Source: a virus
Taxonomy: Duplodnaviria; Caudoviricetes
DNA: 64,000 nucleotides
Strand: one strand, 5' to 3'
Virus record (IMG/VR): IMGVR_UViG_3300026549_000032
Location: 1-64,000 of that record
Shown: in pieces, positions 1 through 64,000 of the stretch
Numbering within the stretch: position 1 is the stretch's first letter
Layout: each line of letters begins with the position of its first letter
The notes under the pieces: generated by a model
What the model saw: only the letters and a program-made list of their open reading frames with translations
Database searches by the model: none
Told to the model about the DNA's origin: nothing
Program-made: the position numbers and the translations under genes

Positions 1-3000
1 GAGCGCTTGGATTTAAATGATTCCAGAGAGAATATTCTTGAAAATCAAGTAGAGAGACTCTTTGATCAAAGGGAATCTTCATTAGAGGATCATAGAGAAG
101 ATTTAGTTGATAATAGAGATACAAATCTTGATAAGACTAGACTAGACCTTACCGACCCCAGAGACCCCGTCCTCAGCGACCACGTCGAAACCCTCACCGA
201 CGACCGCCAGCCGGAGCTCCCCAAGCAGGTAGAGCAACTGAGCGACGAGAGAGAGAACGCCCTAGAGGACCAGGTAGAGGAAGTCCCCGGTACGATAGAG
301 GACAAGACTCTCTCTGATACGGTAGTTGATCTAGGTGGTACTCCAGAAGAACACAACCTGGTGGGTAAGGAATCTCTGATTAATCCTGGGGGTGATACCT
401 CTCTTGATGAGACTCTTCATACACCAGGGGATTCTCTTCAGGTTATTGGTGATTCTCTGGATGAAATTCTAGAAGACACTAGAATCGACATAGAAGATGG
501 TCGTGAAAATAAACTCTACACAGAACCAGAAACTCTTCAACCAATTGGAGATGATCCTAATGAAGTTTTAGAGGACACTCGACTTGATCTCATCGATAAT
601 AGAGAAAATAAATTACATACCGAAGCATCGTCTGTAGATGATCCCGAAAATAGACTGGGAGATACTTTAGACGAAACATTATATACTGATACGAATAGTC
701 GTGGGTTAGATGGAAATATGATTCCAGATACCCTTGACGAGACACTACACACTAAAGAAGACTCTAGGGAATTAGAGGGGAATATGATTCCTGATGACCC
801 TAGCGAAACTTTAGAGGACTATGTTGATGCAATGTTGGCCGATGAAGTTGGCCACGCTTCACAATCACTGGATACATATAATAATATGTCAAACGGTGAT
901 GAGTGGGGAGGTGATAAGCATGCTGCCTGGGAAGGTGACAGATTATACACTGGCCGCGCCAACTTATTAGACAATGATGAGGGACATCTAACCTCTAGTC
1001 ATGATCAGTACAACAACATAGCAGATACTTTCTCTGGCACTGATCACAAGTCATGGGATGGTGAGACACTCTATGACGATAACGCCAAAAGACTCAGCGA
1101 TGCAGGTGGTGGTGAATTTGGTGACGGTGACCAACTCTGTGACACTATTATTGATATGTTGGACGATGATAGAGGACACTCTTCACAGAGCCTTGACATC
1201 AATAACAACATGTCAGAGGGCGATGAGTATGGTGGAAATGAACATAAAGCTTGGGAAGGAGAAGGTCTATATAAAGGAAGATCAAAAGTACTTTCCAACG
1301 ATGAAGGCCACTCAACCTCTAGCCTCGATTCACATAACGATATCACTGACACCTTTAACGGTAATGATCATAAATCTTGGGACGGCAGTACTCTTCACAA
1401 GGACAATGCTAAGATGCTGACCGATGACACTAGTAAAGTTAGTGATAACGGAGGTGATGATAAGTATCTAGATACCGATGTCCTTGGCCAAGGGGCTCAT
1501 AAACAGTTTAGTGGTGATAAGCTAAATCAGGGAAAAGCTAAGATGCTTTCTAATGACGAGAGTCATGCTACATCTAGCTTGGATTCGGAGAATAATATTA
1601 CCGATACGTTCTCAGGATCAGGTCACAAGAGTTGGGATGGCTCTACTCTCCATAAAGATACAGCCAAGGTAATTGCTAATGATGAATCTCACCAAACTTC
1701 AAGCTTAGATAATAAAAACCAGATAGAAGATACTTTCTCTGGCAACGCTCATGCTAGCTGGGATGGTTCTACGTTATATAAAGGCAAGGCTAAGGTTATC
1801 TCTAATGATGAAAACCATCAGACTTCTTCTCTTGATGATAAGAATGATACTACCGACACTTTCTCGGGGACAGATCACAGATCGTGGGACGGTTCAACTC
1901 TGCATAAAGATAACGCAAAGTTATTGGCCAATGACGAGAGTCATAGCACTAATAGCTTAGATCAGAAAAATCAAATAGATGATACATTTTCTGACACTGA
2001 CCACAAAAGCTGGAATGGAAGCACACTCTACAAAGATAATGCTAAACTTCTAGCTGATGATGAAGGTCATAACTCCTCATCTCTCGATTCCCGGAATAAT
2101 ATGTCTACTGGGGATGAGTGGTCTGGTAGTCACGCTGAGTGGGAAGGTGAAAAGTTATATACAGGTAAGTCTAAACTTCTGACTAATGATGAGAACCACT
2201 TAACCTCTAGTTTTGATGATAAGAATCAAATAGAAGATACATTTAGTGGTACTGATCATAAATCGTGGAACGGTGAAACACTATATGGTGGTAAAGCCGG
2301 AATGTTGGCAAACGACGAAAGTCACTTAACATCAAGCTTAGATGGTAAAAATGATATTGTCGATACATTCTATGGAGATGATCATGCTAGTTGGGATGGT
2401 GAAACATTATATACTGACAACGCTAAGTTACTAGAGAACGACGAAAATCATCAGACAAGTAGCTTAGATGATAAAAATAATATCACTGATACCTTTGCCG
2501 GAAACGACCACAAGTCATGGGATGGAGCAACTTTATATGGTGATAATGCCAAGAGAATAGAAGATAAAGGTGGTGGTGAGTTTGGAGAAGATGATCAGCT
2601 CTATGATACTATTATTGGAATGTTGGAGGACGACGAAGGACATGCTTCTCAGAGTCTTGACATTAACAATAATATGTCTGAGGGAGACGAGTACGGCGGA
2701 CCAGAACATAAAGCTTGGGACGGTGAAAAGTTATATACAGGTAAGTCCAAAGTATTAGACAATGATGAATCCCACCTAACATCAAGTCTAGACTCACATA
2801 ACGACATTACTGATACTTTTGATGGAAACGACCACAAGTCATGGGATGGGTCTACTCTCCACAAAGATAACGCTAGAATGCTTGCTGATGATACTAGCAA
2901 GATTAGTGACAACGGTGGAGATGATAAATACTTAGATACAGACGTTCTAGGTCAAGGAGCCCACAAACAGTTCGATGGAGATAGTCTGAATCAAGGAAAG

Positions 3001-6000
3001 GCGCAGATGTTAGCGAATGACGAGAGTCATGCTACGTCGAGCTTGGATCAGCATAATGATATTGCTGACACCTTTGCTGGGGCAGATCACGCCAATTGGG
3101 ACGGAGAAACATTACATAAAGATACTGCTAAGTTACTTGCCAATGATGAGGACCATGCTACTTCTTCTCTTGATGAGAAAAATGGTATAACAGATACTTT
3201 TTCAGGAGAAGATCATAAATCTTGGGATGGTAATACTTTACATAAAGATACTGCTAAACTTCTTGATAATGACGAGAATCATCAAACATCAAGCTTAGAT
3301 GATAAGAATAATATCACTGATGATTTCTCTGGCACTGATCATAAAAGTTGGAATGGAATTCTTCATACTGATAAAGCCAAACTTCTTGATAACGACGAAT
3401 CTCACTTAACTTCTTCTCTAGATGATAAGAATGGTATAGAGGATACTTTCTCTGGCACTGATCATAAGAGTTGGGACGAAGCAACTTTATATAGTGGAAA
3501 AGCTACGCTCCTTGATAATGACGAAAGTCATGCTACGTCGAGCTTGGATAATAAAAATGGCATAGAAGATGCATTCTCTGGAAATACCCATGAAAATTGG
3601 GACGGAGAAACACTATATTCTGGTAGTGCTAAACTCCTATCAAACGACGAAGATCACGCCACTTCTTCTCTAGATGACAAAAATGGTATAGAGGATACTT
3701 TCTCTGGCACTGATCATAAGAGTTGGGATGGTACTTTATATTCTGGTACTGCTAAACGTATTGAGGACAAAGGTGGTGGTGAGTTTGGAGAAGACGATCA
3801 GCTCTATGATACTATTATTGGGATGCTTGAAGATAATGAAGGTCATTTATCTCAATCATTGGATATCAACAATAATTTATCTGGAGGTGACGAATATGAT
3901 GGTTCTGAACATAAAGCCTGGGAAGGTGAAAAGTTATATACTGGTAAATCCAAAGTACTAGATAATGATGAAAGCCATTTAACCTCTTCTCTAGATGATA
4001 AGAATGGTATAGATGATACATTCTCTGGCACTGATCATAAGAGTTGGGATGGTGCTACTCTCCACAAAGACAAAGCAGAAATGCTTGCTGATGATACTAG
4101 CAATACTAGTACAAATGGAGGTGATGATAAATATCTTGACTCAGATTCTATCGGACAAGGTAGTCATAAACAATTCGATGGAGATAAGCTAAACCAAGGT
4201 AAAGCAAAAGTCCTTGCTGATGATACCACAAAAGATGGTGCTAGACGAATATCTGACCTTGATTCAACCCTCAAAGCAATTATGGAAGCTCGTAAAAGTG
4301 GGGACCTAAACCTCTACTATACAAACGTCTTAAAATTTGCTCAAGGAAAAACCTTGAATAAAGGTTGGGGCGCTAAGGTCAGCGGTCTTATGTCTTCTTA
4401 TCTAGTAGGTGATGATATCAGTGAAGGTAAAGCAAAAGAGTTTGAAGAGGCGCTCGTGAAGAGTGTTATTCAAGATGATTATTCTAAAAATTCAGTAAAA
4501 CTTAAAAATAATAATCCTCGTGAGGGCTGGTCTAAGAAAGTAGAATCTTTATCCACTGACACAGTTGATGGAATAGATTACCATCTTCCTGGTTTTAACT
4601 TAATGGGTAACGGCTTGAATCCGAGTGCATACCTCAGATGGTTAGCTGAGAATACAGTTGGTAAAGTTCCAGTTAAAGGTAAGTGGAGACAGCTTATGAT
4701 TGACGAGGCCTTAGGTCTACTTGTATATGCTCGTGAATTAGCTGAGAAAGCAACAAAAACCAACAGAGACCGACTCCCTGGTGGTGAAGGACTCTTAGGT
4801 GAGTTAGCTGGTGGACTAATGAATGGTGGTGTAAGTGGATTAGCGAAGGCTGGTGCGAAGGCAGCGGCAAAAGCTATCTTTGGTGGTGGAAGCGTAGATT
4901 TAAGTATTCCACAGAATAGACCTACGAGTAAAGGACAACAGCCCGGTGGAGATGAAGGAGAAACAAAATATCTTGCTTTAAATGAGAAATCACAAGGCAA
5001 GGCTGAAGCTAAATTAGGCCAAGATTATAGCTTTGTAGAAAACTATATAAATGCAGATGGTAAATTTAAAGGATTTGTAACTACAGCAGATGAGTTAATA
5101 GGAAAAGGAAATGATAATATATGTACCGTTGAAGAGTTATATGCAAACCTTAGGGCATCTCCATATATGTCTAATGCGGGAAAATTTACTTCCTATGATT
5201 ATAACCCCCTTAAAGTACAAACTCTTGATACAAACGCCTATTGGGAAATAATATTTACTCCTTTTATTGGTGCGGAGAATGGTAATCGTTCTTACCTACC
5301 ACCAATTTCTGAAATTAATACCTGGAACAAGGTATATCACGGAGTAGAAACTGGATATGGAGCATGGGTGCCAATTAATGGATTTGAATTATCAAAAGCT
5401 AAACTTACTACAAAAACACTGGCCCTCTTTGATGGTGAGATCAACTATCCGGTTTCAATGGAATTTACCAATGAGCTGCGCCTAACTTTCGTAGATGACC
5501 AATACAAATCTTGGAGAACGTACTTCGAGAGATGTATGGACTGCTCTATCTATAACAGTCAAATTCATACTGGAGCCGATTATGGACAAGATGCAGCATT
5601 CTTGGATTGGGACCTAAGTGAGTATGAAAGAAACCCATATGAAGAAATGGGCGGTGTTATTGGTATGGCTGCAGCCGCTGTAAATCAAATGAATAAAGTA
5701 AACAAGATGTTTGCAGCTAATATGGCTACCGTAAATGGAACCGGTGGAGGACTTACTGCAATTGATAAAAAATATCAATGCGTAGCTCCTTACAAAAATA
5801 TTACTTTCCGCTGTACAATCTATTCATTGACTCCGCAACTCAGTACTGTTAGTAAATATGATCTTCTTGTTGTTATAAAGGATTTTGTAGAGGAACGTTC
5901 TGGTGAAATTGACGGAGATCCTGGAGACCTAACTGTAGCATTTTCTATAGTAGGTGAAAATCCAAGTTCAGATCGTAAAAAACCAAAGCAGGATGAAGTA

Positions 6001-6090
6001 ACATACAAGAAGAAAAATAAAGATAAATCCCGTAGTAATACGGCCTCTATTATCTCTTCTGCAGCTAATAAAGTAATAGGACTTTTATAA
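1..6090 (+). CDS. Giant Asp/Glu/His-rich repeat protein with a C-terminal tail-tube-fold (gp19/gp54-like) domain; probably 5'-truncated by the window
   Basis: The frame is open from base 1 (the TTG at 7 is only the first start-like codon). It has ~25 copies of a ~42-aa repeat. The C-terminal 'YWEIIFTP...YPVSMEFTNELRLTFVDDQYKSWRTYFERC' resembles tube/tube-initiator proteins, and the gene lies directly before the sheath and tube genes. Confidence 0.6.
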   Translation, partial: ERLDLNDSRENILENQVERLFDQRESSLEDHREDLVDNRDTNLDKTRLDLTDPRDPVLSDHVETLTDDRQPELPKQVEQLSDERENALEDQVEEVPGTIEDKTLSDTVVDLGGTPEEHNLVGKESLINPGGDTSLDETLHTPGDSLQVIGDSLDEILEDTRIDIEDGRENKLYTEPETLQPIGDDPNEVLEDTRLDLIDNRENKLHTEASSVDDPENRLGDTLDETLYTDTNSRGLDGNMIPDTLDETLHTKEDSRELEGNMIPDDPSETLEDYVDAMLADEVGHASQSLDTYNNMSNGDEWGGDKHAAWEGDRLYTGRANLLDNDEGHLTSSHDQYNNIADTFSGTDHKSWDGETLYDDNAKRLSDAGGGEFGDGDQLCDTIIDMLDDDRGHSSQSLDINNNMSEGDEYGGNEHKAWEGEGLYKGRSKVLSNDEGHSTSSLDSHNDITDTFNGNDHKSWDGSTLHKDNAKMLTDDTSKVSDNGGDDKYLDTDVLGQGAHKQFSGDKLNQGKAKMLSNDESHATSSLDSENNITDTFSGSGHKSWDGSTLHKDTAKVIANDESHQTSSLDNKNQIEDTFSGNAHASWDGSTLYKGKAKVISNDENHQTSSLDDKNDTTDTFSGTDHRSWDGSTLHKDNAKLLANDESHSTNSLDQKNQIDDTFSDTDHKSWNGSTLYKDNAKLLADDEGHNSSSLDSRNNMSTGDEWSGSHAEWEGEKLYTGKSKLLTNDENHLTSSFDDKNQIEDTFSGTDHKSWNGETLYGGKAGMLANDESHLTSSLDGKNDIVDTFYGDDHASWDGETLYTDNAKLLENDENHQTSSLDDKNNITDTFAGNDHKSWDGATLYGDNAKRIEDKGGGEFGEDDQLYDTIIGMLEDDEGHASQSLDINNNMSEGDEYGGPEHKAWDGEKLYTGKSKVLDNDESHLTSSLDSHNDITDTFDGNDHKSWDGSTLHKDNARMLADDTSKISDNGGDDKYLDTDVLGQGAHKQFDGDSLNQGKAQMLANDESHATSSLDQHNDIADTFAGADHANWDGETLHKDTAKLLANDEDHATSSLDEKNGITDTFSGEDHKSWDGNTLHKDTAKLLDNDENHQTSSLDDKNNITDDFSGTDHKSWNGILHTDKAKLLDNDESHLTSSLDDKNGIEDTFSGTDHKSWDEATLYSGKATLLDNDESHATSSLDNKNGIEDAFSGNTHENWDGETLYSGSAKLLSNDEDHATSSLDDKNGIEDTFSGTDHKSWDGTLYSGTAKRIEDKGGGEFGEDDQLYDTIIGMLEDNEGHLSQSLDINNNLSGGDEYDGSEHKAWEGEKLYTGKSKVLDNDESHLTSSLDDKNGIDDTFSGTDHKSWDGATLHKDKAEMLADDTSNTSTNGGDDKYLDSDSIGQGSHKQFDGDKLNQGKAKVLADDTTKDGARRISDLDSTLKAIMEARKSGDLNLYYTNVLKFAQGKTLNKGWGAKVSGLMSSYLVGDDISEGKAKEFEEALVKSVIQDDYSKNSVKLKNNNPREGWSKKVESLSTDTVDGIDYHLPGFNLMGNGLNPSAYLRWLAENTVGKVPVKGKWRQLMIDEALGLLVYARELAEKATKTNRDRLPGGEGLLGELAGGLMNGGVSGLAKAGAKAAAKAIFGGGSVDLSIPQNRPTSKGQQPGGDEGETKYLALNEKSQGKAEAKLGQDYSFVENYINADGKFKGFVTTADELIGKGNDNICTVEELYANLRASPYMSNAGKFTSYDYNPLKVQTLDTNAYWEIIFTPFIGAENGNRSYLPPISEINTWNKVYHGVETGYGAWVPINGFELSKAKLTTKTLALFDGEINYPVSMEFTNELRLTFVDDQYKSWRTYFERCMDCSIYNSQIHTGADYGQDAAFLDWDLSEYERNPYEEMGGVIGMAAAAVNQMNKVNKMFAANMATVNGTGGGLTAIDKKYQCVAPYKNITFRCTIYSLTPQLSTVSKYDLLVVIKDFVEERSGEIDGDPGDLTVAFSIVGENPSSDRKKPKQDEVTYKKKNKDKSRSNTASIISSAANKVIGLL
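830..4220 (+). repeat. Intragenic tandem repeat array (~126 nt / ~42 aa unit) with a higher-order triplication
   Basis: Consensus L.NDESH.TSSLD.KN.I.DTFSG.DHKSWDG.TL....AK, counted as 22 W-type and 3 F-type (HKQF.GD) units. The block starting 'KR..D.GGGEFG..DQL.DTII' recurs at ~1087, ~2551 and ~3754. Confidence 0.95.
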
Positions 6091-6093
6091 ATT

Positions 6094-8178
6094 ATGTACA
6101 TCCGATTAGGTAAATCACAAATCTCTTACGAGCCATCTAACGTAGACGACTTTATGACTATTGCTCAAGTCGTCTCTGCTCCAATGTCTTTTGAGAGACC
6201 TGCCCTAGTGAGTATGAAAACTCAACTAACGGCACTCTTCGGAGAGTCTTTTCCTGAAAAAGCTTTCCTAGAAGAATTGATAGATTGGGGTGCAGTCCTA
6301 TATCTTTATAGACCTATCAGTACGAAAGACGATCATAACCAGGAAGGCTATATAGACTTAGAAAAATGTAATACCCCATCATACTACTTAGAAGAACCTC
6401 CTACCGTTCCACAAGAGATGACCATCTATAAAATAAAAGACTTAGAGGGATCACTCTTAACAGACGAAGGAGAGCCATATGACAATTATATTTATTATGA
6501 CGGAGAGCTTGTCCTAGTCAACCAACTCCCTCAGATTGTAGGTGGATTTAGGACAGACTCCCTAAATAATCGAGACACACTAGTTCTTTATAAAAATCAG
6601 AGCAAGATTCCTTACTTAAACCCAATGTTTAAGAAGGATTATACTATCTTGCTCAACCAAGTAAATCGTACAAATTTATTAGATAGCCTATCCACTATCA
6701 GTCAAGAAGATATGGTGGATCTCATGGCAAAAATCAAGAAGGGATACAAAACTCTGGCCTTCAAGATAGAGTCAGAGCCAATAGGATCCCTACCAGACAA
6801 TTCCTACATAGTAATTCAGACAAACACAAAAGATCGAGTCTTAATGTATGCTGGCGAGGAAGTACCAAACATACCAACTCGCTACTACACTAAGACAGAA
6901 TCTGTTACGTCATGGGACGACATCCTTAACAAACTCAGACGTTATGGATACTTTACCGTTCCAGACAAGCCTGACATGCTATATGCGAGTTTCCCCGTAC
7001 ATACTGATTATTTCTACACTATCTCTAACCTATCCTTAGTTCCATCATATCAAGGAACACATGACCTACTCTCTGAAGCAATGGAAGAAGATGACGTATG
7101 TATGAATTTGTGGTCCAAAACAATAGGAACGGGAGGAACAGATGGAGACATATCAGTAACTATAGAGCAATTAGAGGACGATCTCCTCTATCGCATAACA
7201 GTCTCTAGGTTCGATTATTCAGAGGTATTCGAAGGCTATATCGACGAAAGAGAAGGCTATGAAAGATTAGATCGACAGATAGAATATGGTTCTATTCTCC
7301 TCCATGCTGACTTTATACAAGGGGATACACTTCCAGTAGGAACCTGGACACTGTGTGGAGCCATAAAAGAAGACTACACACAAAGTATGTACTTAAAATC
7401 TCTTGACGTCTTTAGAGACGAAATGGAGACAATATTTCCTGATTTCTTGTTAATCCCAGACATACATGTCTACGGAGATGCAACGAAAACAGATACGGAT
7501 TACTATAGTGTTTATCTCGACCTCCTTGACTTCGCTAAAGAAACTAATATTCAAGTACTCATTCAGAATAATCAATTCAGTGATGATAAAATAGAAGACT
7601 ACCTGTACAATTATACAGGGGATAAAGAAAATAGATTAATATATTTCTATCACGGAATGACTATTAATGGGTGGGAGGAACCTGGATATTACGTATTCCT
7701 GCGAGGACTATTTGGGGACTCATATTCACTATCAACAAACTTAGTGTTTTATGATAGTCCTATGGGTGATAAAAATCCCTACACAGAAACGTTGGACAAA
7801 CTGGATAACAAAAAGAGCAATTACCTAGTGGATAATAATCAAGTATATTATTATAGCCGACTCTTGAATGGTAAGAAACCAGAAACAACAATCTGGATGA
7901 GATTCGTCCTAGGGAAAATTAGTAGAGAACTCGAGAAAAACAGATGGTCCTACTTATCGGAACGTATGATCGGTACAGTTAAGAATAGGATCGATGGTAT
8001 CCTTAGTAGAGTCCAGACAAGTTTCTCGATTATTAGGAGAATCCAAGTTAGTGACTTTGAGATTGACTACAGTAACTATAAAATCAATCTCTCTATAGAA
8101 ACTTGGATTAGTGATCTCATTGATAATCACATGAAACTGGACATAACGATTAACTACAAAAATTATAATAATTCTTAA
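6094..8178 (+). CDS. Tail sheath-like protein (divergent)
   Basis: 694 aa, immediately upstream of the tube gene. The N-terminal 'FERPALV....QLTALFG' and C-terminal 'WMRFVLGKISRELEKNRWSYLSE...VKNRIDGIL...INLSIETWISDLI...MKLDITINY' resemble the sheath C-terminal domain. Confidence 0.6.
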   Translation: MYIRLGKSQISYEPSNVDDFMTIAQVVSAPMSFERPALVSMKTQLTALFGESFPEKAFLEELIDWGAVLYLYRPISTKDDHNQEGYIDLEKCNTPSYYLEEPPTVPQEMTIYKIKDLEGSLLTDEGEPYDNYIYYDGELVLVNQLPQIVGGFRTDSLNNRDTLVLYKNQSKIPYLNPMFKKDYTILLNQVNRTNLLDSLSTISQEDMVDLMAKIKKGYKTLAFKIESEPIGSLPDNSYIVIQTNTKDRVLMYAGEEVPNIPTRYYTKTESVTSWDDILNKLRRYGYFTVPDKPDMLYASFPVHTDYFYTISNLSLVPSYQGTHDLLSEAMEEDDVCMNLWSKTIGTGGTDGDISVTIEQLEDDLLYRITVSRFDYSEVFEGYIDEREGYERLDRQIEYGSILLHADFIQGDTLPVGTWTLCGAIKEDYTQSMYLKSLDVFRDEMETIFPDFLLIPDIHVYGDATKTDTDYYSVYLDLLDFAKETNIQVLIQNNQFSDDKIEDYLYNYTGDKENRLIYFYHGMTINGWEEPGYYVFLRGLFGDSYSLSTNLVFYDSPMGDKNPYTETLDKLDNKKSNYLVDNNQVYYYSRLLNGKKPETTIWMRFVLGKISRELEKNRWSYLSERMIGTVKNRIDGILSRVQTSFSIIRRIQVSDFEIDYSNYKINLSIETWISDLIDNHMKLDITINYKNYNNS

Positions 8179-8180
8179 AT

Positions 8181-8771
8181 ATGGCAACAGTTGCTGAATT
8201 GGTACGCGGTGGAAATGACCTTCGTGCTAAATTTATTGATTGGACAAGTACCTACCACGATAATAACAAGGAGTTTCTTCGTGGTGATATGTGGGAGTTC
8301 AAATTCCTGAACGTTCCCAAGATTGTTTACTACCCTGGTGACGATATTATCAACGCTCGTCTGAACAGCGTAAACGTTGGTATTGACTACTCAGTGGGTG
8401 GTATTGAGAAGCGTATGCGTGGTGGCTGGAATATCTATCAGCGTACTTCTCAGAATACGAATGGTACCCTGACCTTGTCACTGGTTGATAAGGAAGATCA
8501 GGCTCTTACCTACTTCATTGATGACTGGCGTCAGAAGATCGCTGACCGTGAGACCCGCTACAGCTTCCGTAAGGATGACCTGGTGGGCGACTGCCAGCTG
8601 TTCATCACAAACTCGTCTCGTATTGACGTTAGAATTTTAACATTCTACAACGTAATAATTCAGGACGGTCAAATCGATGAGAACGGAGCTCTAGAGAGCG
8701 AGTCTGACCGTGCAGATATTACACTCACAATGCAGTTTGAACATTATAGTCGTGAGTTTAAGAACCTGTAA
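8181..8771 (+). CDS. Tail tube protein (T4 gp19-like)
   Basis: 196 aa with 'MWEFKF', 'GTLTLSLVDKEDQALTYFIDDWRQKIAD' and 'ITLTMQFEHY'. Strong bias to CGT/CTG/GGT/AAC codons fits a highly expressed gene, and a terminator follows. Confidence 0.8.
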   Translation: MATVAELVRGGNDLRAKFIDWTSTYHDNNKEFLRGDMWEFKFLNVPKIVYYPGDDIINARLNSVNVGIDYSVGGIEKRMRGGWNIYQRTSQNTNGTLTLSLVDKEDQALTYFIDDWRQKIADRETRYSFRKDDLVGDCQLFITNSSRIDVRILTFYNVIIQDGQIDENGALESESDRADITLTMQFEHYSREFKNL

Positions 8772-8807
8772 TTGTAAGTGTAGAAAATAAATTCTACGTT
8801 TTCTCCT

Positions 8808-8850
8808 GGGATGGTGGGAAGAGAACCCAAAACTTCTCACCTTCCCTTTT
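8808..8850 (+). terminator. Rho-independent terminator after the tube gene
   Basis: Stem GGGATGGTGGGAAG (8808-8821) / CTTCTCACCTTCCC (8833-8846), followed by TTTT. Confidence 0.75.
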
Positions 8851-8867
8851 ATAAAACCCAGAAAATT

Positions 8868-9284
8868 ATGACACAGTTTAAACAAAAAACATATTCTGAG
8901 AGTGACAAATCTGTCTTCCTCAACTTTATTGGAGCACTAGCGGGTTTCATTCTGAAAGCCAAAAACCTTCACTGGGCTGCTCCAAAGAAAAACATTCACG
9001 TCTACTTAGACGAATTCCATGCCATCCTTGGCGATTATCAAGATGCTTTAGCAGAAGGTTATATGGGTATTCTCGGTCAGATGGGTCCTAACGATGTCCC
9101 CTACAAAGAGTGTAGAGATGATAATGCTAACTCTTTTATTGAAAGCGTGCTCACTGCTACGAAGGAATTTTATGGACAAATTCCCGAAGGGAGTGAATTC
9201 AAGGGCATTACTGGAGAAACCGAGAGTTTCATACAGAACGTTAACAAGTATAATTACTTGTTCCATTTGTGCGATGCCGTATGA
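8868..9284 (+). CDS. Ferritin/Dps-like four-helix protein (DUF5856-like)
   Basis: 'KNLHWAA....HVYLDEFH..L.DYQDALAEGYMG'. The start is moved to ATG 8868 because the ORF-track start (8811) lies inside the terminator hairpin. Confidence 0.75.
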   Translation: MTQFKQKTYSESDKSVFLNFIGALAGFILKAKNLHWAAPKKNIHVYLDEFHAILGDYQDALAEGYMGILGQMGPNDVPYKECRDDNANSFIESVLTATKEFYGQIPEGSEFKGITGETESFIQNVNKYNYLFHLCDAV

Positions 9285-9745
9285 TTTGCTTGAGAGATAA
9301 ATCTTTCTGCATCATAGAATCAAAAGAACAGGTAGCAAAATTCCTTGGCCAAGATTGGGAACACGAAAAGCTCATTCCATCTATTATCTGGTTAAGAAGT
9401 AATGCTAAACCAGACCTAGTCTTGGGAAGAAAAGAGATATATAACCTAACCGGCGGTCGTCTTAGTTACGATAACTTAAAAAATTTCAAGACCTATACAC
9501 AAGGAGTGGAAGGTTTCTGGAATGATTTTATAATAGTTAAAGATTCTGAAGGCTCCATAAGAGTTTACTGCGTTCTTCACTTCGGAGCTAATGGTCCAGG
9601 GAACTGGACAAAGAAAGACTTGAAGGATGCCAAGAAAGAATACGAAAAGATGATCGCTAATGGTGCAGAGGACGTTAGTTTTACTATGGCCCAACGTGAC
9701 CTAGCTGATGACGTAACTGACTGGGGCACCACTTTTACAATATAA
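9281..9745 (+). CDS. Hypothetical protein
   Basis: ATG 9281 forms an ATGA overlap with the previous stop codon. No family recognised. Confidence 0.7.
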   Translation: MICLRDKSFCIIESKEQVAKFLGQDWEHEKLIPSIIWLRSNAKPDLVLGRKEIYNLTGGRLSYDNLKNFKTYTQGVEGFWNDFIIVKDSEGSIRVYCVLHFGANGPGNWTKKDLKDAKKEYEKMIANGAEDVSFTMAQRDLADDVTDWGTTFTI

Positions 9746-9746
9746 G

Positions 9747-11159
9747 ATGATGGAGAACGATAAAAATATAAATGACTTTTTCACAAGTGCTGGGGATACA
9801 ATTCCAGAATTGTGCTTTATTAAGTCATTAAAAATCTACGGAGAGGATAAATTCCCTCTCGTTAATAAAGACCTCGTCGGCGAACCTCTCCCTGATAAAG
9901 GTATATACTCGGGAGACTACGACCTGAGGAAAGTTAATGAGAAACACTTAGAGGAAGCTTTAGCTAATGGTGAATCAAACATTACCATTGATGGTGTAAT
10001 CAGTAACATAAACATCCCAGTTACTACATCCACCACAAGAATTACAGCAGAGCTTGCTTCTACTACAACGGTCGACACTGATACTAGTAAGTTAGTGTAT
10101 CTGACTAATACCTCTAATGAACCAGTTGACTTGCTTAAGCTGAATGCACCGAACGTATCGACTGTTTACTTGAGTGGTGACTTTGAAACTGTTAAGACAA
10201 ATACATCAATTAAGAACAACGAAGGTACAATCAGTGACATTATAATTGCTGACGACGTAGAGAAAAACATCAGCGTTAATACGGCCTTCGATTCTGAGGC
10301 ATCTATTACATCAGGAACAAGCAACAACATTAACGTTAACACAAACAGTGTAGGTAGCAACTTGACTCTTGAGACACCTAATTCTAAGGTTAGCCTGAAT
10401 AATGGTACTTATGGAGTAGTAACTTCTGAGGTTGGTGATAACACGCTCATTATAGGAACTCCTACCGTTATAGAAACACTCAAGGTGGTTAAGGGTAATG
10501 TTATTGTCAATGACGTAACAGTTGAGAATCATATTCACAATATAATTAATGGTACAACCTACACAGTAAGTCCCGCTACTTATGAAGCCTCTACGTGGGC
10601 TACATTTAAGTCAATGGGTACTAAGGTCGGTATCACTAACGTAACGGACGACCTCGAGGGTACTGGTTCGGTATCATTCCCAGTAATTGGTACTGGTAAT
10701 TACGAATGGAACTTTGGTGAACATAATGTAAATGCAGGAAGTAGTTCAGCAGGCATATTCTTTGTACGTGGCGGTAGTGTAAAGCTTACTATTAACTCGG
10801 ATGGAACTTTCACCAACAACGCAAACAGCTACGGCCTTTGGGTTAGCGGTGGTTCTACAGTTAATGTAATGGGTGGTACATGGAACGCTTACACTCATGT
10901 CCTGTATTGTGAAAAAGGAACGATTAATATATACAGTGGAACCTTTAATTGCTTGAGTGATGATAAGAAATTTACAATTAACTGTCTTGACGCTAACTAT
11001 ACTGCAGGGACTGCTAAAATTAATTGCTTCGGTGGACGATTTATTGGATTTAATCCGGCAGAAAGCATGAGCGAGCCTGGTGGTCCTATTAGTTTTGTAG
11101 CAGAAGGTTATAAGTCAGTAGAAGTTGAAAGTGGAGTTTGGGAAGTAGTCAAGGAATAA
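9747..11159 (+). CDS. Beta-solenoid/beta-helix-like accessory protein (possible virion surface protein)
   Basis: Rich in T/N/V/G with recurring 'VNVMGGTW', 'INIYSGTF', 'INCFGGRF' strands. The C-terminus 'GFNPA...FVAEGYKSVE...WEVVKE' resembles Bacteroidota surface proteins. Confidence 0.5.
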   Translation: MMENDKNINDFFTSAGDTIPELCFIKSLKIYGEDKFPLVNKDLVGEPLPDKGIYSGDYDLRKVNEKHLEEALANGESNITIDGVISNINIPVTTSTTRITAELASTTTVDTDTSKLVYLTNTSNEPVDLLKLNAPNVSTVYLSGDFETVKTNTSIKNNEGTISDIIIADDVEKNISVNTAFDSEASITSGTSNNINVNTNSVGSNLTLETPNSKVSLNNGTYGVVTSEVGDNTLIIGTPTVIETLKVVKGNVIVNDVTVENHIHNIINGTTYTVSPATYEASTWATFKSMGTKVGITNVTDDLEGTGSVSFPVIGTGNYEWNFGEHNVNAGSSSAGIFFVRGGSVKLTINSDGTFTNNANSYGLWVSGGSTVNVMGGTWNAYTHVLYCEKGTINIYSGTFNCLSDDKKFTINCLDANYTAGTAKINCFGGRFIGFNPAESMSEPGGPISFVAEGYKSVEVESGVWEVVKE

Positions 11160-11181
11160 CATAACTTAATATAATATTGCC

Positions 11182-11844
11182 ATGGAACTTTTAAGAGGAG
11201 TGGTGTACAAATATACTAACATAATAAACAATAAAGTGTACATCGGCCAGACAATAGATGAAGAAAAACGAAAAGAGAAATGGCGAGAGATAAACAGTCC
11301 TTATGCGGGATCATATATTAATCGAGCCAGAGAGAAATATGGAATAGCTTCATTCTCTTATGAAGTAATTATAGAAATATTTGACGAGGATAGAGCCAGT
11401 TTAAAAAAGAGACTCAATATCCTAGAAATCAAATACATCGCTGAGTATAGAAGTAGCGAAGAAGAATTTGGATATAACTTAACAACTGGCGGCGGAGCTT
11501 CTGGCCGAAAGCAAATAGTAACAAATGAGGCTCGTAAAAATATGAGTATAGCTCAAAAAGGGATTAAAAAGCCAATGTCCGAAGAAGGTAAAAGGAATAT
11601 AAGCGAAGCGCATAAAGGAAAAAAGAGTCCATGGCGATATAAAAAAGTTTGTCAACTTGATAAAGAAACTGGAGAACTAATAAAAATCTGGGATTCCCTA
11701 ACAGAAGCTGCTGCATCTTTCGGAGATAATCGCGTGAGCAATCTAACATATGCAATAAGGGGCAAATATCGCCACAAATTTTATCGAGGATATAAATGGG
11801 TTTATTATGAAGATTTTTCTAAAAAGAATAGCGAAAAGGGATAA
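11182..11844 (+). CDS. Free-standing GIY-YIG homing endonuclease with NUMOD3 x2 and NUMOD1 DNA-binding modules
   Basis: 'GVVYKYTNIINNKVYIGQT', 'GYNLTTGG', 'EARKNMSIAQKG'/'EGKRNISEAHKG', 'KKVCQLDKETGELIKIWDSLTEAA'. Confidence 0.9.
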   Translation: MELLRGVVYKYTNIINNKVYIGQTIDEEKRKEKWREINSPYAGSYINRAREKYGIASFSYEVIIEIFDEDRASLKKRLNILEIKYIAEYRSSEEEFGYNLTTGGGASGRKQIVTNEARKNMSIAQKGIKKPMSEEGKRNISEAHKGKKSPWRYKKVCQLDKETGELIKIWDSLTEAAASFGDNRVSNLTYAIRGKYRHKFYRGYKWVYYEDFSKKNSEKG

Positions 11845-12268
11845 ATATACAATTGGGAAACTTTACATTGATGGAGAATATTTCTCAGATTGCATCGAAG
11901 ATAAAGATCGTGGTCTTACTCAGAATATGTCCCTCGAAGAGATCAAGAAGATCAAAATTCCCAATGAGACTGCTATCCCGACCGGGACTTATAAGATCAC
12001 ACTCAATGTGGTAAGTCCTAAGTTTAGTAAATATAATGCCTATAAATATATTGGCGGAAGACTTCCTCGACTACTTGATGTTCCTGGATATAGTGGTGTT
12101 CTCATGCATATTGGAAACACAGCAGAGCACTCCAGCGGCTGCCTGATAGTAGGACAAAATACGCAAGTAGGAAAAGTCTTGAATAGTACAGTCACTTTCA
12201 AGAAATTATACGCCAAACTACAAGAGGCAAATAAAAGAGGTGAAGTAATAACAATAACAATTGAATAG
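11807..12268 (+). CDS. DUF5675 family protein (L,D-transpeptidase-like His/Cys motif; putative cell-wall enzyme)
   Basis: 'YTIGKLYIDG', 'ETAIPTGTY', 'LPRLLDVPGYSGVLMHIGNTAEHSSGCLIVG'. Confidence 0.85.
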   Translation: MKIFLKRIAKRDKYTIGKLYIDGEYFSDCIEDKDRGLTQNMSLEEIKKIKIPNETAIPTGTYKITLNVVSPKFSKYNAYKYIGGRLPRLLDVPGYSGVLMHIGNTAEHSSGCLIVGQNTQVGKVLNSTVTFKKLYAKLQEANKRGEVITITIE

Positions 12269-12278
12269 AAAAATAAAA

Positions 12279-12330
12279 TCCCATGACTCAGGGGAACAAC
12301 GGCCTGAAACCATTCGTTTGGATCATGGGA
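12279..12330. other. Branched stem-loop after DUF5675 (possible minus-strand terminator)
   Basis: TCCCATGA (12279-86) / TCATGGGA (12323-30) encloses TCAGG/CCTGA and CCA/TGG stems. The A-rich tract on its left reads as a U-tract on the minus strand. Confidence 0.45.
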
Positions 12331-12395
12331 ACCGAAACAAAGAAAACGCGGACAGGAAAAGAGGAAAATCCTATTAATGAAAAGAAATAGTAGGA

Positions 12396-12430
12396 ATGGA
12401 TATGATTGAATTTTATGTCCGTTTATTTTT
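12396..12430 (+). terminator. Terminator-like hairpin
   Basis: ATGGATATGA (12396-405) / TTATGTCCGT (12413-22), 10 bp with 3 G-U pairs, followed by TTATTTTT. Confidence 0.45.
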
Positions 12431-12447
12431 GAATCGATTAAGAGAAT

Positions 12448-12694
12448 TATTTTCCATAACTAAACTTTATTTAAAGTGTCTGGATACAAAAATCCTAGTG
12501 CCTATGACCACTTGTGAAAGCCGTTATAGGTTTATGGACACAGATCATGAACCCGAATTTTCGCGTGGTCGGTCTATGACCGAGAACCCTCGACCTTCGC
12601 ATGGGGAAGCAAGCCCCAGCTTGGTCTCGTTCGCTTCGCTCTTCGGTTCTTCACTAAGTCTGATCCTAGATAAGTGATTTTGTTATGGAAAATA
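12448..12694 (+). ncRNA. Putative structured non-coding RNA (or ssDNA element) upstream of the helicase-like gene
   Basis: A perfect 13-bp closing inverted repeat TATTTTCCATAAC/GTTATGGAAAATA encloses several hairpins that need G-U pairs on the + strand, including one with a GNRA (GTGA) tetraloop. Confidence 0.5.
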
Positions 12695-12805
12695 TTTATG
12701 AACCCCGTGAACCCGGAATATACTTATTCTTAGAGATTACAGTAAAAATCTGTAATTATTGGTTCAAGGCTCGGGTGAACCCAGGCGCGAAGAAACGGGT
12801 TCACC
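12548..12805. repeat. Clustered TGAACCC motif (iteron-like) and terminal 9-bp hairpin
   Basis: TGAACCC at 12548, 12699, 12708 and 12776, inverted at 12797-12803, and a partial inverted GGTTCA at 12761. GGTGAACCC/GGGTTCACC forms a stem ending 32 nt before the helicase ATG. Confidence 0.7.
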
Positions 12806-12837
12806 ATAAAACAATTAAAAATTAAATAAAGTTTAGT

Positions 12838-14961
12838 ATGAATGAGAAATTAATTGTACCAAAAGGAATACGGTACATTAGTCAATGGCAAGACTTTAAA
12901 TTGGATGATTATCCACATATCATGAACAAACAAATACCAGGATGCGGATTTACTGAATGGTGTCTAGTTAACGGAGAAAATATTATTCTCTGTTCTCCCA
13001 GACGAATCTTACTACAGAACAAGTTTGATCAACATCAAGGGGAAGTTTTTCTAGTAATGAATAACCAAGAAGAAAAATTTTCACCAGATAAGGATCTTTC
13101 TAGGGGATTAAATATTGAAAATTCTCTCAAGAAAAAAGATTTGTCATTACCAGAAAATGTTAAAACAGAAATAAATTTAGTGGATTTGGTAGATGAAACA
13201 GAGGAAGTAGATAAAAATGTTTACCAAGAATTGAGGAATAATATTCGTGAGTATATTATTTCTCGAAAAATTAGTAAACAGCCTTGTAAAATTCTCGTTA
13301 CTTACGACTCATTTGGGTTAGTAAAAGATATACTCTATTCTTTAGGGTATTTCTTTGAGTTTAGGGTGATTATAGATGAGTTTCAGTCAATTTTCGTAGA
13401 CAGTAGATTTAAACCCTCCACAGAAATAAAATTTTTATCTTACTTGGATGGGGTACAGAAAGTTTGTTATGTAAGTGCAACTCCTATGATGAAAGAGTAT
13501 CTTTCAATGATGCCTGAGTTTAAAGATCTACCGTACTATGAACTAGATTGGGAAACAGATCAACCTGAGAGAATATCTAAACCAAATCTAAAAGTTAGAT
13601 ATACAAGATCTGTAACAGAGGCCGCTAAAAATATAATAATTCCCTATAAGGAAGGTAAATTTGACGTTAAATATGTTAAACGACAAGGTCAACCACAGGC
13701 TATTGAATCAAAAGAGGCTGTTATATATGTTAATTCAGTTAATAACATCATCAGTATAATAAAAAAATTTGATTTGAAGCCGGAAGAAGTTAATATCCTC
13801 TGTAGTAATACAATAGATAATGCAAATAAGGTAAAAAACAAGCTTGGACAAGGGTTTTCTATAGGCCGAGTTCCTCTTAGGGGAGAACAGCATAAGATGT
13901 TTACTTTTTGTACTCGTACAGTCTATCTTGGAGCAGATTTCTATTCAACAACGGCCAGGACTTTTATTATCTCTGATGCAAATATAGAGACTCTTGCAGT
14001 TGATATTTCTCTCGACTTACCACAAATTCTTGGTAGACAGAGGTTGGAGGATAATCCTTGGAAAAATTCAGCTGAGTTTTACTATAAGCCACTCGCTCTA
14101 AAGAATAGAACTGATAGAGAGGAGTTTGACAATTTAATAGCAACTAAGGATGCAACAACTCAAGGTGCTATTAAGAATTATGAGACTATTGCTGAGAACA
14201 GTCCTGATACCCTTGATGTGTTAATAGGAGGTTATGCTGATTTAATAAAAGTAAATAACTATAGAAAGGATTATCTTTCTCTAAAACCTATCCATGAAGA
14301 GTATGTAGATTCTGTTGGTAATGTTATTAAACGAACTATTTGGATCCCTACTGTTAACAATCTTGTTCGCGTATCTGAGCTCAGGGCATTTGAAATACAA
14401 CAGGTTGATTACAAAGATAGGTTTAATGTATTTAGTAATTTAGATAGTTCTCTTGGTTTAGATACTGAGAATCAAGAGGTTAGAGATTTTCTTCTCGATT
14501 ATCAAAACCTAACCAAGCTTTATGATAAACTAAAGTATCTTTGTAATCTCGATTTTCAGGGAAAGTTAACATCAATACTTTTAGCTCAGGTTTCAGAAAA
14601 GCATTTTCAAGAATATTTCACTATCCTAGGATCTGAGAGAATCCGAGCGTTAGGGTATGATGTATCTTTACTTAATAGAGAACTTGGTTTATTGACTTTT
14701 GATACAACAGAGCTTCTAGAAAAAGTATATAGTACTTTCCTTCCAGGAAATAGATATACATCTGTAGATATTAAACAAATGTTATCAATTATTTACGATG
14801 AAGTTGGTTATGGTAAAACTCCTATAGCAACTGACCTAGAAGATTGGTTTGAAATAAAACGAGTTCAAATTAATACAAAGGTATCAAGGGGAGTTTATAA
14901 GAGAGATAAAGGATTTGAAATTATTTCAAAGAAAGGGGCTCGGAATGATTTATCTTATTAG
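12838..14961 (+). CDS. SF2 (DExD/H-box) helicase-like protein with a degenerate Walker A and a C-terminal putative DNA-binding domain
   Basis: Motif I-like 'IPGCGFTE', Ia 'ILCSPRRIL', II 'IIDEFQS', III 'YVSATP', IV 'AVIYVNSV', V 'FCTRTVYLGADF', VI 'LPQILGRQR'. Confidence 0.8.
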   Translation: MNEKLIVPKGIRYISQWQDFKLDDYPHIMNKQIPGCGFTEWCLVNGENIILCSPRRILLQNKFDQHQGEVFLVMNNQEEKFSPDKDLSRGLNIENSLKKKDLSLPENVKTEINLVDLVDETEEVDKNVYQELRNNIREYIISRKISKQPCKILVTYDSFGLVKDILYSLGYFFEFRVIIDEFQSIFVDSRFKPSTEIKFLSYLDGVQKVCYVSATPMMKEYLSMMPEFKDLPYYELDWETDQPERISKPNLKVRYTRSVTEAAKNIIIPYKEGKFDVKYVKRQGQPQAIESKEAVIYVNSVNNIISIIKKFDLKPEEVNILCSNTIDNANKVKNKLGQGFSIGRVPLRGEQHKMFTFCTRTVYLGADFYSTTARTFIISDANIETLAVDISLDLPQILGRQRLEDNPWKNSAEFYYKPLALKNRTDREEFDNLIATKDATTQGAIKNYETIAENSPDTLDVLIGGYADLIKVNNYRKDYLSLKPIHEEYVDSVGNVIKRTIWIPTVNNLVRVSELRAFEIQQVDYKDRFNVFSNLDSSLGLDTENQEVRDFLLDYQNLTKLYDKLKYLCNLDFQGKLTSILLAQVSEKHFQEYFTILGSERIRALGYDVSLLNRELGLLTFDTTELLEKVYSTFLPGNRYTSVDIKQMLSIIYDEVGYGKTPIATDLEDWFEIKRVQINTKVSRGVYKRDKGFEIISKKGARNDLSY

Positions 14962-15793
14962 GTCTTCAGCTTACGACGAAACTAACGATATCTTCTCGTT
15001 TATATTAAAAATTGGATATACTAAAGATGGTGTCGCGGCTCAAAAGAGATTTGAGAACTATAATGGTCATAATCCAACCTGTAAGGTATTATTTAAAATA
15101 CCGAATGGAACTAGAAGACAGGAAGGCGCGCTTCATGAATACTTTAAGGAATTTCGTATATACAATAGAGAATGGTACGAATATAGAGAAGAGATTGTTG
15201 AGTTTTTCAAAACACATACTACAGCAGAATCTTTAGATTCCTCTTTTTCAGAATATAAGTTTAAATATGAGAGGAAGTCAGATACTTTTATTAAAGTTAA
15301 TAAGTTTAAGAATTTTCTTAAAGAGTTAGAAGATTCAGAGCTTAAATCTGCACTATCTGATTATTTAAAGATTTCACCTTATAAAAGATTGAAATTATTA
15401 TATGATCTTTTTAAGGCTGGTCTTGTTACTGAAGCACTCTTAGAAAATATTCCTGAAAATAACTTCAGAGATTATTTTAATATTCTTGGTCCAGATCGAA
15501 TAAAAGCTTGTGGATATAATATTACAGTTCTTAATCGAGAACTTGGTATTAAGTCTTTTGATAGTCAATCATTAGTAGAAGATATAAATAATTATTTCAC
15601 AGTTGGTGAGAGATATTCTCTATCCGACGTTAAGTCGAACCTACAGACTATTTATAAAAACTGTGGTTATGATAAATCTCCCCAAGCCAAAGATCTCTCT
15701 GAATGGTTTGAACTTCAGGATCTTACTTTCAATGTAAAAGTTGATGGTACTATAAAACGAACTAGAGGATATCGAATCCTCTCCAAGAAATAA
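14945..15793 (+). CDS. GIY-YIG superfamily (T5orf172/MUG113-like) nuclease fused to the same C-terminal domain as the upstream helicase
   Basis: 'MIYLI...LKIGYT.....KRFENY..HNP...LF.......EGALHEYF......REWY'. The C-terminal ~155 aa align with the helicase C-terminus. ATG 14945 is preferred over the TTG at 14915. Confidence 0.75.
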   Translation: MIYLIRSSAYDETNDIFSFILKIGYTKDGVAAQKRFENYNGHNPTCKVLFKIPNGTRRQEGALHEYFKEFRIYNREWYEYREEIVEFFKTHTTAESLDSSFSEYKFKYERKSDTFIKVNKFKNFLKELEDSELKSALSDYLKISPYKRLKLLYDLFKAGLVTEALLENIPENNFRDYFNILGPDRIKACGYNITVLNRELGIKSFDSQSLVEDINNYFTVGERYSLSDVKSNLQTIYKNCGYDKSPQAKDLSEWFELQDLTFNVKVDGTIKRTRGYRILSKK

Positions 15794-15872
15794 CACTTTG
15801 GGCTTTTAATGGAAACTACCATCTGCGCCCTTATTAACGGAAAGAAATTCTCCGAAACATAATAATAAAAAT

Positions 15873-15919
15873 AAAGGAAAATCCTTTAGTGATAATTCAA
15901 CACTACTGGATTTTCTTTT
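15873..15919 (+). other. Long stem-loop before the tail chaperone gene (terminator or 5' leader)
   Basis: AAAGGAAAATCC..TAGTG / CACTA..GGATTTTCTTTT. Confidence 0.55.
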
Positions 15920-15938
15920 CATCAAATTTATAAACTAT

Positions 15939-16703
15939 ATGAACATAGATGTATCACTTTTGCCGAGCGGGGGCTATGGATATGGCTTTCCCAGCATTAA
16001 TGTCAACCCTATGGTATTTCAAGACATAGTCGACTATACGACTAACTTGCCTGAGGATGATCCGCTTGGCCGTTATTTTTTCGACGTGGAAATGCTCAAA
16101 CAAGACGACCCGAGAGTGGTTGATCTCTACGTCATGGATATTGATTTCTTGATTTTCTATAAGAAACTCATCACGGTTTCTGAAGACCTTTCCTATCAGA
16201 TTGAGGTTAGGTGTCCTCATTGTGGAAAACCAATCAAGAAGACTATATCCTTTGAGCGTGATATTCACTTCAAACAGATTGACCCTAAAATTATGGAAGG
16301 GGCCAAGATAAACTTAGGGGGACATACTTACGATACGATTGTCCCTACCTGGAATGATTTCATTAAAGTATTCCAACTCTACCTTAGAATTCGAAAGGTA
16401 CATGATCTGAAAATGATTAAGACCATCTCCCTCATCAAGGACTGGGATTATGCTAAGAACCAGATAGAGCACGATATCTTAGAGGCAACTCATTCAGATA
16501 TTTCTCTCTTAATGGCTCTCCGTGAACTCTACTTTGATAGGGTAGATCCAATAATAGTTTATTGTCCTGAATGTAATAAAGACCTGGAACCGGGCGAAGA
16601 AAGGAGGAGTGTGGCAGTGAGTGTAGATTCTCTCATTGTCGATTTCTTTCGAGACCTCTATATCAATTGCCCAATTGATGGATCTAAAATTTTATTTAAA
16701 TAA
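15939..16703 (+). CDS. Tail/baseplate hub assembly chaperone (T4 gp26-like)
   Basis: 'LPSGGYGY', 'DIDFLIFY', two CxxC motifs (CPHC, CPEC) and a C-terminal 'DFF'. It sits two genes before the tape measure gene. Confidence 0.75.
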   Translation: MNIDVSLLPSGGYGYGFPSINVNPMVFQDIVDYTTNLPEDDPLGRYFFDVEMLKQDDPRVVDLYVMDIDFLIFYKKLITVSEDLSYQIEVRCPHCGKPIKKTISFERDIHFKQIDPKIMEGAKINLGGHTYDTIVPTWNDFIKVFQLYLRIRKVHDLKMIKTISLIKDWDYAKNQIEHDILEATHSDISLLMALRELYFDRVDPIIVYCPECNKDLEPGEERRSVAVSVDSLIVDFFRDLYINCPIDGSKILFK

Positions 16704-16956
16704 ATTCTTGAAGGTAGATAACATAGAGAAATATACCCTGAAAACACTTTTTAAGCTTAGGGAGGTTTATGATAAATTCCTCGAGTCTAGTAAAGGTGTT
16801 GATCCTGATTTCCCAACCATTGACTTTGGTGGAAAGGGAGAAACAGTGAAGGGTGTAAATAAGACAAAAGTTCTCGGTGATGATCCTGGAGACGATTCTG
16901 TTTTCGGTTATGATAATAACAATGGTCCCGCCGAGTCTTTCACATTAACTAGATAA
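16636..16956 (+). CDS. Second tail chaperone segment (gp51/'T'-like), probably expressed by +1 frameshift or from ATG 16678
   Basis: Overlaps the chaperone 3' end in the +1 frame, carries 'LMDLKFYLNKFLKVDNIEKYTLKTLFKL', and lies immediately before the tape measure gene. Confidence 0.6.
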   Translation: MSISFETSISIAQLMDLKFYLNKFLKVDNIEKYTLKTLFKLREVYDKFLESSKGVDPDFPTIDFGGKGETVKGVNKTKVLGDDPGDDSVFGYDNNNGPAESFTLTR

Positions 16957-16961
16957 TAAAT

Positions 16962-19900
16962 ATGGCTGCCAAGACAGACGATATTAACAAAAAAGCTGCT
17001 AAGCTTGCTGAGAAACAGACTGAGAAAGGCAAGGAGATGCAGCAATACGAAGAGGTTAGGTCACAACTCCAGACTATTATGTCAGAGCAACAGAATAATC
17101 TTGCCTTGGAAAAACAAGACATGGGTAATCAAGCTCAACTGACCGAAACCTTAAGCCAGGCTGGTGCTATGGCGGCTGCAGGAGGTGTAGGGGGAGGTAT
17201 AGCTGCCCAACCACAGGTAGTGGGACCTTCTACGACTGAAACTCTGCAAAAGTTTGGTATGAAACCTGGGACAACCGTGACCCATGGACATAACGTACAA
17301 ATCCAGCCAAATAAAATCACGGTAAATAATACATACAATAATACTACCACAAATAATATAAGCAATGGGGCAGGTCCCCTACAGGGGAGACCAGTTCAAA
17401 TAGCTGCCGCTACAAATACGGAGGCTCAGAGTCAGGCTAGGTTTAAGACTTGGCTCAGTAATCTGTTTGCCCAGCAGAAAGAAGCAAACCAGAAAAGGTC
17501 GAAGGAGTATGAGAAACGTGAATGGTCATTAACCAGGAGCGCTAATAAGATGCTCCGGAAGATGGAGGCCACGGGAAAGAATGTAATGGATGCATTCAAT
17601 CCTCAAAGGTTTGGTCAGACTGTGGGGAGTCAGTTGAAAGTACTGATGACTCTATTTGCAATTAAGTTCCTTGCCAAAAACTGGGATAAAATAATCAAGA
17701 TAGCTGGTAACATAGTTAAGTTTGTTAAGGATGGTATTAGCTATTTTGGAATTGGACAGGAGGGTAAACGCCTTGTTGCAGATGGTGGTGGTTTTCGTGG
17801 AGACCTTATTCGATTCTTGGGAGGTAATCCTAGAGATCCTAAGACAACTCTCTTAGGTGTCCTAAAAGACATCTTCAAGGAATTTGGAGATCACATGAGA
17901 CTGTACTTCGAAAAGCAGATGGCTCTTCGTGGTATGGCTATGAAATCCATAAAGTTTCCAGATTTAAAATTTGACGGAAATTCATTTGGATCAGATTTCC
18001 TTGGAAGAATGCTTTCTGGCTTAGGGAGTGTTTTCACGAAGGCATTCTCTGGGGTAACTACTTATCTCGGTGATATCCTGACTGCACTTGTTGATCCTAA
18101 GGCGGGAGTCGGCAAGGGTGTTGATAGGGCTGTTGAGACTCAGGCAAACCAGAGCAGTGATATGGCTCGTCGACGTGAGAAGCTAAACATGTTTGATTCT
18201 GTTGGGGATAATACCATGCGTGGTGAATATGCCCTTGAGCAGAAAAAATATGCACTCCTCAATAATGCGCTTGATGAAAGTGGAAAATTAACTGGTTCTG
18301 CTGGTAGTACTATTTCTCAGGGTCGTGATATCTTAGGTTCATATCAAGATGCTAAGAATTATGGAGCCATTGACGTAAGCCGTGTTTATACCGGTCTCCA
18401 AAGACTTCAGGAAGCTGCAAATAAGCAGGGGTACGTTTATCTCGACGAAGAGTTCGTGAGAAAGATGTTCCCTCGTGGCGCAACTAGTGGTCTTGAGAGA
18501 GTACCAATGAAGTACGTCAGAGTAGAGAATGACGGAAACTTGAATGCTCTCCAGCACCAGTATATGATGAACGACACTGGTTGGGGTACAGCTGCTGATG
18601 CTATTGGCTACGGTGTTGGTGCCGCTGAGTTGGTTGGAACTACTATAGGTACTGGCGGTGTTGGTCTTTTCAGTAAGGGTGCTCAAGTAGCGAAAGCTGT
18701 TAAGGCTGGTCAGGCTGGATATGGTGCTAGCCGTATGGCTGCTGGTGTAGTCAAGAACGGTTTTTCTTGGAAGAATGCTGCAAAGGGTGTAGCTAAAGGT
18801 TGGCTAGGAAAAGCTATAGGTACCGGCATTGCTGAACTTGGCGCAGGATTTGCTGAGGATGATAACCATCTCGAACTTGTTCCTGCTTCTGATCCCCGTC
18901 CAGCTGCTACAGTTAATGGCAAGCCGACTAGAGAAGTCTACTACTATAGAGTTAAGCCAGAGGCTGTTGAACAGTTAGTTAAGCAATTTGATCCTGAAGG
19001 AAAAGGCAATCGTGAAATTATTCTCGGTAACATTCAGAATCACATAGTTAGTAGAGCTGGTGGTAAGACTGCAGTTAATAGAGCTTGGAATTTACGAGGC
19101 AAAGATTCGGGTTATTGGCAGAATCAAAATGTAACTGACGTTGAAAGTCAATTATCTGAATACCGTCGCCTTGACAATATAGAAAGATCCTATGATGATA
19201 GGTTAAATAATGATGCATGGTCTAGAAGAAAGGTTGTAATTGAAAATAATGCTCTTGGTGCTATTAATGGAGTAGTGAATTTTGCCGGTGATCTTATGTC
19301 AGGGGTTGGTCAAGCTCTTGGTATAACTGGAAGTACTAAAAAAATCACAAAAGCTGAGTCTAAGAAAAATGCCGTTTATATAATGAATGACCTTGTTAAG
19401 AGAGGTCTTCAACCACATCAGGCTGCCGGTATTGTAGGTAATTTGATGGCTGAATCCGGACTTAATCCAAGCAGTAACGCTATAGATACTAATGGTTTGA
19501 GGGCCGGCGGCTTAGCTGCATGGAATGGTCCCCTCTGGGAAAAGCTTCATGCTTTTGCTAAACAACAGGGACGTCCATGGAACGACATGAATCTTCAGCT
19601 TGATTATCTTTGGTCACTCTTAAACAATCCCCCCAAGGGGATGGAAAAGCAGATGGCTAATGTACGAGATCGTCTAAGCAAGGCCAAAACTCCTTATGAT
19701 GCATCTGATGCGTGGGCATATTATGAGCGATATGCTGGTTATAATTATGACCCAAGAACTGCTAGACAGGCTCGTTGGAGTCCAGCCAGAATTCAACAGG
19801 AACATGATAATCGTGGAGCAAATGCAAACGGTGTCATGGCTGTTTGGACTGAGGCCAGTGGACAAGAAGGCGGTATTAGTAAATATTTAGGTTCCTCATT

Positions 19901-22838
19901 CCCAAAGAGTGGTTTTGCAGGTCAGGTTGGCCAAACTGCACCTAACTTTACTAGAGGTTCTGTCGTTCCTGAAGTAACTAGTGAGTTTTCTTATACGTAT
20001 ACTCCGGCTACTAATCCTATTTCAGTTCAGAGTATATTATCTACAAGTAGGAATGTTTCTGCTACTGGTAGTGTGGTTGTTGGACAGGAGCCTGGTGTTC
20101 CTGGAGATATAGAGACTAGATATACTGGTAAAGGTGAAGCATTTGATGTTCCTAAGGGGTTTGTTGCCTTAGTTGGTGATTCGTATGCTGTCGGTATAGC
20201 TCCTCATTTTATCAGAGAATTGAAGGCGAAAGGTGCTAAAGGTAAAGCCACCAGTTGGACAGGAAAGAATGACAAGAGGCTTTGTTACTGTGTATCAGGG
20301 GCTACTATTCAAGCTATTACTGGACAAGTGCAAAATGCAATGGGTGATGATGCAGCGGTTATTGTTATTCATGCTGGTCTTAATAATGCCTCGCAAGATG
20401 AACAGGTTATTACTAATCTTCTTTTAGATTGTGGTAAAGTAGCTGCAACTGGTGGAGCTAAAGTTTTCTTCATTGCACCAATTACAAATCAACCTGGTAA
20501 GTTTAATACTAAGGGTGCTGCTAGCAAGGTAGCTAGGGCCGTTCGCTCTGCCTGTGCTGCTGGTGGATTTGGTCTTATTGACCTAGAGCCTAGTAGTCCT
20601 AGATATGTTACTTTCGATAAAGAAGGTATACATCCTACTGGAGATGGGTATTCAAGACTTGCTAAAGATATAGTAGAGCTTCTTTGGAGAGGTGGTGGTC
20701 GTGTAACTGCTGTTGCTGCAACACAAACCGAGACTCCTGAAACCCAAGGTTTAGTAGATAATGGTAGCTTCTTTGTACCAAACAGCGAATATAGTCCACA
20801 AGGTGGATTTGGTGATGCCTGGCAGACAGGAGCGGATGCTCTTTCTAATGCCAAACTGGTAGATACTCAGAGTCCAGAAGAAATAACTAAGAAGCTTCGT
20901 ACAATGAAAGAAAACGAGCAGATAGTTAAGTGGTATCAAGCTAAAGGATTTAAAGAAACTTGGGGTGAGAACTATGAAGACTTTAAACAGAATTTCGGTT
21001 CTCTTGATTCGAATGAGAAAAACACTTTCATAACTGCTAGAAATTTATGGTACTCTAAGTGGCCAAAAGATTTCAGAGAGAGATTTGTTCAGCAAAAGAC
21101 ATTTGAAGATTTTTATAAAATGTTTGCTGGGATGTCTAATGAAATGCAGAAGTCATTCGTAGAGGAAATGCAAAATAAGCTTACCTACTTTAGAGCAACA
21201 AACTTAGAAGCTCTTGAGAAAAAATATGGATCGGAGAAATTTGATAAATATTTTGGATATACTAGAGACTACTTTGGAAGAATAGATAGAACAGCAACTC
21301 AAAAACGCTTAGAAGGTTTTGGTTCTGCAGAAAGAGATACTTCTATGGCTGGTTATTCTAGAAATGAAAATAGAAAATATCAGCAAGCTATACAAACGTA
21401 TGGACAAGAGGTTGTTGATCTTCTGGAGAAGAAAGAACAGCTTGAAGCTAAACTAGGTAAAGCTAGCGGAAAGGAAAAAGAAGATCTCACTAGACAGATT
21501 AATTCTGTCGTTAGTAAACTTAATGATAGGCAATCTAATGCTGAATCTATTATTGGATCTTCTCGTATAGATAAAGGAGTTATCTCTGCATCTAAGTATG
21601 GTCAAGCAAAAACAGAGAATGATACGACTGAAGCTCTTTTGAGTAAGCAGCTGGAGATAAATAAACGTGGTGCTAACAGGATTTCTGCGATAGACTCGAA
21701 AATGAAAACTGAGCTGTTTAATGCTCGTGCCTTAGGAAGTTCTGAATCTGAATTAGATAAAATCCGAGAAAAATATTCCAAGCTTAGGAAAAAAGCTGAG
21801 GATGATTTAGCAAAAGAGCTAGAAGCATTTAACAAGACTATGAATAAGAGACTTGATAGAATGTCTTCTGGTGTAGCTCTCACTACATTGATTAATTCTG
21901 TCTCATTAGCTATTGCTAGAGGAGAGAAAAAGAAAGCTAGGGAATTAATTGATGAATATTGTAAAAATCATAAAGTCAATAAACGTGATCTTATAGCCAG
22001 AATAGGTATGAGTAATGACAGTATTTATGATGCGCTTGGTGAGAAGAAAGAAGATTTTGCTAAGGAGGTAAAGAAGATAAAGAACAACTTTAAGACCTTC
22101 GGAAACGATGGGCTAGAGTCTAAAGCTGGGTATAAATATAAAGTGGCTGGCCAGGATTCTGACGTAGGTGACCAAATTAGAAGTTTCTTAAAGAACATAT
22201 TCGATTTTAATCCTAAGGATGGATATGGAAACGTATATGTTGCAGAGAATGGTATGGAACGTCTTGTTTGGAATCATGCAGATGGCAAACAAAATGTCAT
22301 AGGTGTTAGAAATCCGGGTAGTAAAAAATGGGTAATAACTTCTCCTTGGTTTAACAAAAGAGCAAAAGAGGTTGCTGAAAAGAGAGGAGATAAACCACCA
22401 GTTAATAAATCTGGACAAGTGCTTGTAGAATCTAAGTTTGCTGAGGGTGGATGGACAGGAGAAGGTCCTGTTAATCAAGAAGCTTTCAGTGAGAAAGAGA
22501 CTAGTTTTGAAAAGGTTTTCCATAGTGGTGAGTACGTTGTTCCTAAATTTATGGCCCATGATCCTAAGTGGAGACCTGTCATAGACTCTATGGAAGATGA
22601 ACGTAGGCATGAATTAGGTTCTAATAAAATGGGAAGTAGTCGTGTTAAAGAGCCCACTGATTATACTACTGTTATGCTTGCTGAACAGCGTAGAACTAAT
22701 GACCTTCTCGAACTTTCTATTAAGACCGATGCACAGGCTTATGGAGACATAGTTAATGCGACATTGACTGGTGCTATTTCACGTAAACCACAACCTAGTG
22801 GCACATTACCGCGACGTCAATTCTCATATCAATCATGA
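16962..22838 (+). CDS. Tape measure protein with phage tail lysozyme and SGNH hydrolase domains
   Basis: 1958 aa, largely helical. Lysozyme motif 'QAAGIVGNLMAESGLNP...GLAAWN...QLDYL' (~19400-19750), SGNH motif 'VGDSY...VSGAT...AGLNN...EGIHP' (~20160-20690), and C-terminal 'FAEGGWTG...HSGEYVVP'. Confidence 0.85.
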   Translation: MAAKTDDINKKAAKLAEKQTEKGKEMQQYEEVRSQLQTIMSEQQNNLALEKQDMGNQAQLTETLSQAGAMAAAGGVGGGIAAQPQVVGPSTTETLQKFGMKPGTTVTHGHNVQIQPNKITVNNTYNNTTTNNISNGAGPLQGRPVQIAAATNTEAQSQARFKTWLSNLFAQQKEANQKRSKEYEKREWSLTRSANKMLRKMEATGKNVMDAFNPQRFGQTVGSQLKVLMTLFAIKFLAKNWDKIIKIAGNIVKFVKDGISYFGIGQEGKRLVADGGGFRGDLIRFLGGNPRDPKTTLLGVLKDIFKEFGDHMRLYFEKQMALRGMAMKSIKFPDLKFDGNSFGSDFLGRMLSGLGSVFTKAFSGVTTYLGDILTALVDPKAGVGKGVDRAVETQANQSSDMARRREKLNMFDSVGDNTMRGEYALEQKKYALLNNALDESGKLTGSAGSTISQGRDILGSYQDAKNYGAIDVSRVYTGLQRLQEAANKQGYVYLDEEFVRKMFPRGATSGLERVPMKYVRVENDGNLNALQHQYMMNDTGWGTAADAIGYGVGAAELVGTTIGTGGVGLFSKGAQVAKAVKAGQAGYGASRMAAGVVKNGFSWKNAAKGVAKGWLGKAIGTGIAELGAGFAEDDNHLELVPASDPRPAATVNGKPTREVYYYRVKPEAVEQLVKQFDPEGKGNREIILGNIQNHIVSRAGGKTAVNRAWNLRGKDSGYWQNQNVTDVESQLSEYRRLDNIERSYDDRLNNDAWSRRKVVIENNALGAINGVVNFAGDLMSGVGQALGITGSTKKITKAESKKNAVYIMNDLVKRGLQPHQAAGIVGNLMAESGLNPSSNAIDTNGLRAGGLAAWNGPLWEKLHAFAKQQGRPWNDMNLQLDYLWSLLNNPPKGMEKQMANVRDRLSKAKTPYDASDAWAYYERYAGYNYDPRTARQARWSPARIQQEHDNRGANANGVMAVWTEASGQEGGISKYLGSSFPKSGFAGQVGQTAPNFTRGSVVPEVTSEFSYTYTPATNPISVQSILSTSRNVSATGSVVVGQEPGVPGDIETRYTGKGEAFDVPKGFVALVGDSYAVGIAPHFIRELKAKGAKGKATSWTGKNDKRLCYCVSGATIQAITGQVQNAMGDDAAVIVIHAGLNNASQDEQVITNLLLDCGKVAATGGAKVFFIAPITNQPGKFNTKGAASKVARAVRSACAAGGFGLIDLEPSSPRYVTFDKEGIHPTGDGYSRLAKDIVELLWRGGGRVTAVAATQTETPETQGLVDNGSFFVPNSEYSPQGGFGDAWQTGADALSNAKLVDTQSPEEITKKLRTMKENEQIVKWYQAKGFKETWGENYEDFKQNFGSLDSNEKNTFITARNLWYSKWPKDFRERFVQQKTFEDFYKMFAGMSNEMQKSFVEEMQNKLTYFRATNLEALEKKYGSEKFDKYFGYTRDYFGRIDRTATQKRLEGFGSAERDTSMAGYSRNENRKYQQAIQTYGQEVVDLLEKKEQLEAKLGKASGKEKEDLTRQINSVVSKLNDRQSNAESIIGSSRIDKGVISASKYGQAKTENDTTEALLSKQLEINKRGANRISAIDSKMKTELFNARALGSSESELDKIREKYSKLRKKAEDDLAKELEAFNKTMNKRLDRMSSGVALTTLINSVSLAIARGEKKKARELIDEYCKNHKVNKRDLIARIGMSNDSIYDALGEKKEDFAKEVKKIKNNFKTFGNDGLESKAGYKYKVAGQDSDVGDQIRSFLKNIFDFNPKDGYGNVYVAENGMERLVWNHADGKQNVIGVRNPGSKKWVITSPWFNKRAKEVAEKRGDKPPVNKSGQVLVESKFAEGGWTGEGPVNQEAFSEKETSFEKVFHSGEYVVPKFMAHDPKWRPVIDSMEDERRHELGSNKMGSSRVKEPTDYTTVMLAEQRRTNDLLELSIKTDAQAYGDIVNATLTGAISRKPQPSGTLPRRQFSYQS

Positions 22839-23917
22839 TTAGTAAGACAATAAATATATCAGATAAGACTAAGGCATTTTATTATGACGAGCAATTGACT
22901 AATAAGATGACCTTAGTCTCCCTTCACGCTAGTACTGAGCCTGGACCCCCACCCAAGTATAGTAAGGCTTGGTCTGGTAAAAAACTAGATGATGATGGAT
23001 TTTATGGTGAGGATCCAATCTGTAAATCAGTAATTGCAGAAGATTTTACAGTATCTATCAACAATACTTTTTCTGAATTTGGTGGCGATGCAATAGGCCA
23101 GGCGTGGACTAGTTTTGTACAACCTCTTGCTCCATATGTTGGAGAGGTAGGAAAAGACATAGACAAGATTGCTCAAAAAGCTGCTGGTCTTGCAAATGAT
23201 CTTGCGGCTAAATCCGAATTCGAGTTTGTGAAAAAAGGTGCTGAAGGTATTCAAGCTTTGTCCAAGTATATTAAGGGAGAAAATTCTAAAGATGGTCTAA
23301 CAGCCTCGGAAAGACTTCAGTCTATTATGTCACGTAAACTTATAGTTCAAGGAACTATGTTTTCGTACTATGGTGGCACTGGAATCGATTTTGGAAATCT
23401 ATCCATGAAGTTTAATGTATTCTCTGGATATGATGAGAATGGATCTTACAAGACCGTAAAAGAGCAGGTAGATAAGTTTATGTGGTATGTTATGGGCGAT
23501 TTCAAGCCTGTTACTGAAATAGGTGACGTTGGTAAACAGTTTGCAAACTGGCAGATAGCCCCTGGTGGTTATATGTCCGAAATCCGAGACATTGACCAAT
23601 GTCAGTGGGGTACTCTTAAACTACTAGTAGGTCCATATTTTGCAGTAGAGGGTCTTGTAATTAAAGGTGCCCAACTTCAATATTCAAAGGCTCTTGCTAA
23701 AAATCCAAATGTAGGAGATACCACGCAGTTAGAGCCCCTTTGTTGTGAAGTTACTTTACTCCTAGCTCCTGCTTCTAAATCTTCGGCGGACCGTCTTAAG
23801 AGGTTTGCATACGGTAATGCTTCGTTGCAGTATCGTCAGAAATTTGAGAAGGAAGTGGCTGGAAGCTTGTCTGCTCTTAAAGGTATTAATAATGGTTTAG
23901 GTATAGATAAAATGTAA
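22835..23917 (+). CDS. Putative baseplate tail-tube cap/initiator (gp48-like)
   Basis: Follows the tape measure gene. Tube-fold-like C-terminus 'YYGGTGIDFGNLSMKF...LKLLVGPYFAVEGLVIKGAQLQYS...PLCCEVTLLL'. Confidence 0.5.
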   Translation: MISKTINISDKTKAFYYDEQLTNKMTLVSLHASTEPGPPPKYSKAWSGKKLDDDGFYGEDPICKSVIAEDFTVSINNTFSEFGGDAIGQAWTSFVQPLAPYVGEVGKDIDKIAQKAAGLANDLAAKSEFEFVKKGAEGIQALSKYIKGENSKDGLTASERLQSIMSRKLIVQGTMFSYYGGTGIDFGNLSMKFNVFSGYDENGSYKTVKEQVDKFMWYVMGDFKPVTEIGDVGKQFANWQIAPGGYMSEIRDIDQCQWGTLKLLVGPYFAVEGLVIKGAQLQYSKALAKNPNVGDTTQLEPLCCEVTLLLAPASKSSADRLKRFAYGNASLQYRQKFEKEVAGSLSALKGINNGLGIDKM

Positions 23918-23921
23918 AGAG

Positions 23922-24239
23922 ATGTATAAGAAAAAGAAAAATATAAGTACATATTCTTTGGAACTAGGAAATTACATAGAGGGATTTGACCTGTATAATG
24001 CACAGATCATGGATATGCTCCGTGACAAATATAAAGAGAGAGTTCCCTATGAAATTAGAACCTATGAATATAGGCCAGATCTAATTGCCAAAGATATATA
24101 TGGTTCTGAAAATTATACTGGATTATTCCTGCTAACTTGTGGGGTTGGTTTATCTGGCCTCAAGAAAGGAACTGTTTTATCTATCCTACCAAAAGATGTA
24201 GTAGATAATATAATAGCAGAAATTCAAAGATATGGCTAG
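23922..24239 (+). CDS. Baseplate wedge LysM-like protein (gp53/gpX-like)
   Basis: 'YEIRTYEYRPDLIAKDIYGS...LKKGTVLSIL'. Confidence 0.75.
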   Translation: MYKKKKNISTYSLELGNYIEGFDLYNAQIMDMLRDKYKERVPYEIRTYEYRPDLIAKDIYGSENYTGLFLLTCGVGLSGLKKGTVLSILPKDVVDNIIAEIQRYG

Positions 24240-25365
24240 TATTCAGACAGATGGTATAACACTATCTAATGGAATACATGTCAACTTTCAACCGTGGTTT
24301 GCCAGTGGTTACCGTTTTACCAGTCTTCATATATACGAAGAACTCGGTGGTTATTTAGCGGATGGGCAAATCGACTTGCAGATAGATGGTACAGGTCCTT
24401 CCCTTGATCTTCTACAAAATCAGAAGACTGGGAACCTGTCCATCTCGCAAGTAACGGGTGGATTTTCATATGAAATTCCAGTTTCAGTAACTAATGTTAT
24501 TCATCATAAGAATTTTGTAACTCTAGAGTTTAAATGTATATCCTTACTTGATTTTGCTCAGAAGAACCAAACAGTGATCTGGGAAAAACCAATTAAGGAT
24601 ACTATCAAGGCTCTGTATCCTGGAAAAGTAGATATTAGAGATGGATGTGAACCTGACTTAAACCCAGATCCATCTTTCTACTGGCAAGATCACGAAACTA
24701 ATCATAGTCTCTGTACTAAATTGTGTTTTGCCTATAAGAAGGATAGTATATTCTCCTTTGGTTGGGAAGGTCTCTTAATTAAAGATACTATGGGTAATAA
24801 GAGTAGTTGGGGTAAACCTGATGGTCATATTGAGTTTCGTGGTGACACATCTGAAGCAACTCAGGATAATGATTATGCACGGCCCCATCAACCGTATATC
24901 TATAGACTTCCAATTAATGTATGGGAAGATACTAAGCCAGAGGTAGCTATCAAGGACTACACTAAGTATGAGTCTCCTAATCTTAGGGTTATTAAAAAAT
25001 ATGATAAATACTATTATATGCATAAAGATTATTATCAAATGGATTATAATATGTCGTATAATAGTGATTATTTAAGGTCAACATATTTTCAAGAATTACG
25101 TATAATGAATGATTCTCTTCCGAATTATAAGATAGGAGACGTTCTCTGGTATCAGAGAGAACCTATCATTCAGGAACAATTATCTTGGCCATGGAAGTAT
25201 TATCTAGTTAGATCAAATGAACTTTTTATAGCCACAGATTCATCAGAAGTGTTTGATGAACATGGAGCAAAGTTTGGTTTTGTATCTAGGATTCTCGCTT
25301 TAGAGGAAGACGGTTCTATTGCTTTCGGTAAGGATACTGATCCGATGGAAGAGGTTTCAGCTTAA
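24232..25365 (+). CDS. Putative baseplate hub protein (gp27/gpD-like)
   Basis: Assigned from size and position between the LysM protein and the spike. 'LHIYEELGG' and 'YWQDHETNHSLCTKL' resemble hub proteins. Confidence 0.55.
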   Translation: MASIQTDGITLSNGIHVNFQPWFASGYRFTSLHIYEELGGYLADGQIDLQIDGTGPSLDLLQNQKTGNLSISQVTGGFSYEIPVSVTNVIHHKNFVTLEFKCISLLDFAQKNQTVIWEKPIKDTIKALYPGKVDIRDGCEPDLNPDPSFYWQDHETNHSLCTKLCFAYKKDSIFSFGWEGLLIKDTMGNKSSWGKPDGHIEFRGDTSEATQDNDYARPHQPYIYRLPINVWEDTKPEVAIKDYTKYESPNLRVIKKYDKYYYMHKDYYQMDYNMSYNSDYLRSTYFQELRIMNDSLPNYKIGDVLWYQREPIIQEQLSWPWKYYLVRSNELFIATDSSEVFDEHGAKFGFVSRILALEEDGSIAFGKDTDPMEEVSA

Positions 25366-25371
25366 TAAAGA

Positions 25372-26109
25372 ATGGAAACATATTTTGGAGTAATAGCAAA
25401 AGTTCTCGACCCAGATTTATATACGGTCGAAGTAGATATCCCAGGTGAACAGGAACGTTTAAAAGCATTTCCGTTTCGTGGAGAGGTTGATGAACCTCGT
25501 GTTGGCGATGTTGTTTTTCTAAGGGAGTTTGATCCAATATACCATTCCTATTACTTATACGAAAAGCTTAAGGAAAATGACTTTATTGGTATTCGGGCAA
25601 GGGGTAAGAAGATTTGGATGAAAGAGGATTTTATCCAGATCGGCATTATCCCTCCTGATGCTAATAATAGTGGTGGTGCTAAGAGCTTTCCAGATACAGT
25701 AGCGGGAGAATGGTATGATGATAAAAGCGGAAAAAATCAAACGCCAGAATGTACAAGTTGGATTAGAGTAGATAAGAGTGGTAACATTGATGTTGAGATG
25801 GAGGGTGCTGGAAAAGTTCATATAACGGCGGACCATGAAGTTAATGTTGATGGAAATGTTACTATTAAAGTTGGTGGAAATGCGAAGATAGCAGTAAGTG
25901 GGAACGTTGATGCAAAAATAGACGGTAATCTTGATGCTAAAGTTTCCGGAACCACTGAATTAGATTGTCCAACAGTAACTATTACTGGTGGTATTTTGCA
26001 AACAAGTGGAGGAACATGTGCAGCAGATGGTCAAGGTGGATTTTGTGGTCTTCCAGTATGCTGTTTAACTGGCGCCCATCATGTTGGAACAATGATTTCA
26101 GGTACTTAA
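25372..26109 (+). CDS. Baseplate central spike (gp5/gpV-like)
   Basis: OB-fold 'GVIAKVLD...VEVDIPG...EPRVGDVVF', beta-helix repeats 'VDGNVTIKVGGNAKIAVSGNVDAKIDGN', and a Cys/His tip 'CGLPVCCLTGAHH'. Confidence 0.8.
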   Translation: METYFGVIAKVLDPDLYTVEVDIPGEQERLKAFPFRGEVDEPRVGDVVFLREFDPIYHSYYLYEKLKENDFIGIRARGKKIWMKEDFIQIGIIPPDANNSGGAKSFPDTVAGEWYDDKSGKNQTPECTSWIRVDKSGNIDVEMEGAGKVHITADHEVNVDGNVTIKVGGNAKIAVSGNVDAKIDGNLDAKVSGTTELDCPTVTITGGILQTSGGTCAADGQGGFCGLPVCCLTGAHHVGTMISGT

Positions 26110-26112
26110 ACT

Positions 26113-26616
26113 ATGGCAATGACGGCTAGTGGTATGGTCAATCAAATTATTAGTGAGATTGACCAGTGTAATGATCCAGTTCAAGCTAACAATGGTTTGT
26201 ATAAGGGGATTTGTGATTATGTTGAGGCAAATGCAGAAGTACATTATGCATGGGCCGGTGTTAATCCTAGTGGTTCTCCAGACCCAGTTGTGGATATTAA
26301 AGCTACTTTCAAGACCAGCGGTTCTTTAAGCCCTAGCGGTGCGACAGATTGTCCTTCTGCTTTGGCTGCTCTTAGTGCTACATTAAATGCTAATGCGTCG
26401 CTTTGGACTGTTGTCTGGCCAGCAGGCTTTGCTCTATCACCTGCATTTGATATGCCAGCAATTAATATTACAGCTAGTGGAGCCACCGACAGACAGTCTG
26501 CATTAGAACATATTTGTCAAGAAATAATTGATGGAATTAAAGTAGCAGCAACCCCATCAGCGGCAGGTACTCATGCCGCATACACAGGAACAGCTACATT
26601 TACAAATATATTATGA
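26113..26616 (+). CDS. Hypothetical baseplate-associated protein
   Basis: Ala/Thr-rich 167 aa between the spike and the gp25-like gene; ATGA-coupled to the next gene. Confidence 0.6.
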   Translation: MAMTASGMVNQIISEIDQCNDPVQANNGLYKGICDYVEANAEVHYAWAGVNPSGSPDPVVDIKATFKTSGSLSPSGATDCPSALAALSATLNANASLWTVVWPAGFALSPAFDMPAINITASGATDRQSALEHICQEIIDGIKVAATPSAAGTHAAYTGTATFTNIL

Positions 26617-26954
26617 CGAAATACCTACTTAGTACTGGGAAAAGTACAACCCAGGTTGAGAAATATATCCTCGACCTATTTAAGTTAAATCTGAAGATAT
26701 GGCCTGGTGATATTCCCGGTCTCCCAAAAGTAGGATTTGACTTTATCCTAACTGACACTAAGAAAGATGAGGTTGTCGATGAAGTTAGGTACAGAGTAAG
26801 AACTCTAGTGGACAGACTTAAGGAGAGATTCTCAGATCAAAAAATTGACATTGAAGTATCCTCCATCGACTTGATTGATTCTGAGCGCGTTAGCGTAGTT
26901 ATCAACGTAGGAGACTATTCTGACGAAGCTACAGTCAACTTATATAACGATTAA
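26613..26954 (+). CDS. Baseplate wedge/sheath initiator (gp25-like)
   Basis: 113 aa with 'PGDIPGLPKVGFD' and 'IEVSSIDL...VSVVINV', located before the gp6-like gene. Confidence 0.65.
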   Translation: MTKYLLSTGKSTTQVEKYILDLFKLNLKIWPGDIPGLPKVGFDFILTDTKKDEVVDEVRYRVRTLVDRLKERFSDQKIDIEVSSIDLIDSERVSVVINVGDYSDEATVNLYND

Positions 26955-26956
26955 AC

Positions 26957-28834
26957 ATGAAAAGTGTACAAGACTATATAGATAGATATAAAGGTGTCGT
27001 AAAGAATCTTGGTTATGCCGGGGAGAGTGCTGACATTCTTATACAACTCCTGGCTAATGCTTCTTGGATCGGTGAAGTCGAGAATGCTTCTTACATGGCA
27101 GAATCTTCCTTAGAGAAGGCATCCTTAATTAATTCAAAGATCCAGCACTGTGTTGACATGATGTACTCAGTGTATAGGGGAGCATGTCCTAGAGTAATTA
27201 TGAAAATAAAACCCACCAAGTATCTGACACTGAATCCGTATGACCCCATTATTGAATCCTCTAACTTCAGGATTTACTATTTGGGGTATTACAAGGTCAT
27301 TGATGCTGATGGTAATGTCGTGAGGGGTAGTAATGTATCTTCTCCTTCGACTGATACAGAAGATGGTACTACTGGAGATGAAGGGGAAACTGATGAGAAC
27401 ATCATTAAAATTATTCCCTCTAGTAGTATTATGGACGTCACTAACCCAATGGGTACGGTAGATCCAGTTACTCCGGATGATGACGAAACTTATGAATATG
27501 ATGACGAAGAGATTAAACATGCTACCTTGGACGAACTTATTATGGATCATCGTTTTACAGGGACATGGGAATATTCGTCAGCTACGTTCTACCCAGTCTT
27601 AGAGGAAGATGACCCCGAGACTGATGTGGATGATACTGTGGATGGTATTCAGATTATTATCGGTTTTATTGCCCCCAAGCGTATTGGTGAGGAGAATAAC
27701 ATGAAGATTGATAAGGTCATTAGTACAGCCAATGACTACTATGTTGATTGTACGGCCGAGAACTTGAGCGATGATGTTTTCATCCAGGTAGGTGCTATCG
27801 ACGAACAGACCAATCAGGTGTCCGATATGAGCATACAACCTAAGACTCGTATCTTTGCCGAGCACATCCTAGAGCATAAAATCTTTGATCTTACTATTCC
27901 ATCCTTTGGTTCACGCTTGTATGTGGCTAATTTCTACAAAGATATTATCGGCCGCGATTCACAGGAAGTAGAGGGTATTACGAGTAGTGCAAAAATATCA
28001 GCTCAATACTATGGTTACTCAGAGCTTGATGATTATAATGAGTCTGAGCTTAGACGAGTAGCCTTAAAAGGAGCTGAACTCTTACACTTCAATGATGTAC
28101 AGGATGAGGACGGTAATGTATATACAAATCCTTTCCTAATACAAAACTCTTTAACCGAGTATGATGAGGTTGAGGGTCTGTGTTATATTGATGCTGTACC
28201 AAGGGATGACCTGAATACAATTCACTACAAGGCTAACCGAGACCGCTACGTTAATTCTATTCTCCGCAGTAATTCCGATATCGGTACTGTACTGGAGGAG
28301 ACATATCCGGGGGTCGTCAAGAGTGGTGGTACGTCGTACGTTTTTAACGCCAACACAAGTTCTGCCAGATATAGTACTATTAACCTCTATTATATTCCGA
28401 AGCAGGAGAACGTTCTCTTAACAGACGAAGAGATTGAGAAGTTTAAAAAGGAGAAACGTGCTTACTACGTTATTACCTCTATTATCAACGTAGAGCCTGG
28501 TCATAAGTTTACTGCCACATTTGATATCTCCTTAGACCTCTTCAAGGGATCTACCGAAGATTGGGATCAACTGGTGGGTCAGGACATCTTAGTATCGGGT
28601 TATGAAAAGAAGTTTGGCGTGACCTTTGATGAGTCCACCAAGAAAGATATAGAGGCAGTGATCAGTAAAATCTCTAATGTGAAGCGAATTTCCTCTTTGA
28701 GCGTGTCTTACTTGGACGGAGGTCGTTCGGTTACCGCAGATTATATTGCTGAGAAGTACGGTGTAAACGCATATTACGAAATAAAGTATAGTATAACCAC
28801 TTCAGTTAATTCTACGGGGGGGGGGGACAAGTAG
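26957..28834 (+). CDS. Baseplate wedge protein (gp6/gpJ-like)
   Basis: N-terminal 'ILIQLLAN.......ASYMAESSLEKASLINSKIQHCVDMMYSV' and C-terminal 'INLYYIP......LTDEEIEKF'. Confidence 0.75.
   Translation: MKSVQDYIDRYKGVVKNLGYAGESADILIQLLANASWIGEVENASYMAESSLEKASLINSKIQHCVDMMYSVYRGACPRVIMKIKPTKYLTLNPYDPIIESSNFRIYYLGYYKVIDADGNVVRGSNVSSPSTDTEDGTTGDEGETDENIIKIIPSSSIMDVTNPMGTVDPVTPDDDETYEYDDEEIKHATLDELIMDHRFTGTWEYSSATFYPVLEEDDPETDVDDTVDGIQIIIGFIAPKRIGEENNMKIDKVISTANDYYVDCTAENLSDDVFIQVGAIDEQTNQVSDMSIQPKTRIFAEHILEHKIFDLTIPSFGSRLYVANFYKDIIGRDSQEVEGITSSAKISAQYYGYSELDDYNESELRRVALKGAELLHFNDVQDEDGNVYTNPFLIQNSLTEYDEVEGLCYIDAVPRDDLNTIHYKANRDRYVNSILRSNSDIGTVLEETYPGVVKSGGTSYVFNANTSSARYSTINLYYIPKQENVLLTDEEIEKFKKEKRAYYVITSIINVEPGHKFTATFDISLDLFKGSTEDWDQLVGQDILVSGYEKKFGVTFDESTKKDIEAVISKISNVKRISSLSVSYLDGGRSVTADYIAEKYGVNAYYEIKYSITTSVNSTGGGDK
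28816..28826 (+). repeat. G11 homopolymer at the 3' end of the wedge gene
   Basis: TCTAC-GGGGGGGGGGG-ACAAGTAG; the only long G run noticed in this AT-rich window. Confidence 0.95.
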
Positions 28835-28837
28835 TAT

Positions 28838-29368
28838 ATGAAACTATTTATTAAAGAAAATCTACGAGCAATCCCTATCATAAATCAACTCTATAACATA
28901 GTTCGGGCCTATGGTCTGACCTATAGTGGAGAAGATGAACAGGATTCCATGGAGGACTATAAGTATTCTCTCAGGAACGACCATGTTCAGAGATTTATTG
29001 ACTATGTGACCTTAGGGGAAACTGATGCGGTGGTTAGGAAAAACAAAATCACATATCTTACGGCCTTGTTCTATAGTGTGAAGGGAACTTATAAAGTTTT
29101 TGACTACATGATAGACTACGCCTTGGCGGATATTGATATAACCTATACGGCAAAGAATATTTCTATCTCCATCAATACTATCCCAGAGTCGTTGGATCGT
29201 GATCTTTTCTGTACTTACCTAGAGAAGTTCTTATCAGCACTTCTTTACTTTGAGTCCTTAGATATTACAATCTCTACGCTCTCCGTTAGTGTTATGGATA
29301 ATACTGTAGCTGCCTTGAATCATGGTAAGGCATACTACCAATATTACGAAGCAAGAGAAGAAGAATGA
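28838..29368 (+). CDS. Baseplate wedge protein (gp7/gpI-like)
   Basis: 'LFYSVKGTYKVFDY' matches the tail-I/gp7 'Y..KGT' motif, and the gene follows the gp6-like gene. Confidence 0.6.
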   Translation: MKLFIKENLRAIPIINQLYNIVRAYGLTYSGEDEQDSMEDYKYSLRNDHVQRFIDYVTLGETDAVVRKNKITYLTALFYSVKGTYKVFDYMIDYALADIDITYTAKNISISINTIPESLDRDLFCTYLEKFLSALLYFESLDITISTLSVSVMDNTVAALNHGKAYYQYYEAREEE

Positions 29369-31425
29369 GAATAGAATATGATAATTACTTAGATAGAACC
29401 ACGAAACTTGATCCACTACCATACTTTACGACTATCAACAAGATTGTCTTGAAAGGAGAACAGCAATCGGATATCACTATGTATTATGGAAGCGATGAGT
29501 CTCTCTTAGGATTGTCTGATATAAATGAGTATGGTTGGGAGTTCCTGGTTGATAAGTATAAGCATGATGACACTGATGTTCTGTCACTTCTTCCTCTGGC
29601 AGTGAAAAATAATATAGGAACATCAATGTCTGACTTGGAGGTGTTAAGGAAAGCTCTCTTCCCAACTTTAGCTGGTGGTGAAACTAGGCAGGAGCCTGGG
29701 GATATCGAGTACTTCGGAACACTCTCCATCGGTCGACAAAAATTACTTATAGTTCGTATTCCTCCCGCCTATTCGGTGGCTGAGCTTTGGGATACTACAG
29801 ATATCACTAAAAGAATTGATTATATAAATCCAGAAACTGGTGAGATAGAATCCACCGAGTATGAACGCTATATAAACGATATTACTCCATCTTCCTCTAG
29901 ACGAGTAGCTCCAGAAGGTCTTGATACTGTAGAGACTCTTCTCCCTAAGATAAAAGTAATGATGGATGATGATGAGATTACGTGCACTGACTTGGTTTGG
30001 TTTGTAGTATCAACGGGAACCACTGGTCAGAGTAATGTATCTAACATTAACTTATCATTCTTGTCATGGGAAGAAACCAGGAATCCACATAGAAATCTTC
30101 ATGAGTATCTCCTGAGGAATGATGATAAAGCCTTTATCGAAACCGCTACGAAGGTAGTTGAATATGATGCTACCCTTGATCAGTATATGGATGAAGCGTC
30201 AGGAACATTAGTGGGGAATGAGAGAATAAATAACCATCCTCTTCTTGATAGAGCTATATTCCTTGCTCAGGAAAACACGGAGTGGGATAAGTATGCTATC
30301 TATGACCGAGGTGAGAAGGCTATGTGCAAGGGAACTGAGTACGTATCTTTGATTCCCAGGAACAGAGGAAATTATCCTCTCTGGAATCCCTCTGCCTGGA
30401 TGAAGGCTGATATAATACCCACTAAGCAGCAATGTTTTGGTGCTCGACGAGTATTTATCAAGACGCTGGGAACTATTCCCGAAGCAATTGGTAGTATATA
30501 TCCTGCTAGTGTGATTATCCCATCGGATGTAGAAGAGGGGACTTATAAAAAGTTCACAATTACCTACTCAAGCAAGGGAGTTCTTCAACCATCAGAATCA
30601 GGCTTAATTAAATTTAAAGATTCATTGGGGAATATACAGGATAATCTTCTTCAAGAGAAGCAGTATCAAGCTTTCAGGTATGGTGGTCAGAAGACCGAAG
30701 CATGGATAGACTTACATAACCTCAATGAAGAGGCCAGGAATTCAGATACAGTTAGTATAACTTTTACCTCTGCTACTTATCCCGTTAAAGGGATTGTAGT
30801 TGACGAGGATGCTGGTACAAGAACTGACCTAGAGACGATTAATTACGCACTAGGAAGTTCCTACGTCTACACTAAGAATCTTTTAACAGGATATACGGCG
30901 GTTGTTGATAAGATAGTCAAGAACTATTACATTGGTGCTACGTTCTTAGGAAGTGCAGATGTTTCTAGCTATTTTTTGACTTCGGGAAAGAAAATTTCCA
31001 TCAAAGAGGATATGAATGTTCCCGCCTCCATTGTTTATGAGATCTATGTGAAACGTCTTCAGTATGTACTCTTGATCTCTGAGTATCCTGGTTTCATTGT
31101 GGACTACGTTGAGAAGAAGGTAAATGTCCCCAATGGATTGACTGAAACTTATTCTCCTGCTTCGATTAAGTTCCGTCCTGTGGATGGTGACTTTGAGAAG
31201 GTTGTATCAGTGAGTGCAATGTGGGATAATACTTGGCACGATTCCGTTTTGAGTACGTCTTCCATAGAACGTATGAGCTATACTGCTCAAGGTTATAACC
31301 AAACAGGCCAGACCGTAGATACCTGGCTTTTGAAGAGAAAGATTGATCCAGTGACAGGTCTTCAGAAATATTACGAGGTTGAAATCCCGAACGTTGTTAA
31401 GAATATTACATTTAAGATAGTATGA
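29365..31425 (+). CDS. Baseplate/fibre-associated protein with a CBM5/12-like motif
   Basis: 'WDKYAIYDRGEKAMCKGTEYVSL...N.GNYP...PSAW' at ~30280-30400; ATGA-coupled within the baseplate operon. Confidence 0.5.
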   Translation: MRIEYDNYLDRTTKLDPLPYFTTINKIVLKGEQQSDITMYYGSDESLLGLSDINEYGWEFLVDKYKHDDTDVLSLLPLAVKNNIGTSMSDLEVLRKALFPTLAGGETRQEPGDIEYFGTLSIGRQKLLIVRIPPAYSVAELWDTTDITKRIDYINPETGEIESTEYERYINDITPSSSRRVAPEGLDTVETLLPKIKVMMDDDEITCTDLVWFVVSTGTTGQSNVSNINLSFLSWEETRNPHRNLHEYLLRNDDKAFIETATKVVEYDATLDQYMDEASGTLVGNERINNHPLLDRAIFLAQENTEWDKYAIYDRGEKAMCKGTEYVSLIPRNRGNYPLWNPSAWMKADIIPTKQQCFGARRVFIKTLGTIPEAIGSIYPASVIIPSDVEEGTYKKFTITYSSKGVLQPSESGLIKFKDSLGNIQDNLLQEKQYQAFRYGGQKTEAWIDLHNLNEEARNSDTVSITFTSATYPVKGIVVDEDAGTRTDLETINYALGSSYVYTKNLLTGYTAVVDKIVKNYYIGATFLGSADVSSYFLTSGKKISIKEDMNVPASIVYEIYVKRLQYVLLISEYPGFIVDYVEKKVNVPNGLTETYSPASIKFRPVDGDFEKVVSVSAMWDNTWHDSVLSTSSIERMSYTAQGYNQTGQTVDTWLLKRKIDPVTGLQKYYEVEIPNVVKNITFKIV

Positions 31426-32549
31426 TAATTAATAATAAAAGTATTAGAGGTATATTTGTCTATACACCAGAGGCTATTTTTGAACGTGCCGACTATGTTA
31501 TAGAAGGAATATACATCTATATATGTGAGTCTGACCGTGTGTCTGGATTTAAACCCTCGGAGAATCCTGATAAGTTTTCCCTCTATGTAGGGGGTGAACT
31601 AGCAACTTTAGATGACTTTCTCAAGTATGCTTCGCAAGGAGATCCAGAGTCTGGCAATAAATTAGTATCTGCCTATCTCTTAGGACAGATTTTAAATACA
31701 TATCAGTCGGGCTACAACGAGGCTGGTATCATTACTAATGAGGTCGCAGCTGATGGAGAGATCTTTATGACTGATTACTTCAAGGTGGACTCGGGTCATG
31801 ATATAATTGGAACTAAGTACTTAGATCCTCTCAAAGAGATTATGGTGCAGCCTGCCCTGAATAGTGCTGTGTTTACAGTTCATCGAGACATAGCTAGTCG
31901 TATTTTTGGTCAGTTCTCAGGAACAAACTTAGCGACAGTTATTCTTCGCCAGTATACTTATAAAGAGCAGGACATGGATAATAGGTATATTCGTGTTCAA
32001 GAGATTACCGACCAGGAGACAGGTTCGACTAAGTTTAGGTACTTGATTATTGATGATCAAGACTATTCAGGAACAATCTCAGCCTGGGTTAGTACAAATA
32101 TGTCTGAGGGCGTATCAAGTCAAGTAGATGCTATCATCAACTACTACATTGCAGAGAATGAACGTCTCAGATCAAAAGAGGCCAGTCTTCAGAATATGTT
32201 TAGATTTGCTGAACTTGAGGTAGATAACACAGGTATGGAGGTTAGTATTGTCGGACTTGATAGTACTGATTACGTGACTATCTGTCTGTATAAGAATGAT
32301 AATGTATCCGGATCTACTACAATTAGATCCAATGAGACATTAACTATACCTCTCTCAGACTTTACTACAAGTTCACCGACACGAGTCTATCAGGTGTTCT
32401 CTGCTTATCGAGCATCCGTTAATAAGTCGGATACAAAGCTAACCTTTACCTTTACTTCGTCACTTACTCAGAGTGCATCAGTGAGGATAGGAAATGCATA
32501 TTATAGACAATCTTATCCAGATTATCAACAATGGCTCAGTCAAAATTAA
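31422..32549 (+). CDS. Hypothetical baseplate/tail protein
   Basis: Coupled ORF with a weakly CBM-like N-terminus ('YTPEAIFERADYV...IYIC') and a central coiled coil. Confidence 0.55.
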   Translation: MIINNKSIRGIFVYTPEAIFERADYVIEGIYIYICESDRVSGFKPSENPDKFSLYVGGELATLDDFLKYASQGDPESGNKLVSAYLLGQILNTYQSGYNEAGIITNEVAADGEIFMTDYFKVDSGHDIIGTKYLDPLKEIMVQPALNSAVFTVHRDIASRIFGQFSGTNLATVILRQYTYKEQDMDNRYIRVQEITDQETGSTKFRYLIIDDQDYSGTISAWVSTNMSEGVSSQVDAIINYYIAENERLRSKEASLQNMFRFAELEVDNTGMEVSIVGLDSTDYVTICLYKNDNVSGSTTIRSNETLTIPLSDFTTSSPTRVYQVFSAYRASVNKSDTKLTFTFTSSLTQSASVRIGNAYYRQSYPDYQQWLSQN

Positions 32550-33364
32550 ATATAGCTTCTACCTACGGAAATTCAGACCTATACATCGATGAGTATAATA
32601 ACTCGACAGAGGCTCCTGCCGTATGGATTGGAACTAGTTGGGAAATTGAAACTGATGCTGGTGTGTGTCAAAATGAATCATCTTTGGAGAGCCCACTAAC
32701 GGTCATTGAGATATTCTCTAAACTTAATCAGAGACGTTTTCATGGCCCCTTAAAGAGGGTTGTTCATGGGATTGGTACTCCTGAACCTAGCCTTAGACTA
32801 ATTAAGGATGATATTCAGGCAGCTCCATACCCCAAACTTAATTCCCATTTACATCCGGGAGCTTATGTTAGGGGACCTGAGACAGTCTCATTGATGAGTA
32901 GTTCTTTAACGGAGGAAGAAGTTAATAGAATAAACGAAATATATAACATGACAATATTAGAAGATAATAATATATCTCTTTATAATGCCGCTAAGTTAGA
33001 GGTTGACTTAGGTCGTGGTTCTATAACAATTAACATGCTTGGGGATAAAGATTATACCAATACAATATCCCTGAAAGGTGTTGAAAAGAAGTATGCTAAA
33101 CCGAACATCTCTGGAAAAGTAGATCTTACGGTTAAGTATACGAGGGGCGGTCTGGTCTACACAAAGGACCTATCTTTTGAAGCTTTCAAGTATGATGATA
33201 ATGAACTTGAACCAAAGTCGACTAGCAATTCATATGTTAGTCCATTGAATAATGCTGACGTAGTGGTTGAATACTTAGGAGGGATTGTAAGAGTTATACC
33301 AGAATCTGACGATATTGATGAATGTATAATCAGTAGCTGTGTTGTAACTTATGGTCGCATCTAA
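32531..33364 (+). CDS. Hypothetical structural protein
   Basis: Overlapping ORF in the continuous operon. Confidence 0.6.
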   Translation: MAQSKLNIASTYGNSDLYIDEYNNSTEAPAVWIGTSWEIETDAGVCQNESSLESPLTVIEIFSKLNQRRFHGPLKRVVHGIGTPEPSLRLIKDDIQAAPYPKLNSHLHPGAYVRGPETVSLMSSSLTEEEVNRINEIYNMTILEDNNISLYNAAKLEVDLGRGSITINMLGDKDYTNTISLKGVEKKYAKPNISGKVDLTVKYTRGGLVYTKDLSFEAFKYDDNELEPKSTSNSYVSPLNNADVVVEYLGGIVRVIPESDDIDECIISSCVVTYGRI

Positions 33365-35120
33365 GAAAACAGAGATCTTAGGAACAAAGTCTCTTAATCA
33401 GTGTGATAGTATTAGGCTATACAACACAGAGACTTTTAAGAACCCTAGTATTGTATCGGGATTTGGATTATCAGAGAGTGATGTAGAACTACTCTGTTCC
33501 ACTCCCGATGCTACTAAGGTAGTAGAAATAAATACAATATTATCTAGGTTTACTGAATACGATGCCCTTGAGCCAGATGAAAACTTGGTTTTTACATTTA
33601 ACAATAATGTACCAGGTCTCCTTAATGGACAAGGTTTTGATACAATAATATTTCTCTTCATGGGAGAAATCCTAGGCTATATCTGTCTTCTAAATCCAGT
33701 TGGCAGAATAGTAAATCAATCCGGAGCCTCCACTTATGACTTAAAGAGAACTTATTCAGTAAATACGATATATTTAACCTTGACTAGTGACGGCAATGGT
33801 ATCTTAGTTGACAAGGATATGATCAGTCTTCTTAATAACTTGATACCTATTGCTGAAACTACAGGTCGAGACTTACGAGGGGAAGAGAATTATGACTTCG
33901 CCACGGTAAAAGATATTGAGGGTAGCGTAGATCGATCCTCAAACTATACAATACACTTAGAAGAGTTCCTATCTGGGAGAGATATTTTTACCGATACAAC
34001 AATCTCAACAAACCTTGATACTCCAGGGGAGATTAATATATACAAACTTGGTATTAAACGAAATCTAACCCTAGATAGTGTCTACTCTTCCTTCGAACAT
34101 CACCAGATTGGTTATTACAAAGGAGATCCTAGTATCTACATCTGGAATGATGATGGTGAATATTCAATATTCTCTCTGACAAAGCTTTTAGGAGAATACT
34201 TTGATGACGATAATACCAGACCTCTCTCTTATACAGTTAATAGTGAGATCTCTAAGTCTGAGATTTTCCAAGTACCGTATCTCTATGAAGGACAGCAGCG
34301 ACCAACTATAAGTGGTTTTGCTGGGAAGTACCTGATCTGCAAACTCTCAGGGAAGCAATATCTCCTAGACATTGATAGACAGTCTGGGGAAGATCCCTAT
34401 AACCACCTTTATGAAAAAAATAAAGGGTGGATTAAATGGAAAGACCCAGATACAGGTAAATCATATCCTGTTACAGACTTCTCCGTAGATAGAACAGATC
34501 CCTATTGTAAAGTATCCTTGCCAGAGAAAGATACTTGGGCTTGGACACATTGGACGGACGTTGTTGAAGATGTTAAGTCCCTCAGTGATACTTACTCTGA
34601 TTCTAGTGTAGGTGTTGTGGGTTATAATAAGACCTTCACCGCCAGATATGGTCAGTGGCATGTCACGGAGGATCAAATAGCCAAAACATATTCTGGAATG
34701 ACTAGGTCTGTAGTATTTGCTATCGAGGAGAACGATCCGTTTATTTTAAATGACAAGGCTCTAATTGCTTGGTCGAAGGGAACGGATTCGGAAGGATGTG
34801 ACACTATTACCTATACTCTCTATAACAATGATGGTTATTACATGACTCAGAAATGCTATGATAATGGATCATCTTTGTCAGACGGTGAGTCTTATGGTGA
34901 TAGGTACACAATATACCCAAGCAATTCTCATAAAACCGTTACTTTCCGAGTATCGTCTAGTCATGATACCGATGCAAGTAGTCCTTTAGAAGTTCAGAAT
35001 AGCTTCTTTGCAGGTTATCGGAGGGGTAGTCTTCCTATAACTATGGATGGTTTTAGAGTTATTGGTGCTTTAGCTGGTTTGGTGTTTTATAGAATTGGCA
35101 ATACAATAAATTATCTATAA
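33351..35120 (+). CDS. Hypothetical structural protein (beta-rich)
   Basis: 589-aa overlapping ORF in the operon. Confidence 0.6.
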   Translation: MVASKKTEILGTKSLNQCDSIRLYNTETFKNPSIVSGFGLSESDVELLCSTPDATKVVEINTILSRFTEYDALEPDENLVFTFNNNVPGLLNGQGFDTIIFLFMGEILGYICLLNPVGRIVNQSGASTYDLKRTYSVNTIYLTLTSDGNGILVDKDMISLLNNLIPIAETTGRDLRGEENYDFATVKDIEGSVDRSSNYTIHLEEFLSGRDIFTDTTISTNLDTPGEINIYKLGIKRNLTLDSVYSSFEHHQIGYYKGDPSIYIWNDDGEYSIFSLTKLLGEYFDDDNTRPLSYTVNSEISKSEIFQVPYLYEGQQRPTISGFAGKYLICKLSGKQYLLDIDRQSGEDPYNHLYEKNKGWIKWKDPDTGKSYPVTDFSVDRTDPYCKVSLPEKDTWAWTHWTDVVEDVKSLSDTYSDSSVGVVGYNKTFTARYGQWHVTEDQIAKTYSGMTRSVVFAIEENDPFILNDKALIAWSKGTDSEGCDTITYTLYNNDGYYMTQKCYDNGSSLSDGESYGDRYTIYPSNSHKTVTFRVSSSHDTDASSPLEVQNSFFAGYRRGSLPITMDGFRVIGALAGLVFYRIGNTINYL

Positions 35121-35128
35121 TAAAAAGT

Positions 35129-38100
35129 ATGACGTTAAGATTTAGCGACAATTTTAAAAAAGAAATACAAGAACTTGGCAATGCAGTGCTCTTAAAGGAG
35201 GCTACTCTATTAGGAGGACTTCGAGATGAAGGGACTTTTATAGAGTTTCAATCTCTTTGGAATGAAGAAACAAAGACACTCAGTATAACACTTGATTTGT
35301 CAGAGATCTCAGCCGATCAGGTGGAGGGAGTTAATGTAATTCAAGTTTACTATAGTGATTTGAGTGGTGAGAGAATTGGAGAAGCCTTTCAGTTAAGATC
35401 CCCTAATGATCTACTCCTCTGTCATAAAAAAAGAGATCCAGTTAATTATGATGAGCCTGTTACTTACTTGACTCGTGATTTGAACCACATAACAGTTTAT
35501 TTTCCTTCCACAACCGTGGCTGATATTAAGACTGTCTTGTCAGATGATAACACCAAGTTCTTGGAGAAGTATGCTGGTATGCAGGGTGTTAACACGTTTC
35601 TCGCCAGAGAAGGTCGTTATGAGGAAACTGATTACTTAACAAAAGATTCCTACGAGGCTTACATTCGAGATAGAATATCTCTAACGAATTCAATCCCTCT
35701 GTACCTCGATAAAAACGGCGAGAAAGTAACTAGCATATCAACATACAAACACTATAAGAAGATAGAAATTTACTCTGAGGGAGATACTCCACAAACAACT
35801 AGTGGTAGTAAGACCAAGTATACTATAAATAATGGCGGAACAGCTAATATTGTAGGAACTGTATTCTATGACCTATATTCTGTCAGTAATGGTGTGTATA
35901 CACTAGAAAGGGAAAACTTACGAATGGATCTTTCCCCGACTACACTGGTTCAGCTAGATATGGCTACAGGTACGCCCTTGGAAGAAACTACTTCAGCAAT
36001 TACTATCGATCCTTTCCAGAAAGCTATTACTTTCGATAGTGATCAAACATCAGAGATCAATGACTTTGCATGTCTCTTGACTTTCACTCCGGAAATTAAC
36101 GATGATAATTTAGGAATGATTGCAGGTAACTCGTTTACCATTAAATCAAACGTCGTCGAGTTCGTCACTTATCTGAGGTGGAATGTAGAGTATGGATCAT
36201 CCTTGTACGAGGATGGAGTTGTTGTTCTAGTATTTGATTCTCCTAGGGGTTCTGGCTTATGGAATTTTGAGGAGGATGAAGATTCAAGAGAAAACTGTAT
36301 AACTGTTTTTAGCGAATCTAATATAGACCCTCAGATGGATATAGTTATCACGCCAGAGGATCCAGACCGTTTTAATAGTTACTTTGAAATCATTCTTCCA
36401 CAGGAAGGTGTTTTTGAGTCATCTAATAAAAGATGGAGATACGATATAAAGATCGTTACTACACAAGACAATCTCACAGATAAGTGGTGGTACCCGTTAG
36501 GTCCTGATGGCAAGGGAACTATGGTTCTCTCTAGGATCACAGTTAATTCTGGCACAAAGAATGCGGCTTCTGATATACGTTTCTATTGTGTACAGAGACC
36601 AACTTGGCCATTAGTTATTGCTGGTAGTAGTGATCAGACTTCAGAAACATTCTCAACTGGAATTGGTCCGAAGGAGGTTAAGTTCTACCTGGATCGTCCT
36701 ATAGATAATTATACAACTTGGGAGGTAGATATGTCTGGCTTAGATTCAGACCTCTTGATAACTTCCCAAACACACGACCTAGTGGATTATGATTCGGGAA
36801 CAGTTGTAAGCCCAACCTCTGCTATCTCGGCCAAGACTATGGTCTATGCGGCCCATAGCGAAGAGGTGAATCTTGGTAGTGTAACATTCCGTAGAAGGAA
36901 TAGAGCAGGTGCAGCAGATTTTTCTTACTGGAAAGACCTAATCTATTGTCATCCAGTTAACGATATTACGATAGAGTTTTTTATTGATAGGTTAGATTTC
37001 GAGGCTGAGTCTGTAACAGCGGACCCTGATCGAGTGAACTATCCTGACGTTCCTAGTGTTCCCACTAAGTATTATTACCCAGTGGAAGATACGTATAAGA
37101 GATTATATATTTTTAATCCAGGTGAGACTAAGAGCTTTATCTTGAATACTGCTACTACCACTGGACTTAATGTCAATATGTCTGTTGACTTCCAGAGCAT
37201 ATTCGAACAGTTTTTTACAACTTCTGTCACCAAGAAAACTGAAGGATCGTTTAAGGTAGAAATAACAGCTAAACCACGAAATCCAGAATATGACCAGGCA
37301 AGTTGGTGGCCGAAGAACACAGAAGGCAAACCCATCGAGCTATTCATAGGGAATGAAACATTCTACTGTGTAGTAAGGCCTAACCTTCCTGAGCTTATGT
37401 TCTATATCCCTGAGGGAGACTCCTACAAGGTTGTTTCTGAGGTTGAGATGACTTCAGAAAAGAACCAAATAGAAGGACCAAATAATACGATTGCTCATCG
37501 TCAGATAGTATATGTCGTATCTAATGTTCTCTCTAGTGAGTTCCCTGGTTGGACAGTATTTTCAAAGGATAATGAGATGGAGGTATATTCAGTTAACCCG
37601 TCGGATAATACCGGTTCGTCCATGTCTGGAACTGTCCTCGATAGTAATATAGATAATTGGCCTAGTAAAGGTCAACAATATACAATGCTTACCACAAATA
37701 CTCTTCCCTACGACGTAACAACTGTTAAATTTGATGACTTGGTTGTTCGACGTACGGCAGGCACTGGTTTTGTGGATGAAATAGATGGTTTGTTTGAGGA
37801 TTGGAGAAATCAGTTAGTAGATAATACTTATTCACTAGGTCTCTCCTTAGCTCCTACAGGGAAATCAGATAAAATAACAGTTCAGTACTTAACATCAGGT
37901 GGTAATAGAGAGGACTACATTGAAGGTCTCCCCTTAGAACTTGATTATATAGGACTATATAGGATCTATGTTAAGAGTGAGATGGGATTCCGAGTTTCGC
38001 TCCCCAGTAGTAACAAGAGAGATGGCTTCTACTTCTTTAATTCCTCCGGGAATGAGATTAAGTGGGATGTATTGACTCTCGATGAAGGCTCTTTTGATAC

Positions 38101-41100
38101 AGTAACTGGCCGTGAAGTATGCTTTGCATTTATCGGAAACGAACCAGGTACATTCTCTAGTAAAGATCAAACCTTAGAGACTACTATTCGAATAACCAGC
38201 TTTGATGATAGAAGTTCTGTAATAATTCCTCTCCATAGAAAGTATTTTAATCAACAGTCTAGTGGAGGTGTCCTGAGTAATCAGGTGTTAGATACTAACA
38301 TAACTTCAACAACTACGCAGGATGAGATAGTATTTATCAAGCCTGGAGTTCCTGGTCAACTTGATTTCCAGTTTGTATCAAACTTGGAGACTATTACGGA
38401 ATATACTCCGATAGCAGAAGATGCGACAACTAAGATCACCATTAGTCATCCTAAGGGCAATCCTTACTTTGATTATGGCTCTTACCTAGCAAAGTCCACT
38501 GTAAAGAGAGGTACTAAGATTACAACGATAGACTCTCGTGGTTATATTAGATCTGATTCTAGTGTATCATATACCCCTGGTTCTATTCTTGGTAAAACAT
38601 ATCCTATTTCACCGATGGGATTAGTTAGAGTTAAGAACCCTGGAGATCTTTATCAGGCAAATAATGAGTCCATTAGTGTTACCTTGTATCAACTCATAGA
38701 TGCTCCGAAGATTACAACGAATTATGAGACCGAAGGTAGAGTTGTAGCTTTGACTAATCGAACCGGTAACTCTAAGATGCTCTATGTCAAGGCAGAGAAC
38801 ACGATTTATAATGTTTGTTATACTGTCGGTAATAGTGGAACATACGTAGTTGTAGAAAGAGATTCTGTCGGTTATGCAGAGTTTAATGTTGCTGACTCTA
38901 CTGGTACTAACCAGGTAAGTGTTGTTCGCATGGCTTCAGAAGATAGTGACTTAGGTGAGGCTTGGAAGATAACCTCTCTATGTGACTATCCTGCTGAAAC
39001 TGAGGATATGGTTTTTGGCGGTCTCAGATTTATAACTTACGTCCCAAAAGGTGGTTTCTTACTGGATGAGGATGGAGAAAGAATCCTAACCTACGATCAG
39101 CCAACAGTTGACCTCCTAGTGGGAACAAACAAGACTGACATTAGTCTGAAGAGACTTAGTAAGAAGAATTCTGAATCTTCTATTGAGGGAGGTAATCAGG
39201 AACAACCAATCAGTAGATACGGTGAGACCAGAGAATATACAATTTCACTGTCAGATCCTGAGGCTACTATTGATGTTAATGAGTATAGGAACTCTTGGAA
39301 AGACTACATCAACTCGATTACCTGTAGTGGTCTGTCTTTGACTGTAGATTATAAGAATCGATTAACTAGGTTTGGTGTTAATTATAGTGGTACATATTAC
39401 TCTAGTTTCGGAAGTTCTCGTCTTTCCTATACTCGAAAGTCAATAGATGGAGAGTATAAGTATATAATTTCAGATACAGCCCTCCTGAATAAGATGGTCT
39501 CTATTGCAAACGGTAATATAGACTCTAACTTCTCAATTCAAATAGGGGGTAAACAAGTCACCACAACTGGTATCACACAAGATCCGTGGGAATACGGAAT
39601 AATGGTAGACGGTTATCTCTTTGCTGGAGGTAATAATGGTAGATATTCTGAGAGCTTAGATTTCGAAGGAGGATCAATCTCATTCTATGCTTGTAAGGTT
39701 AAGTTCCCGAAGAACAAGAGCAATAATGGAACAGAGAACTCTAACGTAGTTCCTTTATCAGATCCACTAACTGTTAAAGTAACTAGAGCAGACGATGCTG
39801 ACTATACGCTTCAAGCAACAGGAGCTTTCATTAATAGAATTGAGTCCAATGGTAATGCCTATAGTACAGGAACTCCTTATGCATTCTCTAAGAATAGTCA
39901 GGGAGGAAATAGTACTCTGACCTATACGATAGATATATCTGATGACTACGGAAATAGAGTATTTTTCAATATTACCCAAGCGCCGAAAGATACGTTTGAA
40001 GTATATCTATATAGTCGCTACGATGAAGAGGAACATAAGTGTTGGGAGACTGATAAACTAAAGGGCATTATCTTCAATACTCAAGGTACTCTTTATACGG
40101 ATGACAATAACAGTGTCTATATGCTCACGGACTATGGTGTTAATGGCGAGTCTGGTTTAAGCCCCGACTTCTTTAATAGTTCTTATTCATCCTATGTGCG
40201 TGATGAGGGAGGAGCCTCAATTTCAGGATCCTATAACTTCAACGAGAACATTAACTACAGACTAGTATCTTCTAATGGAGTTACTAGAGAAGGTGATACC
40301 ACAGAATATGCTCTCTATGAATTGACACCGTTCTCTAAGTTGTCCAGGGCTACCAATTATAGCAGTAGTGGTGGTCCGGCGAGAATGCCAGGCCATATTA
40401 GGTTTATTCGTGACATTCAGATAGGTATTAACTACAATTCTTATGCAACAGTTACTGCCTATTATGGAAGTTCAACCTTACAACTTGTGGACCCTGTTGT
40501 AACATACGTCTCTGTTCGAGAGAAAGAAGATGATGAAGGGCAGGGGACAGGTGAATATTATCCGCCACATTACATTATTAACTTCTTTGAGAATGATAAT
40601 ATAGAGTTCAACAAGTATACGGCAAATGGTTCTTACTTGATGTCAGATACTAAGCCCAATAGTGGAACCTCTACTGTCCCTGTAGATGGCGGTATTCATA
40701 TCTCTTATGCAGAGTTCTCATCGACCCCAGTATCCTCTCTGAAGTTCTCTAGGTACTTCAATCCTTACGGCTATTTTGAGGGTTGGGGACTAGAGTTCTC
40801 TAGGTATGAGTGGGAGTATGACTTAAATCATAATCCAACAGCTACCTATGAGTGCTGGTTCAGAAAAGAAGGTAATGATGGTCATAAGATTATTCGCGTT
40901 AAGAGTGCATATGGAGCTAATGTTGAATACATAACTGACGAGGCCGACTTACAAAACGCGGAGTATTATCCGGAGAGTACAGCTTCGATAGATATCATGA
41001 TATCGCCATACACAGAGTCTTCAAACTTCCTTGTAGATGATGGCTATTATCCGGCCTTAAGTCTTGTCTTAGGGAAAAGCTTGTTCACAAGTAATGGAAA

Positions 41101-41212
41101 TAATCACGTATTAAAAAACAATATATCAGTAGACATAGAAACTGAAGATAGAGGAACAGTTAGCTTCTATGTGACAGCTGTTCTTAACTTGACTACGGTT
41201 TCTTCTACGTAA
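35129..41212 (+). CDS. Very large beta-rich tail/baseplate protein (probable tandem Ig-like domains)
   Basis: 2027 aa, rich in S/T/Y/G. Internally repeated segments ('NLTDKWWYP..PDGK...RFYCVQRP' vs 'QASWWPKNTEGK...TFYCVVRP') and BACON-like endings ('GITQD', 'FNITQAP'). Confidence 0.6.
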   Translation: MTLRFSDNFKKEIQELGNAVLLKEATLLGGLRDEGTFIEFQSLWNEETKTLSITLDLSEISADQVEGVNVIQVYYSDLSGERIGEAFQLRSPNDLLLCHKKRDPVNYDEPVTYLTRDLNHITVYFPSTTVADIKTVLSDDNTKFLEKYAGMQGVNTFLAREGRYEETDYLTKDSYEAYIRDRISLTNSIPLYLDKNGEKVTSISTYKHYKKIEIYSEGDTPQTTSGSKTKYTINNGGTANIVGTVFYDLYSVSNGVYTLERENLRMDLSPTTLVQLDMATGTPLEETTSAITIDPFQKAITFDSDQTSEINDFACLLTFTPEINDDNLGMIAGNSFTIKSNVVEFVTYLRWNVEYGSSLYEDGVVVLVFDSPRGSGLWNFEEDEDSRENCITVFSESNIDPQMDIVITPEDPDRFNSYFEIILPQEGVFESSNKRWRYDIKIVTTQDNLTDKWWYPLGPDGKGTMVLSRITVNSGTKNAASDIRFYCVQRPTWPLVIAGSSDQTSETFSTGIGPKEVKFYLDRPIDNYTTWEVDMSGLDSDLLITSQTHDLVDYDSGTVVSPTSAISAKTMVYAAHSEEVNLGSVTFRRRNRAGAADFSYWKDLIYCHPVNDITIEFFIDRLDFEAESVTADPDRVNYPDVPSVPTKYYYPVEDTYKRLYIFNPGETKSFILNTATTTGLNVNMSVDFQSIFEQFFTTSVTKKTEGSFKVEITAKPRNPEYDQASWWPKNTEGKPIELFIGNETFYCVVRPNLPELMFYIPEGDSYKVVSEVEMTSEKNQIEGPNNTIAHRQIVYVVSNVLSSEFPGWTVFSKDNEMEVYSVNPSDNTGSSMSGTVLDSNIDNWPSKGQQYTMLTTNTLPYDVTTVKFDDLVVRRTAGTGFVDEIDGLFEDWRNQLVDNTYSLGLSLAPTGKSDKITVQYLTSGGNREDYIEGLPLELDYIGLYRIYVKSEMGFRVSLPSSNKRDGFYFFNSSGNEIKWDVLTLDEGSFDTVTGREVCFAFIGNEPGTFSSKDQTLETTIRITSFDDRSSVIIPLHRKYFNQQSSGGVLSNQVLDTNITSTTTQDEIVFIKPGVPGQLDFQFVSNLETITEYTPIAEDATTKITISHPKGNPYFDYGSYLAKSTVKRGTKITTIDSRGYIRSDSSVSYTPGSILGKTYPISPMGLVRVKNPGDLYQANNESISVTLYQLIDAPKITTNYETEGRVVALTNRTGNSKMLYVKAENTIYNVCYTVGNSGTYVVVERDSVGYAEFNVADSTGTNQVSVVRMASEDSDLGEAWKITSLCDYPAETEDMVFGGLRFITYVPKGGFLLDEDGERILTYDQPTVDLLVGTNKTDISLKRLSKKNSESSIEGGNQEQPISRYGETREYTISLSDPEATIDVNEYRNSWKDYINSITCSGLSLTVDYKNRLTRFGVNYSGTYYSSFGSSRLSYTRKSIDGEYKYIISDTALLNKMVSIANGNIDSNFSIQIGGKQVTTTGITQDPWEYGIMVDGYLFAGGNNGRYSESLDFEGGSISFYACKVKFPKNKSNNGTENSNVVPLSDPLTVKVTRADDADYTLQATGAFINRIESNGNAYSTGTPYAFSKNSQGGNSTLTYTIDISDDYGNRVFFNITQAPKDTFEVYLYSRYDEEEHKCWETDKLKGIIFNTQGTLYTDDNNSVYMLTDYGVNGESGLSPDFFNSSYSSYVRDEGGASISGSYNFNENINYRLVSSNGVTREGDTTEYALYELTPFSKLSRATNYSSSGGPARMPGHIRFIRDIQIGINYNSYATVTAYYGSSTLQLVDPVVTYVSVREKEDDEGQGTGEYYPPHYIINFFENDNIEFNKYTANGSYLMSDTKPNSGTSTVPVDGGIHISYAEFSSTPVSSLKFSRYFNPYGYFEGWGLEFSRYEWEYDLNHNPTATYECWFRKEGNDGHKIIRVKSAYGANVEYITDEADLQNAEYYPESTASIDIMISPYTESSNFLVDDGYYPALSLVLGKSLFTSNGNNHVLKNNISVDIETEDRGTVSFYVTAVLNLTTVSST

Positions 41213-41228
41213 ACCCAAACTAAGTGTA

Positions 41229-41921
41229 ATGTTTATTATAAAAGCTTTCAAAGACCTTGCGAACTGTTTAATTGCCCTAGAAAAGAACTTAGGGTTTAGG
41301 ATGTTCGTTAAGTACACCCTATACCTATTGTTAATAGTAGTGGTATTAAATTATCGTACAGTTGTTAAAGAAGCCGTTGAGTTTGTAACAGAAATCAACT
41401 CAGAAATACACATTGAAAAGATGAAGCTACAAGATAGTTACTATAGAGATCTGACCCCGCTTCTAGCTGAGTTTAGAGCCGAAGTTGGTGCGGATCGAGT
41501 AATGTATTTTGAGTTTCATAACTCTGTTGAGACATTAGAAGGACTTCCTTTCAAATTTTTTGACTTAGTTAAGTGTGTTCCTGAATATGGCATCCCTGAA
41601 GTACAGGGAGATGTATACAAGAATGTAAATGCTGCTATGTATTCTGAGCTGTTTTTTGATATAAATAATGGTAAAATTCTAACTTGTCATGGATTCTACG
41701 ATAAAAATTTTAATACAAATTATCGAGGGATTTATGAACTAATTAATGAGTCAGACCACGCAGAACAGATGGTTATTTTTAGTGTTCCGGGTATACGCAG
41801 ACCGATCGGTTTCATTATATTAGAGTGGATGGATCATACGGAGGATATTAATGTAGATTCTAAAATCATAAATAAGTTTCTCCCAAGAATAAATGCCATC
41901 TCGGCACATGTTCGAAATTGA
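41229..41921 (+). CDS. Holin-like protein (single TM plus periplasmic GAF-like domain, T4 gpT-type)
   Basis: Hydrophobic 'YTLYLLLIVVVLNY', then 'VGADRVMYFEFHNS....GLPFKF' and 'PIGFIILEW'. Confidence 0.6.
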   Translation: MFIIKAFKDLANCLIALEKNLGFRMFVKYTLYLLLIVVVLNYRTVVKEAVEFVTEINSEIHIEKMKLQDSYYRDLTPLLAEFRAEVGADRVMYFEFHNSVETLEGLPFKFFDLVKCVPEYGIPEVQGDVYKNVNAAMYSELFFDINNGKILTCHGFYDKNFNTNYRGIYELINESDHAEQMVIFSVPGIRRPIGFIILEWMDHTEDINVDSKIINKFLPRINAISAHVRN

Positions 41922-41961
41922 TATTTTGCGTTCAAGAAGACACTAATACCTAATAGGTGTA

Positions 41962-42033
41962 AAGCGGAAAGAATATTTTTGATATGAATAAATTTGGTTG
42001 TTTGATTTTATTGATAGAGTATTCTTTCCGTTT
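41962..42033 (+). promoter_or_regulatory. Long intergenic hairpin upstream of the second structural/fibre operon
   Basis: CGGAAAGAATA (41965-75) / TATTCTTTCCG (42020-30) is a perfect 11-bp match that extends with G-U pairs; it ends 20 nt before ATG 42054. Confidence 0.55.
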
Positions 42034-42053
42034 CTTTAACTATTAAAAAATTT

Positions 42054-43598
42054 ATGGCAACAAACAAGAAAGCAAAAATACAGATCACCCGAGGGGCACA
42101 TATCGAAGTTAGTAGAGACATTGCTTACCTTAATCTCACTCGAAATCATAGATTCTCAAAAGGTGAGATAGTGATGATGCAGTACTATAAGCAACCCGAT
42201 GTCCGAACAGACATTAGTGTTCTTATGGCTATTGGTATAGGGGACGGTACTGGTGAAGAATTCTTCCGTGTCATAGAGGCTGGTGCACAAGTACCTGTCA
42301 GAAAGGTGGCTATCGGAAATGAGAATCTCCCTGATACCTCACTCCTTGAGCATGGTGAAATCTATGTTTGGTATGGTGATGCTGACCTGAGGGATGACGA
42401 AGAAGAATTTGCTTGGTATTATGTTGATCGCCCAGAAACCTCTCGTAGGATTCGCAGAATTACAGAAGGTCCTTTCATATTTCTTGACTTAGAAACTGGT
42501 TATAGGTGGTTCTATAAAGACCAAGAGTGTAAGAGGGAGGATGACTTCTTCACGGTAGAAACCATTGAGGCCATGATGCAGCTCTTGATAGATTCTAAAC
42601 CATCTATCACAGTGAAGGCATCTAATAACAGTAGTCTCTTATTCGAAGTAGGAGATGTTAAGAACATTACTCTCGACGTTAATGTGAGGGACGTTCTCGG
42701 AAAGGATATCACAGGCAAGTGTCTGTACTTCTATGATGGAGAAGAGATATTTCTCGATAGAAATGGTCGTTATACCGTTACTAATATTAACAAAGACACG
42801 ACGATTAAGATCGAGGCTCGTCAACCTATTACCAGAAATGTATTTGTCCCAGTTACGGGTCAAGTTACCGTTAAGTTTGGTCATTTCTTCTACTTTGGAC
42901 GTGTACCAGGAGACTGGCATCCAGCCGATGGTGGAGAGATTTCTAGACTTGAGTATAAAAAACTTCACTATAAAGCAGACTTTACTTGGGAAAGAATTAA
43001 GCTTACCGGACAGAAGATAGTCTTTGCTTATCCCAAGATTTATGGTGACTTATCTCATATATTCGATGATCATGGCTTAGATTATCTGAGAACCTATGAT
43101 CATTATGAAGAAAATTACTTCATTAATGACGTTGAATATACCGTCTACATCAAGAAAGACGTAGTTGATATTGATGGTCTTAAACAGAAGTTTGTATTTA
43201 TTGAGCCTGACGAACTCGACCTAGAGAGCGCCACTATGCTTGATATCATTACTGCCTGGAAGATCAGAAATACAACAAGTGGTTTTGTCCAGCTCGATGA
43301 GAACGGTAAAATCCCAGAAGGACTTTATAACCTAAATGCTGCGTCATCTTTCATCCCCTTGGCGGGTATCGTTGATGACTATCCAGAATCAGACATGGTT
43401 CGCGATGAGTTGTACTATGTCACGAGTACTGGTAAACTTTATAAAGCGACTTCTGATACGCAAGGAAGTATTGAGGATGTTAATCCTGGGTTTATCTACA
43501 CTTATCAGAATAATTTCTATACATGGACAGGTTTGTCACTGAGACCCTTCGGTCGACTCTTGACTCGTGATATAGAAGATATAACAGAAATATTTTAA
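42054..43598 (+). CDS. Modular fibre/adaptor protein
   Basis: Ig-like segment plus a 'YFG...KIVFAYPKIYGDLSHIFD..G.DY....INDVEYTVY' domain shared with 58243..59205; 'FVQLDENGKIPEGL' fibre motif. Confidence 0.55.
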   Translation: MATNKKAKIQITRGAHIEVSRDIAYLNLTRNHRFSKGEIVMMQYYKQPDVRTDISVLMAIGIGDGTGEEFFRVIEAGAQVPVRKVAIGNENLPDTSLLEHGEIYVWYGDADLRDDEEEFAWYYVDRPETSRRIRRITEGPFIFLDLETGYRWFYKDQECKREDDFFTVETIEAMMQLLIDSKPSITVKASNNSSLLFEVGDVKNITLDVNVRDVLGKDITGKCLYFYDGEEIFLDRNGRYTVTNINKDTTIKIEARQPITRNVFVPVTGQVTVKFGHFFYFGRVPGDWHPADGGEISRLEYKKLHYKADFTWERIKLTGQKIVFAYPKIYGDLSHIFDDHGLDYLRTYDHYEENYFINDVEYTVYIKKDVVDIDGLKQKFVFIEPDELDLESATMLDIITAWKIRNTTSGFVQLDENGKIPEGLYNLNAASSFIPLAGIVDDYPESDMVRDELYYVTSTGKLYKATSDTQGSIEDVNPGFIYTYQNNFYTWTGLSLRPFGRLLTRDIEDITEIF

Positions 43599-43605
43599 CT
43601 GAGAA

Positions 43606-46600
43606 ATGGCAGAAATTAAAGGTACTAACCTAGCTGCGCCGATAGTTCCGTTTACCGACCAAGACGTCTATGCTACCCATGAAGCTAAGTATGGTAAGGG
43701 TGGTTATAGAACCGTCCAGAATATGGCCGAGCTTCGTGCAATCCCTACTCCTCGTTTGGAAGAGGGTATGCTCGTCTATGTGATGGACGACGATACTGGT
43801 GTTCATACATACCAATATCTTGGTGGAAAATGGGTTCGCAACAGAATTGGTAATGGTATTCCTATTTATACCCAGGAACTTATTGAAGATTTGGGTATCA
43901 ATCCTAGTGAAGATGAGTATATCTCCATCCCTAGCCTTGATACTGATCTCAATGGGGAGGTAGAAAATAAAACATACACGACCACGGAGAATGGTACATA
44001 CGTTGATGTTCTCTTTAAGGCCATACGTTCTTTGCAATCGGAAGTAGCCAGATTAAAAAATTCATTCACCTATGGAATCGAATCCTATACAGGTAAAGTA
44101 ACAACCATGTCTAGGATCGAAGGTGATTATGATGATATTGATGTAGAGGAAGAACCTCTTTGGGCAATTGATGAGGATGGTCTTAGCCAGCTCGGTGATG
44201 ACATTACTCTCGGCCCCGGTGGTGAAGCAGATTTTGATCCGTCTGATAATGTGACAGCGACCGTGGATGAAGGTGATTCTTATGATTCATTCCTCACTTT
44301 CACAAACAGTGCTCTCTGGACTGTAAAAGATTCAGCGGGAACTGGTAAGAGCTCCCAGATATATAACTGTACGGATAATAAAATATTCTTGTATTTCACT
44401 GCCAATGCAACTAAGATAAAACTTAACCTTGACGGTTACGTAGAAGATATAACAAAAGTCGATACAGATATTACTCCCCTTGAACTTGATCTGAACAAGA
44501 TTCAGTTGTCTAGGGCATCGTCTCGTGGATTCTATAATATACTTGTTGTGATATCTCGAAATCAGAAACTGACAAAAACAGATTCTGCTGGCCTTCCAGT
44601 TTATAGCTGGACTAGTGGCCAGAATTTTATTTGGATATCTATCGGTGATCCACATACAGACCAGACCTTGGCAGAAGGTTATTGGAGTGGTGATAAACTC
44701 TTTACCTCTAAGACTACTCTCAATAAGAGATACACCTTGGCAGGAGTTGTATTTACTAACTTAACCTTAAGTAAGTTCAACATTTATTCTAAGTGGCAGG
44801 ACTTCAGTCGTGAGATTGCTGGTTCTAAGCCCAGTGAAGAGGATTATAAATTTAAAGCTGCCCATATTACAATTAGATCAGTTGAAAAGCAGGCTGACTT
44901 GGTGAGCGTGAAAGACCAAATCATGAATAACGAGCTCATCTGGGTAGAAGAAACTAACCGACTTTGGATTAAAACAAAAAATGCCCTTACCATAATCGGT
45001 GGTGGCAATAATGACGATATTGACGATACAGGTATGACACAAGAAGAAATGATTGCCGCGTTGGAGGAAATGGGTATTGTCCAGGAGACCAATGGAGATC
45101 TTAAACTCTCTAATCTCGCTGTTGATGACATTACCTTTATTCATCAGGCGTCTGGCCGTCGCTTTAAGTTTGACATTGATGAGTCTGGTGAACTCCACAG
45201 TCAGGAGATCGGTAAGGACTCTGATACATTTGCTAGTAGAATTGGTACCGGATCGAGTGCACGTACTCTCACAAAGAACGTTCGTGGTTTCATTGGCCAG
45301 CTGAACGTTGTTGAGAAGAACCTTACCGCCACTAAAGACATTAAACTCAATAGTGACCGCCTCAAGATCGGTTCATTCTACGCTCCCCTCAGCACTGATA
45401 TCGTTCACGGCTGTTCTCACTCTTATGTTGAGCTTGAGAATACATCAGATCGTGACTATGCTCTGGAGGGATGTTACTTGCATCTGACGCGCCCTGATTC
45501 CGCTGGTAATCAGAAGGTATATCACCTGGCTCTTACTGGTGTTATTCCTGCCGGTGGTACTTATCTCGTAAGGGGTGCTAAACATGCTGAACCCGATGAT
45601 CCGAACGTATATCTGAAGATCACGGAATATGACCAAGAGTGGTATAACCTTGATGTACCAGCAGAGCCTAAGCTTCTCTCATTTGAGGTTGATATGTCTC
45701 TGGACTATACTGGTGGTCATAAGGGTTATGGTATTGCTCTGACTTACGGTAATAAGTTTGGAACGAGCGATGATCCAACCTCTTGGACAGAACCACTGAG
45801 TGCAACATATGCTCTCTACGAGGCTTCTAAATTAGGTGAAACGATTGGCGGTATTGCTATTACTTCTAGCAATAAGTCTAAGTTCCCATATAAGATGAAT
45901 CCGTACTTCATCGACGGTCTGTACTATAAGTACATGGTTACCAACGATGCTGGTACTGGTTTGTGGTCTTCAATCGCCGTAGATATTGTTAGCAACTCTA
46001 TTTATCGTAACACCTTTGAGCTTGATCCCGCTAAGCAGGCTTTCCAGGCCTTCACAACGGCAGATAGTTCTCGTGCTAGATGGGCTAACATTGCAAACGA
46101 TATTCAGGTAGTTGACCTCACCAACGAATTCATCACATTCCCTCATAGTGAGGATAAATATGCAATTTCTAATTATACACCAAAAGCATCTTACCAGCAT
46201 CGTAATGTAAGTACGGATAAGACTAAGCTGGATACAGAGAAACCTAATATGGTAACGACCGCTTTTGGTATTGACGTATATAGGACTCGTACTTTCAACT
46301 GGATTAGCGTAGGTTACTTTGATGAGTATGTTTGGATCAAGCCAAGCACTGCTTCTACTTGGTCAAAGCGTATTCAGTCTTACATTCCTATCGTAGAGAC
46401 TAAGCTAGTTGATAAGAGACCCAACAACACGACTGACGGACAGGGCAATGTAACCGCTTACAATACTATCCTGACTCTCAGCGTATCTAACCTTGGTGGT
46501 GTGGTAGGTGACCTTAACGAGTATTCACTGCTCTTAGACGCAGATCACAATAGTGTTGGTAGTATTACTATTAACACTGCCAGCAATGCTTCTTACACAG

Positions 46601-48432
46601 TTCAGATTAGTGGACAAGCCACGAACTTAGGAATCAACGATACATTCTATTTGGTACAGCCAGATGATGATGTCAATAGTGATGAATATCCCAAGAAGAA
46701 GTTCTTCAGTGGTGACATCACTAACAACATCTATGCTCGTCTGACGGGTCGATTCCCTGGTGATAATAGTTTCTATTGCTCTCACAAGGTTGTGGCTGAT
46801 ATTGTAGCGAGTGCTGTAGGAAGTCCTACCGAGTACACCTACATTGTGGGTCGTGCAGATAAGAACGGTAATCCCGACCTTGAGCACTGCTCTGATCCTA
46901 TGAAGTTTACCTTGTATCCGCAGTCTTATACTCCACGAGTATATCAAGTAACGGATCAGCAGGGTTTCCACTGGATCGAATATCAGGTTTGGGCAGCTGT
47001 TGCTAATTCACTGAATGATAAGATTGCTTCAGATCAAAGTCGCTCTCAGATTATTCCTATCCTGGTTAACACTGGTGATATGACCCAGAACGGTACTCGT
47101 ATTAATGAGTGGTTTGATTATTATCAGGCCGGTCGTTCTCTGTTTGATCACCTTGAGCAGATGAATGTAGTAGGTAATAACGACCTTTGTGGTACTAATC
47201 CATTTGTACTTGGAACTGGTGATGATGAAGGTAAGTCTAACTCCTTCTATTTCCACCTCTTCTACTGTTACGAGGTTAATCCCACACTATTCACTCCGCT
47301 CCTGCGTAACTTAAGTGGTGCAGCTAAGGCTCCTAAGTATATTCCTTCACTCTACTACTTTGATACTACTACGGATCGTTTCCTGGCAGTGAACTCAGAG
47401 TTGACTGAAGAGAATTGCAAGAGCTGGTTCAACCTGGTTTGGAATGGTAAGACAGTTAATGCTTATACAGGCTATACGATCGACTCTGATCGTGTATATT
47501 GCACTGACGGAAAGTTCACATCTATCTATACAATGCTCTGGCGTACCTTGAATGACGCCAAGACAAACAATAAAGACACCCTGGTTCTTTGCCATGAGAT
47601 GCCTTACACTGTTATCACAAATGAATCACTCCTGAAGACCGCTGCTCAGTACTCTCGTAGTATGTCTAATGCGGGTGCACTGGTAGGTTCTCATACTAAT
47701 CAGATCAGTCCTAATGAGGCCGATACTAGTGAGAATCCAAAGACAGCCGGTCTGTACTGGTTCAGTCGTCTCTTGGAATACTTTAAGATTCGTCTCGTAA
47801 TAGGTGGACACAAACACACCTACGCTTGTACTTATCCCGTTCGTGAGAACTATAACTACATGAAAAATGGAGCTAGCACAAGTTCAAGTGGTGGTCCAAT
47901 GGATATGCCTGAGACACTGCAGGATGACTACGTTAACTTCTATTCTATCGGTTCCGGCCAGAATAGTACTAAGTTCCCGTATGTTAAGCGTGAGTCTATT
48001 GGAGAACGTACCGATGAGGGATTCTATCCTGCAACGGTTATGAATACTCTGAGTGGTGGTGTGGTTTACTTTATGTGTCAGGCTTCTGGTTATAAGCTGA
48101 CTTCTAACAAGGAGTTGCCTTCACAGAATCAGAAGTACTCTCGTATCCTGCCTAAGACAACTACTACTTATAGTAATGGTGCTTATTCCGATAAGGCCAG
48201 TGATGAGCAGAAGTATCCAATGTTCTCTATTATCGAGCTTTCTAGATCTAGCAACTCTACGAAGTATAGAATTCGTCTGGCTCGTGTAACTAACATCATG
48301 AAGAAGTTTAAGTTCACACAGAAGAACTACGAAACAAAGGCTATTAAGATCCAGTGGCTTAAAGAGAATTCTACGGATAACTTTGGTACTTGGCAAGATA
48401 CCGAGGATTACTTATTCTCAGATCAAATTTAA
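43606..48432 (+). CDS. Giant lamin-tail-domain plus purple-acid-phosphatase/calcineurin-like metallophosphoesterase protein
   Basis: LTD-like 'SYVELENTSDRDYALEGCYLH...LTGVIPAGGTYLVRG'. Metallophosphoesterase motifs 'TDQQG', 'NTGDMTQNG', 'VGNNDL', 'CHEMPY', 'GGHKHTY'. Confidence 0.75.
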   Translation: MAEIKGTNLAAPIVPFTDQDVYATHEAKYGKGGYRTVQNMAELRAIPTPRLEEGMLVYVMDDDTGVHTYQYLGGKWVRNRIGNGIPIYTQELIEDLGINPSEDEYISIPSLDTDLNGEVENKTYTTTENGTYVDVLFKAIRSLQSEVARLKNSFTYGIESYTGKVTTMSRIEGDYDDIDVEEEPLWAIDEDGLSQLGDDITLGPGGEADFDPSDNVTATVDEGDSYDSFLTFTNSALWTVKDSAGTGKSSQIYNCTDNKIFLYFTANATKIKLNLDGYVEDITKVDTDITPLELDLNKIQLSRASSRGFYNILVVISRNQKLTKTDSAGLPVYSWTSGQNFIWISIGDPHTDQTLAEGYWSGDKLFTSKTTLNKRYTLAGVVFTNLTLSKFNIYSKWQDFSREIAGSKPSEEDYKFKAAHITIRSVEKQADLVSVKDQIMNNELIWVEETNRLWIKTKNALTIIGGGNNDDIDDTGMTQEEMIAALEEMGIVQETNGDLKLSNLAVDDITFIHQASGRRFKFDIDESGELHSQEIGKDSDTFASRIGTGSSARTLTKNVRGFIGQLNVVEKNLTATKDIKLNSDRLKIGSFYAPLSTDIVHGCSHSYVELENTSDRDYALEGCYLHLTRPDSAGNQKVYHLALTGVIPAGGTYLVRGAKHAEPDDPNVYLKITEYDQEWYNLDVPAEPKLLSFEVDMSLDYTGGHKGYGIALTYGNKFGTSDDPTSWTEPLSATYALYEASKLGETIGGIAITSSNKSKFPYKMNPYFIDGLYYKYMVTNDAGTGLWSSIAVDIVSNSIYRNTFELDPAKQAFQAFTTADSSRARWANIANDIQVVDLTNEFITFPHSEDKYAISNYTPKASYQHRNVSTDKTKLDTEKPNMVTTAFGIDVYRTRTFNWISVGYFDEYVWIKPSTASTWSKRIQSYIPIVETKLVDKRPNNTTDGQGNVTAYNTILTLSVSNLGGVVGDLNEYSLLLDADHNSVGSITINTASNASYTVQISGQATNLGINDTFYLVQPDDDVNSDEYPKKKFFSGDITNNIYARLTGRFPGDNSFYCSHKVVADIVASAVGSPTEYTYIVGRADKNGNPDLEHCSDPMKFTLYPQSYTPRVYQVTDQQGFHWIEYQVWAAVANSLNDKIASDQSRSQIIPILVNTGDMTQNGTRINEWFDYYQAGRSLFDHLEQMNVVGNNDLCGTNPFVLGTGDDEGKSNSFYFHLFYCYEVNPTLFTPLLRNLSGAAKAPKYIPSLYYFDTTTDRFLAVNSELTEENCKSWFNLVWNGKTVNAYTGYTIDSDRVYCTDGKFTSIYTMLWRTLNDAKTNNKDTLVLCHEMPYTVITNESLLKTAAQYSRSMSNAGALVGSHTNQISPNEADTSENPKTAGLYWFSRLLEYFKIRLVIGGHKHTYACTYPVRENYNYMKNGASTSSSGGPMDMPETLQDDYVNFYSIGSGQNSTKFPYVKRESIGERTDEGFYPATVMNTLSGGVVYFMCQASGYKLTSNKELPSQNQKYSRILPKTTTTYSNGAYSDKASDEQKYPMFSIIELSRSSNSTKYRIRLARVTNIMKKFKFTQKNYETKAIKIQWLKENSTDNFGTWQDTEDYLFSDQI

Positions 48433-48441
48433 TAAATATAC

Positions 48442-51400
48442 ATGAAACATAACGGACAGAATATTATCTTCGACGAAGATGTTACACTGACCGGCAGTCT
48501 CGCAGGCCAAAAGCTCTCTGACATAATCAGGGAGCAGGCCGAAGAGATTGAACGTCTTAAGAGTAACCTCAAGTGGATCTACAAATATGGTGGAGTTGGA
48601 GGTAGTGGTGGCTCCGGTGGCGGCGGGGGTAGTGCTAGTGGCTATGTGCTATTTGCATCCCTTGGTTCTGTCCAGATGAGCAACCAGAGCGTAGCATTTA
48701 ACGGAGAAGGTAACTACGATCTTTACATTAAGATTACTCGACCTAATGGAGCTTCGTTTAGAGTAACTTACTCCTATGAGGTAATGAATAGTAGTGGTGT
48801 AAAGACGACGGCTTCGACCACCGTAACGCTTGACGTTTCGAGAAACTATGAGTATTCAGCAACTCTTAATCTGAACTGTAATGGTCGTGTAACAGTTACT
48901 GCGGTTGACTCTATCTATAATGAGACCAAGGCTAACTACCTTGACTACATTATCGAGTCTTACTCCGTAACGGGTTCTCTGGTGGATGATACAGGTAAAG
49001 TCTATGACTCTAACGAAATCTTCACTAGTGAGGCTGGTACACGTGGTTTGAAATATAGAGTCTCCTATGATATTGCTGTTGAATCTAATGGTAATACTTG
49101 TTACTTCGTCTTCAGTAAAGGTAACGAGATCCATACTGCAACAGCTGATCTTGAGGGTTCAAGGGGATATTATGATTTCGATATAAAAGACTTCATTGCC
49201 CTTAACGAAGCTAATTCTGGTTATTATTCGGTAACAGCAACAGTTAATTTGAACTTGGTTGGTCAGAGAACAGATCCTATCGTTATGGTGACATCGTTTA
49301 ACCTTGTCCCACAACAGCTGTTCTTGCTAGTTCAGCCTAGTACAGGTTCTATCTATACTGAACACCACTCAGACTATGCTACAAATCCGGACGTCTATAA
49401 ATATGGGGCTGGTTTTATCAGCTTTAATGTACGTCCTTACTTAGGTTCGGAAACTTCGGCCACTGCTGAAATTAAGTATTATGTAATCGATGCAGAGGGT
49501 AATCGTACGAATGACTTTACGGGAACTGGTATTAGTACAAAGCTTGGTTCACAGACAGAGATTTCAATCTATGCTGGAACACCAGGTCATTGTCGAATCT
49601 TCTTCCAAGTAACTTCATCTGGTACGACATATCCTTCGCCTGATACAGCAGGAGCAGTGGATGGTTATATTGTGTACCACTTCTATATTGAAGCTATGAG
49701 CGCTAATATTGACTGGTATTCTGAGGATATGGCTAGAACTGCCACTCAGAACTACTGGCGATTAGCTGAGCATACAAACTCGATGCAAGCCTTTGAGAAT
49801 CTGGCTAAGAGTAATATCTATCAGCAGACTGCTAACAAAGGTGACATTACACTGAGCAATCTTACTCTCCCTGCTAATATCTCTGGTGGTGCTTCGTATA
49901 ACAGTAATATAGCTATTGGTATACAGTTTAACGAAGTTAACTCTGAAACGACTCCAATCTTGACAGGTAAGTATAAAGGAGAAACTGCTTTGGTACTGAC
50001 TCAAAATTCAGTAACAATCCACAACACTACCTTCCCATACTTCCTTCCGAAGATTCGTAATTATAATAAGTCTGATAATCAGAACTATCACTTAGTTAAT
50101 ATTGTTTCTAGAAAGGTTAGCAGAATTGGTAACTTTGACTACTTCGAGGTAGCTATCTATGTGGATGGTATCTTGGAAGGTGGCTCACAGACCTTTACGT
50201 CTCAGGCCTTAATCATCGACCAACTTATTATCGGTCAGACTAACTCTTTTATTAACCTTCTAGAGTCTACATACATGGTAGCTCCTGACGTATCTGTTCC
50301 ATTGGATAATGATATTTATAGGTACTACCTGAAGTATAAGAATAGAATTATCTTGAGCAATGTATCAGACGATGAGTTGACTCTTTTGACTTATAGTGAT
50401 AAATTTACTCTTGATGGCAATGATGTGTATTGCACATCTTCTGATGTTATTGAGAATATCGCTAGGGTCCTGGACGTACCAACTCTTGTGCTTACTATGG
50501 CTCAAGATTATAAAGCAATCTTGGATGCTGGTTACAATGAGAACGACGAGATTGACCCCATTGAGGTTAGTGTTCGATATGCTGCCGCTCATGGTAACTT
50601 ATTGCCCATTGAATTCCCAACAGAGTTTATGGGTACGGCATATTTCACGATTCAGATCCAGGGTTCGTCTACCAAGACCTATAAGTGTAAAAACTATACC
50701 CTGACCTTAAATAACCGTGATGAATCTGAGACTGCATCACACTTCGTTTACTCACCGAACTATAAGAGTGTATCTGGTTTAACCGGTGATGCTGTAACGG
50801 AGGCTTACAAGACGTTCCTCCCCGAGGAATCATTTACCTTGAAGGCCGACGTTGTGGACTCTAGCCATAGTAACAATACCTCTATTGGTAAATTTGTAAA
50901 TGATGTAACAAAAGATTTTGATACCACATCCTACACGAACTCTCGTAACAACTTGATGGGTTATACTAAGAACTGTCTTGATGGTTTCCCATGTGTTGTT
51001 TACCTGTGCATCCCTCGTGTGGAGAATGGTATAACTACAACATATTATTACTACCAGGGTGTATATAACTTCAACCTTGGTCGTGAGTCTTTCTACAACC
51101 TTGGCTATAAGGATGCCTCTGTCTTCTGTGACACAACAGGTACCCCTAAACTGAAGGATGCTGGAACAGGTTTCTGCTTCCACCGTGTAGAAAACTCTGA
51201 GGACTACTCGTTGAAAAATGGTCTGGTAGTAGCTGAAATTCAGGGTAATAGCCCATACTTTGATTTCTCTCAGTGGGATAGCACTATCCTTTACAAGAGC
51301 TTGAGCAGTGTATCGAAGGATAATGAAACTTATATGTTCGATGACTTCGTGACTGGTTCTGACTTGAATGAAGCAAGTGCAAAGACTATCCTCCAGAACT

Positions 51401-54400
51401 TCGTTAAAAATGTATCTCTGGCCGGTGGTTATCTTTTCAATGAGATTAAAAAAAAGTTTGGTGATTCTACAACCGATTACGGTTACCGCGATGGTTACTC
51501 TACTTTGAATGATCAGGGAAATCCTGCTAACCAGGTCCCCAACTATCGAGTTCATATTAAGAAGTCGCTATCTGGTGAAACTCAGGTCTTCAATGTTGAC
51601 CCAAGCGTAACCATTAACGCAGGCGAGCTTAATGACTTGTCGGCTTTGATTCTTGGTGACAATGGTGATAACGGTTTCCTCGATTTTAGATCTCTGAGTG
51701 AATATTATACGATCTGTATGGCGTTTGGTCTAGTAGACTCTGTTCAGAAAAATATGAACTTAAAGAGCTGGAATGCTAACGCCGGATCCGGTCGAGCAAA
51801 GTTCTATACTGCATTCTATGATATGGATACCTGTCTTGGTATTAACAATGCTGGTAAAGATGTATCATACTTTGCGTTCAGTGATTACTGGAGCTATGAT
51901 GATAGCAACGTTGACTCTGAGGGTACTGTTACCCCAACATCAGTTACTATCTATCGTGACTTTAGCCCAAGAGCATCTAGTGGTTCTACTATTGGTGCAG
52001 CTGACTTCTACGATACTCCTAGCTCTTACCTCTTTGCCGTAGCTAAGTATGCTCGTTTGAGAGCTGCTAACATGTCAATCAACGGTGAAACTTTAGGTAT
52101 AGCTGCTACAGCTTTGTTCCCACAAGAACTTTGGGCTAAGTGGCGTGCCGGTACGACGGACGAAGGAGATGCAACAGTAGGTTGTTTGGCTAGCGCTGAG
52201 CACTTTATGAACAACTACTTCTCGAATAACCTCGGTAAGGTTGGTATCCCGATGGTGAACCTGAACTACCGTAACAAGTACTTCATCAAGTCCACTAACA
52301 AAGATGTAAGCCAGACAACGACAGGTTATTCTGCACTGAACTTCGCTAAATTTAACGGTACTCGTATTGCAAAAGCCACGGACTGGTTGGATGGTCGTTT
52401 CCATATCCTGGATGCTTACTTCAATCTTCCGAAGTCAACATCTAGCTTCCAGTATTATAACGATAATGGAAACTATGTAAACGTTCCTATCGCCGGTACA
52501 ACGGATCAGTTCTTAGGAGAACCTACATACGAATCGTCAGCATATAACCTCGCTGATAACTCTGATATTTTTGTCTTACAAGATATATTCGCTGGACAGG
52601 GTGGTGTAAACCAAACTGCCGGTGACCTCGATATCAATGTGAAGGCTAAGGAATATAGCCCACTTATCATTAATACGGCCAACTCAGGCGTTCGTTATCT
52701 GTTAGGCGGTAATGATAAGAAATATCACATTCGTGTCCCCTTGTCAGGTAACCAGACGTACTCATTCTATGGTTCTGGTTCATGGACGGATCTTGATAGT
52801 ATTAATACCTTCAACTTTACTACTCTTAATGTAAGTACTAAGTACTTGGAGAACTTGAGTGGTGATAGTACGAGAACTAACATGGTTATAGGTACTATTA
52901 ACATGCCATCTCTGAAGAACCTGAGTCTGACTTCTCGTACATACTCTGGTGAACTTGTAATAACGGGTGAGCAATATCCTAACCTTGGCTTTGTCAATGT
53001 TAGTAACTCTCAGATTAAGCTTGATATTCAGAATAGTACTTTCACTAATTTGAATATTAGTAACATGACGACGGAGAAGGTAAGTGTCCTTGGATGTACT
53101 AACCTTCAGAACGTTGTGTTTGGAACAGGTGGATCTGGTACAGTTAGTACGACTATTGATAACCTCCAAATTCAGCCTATGTCTGCTAGTCAGCTTAGGA
53201 GTGGAGTAACTATCAATAACAGTCGTATCAAGAACTTGACTATGGTCAATACTACCTATACTGGAAATAGAACAAAGCTTGTTATTCAGAATGACGAAGC
53301 TCTGACAACTATTAGTGTACGTGGTATATCTGACGTAGAGGTAATTGGATGTCCTAATCTGACAAACTTATATATCCAGGATCCTGAAACTCCAACTAGT
53401 GGTGATCCTAATGGTGATTACCTGACAACCATTGTTGTTAGGAACTGTGGTACAGTTAATACTGACTTTAGGGTGGGTAGTGCTACTACTACTACTACTA
53501 CTGTTGACTTAACTAATTTCAGTCACCTAAGTGTTGTAGAGTTCCGTAATATTCCTGGAATGGTTACTTGTATGCTATCTACTACTAGCACGGTTACCTT
53601 AGGTAATAGTGCATTTGCAGATAGTAATAACATGAGAACTCTTAGTGGTCAAAAGATTATCCTGAATGGTACTGGTATCTTCAGTAACTGTGGAGCTTTC
53701 ACAATGAAGACTGAAACTGGTGCTTGGACTAACATGGAAATCTCTAACTCACTGACCTCTCTGAATAGCATGTTCTCAACGAACGTTGGTTCTGCTATTA
53801 CACTGGAGGCAGCAAGACGCTTCATAACCAATGTAGTTGGCAGCAAGGCTTCTCAGATTACAAGCATGTCTAGTACTTTCCACGGACAGAGTCAAATTGT
53901 TTATGGTTTAAGCCAGTTACGAGATGATCTCCGTGGTAGCAGTAACTATATTGACTTGAGTTCTTTCACAAATTTGAGCAATGTATCTGGCTTGTTCGCT
54001 TGGTCTGGTGTACGAGCTATCCACAAGAAGATGGTTGCTTTCGGTGCAAATGTTAGCACAGTTTCCTTCAGTAGGTTCCTCTTCTACGGAGACCTCTACA
54101 TGGAAATTGATGCACTGGCTAATGTCATCGATAAGATAGATTACCTATGGGATAGTAGTCCAGATTACCAAAGATATATATCAACTCTCCATATAGTTAA
54201 TTCTAATGGCGTAGAGAGAACAGATACCATTCCTCTTAAAGACTTCTTCCACCCTGGAGGTAAACACCCGACAAGATTGGTAGAGCTATCTCGATTTGAA
54301 TTGGCTAAAGGTCAGACATTCGATATGGCAGATGTCTTTAAGAATTGGACATCTCTGACTACACTTCATAGTGCGTTCTATAACAGTCATGCCCGTTTGA

Positions 54401-56403
54401 TTAACCTCAATGAACTATTTAAGTATGCAACAGGTTTGAAGTATGTTTACGACTCACTTCGTATTTCTAATACCTCCGAACCAGTTGATCTTATGGAGCT
54501 CTTTAATTGGGATGTCCTGATCACCAACAATACTCGTGACATCTTCACGGAAAATAGTTCATATCGTGGAGAAGGTAGTTTTGCTATGACTAAATACATC
54601 AAGAGTCTTAACGAGTTTGAAACTCTCGTTAGAAAATTGATAGGTCCTAGTACGACGTCTTCAACTCGACTAACTGGTATAAGTAATATATTCCGTCAGT
54701 GTACTGTATTCATTACTGATCCTAGTCAAGCTCAATTGAACCTAGAGGCTCTGTCGATCAATAATAATATTGTTTCGATGAACTCTACGTTCCGTGACTT
54801 TAAGATGGTTGTTCCGGCTAACCCCGTGACACAAGATAACGTAGTTAGTGAGATTGGTGGTACTCCAGAATTTATTGCTCTTAAGGAAGGTCTCTTTACA
54901 TATGTTCCAAAGGTAGCTTACCTTAACCGTACTTTCCTGAATATGCGCATAGCTAATTCGATCCCTTATAACTTCTTCGGTCTCCGAAGAATTAAGAGAT
55001 ATCAATACTATGTGAAAGATGGAAGTGATTATCTGATAGGTAACTACTATAACCATACCTACGACGCTCAGCTTGTCGACCTTAGTTGCATGTTTATGAA
55101 TGTTAGATGGTATAGTGAGAATGGTGGAGTAAATGCTAGATTCTTCCAGGACGATCCAGAAATTCTTAGTGCAAACCGCTTTGAGGTACTGAGGGTAGAT
55201 GGTAGTACTGTAACTAACGAAGTTATTAGAACTATTACTGATCCGGATGAAACCTTCTATCAGAGAAGAGAAGATCCTATCTATGATGAACAAGGAAATC
55301 CAACAGGTGAAGTAAGTGTTAGATATGTAGCCGCCGGTAAGATTGGTAGCAATACTGAAATTACCGATACAGAGAACTTAAGAGGTAATTATAAACACTC
55401 CTTCTCTATCTCCTTGAGAACATCGGGGGGTTCAGATTTCGTGAACTTGTTTACGAACTTTGGCGTAGATGAGGCTGCTGTAAACTCACTGTTTATTGCC
55501 CCTGACTTCTTCTATGGATGTAAGTCAACTGCATCAATCTCTTACTGCTTCTCTAACAGTGCTGGATATGACGACTATTGCTTAGAGGGTATTATTCCTG
55601 AGCACCTGCTTAAGAATTGTCCGAACGTGAACCTTACCCATCTATTCCAGAATCTCCACATAATTCCGAGATACCTCTGGACAGTTGGTACGGAAGGAAC
55701 TGATAGAGAGATTTATAACGTCTACTATTACGTTCCGAAGAACTTTACTAAGGCAACGGACCTGTCTAATGCATTTACCTTCAATTTCATTGCCCCAGAA
55801 TGCGCAAGCACTGATGGTAATGGCGTAACAAGGTATAATAAGTACTATGTACTCTTAGACATGTCTATTAGTAAAGATGTTTCTTCGTTAAGTGATGCTC
55901 TTCCAAGCAGGGGTTATAGTGGACTTACTCACGATTCAGTTAATGGTCATTGGCCTAACTCACATACCTATGATTATGCTATCCACTACAATATAATGTA
56001 TAACATAGCAGACGATAATGGCACTGAGTTAACGACAGGTAGTGATGGTATTGATATGAACTACTTCAAGTCGCTTCGTATTGATAACCTGGTTCCTGCT
56101 ATCATCAGCTTCTTTGGAGAGGGTGATTTGTTCAATGGAACTACGTTCACTATCAATAACGCTGCTAAGACTGACACAGCTTATGCTATAACGGCTTTTA
56201 ATCAGACGAACAACGTTATTAGTCGTAACCTTAAACTGCCTCGTGCTACTGGCTCTTGGGAGAATAAGAGACTTATCAATTGGACGGGCGATACTCTGAG
56301 TTTGCCTTTGTGGGATTTCCAGATTCCAGCTGATTCAATAAGTTCATATAGAACGATGGAGAATGGCTCTAGTCGTAGAGTTGTTGTCGAGAGTTCTCAA
56401 TAA
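48442..56403 (+). CDS. Giant CotH-kinase-like plus LRR/BspA-like repeat protein
   Basis: 'IQGSSTKTYKCKNY', 'FTLKADVVDSSHSNN', 'GVYNFNLGR', 'LVDSVQKNM', 'FYDMDTCLG', followed by LRR-like 'LKNLSL', 'CPNLTNL', 'LTSLNSMF' repeats. The N-terminus is a coiled coil with a Gly linker. Confidence 0.7.
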   Translation: MKHNGQNIIFDEDVTLTGSLAGQKLSDIIREQAEEIERLKSNLKWIYKYGGVGGSGGSGGGGGSASGYVLFASLGSVQMSNQSVAFNGEGNYDLYIKITRPNGASFRVTYSYEVMNSSGVKTTASTTVTLDVSRNYEYSATLNLNCNGRVTVTAVDSIYNETKANYLDYIIESYSVTGSLVDDTGKVYDSNEIFTSEAGTRGLKYRVSYDIAVESNGNTCYFVFSKGNEIHTATADLEGSRGYYDFDIKDFIALNEANSGYYSVTATVNLNLVGQRTDPIVMVTSFNLVPQQLFLLVQPSTGSIYTEHHSDYATNPDVYKYGAGFISFNVRPYLGSETSATAEIKYYVIDAEGNRTNDFTGTGISTKLGSQTEISIYAGTPGHCRIFFQVTSSGTTYPSPDTAGAVDGYIVYHFYIEAMSANIDWYSEDMARTATQNYWRLAEHTNSMQAFENLAKSNIYQQTANKGDITLSNLTLPANISGGASYNSNIAIGIQFNEVNSETTPILTGKYKGETALVLTQNSVTIHNTTFPYFLPKIRNYNKSDNQNYHLVNIVSRKVSRIGNFDYFEVAIYVDGILEGGSQTFTSQALIIDQLIIGQTNSFINLLESTYMVAPDVSVPLDNDIYRYYLKYKNRIILSNVSDDELTLLTYSDKFTLDGNDVYCTSSDVIENIARVLDVPTLVLTMAQDYKAILDAGYNENDEIDPIEVSVRYAAAHGNLLPIEFPTEFMGTAYFTIQIQGSSTKTYKCKNYTLTLNNRDESETASHFVYSPNYKSVSGLTGDAVTEAYKTFLPEESFTLKADVVDSSHSNNTSIGKFVNDVTKDFDTTSYTNSRNNLMGYTKNCLDGFPCVVYLCIPRVENGITTTYYYYQGVYNFNLGRESFYNLGYKDASVFCDTTGTPKLKDAGTGFCFHRVENSEDYSLKNGLVVAEIQGNSPYFDFSQWDSTILYKSLSSVSKDNETYMFDDFVTGSDLNEASAKTILQNFVKNVSLAGGYLFNEIKKKFGDSTTDYGYRDGYSTLNDQGNPANQVPNYRVHIKKSLSGETQVFNVDPSVTINAGELNDLSALILGDNGDNGFLDFRSLSEYYTICMAFGLVDSVQKNMNLKSWNANAGSGRAKFYTAFYDMDTCLGINNAGKDVSYFAFSDYWSYDDSNVDSEGTVTPTSVTIYRDFSPRASSGSTIGAADFYDTPSSYLFAVAKYARLRAANMSINGETLGIAATALFPQELWAKWRAGTTDEGDATVGCLASAEHFMNNYFSNNLGKVGIPMVNLNYRNKYFIKSTNKDVSQTTTGYSALNFAKFNGTRIAKATDWLDGRFHILDAYFNLPKSTSSFQYYNDNGNYVNVPIAGTTDQFLGEPTYESSAYNLADNSDIFVLQDIFAGQGGVNQTAGDLDINVKAKEYSPLIINTANSGVRYLLGGNDKKYHIRVPLSGNQTYSFYGSGSWTDLDSINTFNFTTLNVSTKYLENLSGDSTRTNMVIGTINMPSLKNLSLTSRTYSGELVITGEQYPNLGFVNVSNSQIKLDIQNSTFTNLNISNMTTEKVSVLGCTNLQNVVFGTGGSGTVSTTIDNLQIQPMSASQLRSGVTINNSRIKNLTMVNTTYTGNRTKLVIQNDEALTTISVRGISDVEVIGCPNLTNLYIQDPETPTSGDPNGDYLTTIVVRNCGTVNTDFRVGSATTTTTTVDLTNFSHLSVVEFRNIPGMVTCMLSTTSTVTLGNSAFADSNNMRTLSGQKIILNGTGIFSNCGAFTMKTETGAWTNMEISNSLTSLNSMFSTNVGSAITLEAARRFITNVVGSKASQITSMSSTFHGQSQIVYGLSQLRDDLRGSSNYIDLSSFTNLSNVSGLFAWSGVRAIHKKMVAFGANVSTVSFSRFLFYGDLYMEIDALANVIDKIDYLWDSSPDYQRYISTLHIVNSNGVERTDTIPLKDFFHPGGKHPTRLVELSRFELAKGQTFDMADVFKNWTSLTTLHSAFYNSHARLINLNELFKYATGLKYVYDSLRISNTSEPVDLMELFNWDVLITNNTRDIFTENSSYRGEGSFAMTKYIKSLNEFETLVRKLIGPSTTSSTRLTGISNIFRQCTVFITDPSQAQLNLEALSINNNIVSMNSTFRDFKMVVPANPVTQDNVVSEIGGTPEFIALKEGLFTYVPKVAYLNRTFLNMRIANSIPYNFFGLRRIKRYQYYVKDGSDYLIGNYYNHTYDAQLVDLSCMFMNVRWYSENGGVNARFFQDDPEILSANRFEVLRVDGSTVTNEVIRTITDPDETFYQRREDPIYDEQGNPTGEVSVRYVAAGKIGSNTEITDTENLRGNYKHSFSISLRTSGGSDFVNLFTNFGVDEAAVNSLFIAPDFFYGCKSTASISYCFSNSAGYDDYCLEGIIPEHLLKNCPNVNLTHLFQNLHIIPRYLWTVGTEGTDREIYNVYYYVPKNFTKATDLSNAFTFNFIAPECASTDGNGVTRYNKYYVLLDMSISKDVSSLSDALPSRGYSGLTHDSVNGHWPNSHTYDYAIHYNIMYNIADDNGTELTTGSDGIDMNYFKSLRIDNLVPAIISFFGEGDLFNGTTFTINNAAKTDTAYAITAFNQTNNVISRNLKLPRATGSWENKRLINWTGDTLSLPLWDFQIPADSISSYRTMENGSSRRVVVESSQ

Positions 56404-56415
56404 TATATAAAATAT

Positions 56416-56456
56416 ACTCTAGGCCTTGGGCTTAAAAACTCAAGGTCCAGAGTTTT
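56416..56456 (+). terminator. Terminator-like hairpin after the kinase gene
   Basis: ACTCT-A-GGCCTTGGG / CTCAAGGTC-C-AGAGT, followed by TTT. Confidence 0.6.
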
Positions 56457-56471
56457 ATAAAATACAAATAA

Positions 56472-57650
56472 ATGTTTCATATATCATCAAACTTTTCATA
56501 TAAGTCAACTGATTGGCTTGATGCTAGACAAGGCCAGGCTAAAACTAAATCAGACCTCTTACACTGGAATATTCCAGTCCCCGAGGGATTTATGGGCTGC
56601 TTGGATGGTATTTGGTACTATTACGATTCTCTGAAGTCTGATCCTGAAACTGGTCATTGGGTTCCATATGTAGCGGGTGATATTAATGAGGTTACTCCTG
56701 AGGAAGACTTGAAGCGTGCAGTTGCCGTAGGTGTTATTCGTGGACTGAATGAAGACGTTGTTACTCTTAAAAAGCAAACAAAGCTTATGGATAACGTCTT
56801 ATTCCCGGTTCAGATTACCTCCGCTAAAGCTGATACGACCTACAATAGTTCTCAGAGTGATCAACTGGAGGAAGACTCTGCTCTTATTCTCCCTATCATT
56901 CAAAACTTAATCTCTAGTGGTCAGTATAAGGAGGAATATGACATCAACGATGACGGTATAATCAACACCGACGACCGTGACGCTTGGGCAGCCTTGTTCA
57001 ATAATTGTCGTAACTCCTATTCTTACTTGGCGGCTGGTACTGAAGCAACTTATTGGCTTGAAGTCGGTTCGTTTATCCGACCTAAGATAACATGGAGTGT
57101 TAAGAAACAGGGATCTAGTGCTATTCCAGAAATAGATACCTCTACTGTTACTGGTCCTACAAACGGCGTAGTGAAGGATTTTACCTGGACAAGTAAGACG
57201 GGCTTAAGTAATAACTCGGTGGCAACCTACAAATATAATATCAAGTCTATAGTGGACGAAGATATCTGGGCCGAGGCATCGGTTAATTACAAGTTTGGTT
57301 ATAAAACTTATACCGGCACAGGGAACGAAGCCTTCGGAGAAAAGTTATGGTATACTATGACTGACCTGGTTGGTTTCGATGGTACCTTTGTTGAGAACGG
57401 TAAGATGTCTGCCAAGACGTTTAACTGTTCTGGTGGTAAGTATCCTTACATCTTGATTCCTAAAGTTTACTATAGCTCTTCTAACAAGACCTATGTAAAT
57501 GATAACCTGATGTCTGACTTCAAAGTAGTTGGTGTCAATCCGGGAGAGATCGTTCAGGTTAAGAATAATCGTGGTGTCAATATTCCATACGTTCTCTTAC
57601 GAACCACATATATCCAGACAGGTAGTGCAATTAAAATAGACATAAGATAA
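56472..57650 (+). CDS. Modular fibre/adaptor protein with a dockerin/EF-hand-like loop
   Basis: N-terminus 'ISSNFSYKS...LDAR' is shared with 59209. It contains 'YDINDDGIINTDD', and the C-terminal 'GKYPYILIP' domain is related to 42054 and 58243. Confidence 0.55.
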   Translation: MFHISSNFSYKSTDWLDARQGQAKTKSDLLHWNIPVPEGFMGCLDGIWYYYDSLKSDPETGHWVPYVAGDINEVTPEEDLKRAVAVGVIRGLNEDVVTLKKQTKLMDNVLFPVQITSAKADTTYNSSQSDQLEEDSALILPIIQNLISSGQYKEEYDINDDGIINTDDRDAWAALFNNCRNSYSYLAAGTEATYWLEVGSFIRPKITWSVKKQGSSAIPEIDTSTVTGPTNGVVKDFTWTSKTGLSNNSVATYKYNIKSIVDEDIWAEASVNYKFGYKTYTGTGNEAFGEKLWYTMTDLVGFDGTFVENGKMSAKTFNCSGGKYPYILIPKVYYSSSNKTYVNDNLMSDFKVVGVNPGEIVQVKNNRGVNIPYVLLRTTYIQTGSAIKIDIR

Positions 57651-58240
57651 TGGTAAAAGTACTAATTGATAACGGACATGGACAAGGGAGTCTAAAAGGT
57701 TCTCCCGATGGAAAACATAAAGAGTGGAAGTGGGCTAGAGCTATGGCTAAACGCTTAGCTATTCGCCTCAATCATTATGGTATTCCTTCACATATTCTAG
57801 TCCCTGAAGACGCTGACATTAGTTTAAAAGATAGAGCCGCACGTGCAAATGCAATCGCCGCTAAGGAAAAGTGTATCCTTGTCTCCATCCACTGTAACGC
57901 AAGTGGAGCTGATGGGAAATGGCACGATGCCCATGGTTGGTCTGTATTCGTATCTCTCAATGCCTCTGGCAATTCAAAGGCTCTTGCTTCTATGATGTCT
58001 GTTTGTGCGGAAGGAACTGGTATTAAAGTGAGAAAGCCTGATCCACAGCACGGTTACTGGAAACAGAACTTGGCTATCTGTAGAAATACGTCTTGTCCGG
58101 CAGTACTTGTAGAAAACATGTTCCAAGATAATAAAGAAGATGTAAAGTATCTTCTCTCTGAAGAAGGACAAGTTAACTTGTGCGAAATCATGGTAGAAGG
58201 TATCTGTAATTATCTTGGGATTCAATATAGTAATGATTAA
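57650..58240 (+). CDS. N-acetylmuramoyl-L-alanine amidase (Amidase_3), probable endolysin
   Basis: Zn-binding and catalytic motifs 'LIDNGHG', 'KE', 'LVSIHCNA', 'PAVLVENMFQDN'. Confidence 0.92.
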   Translation: MVKVLIDNGHGQGSLKGSPDGKHKEWKWARAMAKRLAIRLNHYGIPSHILVPEDADISLKDRAARANAIAAKEKCILVSIHCNASGADGKWHDAHGWSVFVSLNASGNSKALASMMSVCAEGTGIKVRKPDPQHGYWKQNLAICRNTSCPAVLVENMFQDNKEDVKYLLSEEGQVNLCEIMVEGICNYLGIQYSND

Positions 58241-58242
58241 TT

Positions 58243-59205
58243 ATGGGATCTAGATTCAAAGTTCAACTTGATACTGAGGGCAACGACTATTTTCCAGCAA
58301 CCCTCACCGATGCAGTTGGGCACGAACAGACAAAAACATCCCTGACAAAACTTCTTAAGACATACGATTTATCCACCATTTGGCCAACAGAAGGCCTGCA
58401 AGGTGGTGTGTTCTACGACATTACACAGGCCATTGCGGTCTTGAATGAACACTTGACAGAGGAACAGAAGATTCCAGGAGTAAGAGCTCAGTTCTTAAAT
58501 ACTGGTAGCCGCTTAGAGGAGTGGCAGTACTTTGGAAATAACTTTAACTTTACCAATGAGTTAGGTTGGGGTCAGGTTGATTCCAGTGTGCTCAATGAGT
58601 TAGGTGCTGCTGTATTCCCCTTGTCGGTTACTCTGAACATAAGTAAGACTCTCTTACAGACGGGTAATGTTTATGATGTTAATCTGTCCTGGGCTGTGTT
58701 TAGAAAGGGAATCAATGTATCAGTCAATGCTATGAAGTACTTGAATGATGTGATGACCTTGAAAGTCGAAGAAACAGTTCGTATACAAGAACCAAGTGCA
58801 ACTACATTATCTTATAAATTTATGGCTTCGTATCAAGGACTAAGTGATACCGTAACGAAGACTATCAAAGTAGTAGATCCGTCTTACTCTGGAAAACTAG
58901 AGCCTACTGATGGAACGGATACGGTTGCCATAGGAAATGCTATTTATGCAGGAAAATTGAACCAGACTAGCTCTTTGCTGTCTAGTCGTAGTTATACTTG
59001 GTCTGGGATTAATCTGAATAATCAGAAATCGTGTTTTGTGTACCCAGCCGCTTTCGGCAAACTCTCGAATATACGAGACGCTAATAATTTTGAATATCTC
59101 GGTTCCTATACTCAAACCGACGTAGTAGTGAATGGTGTACAATATTACGCCTATACTTTAACAGACCCTGTAACAATAACGGGATTTAAACAAACCTTTA
59201 GTTAA
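58243..59205 (+). CDS. Modular fibre/adaptor protein
   Basis: N-terminus 'YFPATLTDAV'; C-terminal 'CFVYPAAFGKLSNIRDANNFEY...VNGVQYYAY' domain is homologous to 42054..43598. Confidence 0.6.
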   Translation: MGSRFKVQLDTEGNDYFPATLTDAVGHEQTKTSLTKLLKTYDLSTIWPTEGLQGGVFYDITQAIAVLNEHLTEEQKIPGVRAQFLNTGSRLEEWQYFGNNFNFTNELGWGQVDSSVLNELGAAVFPLSVTLNISKTLLQTGNVYDVNLSWAVFRKGINVSVNAMKYLNDVMTLKVEETVRIQEPSATTLSYKFMASYQGLSDTVTKTIKVVDPSYSGKLEPTDGTDTVAIGNAIYAGKLNQTSSLLSSRSYTWSGINLNNQKSCFVYPAAFGKLSNIRDANNFEYLGSYTQTDVVVNGVQYYAYTLTDPVTITGFKQTFS

Positions 59206-59208
59206 GTT

Positions 59209-61029
59209 ATGGCACTAATAGTAGGTGATAATTTTAGTTATAAAGGCCAGAAACCGAATTTTGAGAGAGATACTTTCTCAACTCTGGCTGCAATGAAAAG
59301 TTTCCCTACCACAAGTATAGACGAAGGTCACATATCTCTATGTCTTGAGGATGGAAAACGATATAAATATTCTGCAAGCTTTTCCAATGATCCTACCCTG
59401 GGGAAGTGGAGAAGAGTTATTGATTCTGTATTGGATGCCTCCTCTGAAAATCCAGTTCAAAATAAAGTAATATTATCAAAGTTTAGGGAAGATGAAGCAG
59501 CCTTTGCCCAACAGATTGCAGCTCTCTCACAGACTACTGCAACAAACCTAGAGGGAACAAGGCAAGCTTTACTTGCGGAAGATGCAAGAAATAGAAGTGA
59601 GATAGAAGCCCTTATCCAAGCTGGTTCTACTGCTGCCTCTACGGCATTAGCCAACCTGAGAAAAGACGTTGAGGATGACGAAGCTGCTACAGCTGCCGCA
59701 CTTAACGACAAGGTTAGCCAGAGCAGAACTATCAATGGATATGACCTGAGTGAAGATGTTATCCTAAGCAAAGCTGATGTAGGTCTCGGTGAAGTAGACA
59801 ATACAAGCGATGCTGACAAACCAGTTTCCACTCTGACACAGTTAGCCCTCGATAAGAAGGTTGACAAGCAAACGGGTTACTCTCTCATCTCTACTGCAGC
59901 TCTTACCAAATTAAATAATCTCCCGTCACAGTCAGAACTTTCGGGAGAGCTACAGACGCTTAGTGGAAATATAAGTGATCACGTAGCTGACAAGGATAAT
60001 CCTCATGAAGTAACAAAAACACAAGTTGGATTAGGAAACGTAGACAACACGAGCGACGCTGATAAGCCTGTATCCACAGCTACTCAGACCGCCTTGGATG
60101 GTAAAGTTTCTAAAACAACTACAGTCAATGGTCACGCCTTAGACACAGACATCACTATCCTGAAAGGTGATGTAGGTTTAGGGAACGTAGATAACACGAG
60201 TGATCTTGACAAACCAGTATCTACCGCGCAACAGGCAGCCATCGACGAACTCGGTCGAAATGCTAGTTCTGCCTTGAATGACTTGAGATCAACAGTTGAA
60301 TCTGTAGAAACCTCTTTGAATGATAGTAGTGAGGCCTCTGCATCGGCAATAAATGAGTTGGCAGGTATCCTGAAAAACCTGACCATTAATGGCAAGCCGT
60401 TGGATGGGACAAACTTCGTTATCACAAAAGAGGACGTTGGCTTAGGGAATGTGGAAAATGAAAGCACTTCCTCTATGCCTGTTAGTACAGCTACACAGGA
60501 AGCTCTCAATGCAAAGGTAGATAAAGTTACCACTGTTAATGGACACTCTCTAGCAGCTAATGTAACTGTCACTAAGGAAGATGTTGGCTTAGGAAATGTT
60601 GATAATACTAGTGATGCTAACAAACCTATCTCAACAGCAACACAGAGTGCACTGGATGGGAAAGTAAGTACTAGTACAACAGTTAACGGCCATGCTCTTA
60701 GTGGGAATGTGGAAGTAACGAAGACCGATCTTGGATTAGAGAATATAGAATCTGTTGTTCTTCAAGGTGGGGTTGCTGCTGCACTTACAGACATTAATGC
60801 GGACGTCCAAACTTTGACGACTACTGTTCAGACTAATGAAACTGTAGTAGCCGCCGCATTAAATGGGCTCATACTGCCTCATAACGTACTGAAATTCTGG
60901 ATAGGTACGGAAACTCAGTATCAAAACTTAGAAGGATACTCCGAGAATACTCTTTATGTAATCACTGAGGATGATACCGAGACATTACCTACCCCAGAAC
61001 AGGTTGAACCAGAACCAATGGAGCCGTAA
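59209..61029 (+). CDS. Tail fibre protein with DVGLGNVDNTSD repeats
   Basis: Five full and one partial 'K.DVGLGNVDNTSD..KPVSTA.Q.ALD.KV' repeats. The C-terminal 'WIGTETQYQNL....NTLYVIT' is a docking-type motif. Confidence 0.8.
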   Translation: MALIVGDNFSYKGQKPNFERDTFSTLAAMKSFPTTSIDEGHISLCLEDGKRYKYSASFSNDPTLGKWRRVIDSVLDASSENPVQNKVILSKFREDEAAFAQQIAALSQTTATNLEGTRQALLAEDARNRSEIEALIQAGSTAASTALANLRKDVEDDEAATAAALNDKVSQSRTINGYDLSEDVILSKADVGLGEVDNTSDADKPVSTLTQLALDKKVDKQTGYSLISTAALTKLNNLPSQSELSGELQTLSGNISDHVADKDNPHEVTKTQVGLGNVDNTSDADKPVSTATQTALDGKVSKTTTVNGHALDTDITILKGDVGLGNVDNTSDLDKPVSTAQQAAIDELGRNASSALNDLRSTVESVETSLNDSSEASASAINELAGILKNLTINGKPLDGTNFVITKEDVGLGNVENESTSSMPVSTATQEALNAKVDKVTTVNGHSLAANVTVTKEDVGLGNVDNTSDANKPISTATQSALDGKVSTSTTVNGHALSGNVEVTKTDLGLENIESVVLQGGVAAALTDINADVQTLTTTVQTNETVVAAALNGLILPHNVLKFWIGTETQYQNLEGYSENTLYVITEDDTETLPTPEQVEPEPMEP

Positions 61030-61139
61030 TGAAATTGAAATTAGGACAAGAGACCCCGAAAGAAATACGCTTAGGGACTCTGGAAGTAAAGAAACTCTTC
61101 TTAGGAAGAACGCTTATCTACGATGTTGAAGCTGAATAG
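61029..61139 (+). CDS. 36-aa fibre-docking-like peptide (missing from the ORF track)
   Basis: TAATG overlap with the fibre stop codon; translates as MKLKLGQETPKEIRLGTLEVKKLFLGRTLIYDVEAE*. Confidence 0.65.
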   Translation: MKLKLGQETPKEIRLGTLEVKKLFLGRTLIYDVEAE

Positions 61140-61551
61140 ATTTATATCAATGACTTCTCCGGTGGGTACTTGGGAACCTTCTCAACTCATCGGAGCTAGA
61201 GTCAAAGTAAAGTCCATGTCTCTTCGTTCCTCACTTTTTGGTTTCGATTCCGATTCAATCTATGTAATCACTGACGTGGGTTTCCGAATGTCAAAACTCG
61301 GAAAAGCTTACGGAGTAGTTTACTTAGATGGTTTTGGTACAAAAGAGTTCGTGTGGAAAGACCTAGAGATTCTAAGTCTGGATACTACACTCTACAAAAA
61401 AGCTATTTGCGGACAATTCTGTTGTGGTGGTTCACTGGTGGGATGGCAACTTACGCCAAACGATTCCTATGACGATGAATGGGATGATGGCGATAACTTG
61501 ACTAACCCAGAAGAGAATGAGACGGGTGAGGATGGAGATTTACTTGATTAG
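61123..61551 (+). CDS. Hypothetical protein (SH3-like N-terminus, Cys cluster, acidic tail)
   Basis: 'LIGARVKVK', 'ICGQFCCGG', and a D/E-rich end. Confidence 0.6.
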   Translation: MLKLNRFISMTSPVGTWEPSQLIGARVKVKSMSLRSSLFGFDSDSIYVITDVGFRMSKLGKAYGVVYLDGFGTKEFVWKDLEILSLDTTLYKKAICGQFCCGGSLVGWQLTPNDSYDDEWDDGDNLTNPEENETGEDGDLLD

Positions 61552-61553
61552 TT

Positions 61554-62144
61554 ATGATCTTAAGGTATACACGATTTGAAAAAATTTATAGTTCTCGGGA
61601 AGAGGCTATAACCAAATTAAATAACACCTCCCGATACTATGCCGAAAACGTAGCAATCAGGTATAAATCGGGCGAAAAGGTATGTATAATGCTTGCCCTT
61701 TATCAGAGCACGACGAAGGGTGATTATACTATCAACTATGACTCCGGTGGTAATTCAAGTGGAGGAGGTTCAATAGGTTCTGGTGCTGTCAAAGAAGTAA
61801 CTCGTAGAAATGCGACAGAGACTGACTTAGATGCACTGAATCGAGCCTACTTCGGAAGTACTCCCGGGGAAGGAGACATGGTTATTATTAACACTAGGGG
61901 AACGGACTACAAAGCCATCTACTTCTATCATGGAAGTTCTTGGATATGCTTGTCAGGGACAGACGAAATAGAGGGAAGAAGTTCAACCACATTAAATCTA
62001 TCTGTAAACACAGATAAGATAACTGGACTGACTACAATTTATGGAGAAGTTCCTATCGACAACAGTTCTATTGTGGTGGATGCAGTTACGAAGAAACTTA
62101 GGGTTAATATAATCGATGGAGGAAATTTAAGCGACCTGATATGA
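61554..62144 (+). CDS. Fibre-associated protein
   Basis: N-terminus 'IYSSREEAITKL...VAIRY' resembles the N-terminus of 42054; Gly linker; ends with 'IIDGGNL'. Confidence 0.55.
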   Translation: MILRYTRFEKIYSSREEAITKLNNTSRYYAENVAIRYKSGEKVCIMLALYQSTTKGDYTINYDSGGNSSGGGSIGSGAVKEVTRRNATETDLDALNRAYFGSTPGEGDMVIINTRGTDYKAIYFYHGSSWICLSGTDEIEGRSSTTLNLSVNTDKITGLTTIYGEVPIDNSSIVVDAVTKKLRVNIIDGGNLSDLI

Positions 62145-62482
62145 AAAATTCTTACAAAAAGACAAAGTGGGTCGACAATAAGACTCCAGTCTGCGCTCAA
62201 AACTTAAATAAGATTGAGAATGCGCTCTCTGAGATATACGAGAAGTGTCCAGAGAAAGATTCGTTTAAAGAGGGTAATGGAATTCTCTTTGATAATGATA
62301 ATGAAGGAAACACTGTGATTGGTGTAGATAGTACTGTCTTGACTTCTATTACGTGTACTGGCATTGAAGTTGTCACTGAGGAGCCACTTAACCCTATAAA
62401 AAATAAAATGTACTTTGTGCTCAATCAGGATATGTACCTGAGCAAGGTACAGATGAATGGTATAACATTATTTGAAATCTAA
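62141..62482 (+). CDS. Small fibre/baseplate adaptor
   Basis: 'YKKTKWVDNKTPVCAQNLNKIENAL' is a common fibre N-terminal motif. Confidence 0.6.
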   Translation: MKNSYKKTKWVDNKTPVCAQNLNKIENALSEIYEKCPEKDSFKEGNGILFDNDNEGNTVIGVDSTVLTSITCTGIEVVTEEPLNPIKNKMYFVLNQDMYLSKVQMNGITLFEI

Positions 62483-62488
62483 TAAATT

Positions 62489-63085
62489 ATGCCAGCAGAG
62501 ATACAAAGAATCAAACTCCTGAGAGGAACAGCAGAAACACTATTAGAGAGCAATGCTATCCTAGAGAATGGTGAAATCTGCCTAATTAATAGCTCAGGGG
62601 ATAAAAATATAAATGAATATGATTCTCTTGTAATCGGAAATGGTGAAACAGAAGCAAGATCGCTAAAACTTATACCATTAAATGTCTCTAAAGGTTCTGT
62701 ATTCCTGGGTACAGCTGATAACGAAACTATACCCGCAAGTAAACCAACATGTTCTGTATACTACTTAGCACTAACGCCGGGTACTTATAGCGGGTTTGGA
62801 AATATAGTTGTAGAACCTGGAGAAATTGTATTCTTAGTCTACCAATATGGTGGCTGGTGCAAAATAAAAATAATCCAGGTGGATGAAGAATTAAGCGAGA
62901 CTTCTACAAATCCAGTTCAAAATAAAGTGCTCTATAGAGCATTAAAAGATCTGGAAAGTAAAATCGTAGAAGGTGCAATTAAGGTTCCAGTTGATTCTGA
63001 GTTTTCCGATGAATCAGAGAATCCGATAATGAACCGTACCGTTACTCGTAAATTTAACGAATTCGAGTGGTACGAAGAAGCATAA
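62489..63085 (+). CDS. Fibre protein with an Mtd-N/hyaluronidase-N-like domain
   Basis: 'IKLLRGT.......NAILENGEI...LVIGNG' and two 'VD.E.S..S.NP..N' repeats also seen in 59209. Confidence 0.6.
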   Translation: MPAEIQRIKLLRGTAETLLESNAILENGEICLINSSGDKNINEYDSLVIGNGETEARSLKLIPLNVSKGSVFLGTADNETIPASKPTCSVYYLALTPGTYSGFGNIVVEPGEIVFLVYQYGGWCKIKIIQVDEELSETSTNPVQNKVLYRALKDLESKIVEGAIKVPVDSEFSDESENPIMNRTVTRKFNEFEWYEEA

Positions 63086-63111
63086 ACCTATTAAAATTTT
63101 ATTAATTTATT

Positions 63112-64000
63112 ATGGCTCAAACCATTTTTAATAAATTTTTGTTCTATAGAACAGTGTCTGCTTTTAACACTGCTCTTGAAAATGAAGCATTTAGCTCCAA
63201 TTCGATCGTATTTGTAGGTCAGGAAGCAAGTGTAGATCCTAAACTCGATGAAGTTCATTTTATTTACACTCACGGTAAACGATTTGACACTGACTTTGAT
63301 CCCTCTACTATAGAAGCCGCCATTGATGCACTTGATGGTCGTCTTGATATTATTGAAGGCAGTAATACTACTGAGGGCTCTATTGCAAAGGCTGTAAAAG
63401 ACCTACAAGATACTCTTGAAGGCATTATTGGCACAGGCTTCGCTGCTACTGAGGGCAATACCATTGCTGAAAAGCTTACTGCAGAAACTACTGCACGTAC
63501 GAACGCTGATACGGCAATCAATGATAAGATCGGTACTGGTTTCGACTCTACTAACACCGTATCTAAGGCTATATCTGACGAAGCTACAGCTCGTGGAAAT
63601 GCCGATACAGCAATTCAAAACCAGATCGGTACAGGTTTCTCATCTGCTAGTGGTAATACAATTGCTGAGCGTGTTGTAGCTGCTGAGAATGCTATTACTA
63701 CTTTGAATAGTGGTAATACAGTTGCTGGATCAGTAGATAAGAAGGTTAAGGACGCAATTGATGCTCTTGGTTCAGGTACTGCTCAGACTGTATCCGGAAA
63801 AGCTATCATATCTGTTACAGAATCTGCTGGCGTCGTCACGGCTGAATCAGGTAATATCGATGCTCAATATGTAAATTATACTCCTCAGGGAGAAGAAGGA
63901 GCAAAGGATACTCTTAATACCAATGTTCAGACGGTTCTTGCTGAAATCTTCCAGAAGATCGCAGAGAACGAAGAAGCTGGTGAAGTAGCTGTCTACAAAA
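63112..64000 (+). CDS. Coiled-coil tail-fibre-like protein, 3'-truncated (missing from the ORF track)
   Basis: ATG 63112 opens 'MAQTIFNKFLFYRT...IYTHGKRF', with three 'IGTGF...NT' repeats and 'E.TAR.NADTAI' repeats. No stop codon was seen before the window end. Confidence 0.75.
   Translation, partial: MAQTIFNKFLFYRTVSAFNTALENEAFSSNSIVFVGQEASVDPKLDEVHFIYTHGKRFDTDFDPSTIEAAIDALDGRLDIIEGSNTTEGSIAKAVKDLQDTLEGIIGTGFAATEGNTIAEKLTAETTARTNADTAINDKIGTGFDSTNTVSKAISDEATARGNADTAIQNQIGTGFSSASGNTIAERVVAAENAITTLNSGNTVAGSVDKKVKDAIDALGSGTAQTVSGKAIISVTESAGVVTAESGNIDAQYVNYTPQGEEGAKDTLNTNVQTVLAEIFQKIAENEEAGEVAVYK

Follow-up and report, generated by a model that had tools for sequence, protein, structure and literature searches.

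Why is the tail operon of a phage interrupted by a helicase gene and a nuclease gene whose products end in the same kind of domain? We asked this of a stretch of viral DNA of 64,000 nucleotides (IMGVR_UViG_3300026549_000032:1-64000, hereafter the window), where a discrete block of 3.67 kb (12269-15938) lies between a DUF5675 gene and a 254-aa gene, the latter followed by the gene of a Phage_lysozyme2 protein of about 1960 aa. In brief, the block consists of a folded RNA leader and a helicase gene, one of several evenly spaced copies in a rumen jumbo phage, with the nuclease gene downstream.

The block and its bounds

A first-pass annotation had described a structured non-coding stretch followed by a helicase and a nuclease with paralogous C-termini. 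This basic observation is confirmed: both open reading frames lie where they had been placed (Table 1), and the C-terminal regions of their products are 42% identical over 156 aa (E = 1e-36). The unit does interrupt the tail/structural operon, and it is AT-richer than its surroundings (GC 0.26-0.34 over 12800-15800, 0.37-0.45 in the flanks). No other non-coding stretch in the window exceeds its upstream part (12269-12837, 569 nt) in length, provided that an ORF of 93 aa (12396-12677) is discounted; we rejected this ORF as a gene, as its likeness to an 85%-identical relative ends after the first 49 aa and is followed by a frameshift.

An empty site, which the annotation had proposed to look for, was found in one relative (L158), in which the DUF5675 gene directly adjoins the 254-aa gene. 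Across relatives, the tail-operon slot holds a helicase only at 39 loci and a helicase with a nuclease at 11, while 11 loci have no helicase within 7 kb and 1 is a clean empty site. The alignment with the nuclease-less relative L006 resumes from 15841 on, at 90% identity, and in L006 copies of the boundary hairpin of about 70 nt flank the leader and helicase on both sides (33 nt at 94% by blastn, the full hairpin being read by eye). The three parts belong and travel together, as the annotation had supposed. Separately, the neighbouring gene at 11182-11844 carries a NUMOD or IENR-type DNA-binding module.

Table 1. Features of the block, in coordinates of the window.
Feature	Position	Strand	Basis
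5' boundary hairpin, directly after the DUF5675 stop codon	12269..12345 (stem 12279-12330)	+	closed stem in MFE and centroid
Promoter-like motif TCCTATTAATG	12365..12381	+	weak variant of phage-wide motif AAAGCCTTATATATG
Structured non-coding leader of the helicase gene, about 455 nt	12382..12837	+	folding against shuffles
Three-way junction within the leader	12476..12541	+	covariation, 22 base pairs
Hairpin about 30 nt upstream of the helicase start codon	12773..12805	+	stem GGGTGAACCC/GGGTTCACC
SF2 helicase-like protein, 707 aa	12838..14961	+	motifs, fold
Helicase C-terminal domain, aa 541-700: predicted helical and winged-helix-like sub-domains	14458..14937	+	AlphaFold
T5orf172 (GIY-YIG superfamily) nuclease, 282 aa	14945..15793	+	17-nt overlap with helicase stop
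Nuclease C-terminal domain, paralogous to that of the helicase	15329..15790	+	sequence identity
3' spacer with terminator-like stem, before the 254-aa gene	15794..15938	+	MFE stem about 15872-15917

The probable leader RNA and the helicase family

The stretch 12269-12837 folds at -164 kcal/mol, a value that none of 100 shuffles equalled (-129.7 +/- 6.2; z = -5.56), and in L006 the leader is 85% identical over 534 nt, with indels that break the frame. In the three-way junction of the window clade (4 sequences), 100% of cells are paired and 12 of the 22 pairs are changed on both sides, a score that 0 of 500 shuffles reached, slid controls being 31-47% paired. The leader of the sister clade has 53 pairs, 98% paired, with 44 cells changed on both sides, a level reached in 0 of 500 shuffles and compared with 40-53% pairing in slid controls, and the stem nearest the helicase start codon gives way, at an unchanged position, to other complementary stems in L160, L018 and L161 (by eye). 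The upstream element is kept and structured across relatives. Because the helices covary and G-U wobbles far exceed A-C mismatches (43 cells vs 7), the fold is assigned to the sense strand, hence to an RNA.

A promoter-like motif stands at the 5' end of this leader. In the phage's own genome, 18 of the 42 matches to the motif fall in the ORF-free 8.7% of the sequence, 7-90 nt upstream of genes, and the consensus recurs in sister-clade loci, where one variant lies immediately against the 5' strand of the helix that closes the leader. The copy in the window may act as a promoter, from which transcription would start. By its wobble pairs and this motif, the element has the character of a sense-strand leader RNA and not that of a DNA origin of iteron type. 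Rfam 15, with group I/II introns, ROOL, GOLLD and HEARO included, gave no match at E <= 1 in window positions 11800-16200, apart from a chance snoRNA match inside the helicase gene, and none at E <= 0.1 upstream of the helicases in 8 further loci. The depth of the region in contigs from RNA libraries is like that of its flanks, a kind of contig that cannot reveal a transcript.

The helicase shows SF2 motifs Ia, II (DEFQ), III (SAT), V and VI (QxxGRQR), all invariant in alignment A2, and its SF2 fold is matched by Foldseek (E about 1e-8) to Brr2, RecQ/RecQ1, WRN, BLM and Hjm. Motif I is deviant (K31 ... P34-G-C-G-F-T-E40, i.e. K..PGCGFTE): a canonical Walker A GxGK[ST] with its catalytic lysine is absent, PGCG[FYA]T being found in each of the 19 aligned proteins as well as in relatives fused to a primase, and an invariant lysine, K31, sits four residues before P34. 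The C-terminal domain, modelled by AlphaFold at pLDDT 91.7, ends with the topology H-b-H-H-b-b and has weak VIA-align matches (Z 4.0-5.2) to RFX-DBD, the NrS-1 C-terminus, MCM8 WH and the P4 origin-binding domain; this topology and these Z scores hint weakly that the tail ends in a winged-helix-like domain.

The phage family to which the helicase belongs is very large, with at least 4985 clusters at 90% identity (2590 at 50%). The search for paralogues that had been suggested yielded four full-length helicases in the phage's own 218-kb record, of which only the window copy has the nuclease beside it. Related jumbo phages carry 4-7 copies per genome at an even spacing of about 40-90 kb (P about 1e-4); there are 6 in a complete genome of 400,901 bp (spacing CV 0.165, P = 3e-4) and 7 in one of 367,385 bp (CV 0.174, P = 9e-5). 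Nearly every copy comes after an ORF-free leader of 200-1000 nt: in IMG/VR loci, 70 of 73 helicase genes have about 400-1290 nt without an ORF ahead of them, and in two near-complete genomes all 13 copies have such a gap, of 194 to >1000 nt. The first-pass annotation had allowed for a single-copy gene, fixed at this locus and lacking any upstream element; what we found instead is several copies, an empty site and a conserved leader. Although the tail-operon slot is positionally orthologous, paralogues group by genome, and the copies appear to be homogenised within each lineage by concerted evolution.

Nuclease insertion and the exchange of helicase tails

The nuclease ORF spans 14915-15793, with a likely start at ATG 14945, and its product is identical to a database protein (P0269), this exact protein occurring in 4 contigs of up to 384 kb. 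It matches Pfam PF10544 (T5orf172; 35 bits, cut-off 20, profile positions 1-93 of 101) and PF13455 (MUG113; 31.5 bits, cut-off 22.3), and candidate catalytic segments are IYLI, IGYT, QKRF and EWYEY. Its distribution is sporadic: it is found at about 30 of 80 helicase loci, and at 11 of 51 in the count of those in the tail operon. It is missing from L006, whose orthologous helicase is 73% identical, and has an orthologue in L010. As most copies of the module lack it, the nuclease is dispensable to the module.

How it arrived can be read from sister genomes, in which nuclease-plus and nuclease-less alleles differ by a swapped block (3' leader, helicase and T5orf172 N-domain) that continues in frame into the tail of the resident helicase. 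The three allele pairs compared (L026/L054, L037/L035 and L061/L021), all sister-clade loci outside the window's lineage, show a discrete insert with co-converted flanks. By blastn, L054 equals L026 plus an insert of about 1.03 kb (new tail and T5orf172 N-domain); L021 has flanks 99% identical to those of L061, a helicase 71% identical, and a T5orf172 N-domain fused to the last 860 nt of the resident helicase. In identity profiles, the flanks are 97-100% identical and the divergent block runs from 200-400 nt upstream of the ATG to the resident tail.

In the tail tree, nuclease tails interleave with helicase tails, and the starred branches force at least 9 switches. Several nuclease tails are identical or nearly so to the helicase tail at the same locus in nuclease-less genomes; in the sister genomes, the match is usually to the displaced helicase allele rather than to the neighbouring helicase, and identical nuclease N-domains carry tails only 36-69% identical. 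As for the window, its nuclease tail (WIN_N) pairs with that of L010 (L010_N), and L016_N groups with the window's helicase tail (WIN_H; support 89/66). Since no nuclease-less relative of the window has a helicase tail close to that of the nuclease, we infer the capture here by analogy with the sister-clade loci and from the tree. The event appears to be old, judging from the 42% identity of the two tails and from an orthologous nuclease in L010 that would have been lost from L006.

The explanation that we favour, and consider rather probable, is a multi-copy phage module, a 'slot', with a homing-nuclease cassette on top of it. The resident module would comprise a promoter, a highly structured 5' leader RNA of about 450 nt and an SF2 helicase with a C-terminal region of about 160 aa that would finish in a winged-helix-like domain, and related jumbo phages would keep 4-7 such modules at regular intervals, homogenised within a lineage. 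The downstream gene would be a free-standing T5orf172 homing-type endonuclease that invades helicase genes and whose mobile unit combines the T5orf172 N-domain with a replacement helicase and the leader's 3' portion. With the left crossover in the conserved 5' leader and the right one in the tail-coding sequence, the incoming helicase would replace the invaded gene, whose tail would become fused in frame behind the nuclease domain. The captured tail would stay under selection, and to it the nuclease would probably owe the binding specificity of the displaced helicase allele, as in Odn (see below), so that nuclease-less modules would be cut and converted. The tail could, however, be retained for a reason other than targeting, and the left edge of the swapped block may stem from ordinary recombination of diverged strains instead of conversion driven by the nuclease.

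Free-standing GIY-YIG homing endonucleases are familiar from T4-like phages, in which Seg and Mob are encoded by small, AT-rich and sporadic genes that sit between or just after conserved genes and spread by double-strand-break repair, co-converting flanking markers. They carry their own DNA-binding modules (NUMOD or IENR-type) and are not known to be fused to a piece of the target gene's product. The nuclease gene of the window is likewise small, AT-rich and sporadic, but its product would carry such a piece.

The geometry of the swapped block is that of the mobile endonuclease ORFs (mORFs) of fungal mitochondria, described in Allomyces macrogynus atp6 and in Glomus atp6, atp9, cox2 and nad3 (PMC3630166). 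There, the insert brings a foreign replacement C-terminus of the host gene together with an endonuclease ORF (LAGLIDADG or GIY-YIG), and the native C-terminus, closest to the gene of an ORF-less relative, is displaced downstream; the insert can be in frame with the host gene (PMC3630166). L054 against L026 and L021 against L061 have this geometry. The host here is instead a phage helicase with several paralogous slots, which opens paralogues as well as alleles to the cassette; co-conversion extends over the whole helicase and part of the leader, and the displaced tail, rather than decaying, is fused to the nuclease and remains intact for long periods.

The fusion itself has a parallel in Odn (Gp88) of the vibriophage ICP1, an origin-directed nuclease for which cleavage at the partner's binding site is proven (PMC8263062). 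Odn joins a T5orf172 domain to a copy of a replication protein's DNA-binding domain, 42% identical to PLE RepA_N; the chimera arose via recombination with homing-endonuclease-like genes, and its specificity domain has been repeatedly swapped (PMC8263062). A T5orf172 domain is likewise joined here to a domain of a replication-type protein, with 42% identity in both cases. The order of domains is reversed, as the binding domain of Odn is N-terminal; the donor of Odn comes from a parasite of the phage, and the donor here is a helicase that the phage itself carries in several copies; and cleavage, proven for Odn, is a prediction here. The first-pass annotation had read the shared domain as a design by which one recognition domain delivers unwinding and cutting to the same site. 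For a recognition domain common to a T5orf172 nuclease and a replication-type protein, Odn is an experimentally proven precedent (PMC8263062), but cooperation of the two enzymes at one site need not hold; the sharing would be foremost a product of insertion, the cassette keeping the resident helicase's tail.

What the resident module may do

Our leading guess for the role of the helicase and leader is replication initiation, because distant relatives of the helicase, of about 940 aa and found in Bacteroidota, have helicase and tail fused to a BT4734-like AEP primase domain and PriCT_1. BT4734-like proteins are a family of AEP primases, and the C-terminal winged helices of primase-helicases have been proposed to be origin readers (PMC5862659). 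Each module could then be an origin with its initiator: the element would be the origin, or the source of an origin transcript or primer, the helicase its cognate initiator binding there by the winged-helix tail, the 4-7 even modules multiple origins for a genome of about 400 kb, and the nuclease an Odn-like origin-directed enzyme. This reading, which we hold as tentative, concerns the resident module and is compatible with a homing nuclease. It draws on the even spacing in the 400,901-bp and 367,385-bp genomes, the primase fusions, the Odn precedent, the weak resemblance of the tail to the P4, NrS-1 and MCM8 domains, and a weak search in which two near-complete relatives gave no DnaB_C match above cut-off. 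The plan of a motor with a C-terminal recognition domain is also that of UL9-type SF2 helicases and of the P4 alpha and NrS-1 primase-helicases, the weak structural likeness of the tail being to 1ka8 and 6k9c; unlike in these, the Walker A lysine is missing here and origin binding is hypothetical, and no Pfam or PDB sequence match ties the helicase to either group.

Several observations nevertheless speak against such origins. The wobble pairs and long-range covarying helices suit an RNA folded from the sense strand and not iterons in a duplex; the window's TGAACCC repeats form halves of stems and lack conservation in L006; and at the modules GC skew does not turn and the gene strand does not switch, all of window 1-69 kb lying on one strand. 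Repeats, skew and strand thus do not point to an origin of iteron/DUE type, while an RNA-primed origin is compatible with them. The tail-operon slot is empty in some relatives, and homogenised paralogues fit badly with one private site per initiator. The identity of tails follows that of the final 130 nt of the leader only weakly (partial r 0.29), and one clearly discordant pair, L021/L090 (core 91%, tail 67%, leader 3' end 90%), argues against a site for the tail in those 130 nt.

Equally tentative is the reading that the module centres on the RNA: the leader would be a cis-regulatory or stable non-coding RNA working with the helicase, through translational autoregulation or with the helicase as an RNA or R-loop remodeller, and the nuclease an unrelated hitch-hiker. 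A covarying sense-strand structure lies directly upstream of nearly every copy, with a covarying hairpin about 30 nt ahead of the start codon; the closest folds include, besides RecQ, RNA helicases of Ski2/Brr2 type, and one public record names a family member 'ATP-dependent RNA helicase'. Yet the leader is modular and quick to change between subclades, the covariance model of the junction (R1) matching the window subclade only; one copy in the phage's own genome (111655-113709) has upstream, in place of any recognisable element, a gap with a 76-aa two-TM ORF; and the primase fusions point to work on DNA.

One might speculate further that jumbo phages of rumen and gut, with genomes of about 360-400 kb, start replication at 6-7 regularly placed origins, each with a promoter-driven, elaborately folded origin RNA and a private paralogous initiator helicase (rewired ATP site, winged-helix reader), and that T5orf172 cassettes overwrite the modules via the reader domains. 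We regard this as rather unlikely. If true, overwriting by cassettes would keep the paralogues homogenised, in a multi-replicon architecture with private initiators; to our knowledge this has been described for no phage, and our literature search on such an architecture found no description.

Returning to the nuclease, it is unlikely, in our view, that exclusion rather than homing is its function, that is, that it finds and destroys a rival's modules in co-infection via the rival's helicase tail. Its tail does match the allele at the same locus in other genomes and not its neighbour, tail swapping is rapid, and Odn, a destroyer of PLE, is a precedent; but a comparison of alleles before and after the event shows that the locus was converted, the result that homing gives. 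The two differ solely in the effect selected, which sequence cannot separate. Finally, that the rear half of the nuclease is a mere insertion scar, a functionless remnant of the displaced helicase in frame by chance, would agree with the usual fate of the native C-terminus in mitochondrial mobile-ORF insertions, and recent sister-clade insertions look alike whether the tail is used or not, but we find it improbable, because a neutral remnant at such divergence should show frameshifts or stops, whereas the tail is uninterrupted in the window and L010 at 42-51% identity, keeps invariant and near-invariant columns of alignment A3 (F95, Y114, F132 and 14 more), is modelled at pLDDT 91.7 and, in complete form, ends all 16 of the nuclease genes examined.

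The helicase-nuclease block and its empty site

The first-pass annotation had described an AT-richer helicase-nuclease unit that interrupts the tail operon, preceded by the longest, densely palindromic non-coding stretch of the window, and had noted that the C-termini of the two proteins are clearly paralogous. The layout (see table), a GC content of 0.26-0.34 across the two genes vs 0.37-0.45 outside, a 42% identity (E 1e-36) between the last ~156 residues of the two proteins (the "tail"), a fold of the non-coding stretch 5.6 SD better than dinucleotide shuffles, and a 93-aa ORF therein whose frame is not kept in an 85%-identical relative, together establish that this observation was correct throughout. 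The finding is real, goes beyond a single cassette, and is accounted for in part by known principles, namely mobile-ORF insertion and specificity borrowed in the manner of Odn. The window comprises positions 1 to 64,000 of an IMG/VR record of 218,381 bp, rated 60% complete. A 424-kb contig carries a helicase 99% identical to that of the window and a 384-kb contig the exact nuclease protein, and 14 studies of bovine and sheep gut or rumen metagenomes contain near-identical DNA.

Comparison with relatives revealed the empty site that had been proposed: at locus L158, 112 nt separate the end of the DUF5675 gene from the 254-aa gene, and precisely the interval 12269-15938 is absent. The record bearing this site (G001) has no helicase in its 109 kb, but it overlaps the window just at 7-61.5 kb, in the structural region, so that one empty slot is proven, not a loss of the family. 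At L006, the closest orthologous locus, which lacks the nuclease, a ~70-nt hairpin like that at window 12279-12330 flanks the leader and helicase on both sides as a direct repeat. This repeat, perhaps the footprint of an insertion or an excision substrate, is a hint at how the unit entered or can exit. Just upstream of the block, at window 11182-11844, lies another homing endonuclease gene, unrelated to the first (GIY-YIG and NUMOD3; PHROG 314, E 1e-26), which overlaps the start of the DUF5675 gene. It is absent in L006, which has two small ORFs instead, and at this place the contig of a relative in sequencing run X19 has 542 other letters.

Coordinates of the block, its neighbours and associated motifs (window positions unless a locus or the whole record, G000:C1, is named)
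Feature	Position	Remark
DUF5675 gene	11807-12268	left neighbour in long one-strand structural operon
Non-coding stretch	569 nt	without credible ORF; between DUF5675 gene and helicase ORF
Helicase ORF, 707 aa	12838-14961	
Deviant motif I of helicase	12928-12957 (aa 31-40)	family-wide GCG[FYA]T replaces Walker A GK[ST]
T5orf172 ORF	14945-15793	counted from its ATG
254-aa gene	15939-16703	right neighbour in same structural operon
Direct repeat of ~70-nt hairpin, nuclease-less L006	L006:5455-5520 and L006:8195-8265	counterpart at window 12279-12345
GC-rich ~106-nt block	G000:C1 ~73765-73900 (L013), ~163965-164120 (L015)	nested stems, GGCC-UUCG-GGCC-type hairpin, without Rfam match
Promoter-like motif AAAGCCTTATATATG	G000:C1 e.g. 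111196(-), 113791(-), 114181(-), 114721(-), 126494(+), 164400(+), 211061(+)	variant at window 12370

Sporadic nuclease and exchange of tails

The distribution of the nuclease is sporadic. It is present in L010 and absent at L006 (helicase 73% identical), where 188 nt stand in place of window 14934-15840; it accompanies 11 of the 51 helicases in the tail-operon slot and, overall, about 30 of 80 helicase loci. In a tree of the tails, those of nucleases are dispersed among those of helicases, and several are identical or nearly so to the helicase tail that a genome without the nuclease has at the same locus. Allele pairs in a sister clade show the corresponding change in the DNA. L054 is L026 plus an insert of ~1.03 kb, made of a new tail and a T5orf172 N-domain, at the junction between helicase core and tail. 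L021 and L061 have flanks 99% identical and helicases only 71% identical; behind its replacement helicase, L021 has T5orf172 joined to the final 860 nt of the resident one. The pairs L035/L037 and L078/L022 show the same pattern. By sliding identity, the divergent block begins within the leader, 200-400 nt before the ATG, and ends at the resident tail. Nuclease N-domains that are 100% identical are attached to tails 36-69% identical.

The incoming cassette would thus bring a spare copy of the helicase, the invaded gene's own tail being retained behind the nuclease domain. The insertion geometry is that of fungal mitochondrial mobile ORFs, where a foreign C-terminus and an endonuclease are inserted and the native C-terminus is displaced (PMC3630166); here, by contrast, the nuclease carries the displaced tail as a fusion. 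Since displaced tails that have diverged to 42-51% identity are intact and retain the conserved columns of the family, they are probably used. Given the precedent of Odn, a T5orf172 nuclease with a copied PLE RepA DNA-binding domain that has been proven to cut the site of RepA (PMC8263062), the most likely use is borrowed targeting. That the leader contains a site specific to the tail was considered and rejected, the correlations being weak and one pair discordant. The alleles offer natural before and after states of a probable homing cassette, one equipped with a spare copy of its target gene and retaining the victim's own tail, and join the mechanism of mitochondrial mobile ORFs to the borrowed specificity of Odn in a new host, the jumbo phages. 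At L021:5022-6446 and L040:6043-7467, nucleases of 475 aa are joined to the last ~300 residues of a helicase, from about residue 400, beyond the ~160-aa tail, and L040 has a tandem pair of nuclease genes behind a single helicase.

A structured leader upstream of the helicases

At 73 IMG/VR loci, a stretch free of ORFs (none of at least 70 aa) lies ahead of the helicase, of ~400-1290 nt in 70 of them; for the 13 copies of two near-complete genomes it measures 194 to more than 1000 nt. In the window's own genome, no recognisable structured element was seen in the gap upstream of the paralogue at 111.7 kb (L014; gap G000:C1:113790-114180, gene 111655-113709). This gap contains instead an ORF of 76 aa, with two hydrophobic (TM) helices, between two promoter-like motifs. 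A GC-rich block (71% identity, E 5e-7) is common to the leaders of two other paralogues, those at 71.6 and 164.4 kb.

In the sister clade, leaders of different slots within one genome have 70-79% DNA identity, and RNAalifold yields a 14-bp closing helix across ~550 alignment columns, enclosing a multi-helix domain. Over the 53 pairs of the whole fold, 98% of cells are paired, and 9 pairs and 44 cells show changes on both sides, values that no shuffle reached, slid controls being 40-53% paired; G-U or U-G occupies 43 cells vs 7 for A-C, which indicates that the sense strand folds. Four sequences of the window's subclade have a three-way junction (12476-12541) that is 100% paired and in which 12 of 22 pairs have changed on both sides, and a hairpin ~30 nt before the helicase start codon is substituted in relatives by other complementary stems. 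The leader is modular. A single RNA core across clades was not retained, as the covariance model of the junction (R1), the sole model built, matches the window's subclade only. No Rfam family matches the leader, and a leader-motif scan of IMG/VR returned nothing; what is added, outside all Rfam families, is a long RNA leader whose structure is backed by covariation. By eye, a GC hairpin whose loop is UNCG-like recurs in leaders of both clades, with UGAAUA after it. Two independent assemblies (L161:1-212, L162:1-218) break off within the leader, ~215 nt before the start of the helicase, perhaps because leaders of different slots act as repeats for the assembler.

The motif AAAGCCTTATATATG is strongly enriched in the intergenic DNA of these phages (18 of 42 matches in 8.7% of the sequence of the window's own genome), and bears no resemblance to sigma-70 or Bacteroidota promoters. 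It is kept in sister-clade genomes, where a variant ends exactly at the start of the closing helix. From the fold, the covariation and the placement of this motif, we infer that the element is transcribed with the helicase gene, as its 5' leader RNA. Two bovine metatranscriptome runs contain the region, but only as contigs at a depth like that of the flanks (X3: 7-11 vs 3-6), so that they show no transcript, start or strand; runs X19 and X20 contain diverged relatives.

A multi-copy helicase family and the role of its module

The helicase has no sequence match in Pfam, PHROGs, NCBIfam, PADLOC or PDB, and megablast against GenBank phages found nothing, yet the family is huge: grouped at 90% identity it has at least 4985 clusters, and at 50% at least 2590, mostly on contigs of 200-430 kb. 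Motifs Ia, II (DEFQ), III (SAT), V and VI are invariant. The fold modelled by AlphaFold matches those of Brr2, RecQ, WRN and Hjm (E ~1e-8). Motif I reads PGCG[FYA]T, without the P-loop lysine, and an invariant Lys stands four residues before it. The same deviation and upstream Lys are found in relatives of ~940 aa, mostly assigned to Bacteroidota, in which a BT4734-like AEP primase domain and PriCT_1 (PMC5862659) are added after helicase and tail, linking the family with DNA replication. Matches of ~3 kb had suggested introns or inteins, but tblastn traced the extra length to the tail of the downstream nuclease. Modelled alone (pLDDT 91.7), the tail forms a helical sub-domain, then H-b-H-H-b-b; Foldseek against PDB gave no match at E <= 0.001, and its best structural matches are winged helices (RFX, NrS-1 C-terminus, MCM8 WH, P4 origin-binding domain) at Z 4.0-5.2, a range the tool calls not decisive.

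The search for paralogues suggested by the first-pass annotation found four full-length helicases in the window's own record (12.8, 71.6, 111.7 and 164.4 kb), 35-47% identical. A complete relative of 400,901 bp with terminal repeats has six (39.7, 112.0, 199.5, 258.2, 327.3 and 383.9 kb), and one of 367,385 bp, rated 93% complete, has seven (22.2, 75.3, 132.5, 199.7, 241.1, 295.6 and 351.5 kb). The CV of the gap lengths is 0.165 and 0.174, respectively, which random placement reached in 3e-4 and 9e-5 of simulations. This very large unnamed family combines the absence of the P-loop lysine with multiple copies, spaced as regularly as replication origins would be.

It is possible, though we hold it rather doubtful, that helicase and leader act in replication as initiator and origin. 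Pointing this way are the regular spacing and the primase fusions, along with the analogy of Odn and the tail's weak resemblance to winged helices that bind origins. If the spacing does reflect replication, multi-origin viral replication would be directly testable in these uncultured phages by read depth. No DnaB_C match over the Pfam cut-off was found in the complete or the 93%-complete relative, a weak negative, as a similar genome-wide search for T5orf172 overlooked the window's own gene and its negatives are therefore unreliable. Against an origin speak the RNA-type structure of the leader, the empty slots, and the absence at the modules of GC skew turns or strand switches, which we had considered as origin marks. 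One might speculate, as tentatively, on an RNA-centred role, either autoregulation or remodelling of R-loops or RNA; the two roles are not exclusive. The homogenisation of the paralogues also argues against replication. Helicase copies cluster according to genome: the seven copies of the 367-kb genome form one clade, including its 241-kb copy, although this one sits in the tail-operon slot that the window's copy also occupies. The slots are kept, and their content is homogenised or replaced.

Follow-up and report, generated by a model that had tools for sequence, protein, structure and literature searches.

A conserved leader RNA upstream of a helicase-like gene in an uncultured jumbo phage, with a plausible role in hiding the start codon

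The multi-stem structure at positions 12448-12694 of the window, which is the whole 64,000-nt stretch of phage DNA analyzed here, is a real and conserved core of an untranslated leader RNA of ∼400 bases. We consider it fairly probable that this segment is the core of a cis-acting 5' leader on the + strand, which controls translation of the helicase-like gene at 12838. A sequence-only reading, in which the segment had been picked out, offered two roles for it. The evidence agrees with a leader RNA for the downstream helicase, whereas nothing points to a guide or scaffold. The structure is conserved, but its limits are not those proposed. Because the conserved units are the pairing of an upstream arm with the gene start, the adjoining domain 1, and a GC-rich core, the functional element reaches from ∼12445 to 12848.

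Results

The source of the window is an uncultured jumbo phage with a genome of 218 kb. Its tail operon is interrupted by a helicase-nuclease cassette, in which the nuclease gene comes and goes among relatives (it is absent in L096, L106, and L109). The spacer ahead of the helicase-like gene measures 572 nt, and its 5' neighbor is a DUF5675 gene (Table 1). The helicase-like protein keeps motifs II, III, and VI, has a motif I without the lysine, and displays a generic SF2 core in its predicted fold, which does not tell an RNA substrate from a DNA substrate. The genome contains four paralogues, the gene has at least 4982 relatives in public data, and the protein has seven matches in the phage collection, with no T5-like phage among them. 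The C-terminal ∼160 aa of the nuclease are common to the helicase-like protein (41% identity to residues 538-699).

Table 1. Features of the leader and of the two downstream genes, with positions as numbered in the window
Feature	Positions	Strand	Description
5' hairpin	12279-12332	+	In the whole-spacer fold; spacer begins just past the DUF5675 stop
Leader open frame	12396-12677	+	93 codons; crosses the anti-start arm and structured domains
Anti-start arm (X-Y)	12445-12475	+	5' arm of the 13-bp stem (first part) and 5' arm of the perfect 16-bp long-range helix (second part, 12459-12474)
Domain 1 (P1)	12476-12541	+	Closing stem 12476-81/12536-41; hairpins 12482-85/12492-95 and 12500-08/12523-31
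Stem and small hairpin	12544-12582	+	12544-49/12564-69; 12570-74/12578-82
Central GC-rich hairpin	12584-12632	+	12584-87/12629-32, 12592-95/12623-26, 12599-00/12619-20, 12602-06/12614-18
Last enclosed hairpin	12651-12677	+	12651-55/12673-77, inner stem 12658-62/12667-71; in the minimum-energy fold
3' arm of the 13-bp stem	12682-12694	+	Start-region mimic; decoy AUG 12685-12687
Third domain	12699-12805	+	Stem 12699-12704/12761-12766 enclosing two small hairpins; hairpin 12774-12782/12797-12805; in the spacer fold
Helicase-like gene start region	12822-12848	+	AUG 12838-12840; pairs with 12449-12475
Helicase-like gene	12838-14961	+	707 aa; SF2 fold (RecQ/WRN/Brr2-like)
Nuclease gene	14915-15793	+	Pfam T5orf172 (GIY-YIG-type)

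Homologous leaders of 450-600 nt, ahead of the same gene and within the same tail-operon synteny, are present in at least seven lineages of uncultured rumen/gut phages (L100, L096/L110/L111, L102/L158, L113, L106, L003, and L002), among which the helicase-like protein is 52-99% identical. The segment itself matched no Rfam family at the gathering score or at E ≤ 10 and contains no tRNA as assessed by ARAGORN, in line with the earlier impression that it is no tRNA, ribozyme, or intron core. Covariance models and ARAGORN gave no match anywhere in the window for group I/II introns, self-cleaving ribozymes, GOLLD, ROOL, HEARO/omega RNA, tRNA, or tmRNA, nor did Rfam and ARAGORN for the leaders of three paralogues. 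A blastn search of the spacer against 50,697 phage records returned no match, and two exact-pattern scans of IMG/VR, using motifs from the L002/L003 core, returned chance matches only, besides the two known contigs. A multi-copy mobile element was considered and rejected, since both BLAST and the covariance model found a single copy of the structure in the 218-kb genome. A miniature inverted-repeat transposable element was rejected on the same ground, and because no flanking duplication is seen and the arm falls on a gene's start codon.

The folding energy of the 247-nt segment is −77.5 kcal/mol, compared with −56.0 ± 4.6 kcal/mol for 200 dinucleotide shuffles, none of which was as good (z −4.65). 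For the whole 572-nt spacer, the fold has a z of −5.56. The segment was also correctly described as GC-richer than its flanks (0.465 at 12500-12699 versus 0.30-0.37). The minus strand folds at −77.5 kcal/mol as well (z −4.78), and the argument that G-U pairs betray the coding strand of an RNA is thus not decidable from the window alone. In alignments of the relatives, G-U cells outnumber A-C cells by 12 to 1 (A3) and by 19 to 7 (A5), i.e. 31 to 8 in total, which points to a + strand RNA. In addition, the + strand folds better in six of the seven syntenic leaders, by up to 21 kcal/mol. Together with the compensatory changes described below, the G-U excess supports the proposal of a selected, single-stranded + strand fold.

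The covariation among homologous loci that would be expected of such an RNA is seen in domain 1, whose helices show compensatory changes. The two stems originally recognized there (12476-81/12536-41 and 12501-08/12523-30) and the GNRA tip are all part of the minimum-energy fold and are maintained by compensatory changes in relatives. The second stem, as hairpin 12500-08/12523-31, ends in a 3-bp tip capped by a GNRA tetraloop at 12514-12517. In a covariance-model alignment (A7), a type of alignment that leans to the model's own structure, 99.1% of the domain 1 cells are paired and 17 of the 21 pairs have changed on both sides, with no shuffle out of 500 as good and slid controls at 32-44%. In an independent MAFFT alignment (A3), 95% of the cells are paired and 11 of the 21 pairs have changed on both sides, and again no shuffle out of 500 did as well. 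The number of independent lineages available is small, about six. The GNRA loop persists, with variation confined to the motif, and hairpins followed by T-runs (terminators) in related phages have the same GNRA-type cap; both features speak for an RNA on the + strand. Domain 1 is lacking altogether in L002. In L096 and L111, a second compact copy of the module, consisting of arm, domain 1, and arm, follows the helicase gene.

The arm that precedes domain 1 is complementary to the start of the helicase-like gene. A perfect 16-bp helix (12459-74/12822-37), covering positions −16 to −1, is extended over the AUG, which pairs with 12455-12457, and over the first codons. The two strands are 369-397 nt apart (about 370 nt in the window), with three conserved domains between them. 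In every lineage, the arm-to-start helix closes the minimum-energy fold of the full leader; in L106 the domains are present and the arm-to-start pairing is not detectable. The AUG is paired in seven of seven lineages, and several kinds of base pair occur at positions −12 to −1. When the 510-nt upstream region was searched, each start paired best with its own leader (six of six), the cognate duplex having −19.2 kcal/mol versus −13.0 ± 2.5 kcal/mol for leaders other than its own. The best partner was the arm, always abutting the 5' side of domain 1, and no other leader segment showed a cognate preference for start regions. Opening the start region costs 11.9-12.3 kcal/mol in the model, a high value that ranks third among 38 window genes (each folded together with its 400 nt upstream). 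Because two other window genes score as high, this energy is not proof, and the case rests on covariation.

The perfect 13-bp stem 12448-12460/12682-12694, which had been taken to close the structure, is present. Neither the 13-mer nor its complement occurs anywhere else in the window, with 0.24 chance matches expected at one mismatch. Since the mimic in its 3' arm and the true AUG compete for 12455-12457, the 13-bp stem and the start lock are alternative, partly exclusive states. However, the 16-bp helix and the 13-bp stem overlap by just 2 nt and can coexist in the window, so that positions −16 to −1 would be hidden in both states. Equivalent mimics are found in five other lineages, at the same place in L096, L110, and L102 and directly after domain 1 in L003 and L113; the mimic therefore follows the core in four lineages and precedes it in two. 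What is conserved is accordingly not the 250-nt unit that the 13-bp stem closes, because the partner of the arm in L003 and L113 lies directly after domain 1.

Other members of the gene family have unrelated leaders with long start-locking helices of their own (L138, L135, L014, L027, and L018, in which the helix is perfect over 24 bp). In L018 and others, a promoter-like 10-nt motif lies between the arms. This motif is absent from the leader in the window at ≤2 mismatches, and scans for sigma-70 promoters and intrinsic terminators found nothing above chance. A start-locking helix common to the whole family was rejected, because most paralogues have long spacers in which it is lacking, including the three others in this genome. 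Related phages also contain arrays of tiny promoter-hairpin-terminator units with the same hairpin cap, so small RNAs seem to be common in the group.

Such arrays, along with the second module behind the helicase gene of L096 and L111, would suit an alternative in which the arm plus domain 1, or the 250-nt unit, is a stable small RNA, either a trans-acting antisense repressor of the helicase mRNA or an RNA partner of the helicase-nuclease pair. In having a 27-nt single-stranded seed ahead of a domain that is compact, capped, and stable, the unit does resemble antisense RNAs. The nearest known case is the c4 antisense RNA of phages P1/P7 (RF01695) and the P4 CI RNA, in which a leader contains an antisense segment and two target copies, and here too there are two target copies, one of them at the start of the regulated gene. 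In contrast to c4, both targets are 3' of the antisense strand instead of flanking it, and there is no match to RF01695 or any other Rfam family. There is no sign of processing signals, and the unit has neither a promoter-like motif ahead of it nor a T-run behind domain 1 or the 13-bp stem. Moreover, a cis fold is sufficient, as the arm is paired in cis in the full-length leader fold of every lineage, and nothing hints at a variable guide segment toward other targets, the element being single-copy in the genome. We therefore find a small RNA unlikely.

Downstream of domain 1, a stem (12544-49/12564-69) and a small hairpin (12570-74/12578-82) take the same place in the folds of the window and L096. 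The stem, first described as 12543-49/12564-70, persists in the 73% lineage, where a U-G pair is replaced by C-G. Three double changes separate the small hairpin of the window from that of L096, scored by eye as the MAFFT register is off there. These three compensatory changes speak against the previously proposed helix 12578-84/12620-26, which clashes with the small hairpin; the outer stem of the central hairpin is 12592-95/12623-26 instead. The central GC-rich hairpin has a 7-nt loop (12607-12613), is 75-100% paired in A5, and shows two double changes. Its inner 5-bp stem (12602-06/12614-18), which the sequence-only reading had identified, is kept with one double change. A hairpin with another stem sequence and the same or a similar loop is found at the central place in L106, L102, L113, L003, and L002. 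The stem 12651-55/12673-77 is plausible, with one compensatory change in L096 (by eye, alignment A5), but the alignment is poor at 12651-12677 and support for this hairpin is therefore weak. RNAalifold found no consensus in the all-lineage MAFFT alignment of the core because the helices are out of register, and we therefore argue conservation of the core from single folds and close relatives only. Three assemblies break within the GC-rich core.

The sequence of the core differs between lineage groups. Between L102 and L113 it is 95-100% identical although the helicases share just 56% aa identity, which is not explained if the core is a mere spacer in the lock. This could be explained if the leader were a sensor, whose core binds a small ligand or a protein (e.g. 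the shared C-terminal domain) and thereby fixes the 13-bp stem, so that the start is freed or locked. Such a sensor is a special case of the translational-control leader, with a defined trigger, and it strikes us as rather unlikely. As in translational riboswitches (e.g. the adenine add and TPP thiM types), a multi-helix fold conserved in shape lies in a 5' leader, and its closing helix competes with pairing of the start: the arm has two partly exclusive partners sharing 12455-12457, one of which is the start region, as would be expected of an expression platform. The GNRA loop hints at a tertiary contact, and two adjacent proteins with a common, nucleic-acid-binding-like C-terminal domain are at hand. 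Unlike in riboswitches, the position of the closing helix is not conserved, one lineage (L002) is without domain 1, no ligand is indicated, and no known aptamer was matched in Rfam. Variation of the core by lineage group would be unusual for a ligand pocket, and the coexistence of the 16-bp helix with the 13-bp stem would leave −16 to −1 hidden either way.

Further hairpins lie on both sides of this region. In the third domain, L003 and L102 have a different 9-bp hairpin at the place of 12774-12782/12797-12805. At the other end of the spacer, the hairpin 12279-12332 is kept in L002 with a compensatory change and is also present in L096, L100, L110, and L111, with more copies elsewhere in L106, L096, and L111. 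Since it lacks a T-run, we did not score it as a terminator.

The long-range helices consist almost exclusively of Watson-Crick pairs and thus do not discriminate RNA from DNA; duplex energies on the plus and minus strands are similar in most lineages. Near-perfect repeats that fold equally on both strands might act as DNA, i.e. as a replication origin or loading site, as a site recognized or cleaved by the nuclease or the shared C-terminal domain, or as the boundary of a mobile cassette, with the RNA folds being incidental. An SF2 helicase fold with an added C-terminal domain is encoded downstream, as in origin-binding helicases. The insertion of the cassette in the tail operon, its variable nuclease gene, the leader modules flanking the helicase gene in L096, and the assembly breaks in the GC-rich core could all be accommodated. 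We nevertheless deem a DNA site quite unlikely. It offers no reason why the arm is always directed at the start codon and first codons of the gene, even when arm sequences are unrelated, and G-U strongly exceeds A-C in the local helices. Loops of the GNRA and UNC types have been preserved, the cap is common to terminator hairpins, and the helices are maintained by compensatory change and not, as in a protein-binding site, by conserved sequence. An iteron/origin reading of 7-nt repeats was rejected, because most copies are simply the arms of two stems in the third domain.

The leader also contains an open frame of 93 codons, which has no match in Pfam, PHROG, or NCBIfam. Five of six syntenic lineages, and only three of the eight independent lineages tested, have an ATG frame of 74-105 codons across the arm; it is absent in L106 and short in L002. 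Leader frames exceed local shuffles in length in several lineages (p 0.002-0.06) and gene callers annotate the frame in L098-L101, as might be expected if the leader encoded a small protein (89-131 aa in some related contigs) and its structure were secondary. Against this, substitutions relative to L096 number 17, 12, and 14 by codon position, with no third-position excess, and there are single-base indels in the frame. Predicted peptides are unrelated between lineage groups beyond nucleotide identity, and the covariation tracks base pairs rather than codons. A small protein as the function of the leader is thus scarcely credible, and, judged from its sequence, the frame is probably not a protein gene in the usual sense.

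Discussion

Taken together, these findings are best explained by a leader whose arm (12445-12475) pairs with the start region, including the AUG, and would thereby block access of ribosomes. The RNA would be made by read-through from the tail operon, because every gene has the + orientation and neither a terminator nor a promoter was detected. The lock could keep a selfish helicase-nuclease cassette near silent within a strongly expressed late operon. Relief might come from ribosomes that translate the leader frame and cross the arm, as in MS2, from capture of the arm by the mimic at 12682-12694, or from a factor that binds the core. T4-style relief through an internal promoter is not supported here, since no copy of the promoter-like motif lies in the leader of the window.

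In phage T4, genes e and soc have RNA structures that hide their starts. On read-through transcripts, the ribosome-binding sites of T4 I-TevI, I-TevII, I-TevIII, and segB, and of Aeh1 mobE, are likewise masked by RNA structure (PMC2988022). In T4, such a structure is a local hairpin spanning a few tens of bases, and a late promoter within it provides relief (PMC2988022). The leader described here is alike in that a predicted RNA helix, for which there is also covariation, on a putative read-through transcript pairs the ribosome-binding region and start codon of a dispensable, probably selfish inserted gene. A GIY-YIG-type nuclease gene is part of the cassette, and the predicted effect is at translation, not transcription. 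It is unlike the T4 type in that there is no short local hairpin at the start: the strands are 369-397 nt apart (∼370 nt in the window) and enclose conserved domains and a start mimic. In addition, no internal promoter was seen in the window, and the regulated gene is the helicase-like gene, not the nuclease gene.

A long-distance interaction (Min Jou) couples translation of the replicase to that of the coat gene in phages MS2/Qbeta. There too, a long-range helix masks a start, and the leader frame across the arm could open it in a comparable manner. The upstream strand in MS2 is, however, part of a real gene, whereas the frame in the window is without protein-level constraint.

A more speculative and somewhat unlikely possibility is that the enclosed core is a sensing or protein-binding RNA that chooses between the decoy and the true start. 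It would then define a new riboswitch-like or autoregulatory class of leaders for helicase-nuclease cassettes in giant gut/rumen phages. The reader of the core may be the C-terminal domain common to both proteins, or the core may be processed to a stable small RNA.

To our knowledge, giant gut/rumen phages are almost all uncultured. In this group, we describe a conserved, covarying RNA of ∼400 nt that is in none of the RNA databases searched and whose plausible job is to hide the start codon of a helicase-like gene. It suggests how a helicase-nuclease cassette that is probably selfish could be accommodated midway in a tail operon and yet not be over-expressed, and it would extend the logic of T4 homing endonucleases to a long-range, multi-domain form. 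The GNRA-type cap common to terminators and the 10-nt promoter-like motif are aids for annotation in this phage group. If the core is indeed a sensor, the leader would represent a new class of regulatory RNA.

Helix between the leader and the start of the helicase-like gene

The key to the structured element is a perfect inverted repeat that the sequence-only reading had not listed, in which 12459-12474 is complementary to 12822-12837, the 16 bases immediately 5′ of the start codon of a helicase-like gene. Per lineage, the upstream 550 nt were searched for segments that pair with the start region (−28 to +12). In each of seven lineages the best partner lies 369-397 nt upstream, except in one of them, L002, a relative without domain 1, where the distance is 328 nt; it always adjoins domain 1 on the 5′ side, and the duplex covers the AUG. 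For one exception, L106, pairing of the start region with the upstream 550 nt was not above shuffles. The paired sequences differ among lineages, with up to four pair types at positions −12 to −1. With the full upstream regions of all leaders available for pairing, each start region found its best partner in its own leader, in six of six cases (−19.2 versus −13.0 ± 2.5 kcal/mol for other leaders), and other 40-nt leader segments showed no preference for their own leader. In every full leader, this arm-to-start helix closes the minimum-energy fold. The modelled cost of opening the start is 6-22 kcal/mol across leaders; the value for the window, 12.3, ranks only third among 38 window genes.

Start-locking helices of their own, up to 24-36 bp, occur in unrelated leaders of the helicase-like family (L018, L138, L135, L014, and L027). 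Most family members, including the three other paralogues in the genome of the window's phage, have none, and such a helix is thus not a family-wide rule.

Features of the leader and of the neighboring genes (window positions)
Feature	Position	Strand	Remarks
DUF5675 gene	11807-12268	+	Upstream of spacer
Spacer	12269-12837		569 nt; holds structured element
Leader open frame	12396-12677		93 codons; annotated as gene in some related contigs
Domain 1	12476-12541		Closing stem, small hairpin, and longer hairpin with 3-bp tip and GNRA tetraloop
Helicase-like gene	12838-14961	+	707 aa; downstream of spacer
T5orf172/GIY-YIG-type nuclease gene	14915-15793	+	Overlaps end of helicase-like gene

Locus and relatives

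The virus record is 218 kb long, with an estimated completeness of ∼60%; the window covers its first 64 kb, and all large frames are on the + strand. Just upstream of the leader, a GIY-YIG/NUMOD3 homing-endonuclease gene (11182-11844) extends into the beginning of the DUF5675 gene. Its absence from the 99%-relative L100, where different small genes stand in its place, marks it by sequence comparison as a recent insertion or replacement.

A nucleotide search of the spacer against phage records gave no match, and the best IMG/VR relatives of the helicase-like protein reach only 53% identity. Closer leaders came from a metagenome scan and from a protein search whose hits were traced to their contigs. 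The sources are all rumen or gut metagenomes, and the helicase-like proteins of these contigs are 99% (L100/L101), 73-74% (L096-099, L110, and L111), 57-61% (L102-105 and L158), 56% (L106), 53% (L113 and L002), or 52% (L003) identical to that of the window. The gene occupies the same site, before the tail chaperone and tape-measure genes, and the spacers (450-600 nt) are collinear with the window's. Few independent lineages underlie the leader comparisons.

The 707-aa protein has no match in Pfam, PHROG, NCBIfam, or PDB sequence searches. Its predicted structure (pLDDT 77.5) is an SF2 helicase core, RecQ/WRN/Brr2-like. Motifs II, III, and VI are kept in the protein and its family, but the Walker-A lysine is missing family-wide, with phenylalanine in its SF2 position (alignment A6); as an ATPase, the family may be atypical or inactive. 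The C-terminal ∼160 residues are 41% identical to the C terminus of the nuclease. There are four paralogues in the window's genome, several per genome in 200-400-kb relatives, and at least 4982 public relatives, nearly all unnamed. In many homologues (L002, L007, L008, L010, L015, L021, and others), tblastn matches are ∼1 kb longer than the gene (∼3040 versus 2010 nt), a hint of insertions, for instance introns, inteins, or nested endonuclease genes.

Local helices and their conservation

The 13-bp perfect inverted repeat claimed earlier is present, and the segment is, as stated, GC-richer than its flanks. It folds better than shuffles (z −4.65; −5.56 for the whole spacer) and matches no Rfam family or tRNA. 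Nearly all the helices listed in the sequence-only reading were recovered, except 12578-84/12620-26, which is contradicted by a small hairpin (12570-74/12578-82) with three double changes in L096.

Covariation among homologous loci, which had been proposed as a check, was found in domain 1, which keeps its pairs through double changes. In a plain MAFFT alignment (n = 6), 95% of cells are paired and 11 of 21 pairs show double-sided change; none of 500 shuffles was as good, and sliding the partners reduced pairing to ∼40%. A covariance model made from this alignment matches every lineage but L002 and L106, with one copy in the window's genome and, in L096 and L111, a second one downstream of the helicase gene. 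In the covariance-model alignment, which is biased to the model's own structure, 99.1% of cells are paired, with double changes in 17 of 21 pairs. Over 56 pairs (13-bp stem, domain 1, next stem, and central hairpin) compared among the window and the three nearest distinct relatives, 94% are paired, with four double changes versus 1.2 in shuffles.

All lineage groups have, at the same place, a central hairpin and, after it, a mini-hairpin (4 bp, three-base loop), their stem sequences differing. The surrounding GC-rich core is 95-100% identical between L102:2766-2882 and L113:1255-1357, against 56% for their helicase-like proteins and 40-70% for the flanking leader. At the sequence level, this indicates extreme constraint or else recent exchange of the core, and hints at a sequence-specific function beyond what the lock model explains. 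Three independent assemblies (L108:1, L109:1, and L112:1) start a contig inside the core at nearly the same homologous position, which may reflect a repeat common to leaders or reduced coverage where a stable hairpin forms.

Decoy start and leader frame

In the 13-bp stem, the 5′ arm belongs to the anti-start strand; the 3′ arm (12682-12694) is similar to the start region and includes an AUG at 12685-87. Such a mimic is found in every lineage, after the GC-rich core (window, L096, L110, and L102) or directly after domain 1 (L003 and L113). Since this decoy and the true AUG compete for 12455-57, the modelled leader can take alternative states. In the window, the 13-bp stem and the 16-bp helix (to −16 to −1) can form together, so neither state exposes the bases before the AUG.

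The leader frame is contradicted as an ordinary protein gene by its substitutions relative to L096 (17/12/14 by codon position, no third-position excess), by single-base indels within it, and by predicted peptides that are unrelated between lineage groups. The anti-start arm is nevertheless spanned by an ATG frame of 74-105 codons in five of the six syntenic lineages, and by such a frame in three of the eight independent lineages. The window's frame stops 5 nt before the mimic, and a second one, opening at the decoy AUG, reaches its stop 13 nt short of the true AUG. In MS2, which has a long-distance interaction that further parallels the lock, coat and replicase are coupled; by analogy, this arrangement suggests that ribosomes translating the leader frame would open the lock.

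RNA or DNA

Because the minus strand of the window's segment folds equally well, the proposed + strand G-U pairing needed relatives for testing. It held there, with G-U versus A-C helix cells at 12:1 and 19:7. Tetraloop variation stays within GNRA, and the + strand folds better in six of seven syntenic leaders. The leader's 16-nt hairpin cap also tops hairpins with trailing T-runs in related phages, where these come after a 10-nt motif; the units look like promoter-terminator pairs, hence RNA-level signals. In the window's genome (G000), the motif occurs at ten sites (e.g. 113791, 114181, and 164400), 20-90 nt ahead of the start codons of ten genes and always in gene orientation; none of the sites lies within the window, and the motif probably represents a class of phage promoter that the structural-gene region lacks. 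Promoter and terminator scans of the spacer detected none. Nearly all pairs of the long-range helices are Watson-Crick, which by itself is compatible with a DNA-level role; the G-U excess, GNRA loop, shared cap, and + strand energies jointly favor a + strand RNA.

Related modules elsewhere

Downstream of the helicase-like gene in L173 (3510-4540) lies an array of ∼8 mini units, each consisting of the 10-nt promoter-like motif, 40-60 nt, and then a hairpin that bears the conserved cap and is trailed by a T-run. No tRNA was called by ARAGORN in this array, which may consist of small RNA genes. At L096:5077-5346 (also L097, L098, and L111:3609-3764), a second compact module (arm, domain 1, arm with ATG; 45.8 bits with the covariance model) occupies the site of the window's nuclease gene, so leader modules flank the helicase gene on both sides. 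Behind the module come another copy of the 5′ hairpin and then a terminator-like hairpin (region fold z −7.5). Outside the window, the leaders of two other paralogues in G000 (163950-164110, +; 73742-73935, −) have in common, also with L162:996-1123, another GC-rich structured element, in which compensatory changes and a UUCG-type loop are seen. It has no Rfam match, and these leaders show no start-locking helix.

Mechanism and known parallels

The leader belonged to none of the catalogued RNA families tested; in form, it parallels translational riboswitches and c4-type antisense RNAs. In T4, the ribosome-binding sites of homing-endonuclease genes are hidden by RNA structures on read-through transcripts (PMC2988022). 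By analogy, this is the closest known mechanism to the leader lock, which differs by its range, enclosed conserved domains, and decoy, and by having no visible internal promoter. We consider it fairly probable that the element is a cis-regulatory RNA that would act by locking the start of the helicase-like gene.
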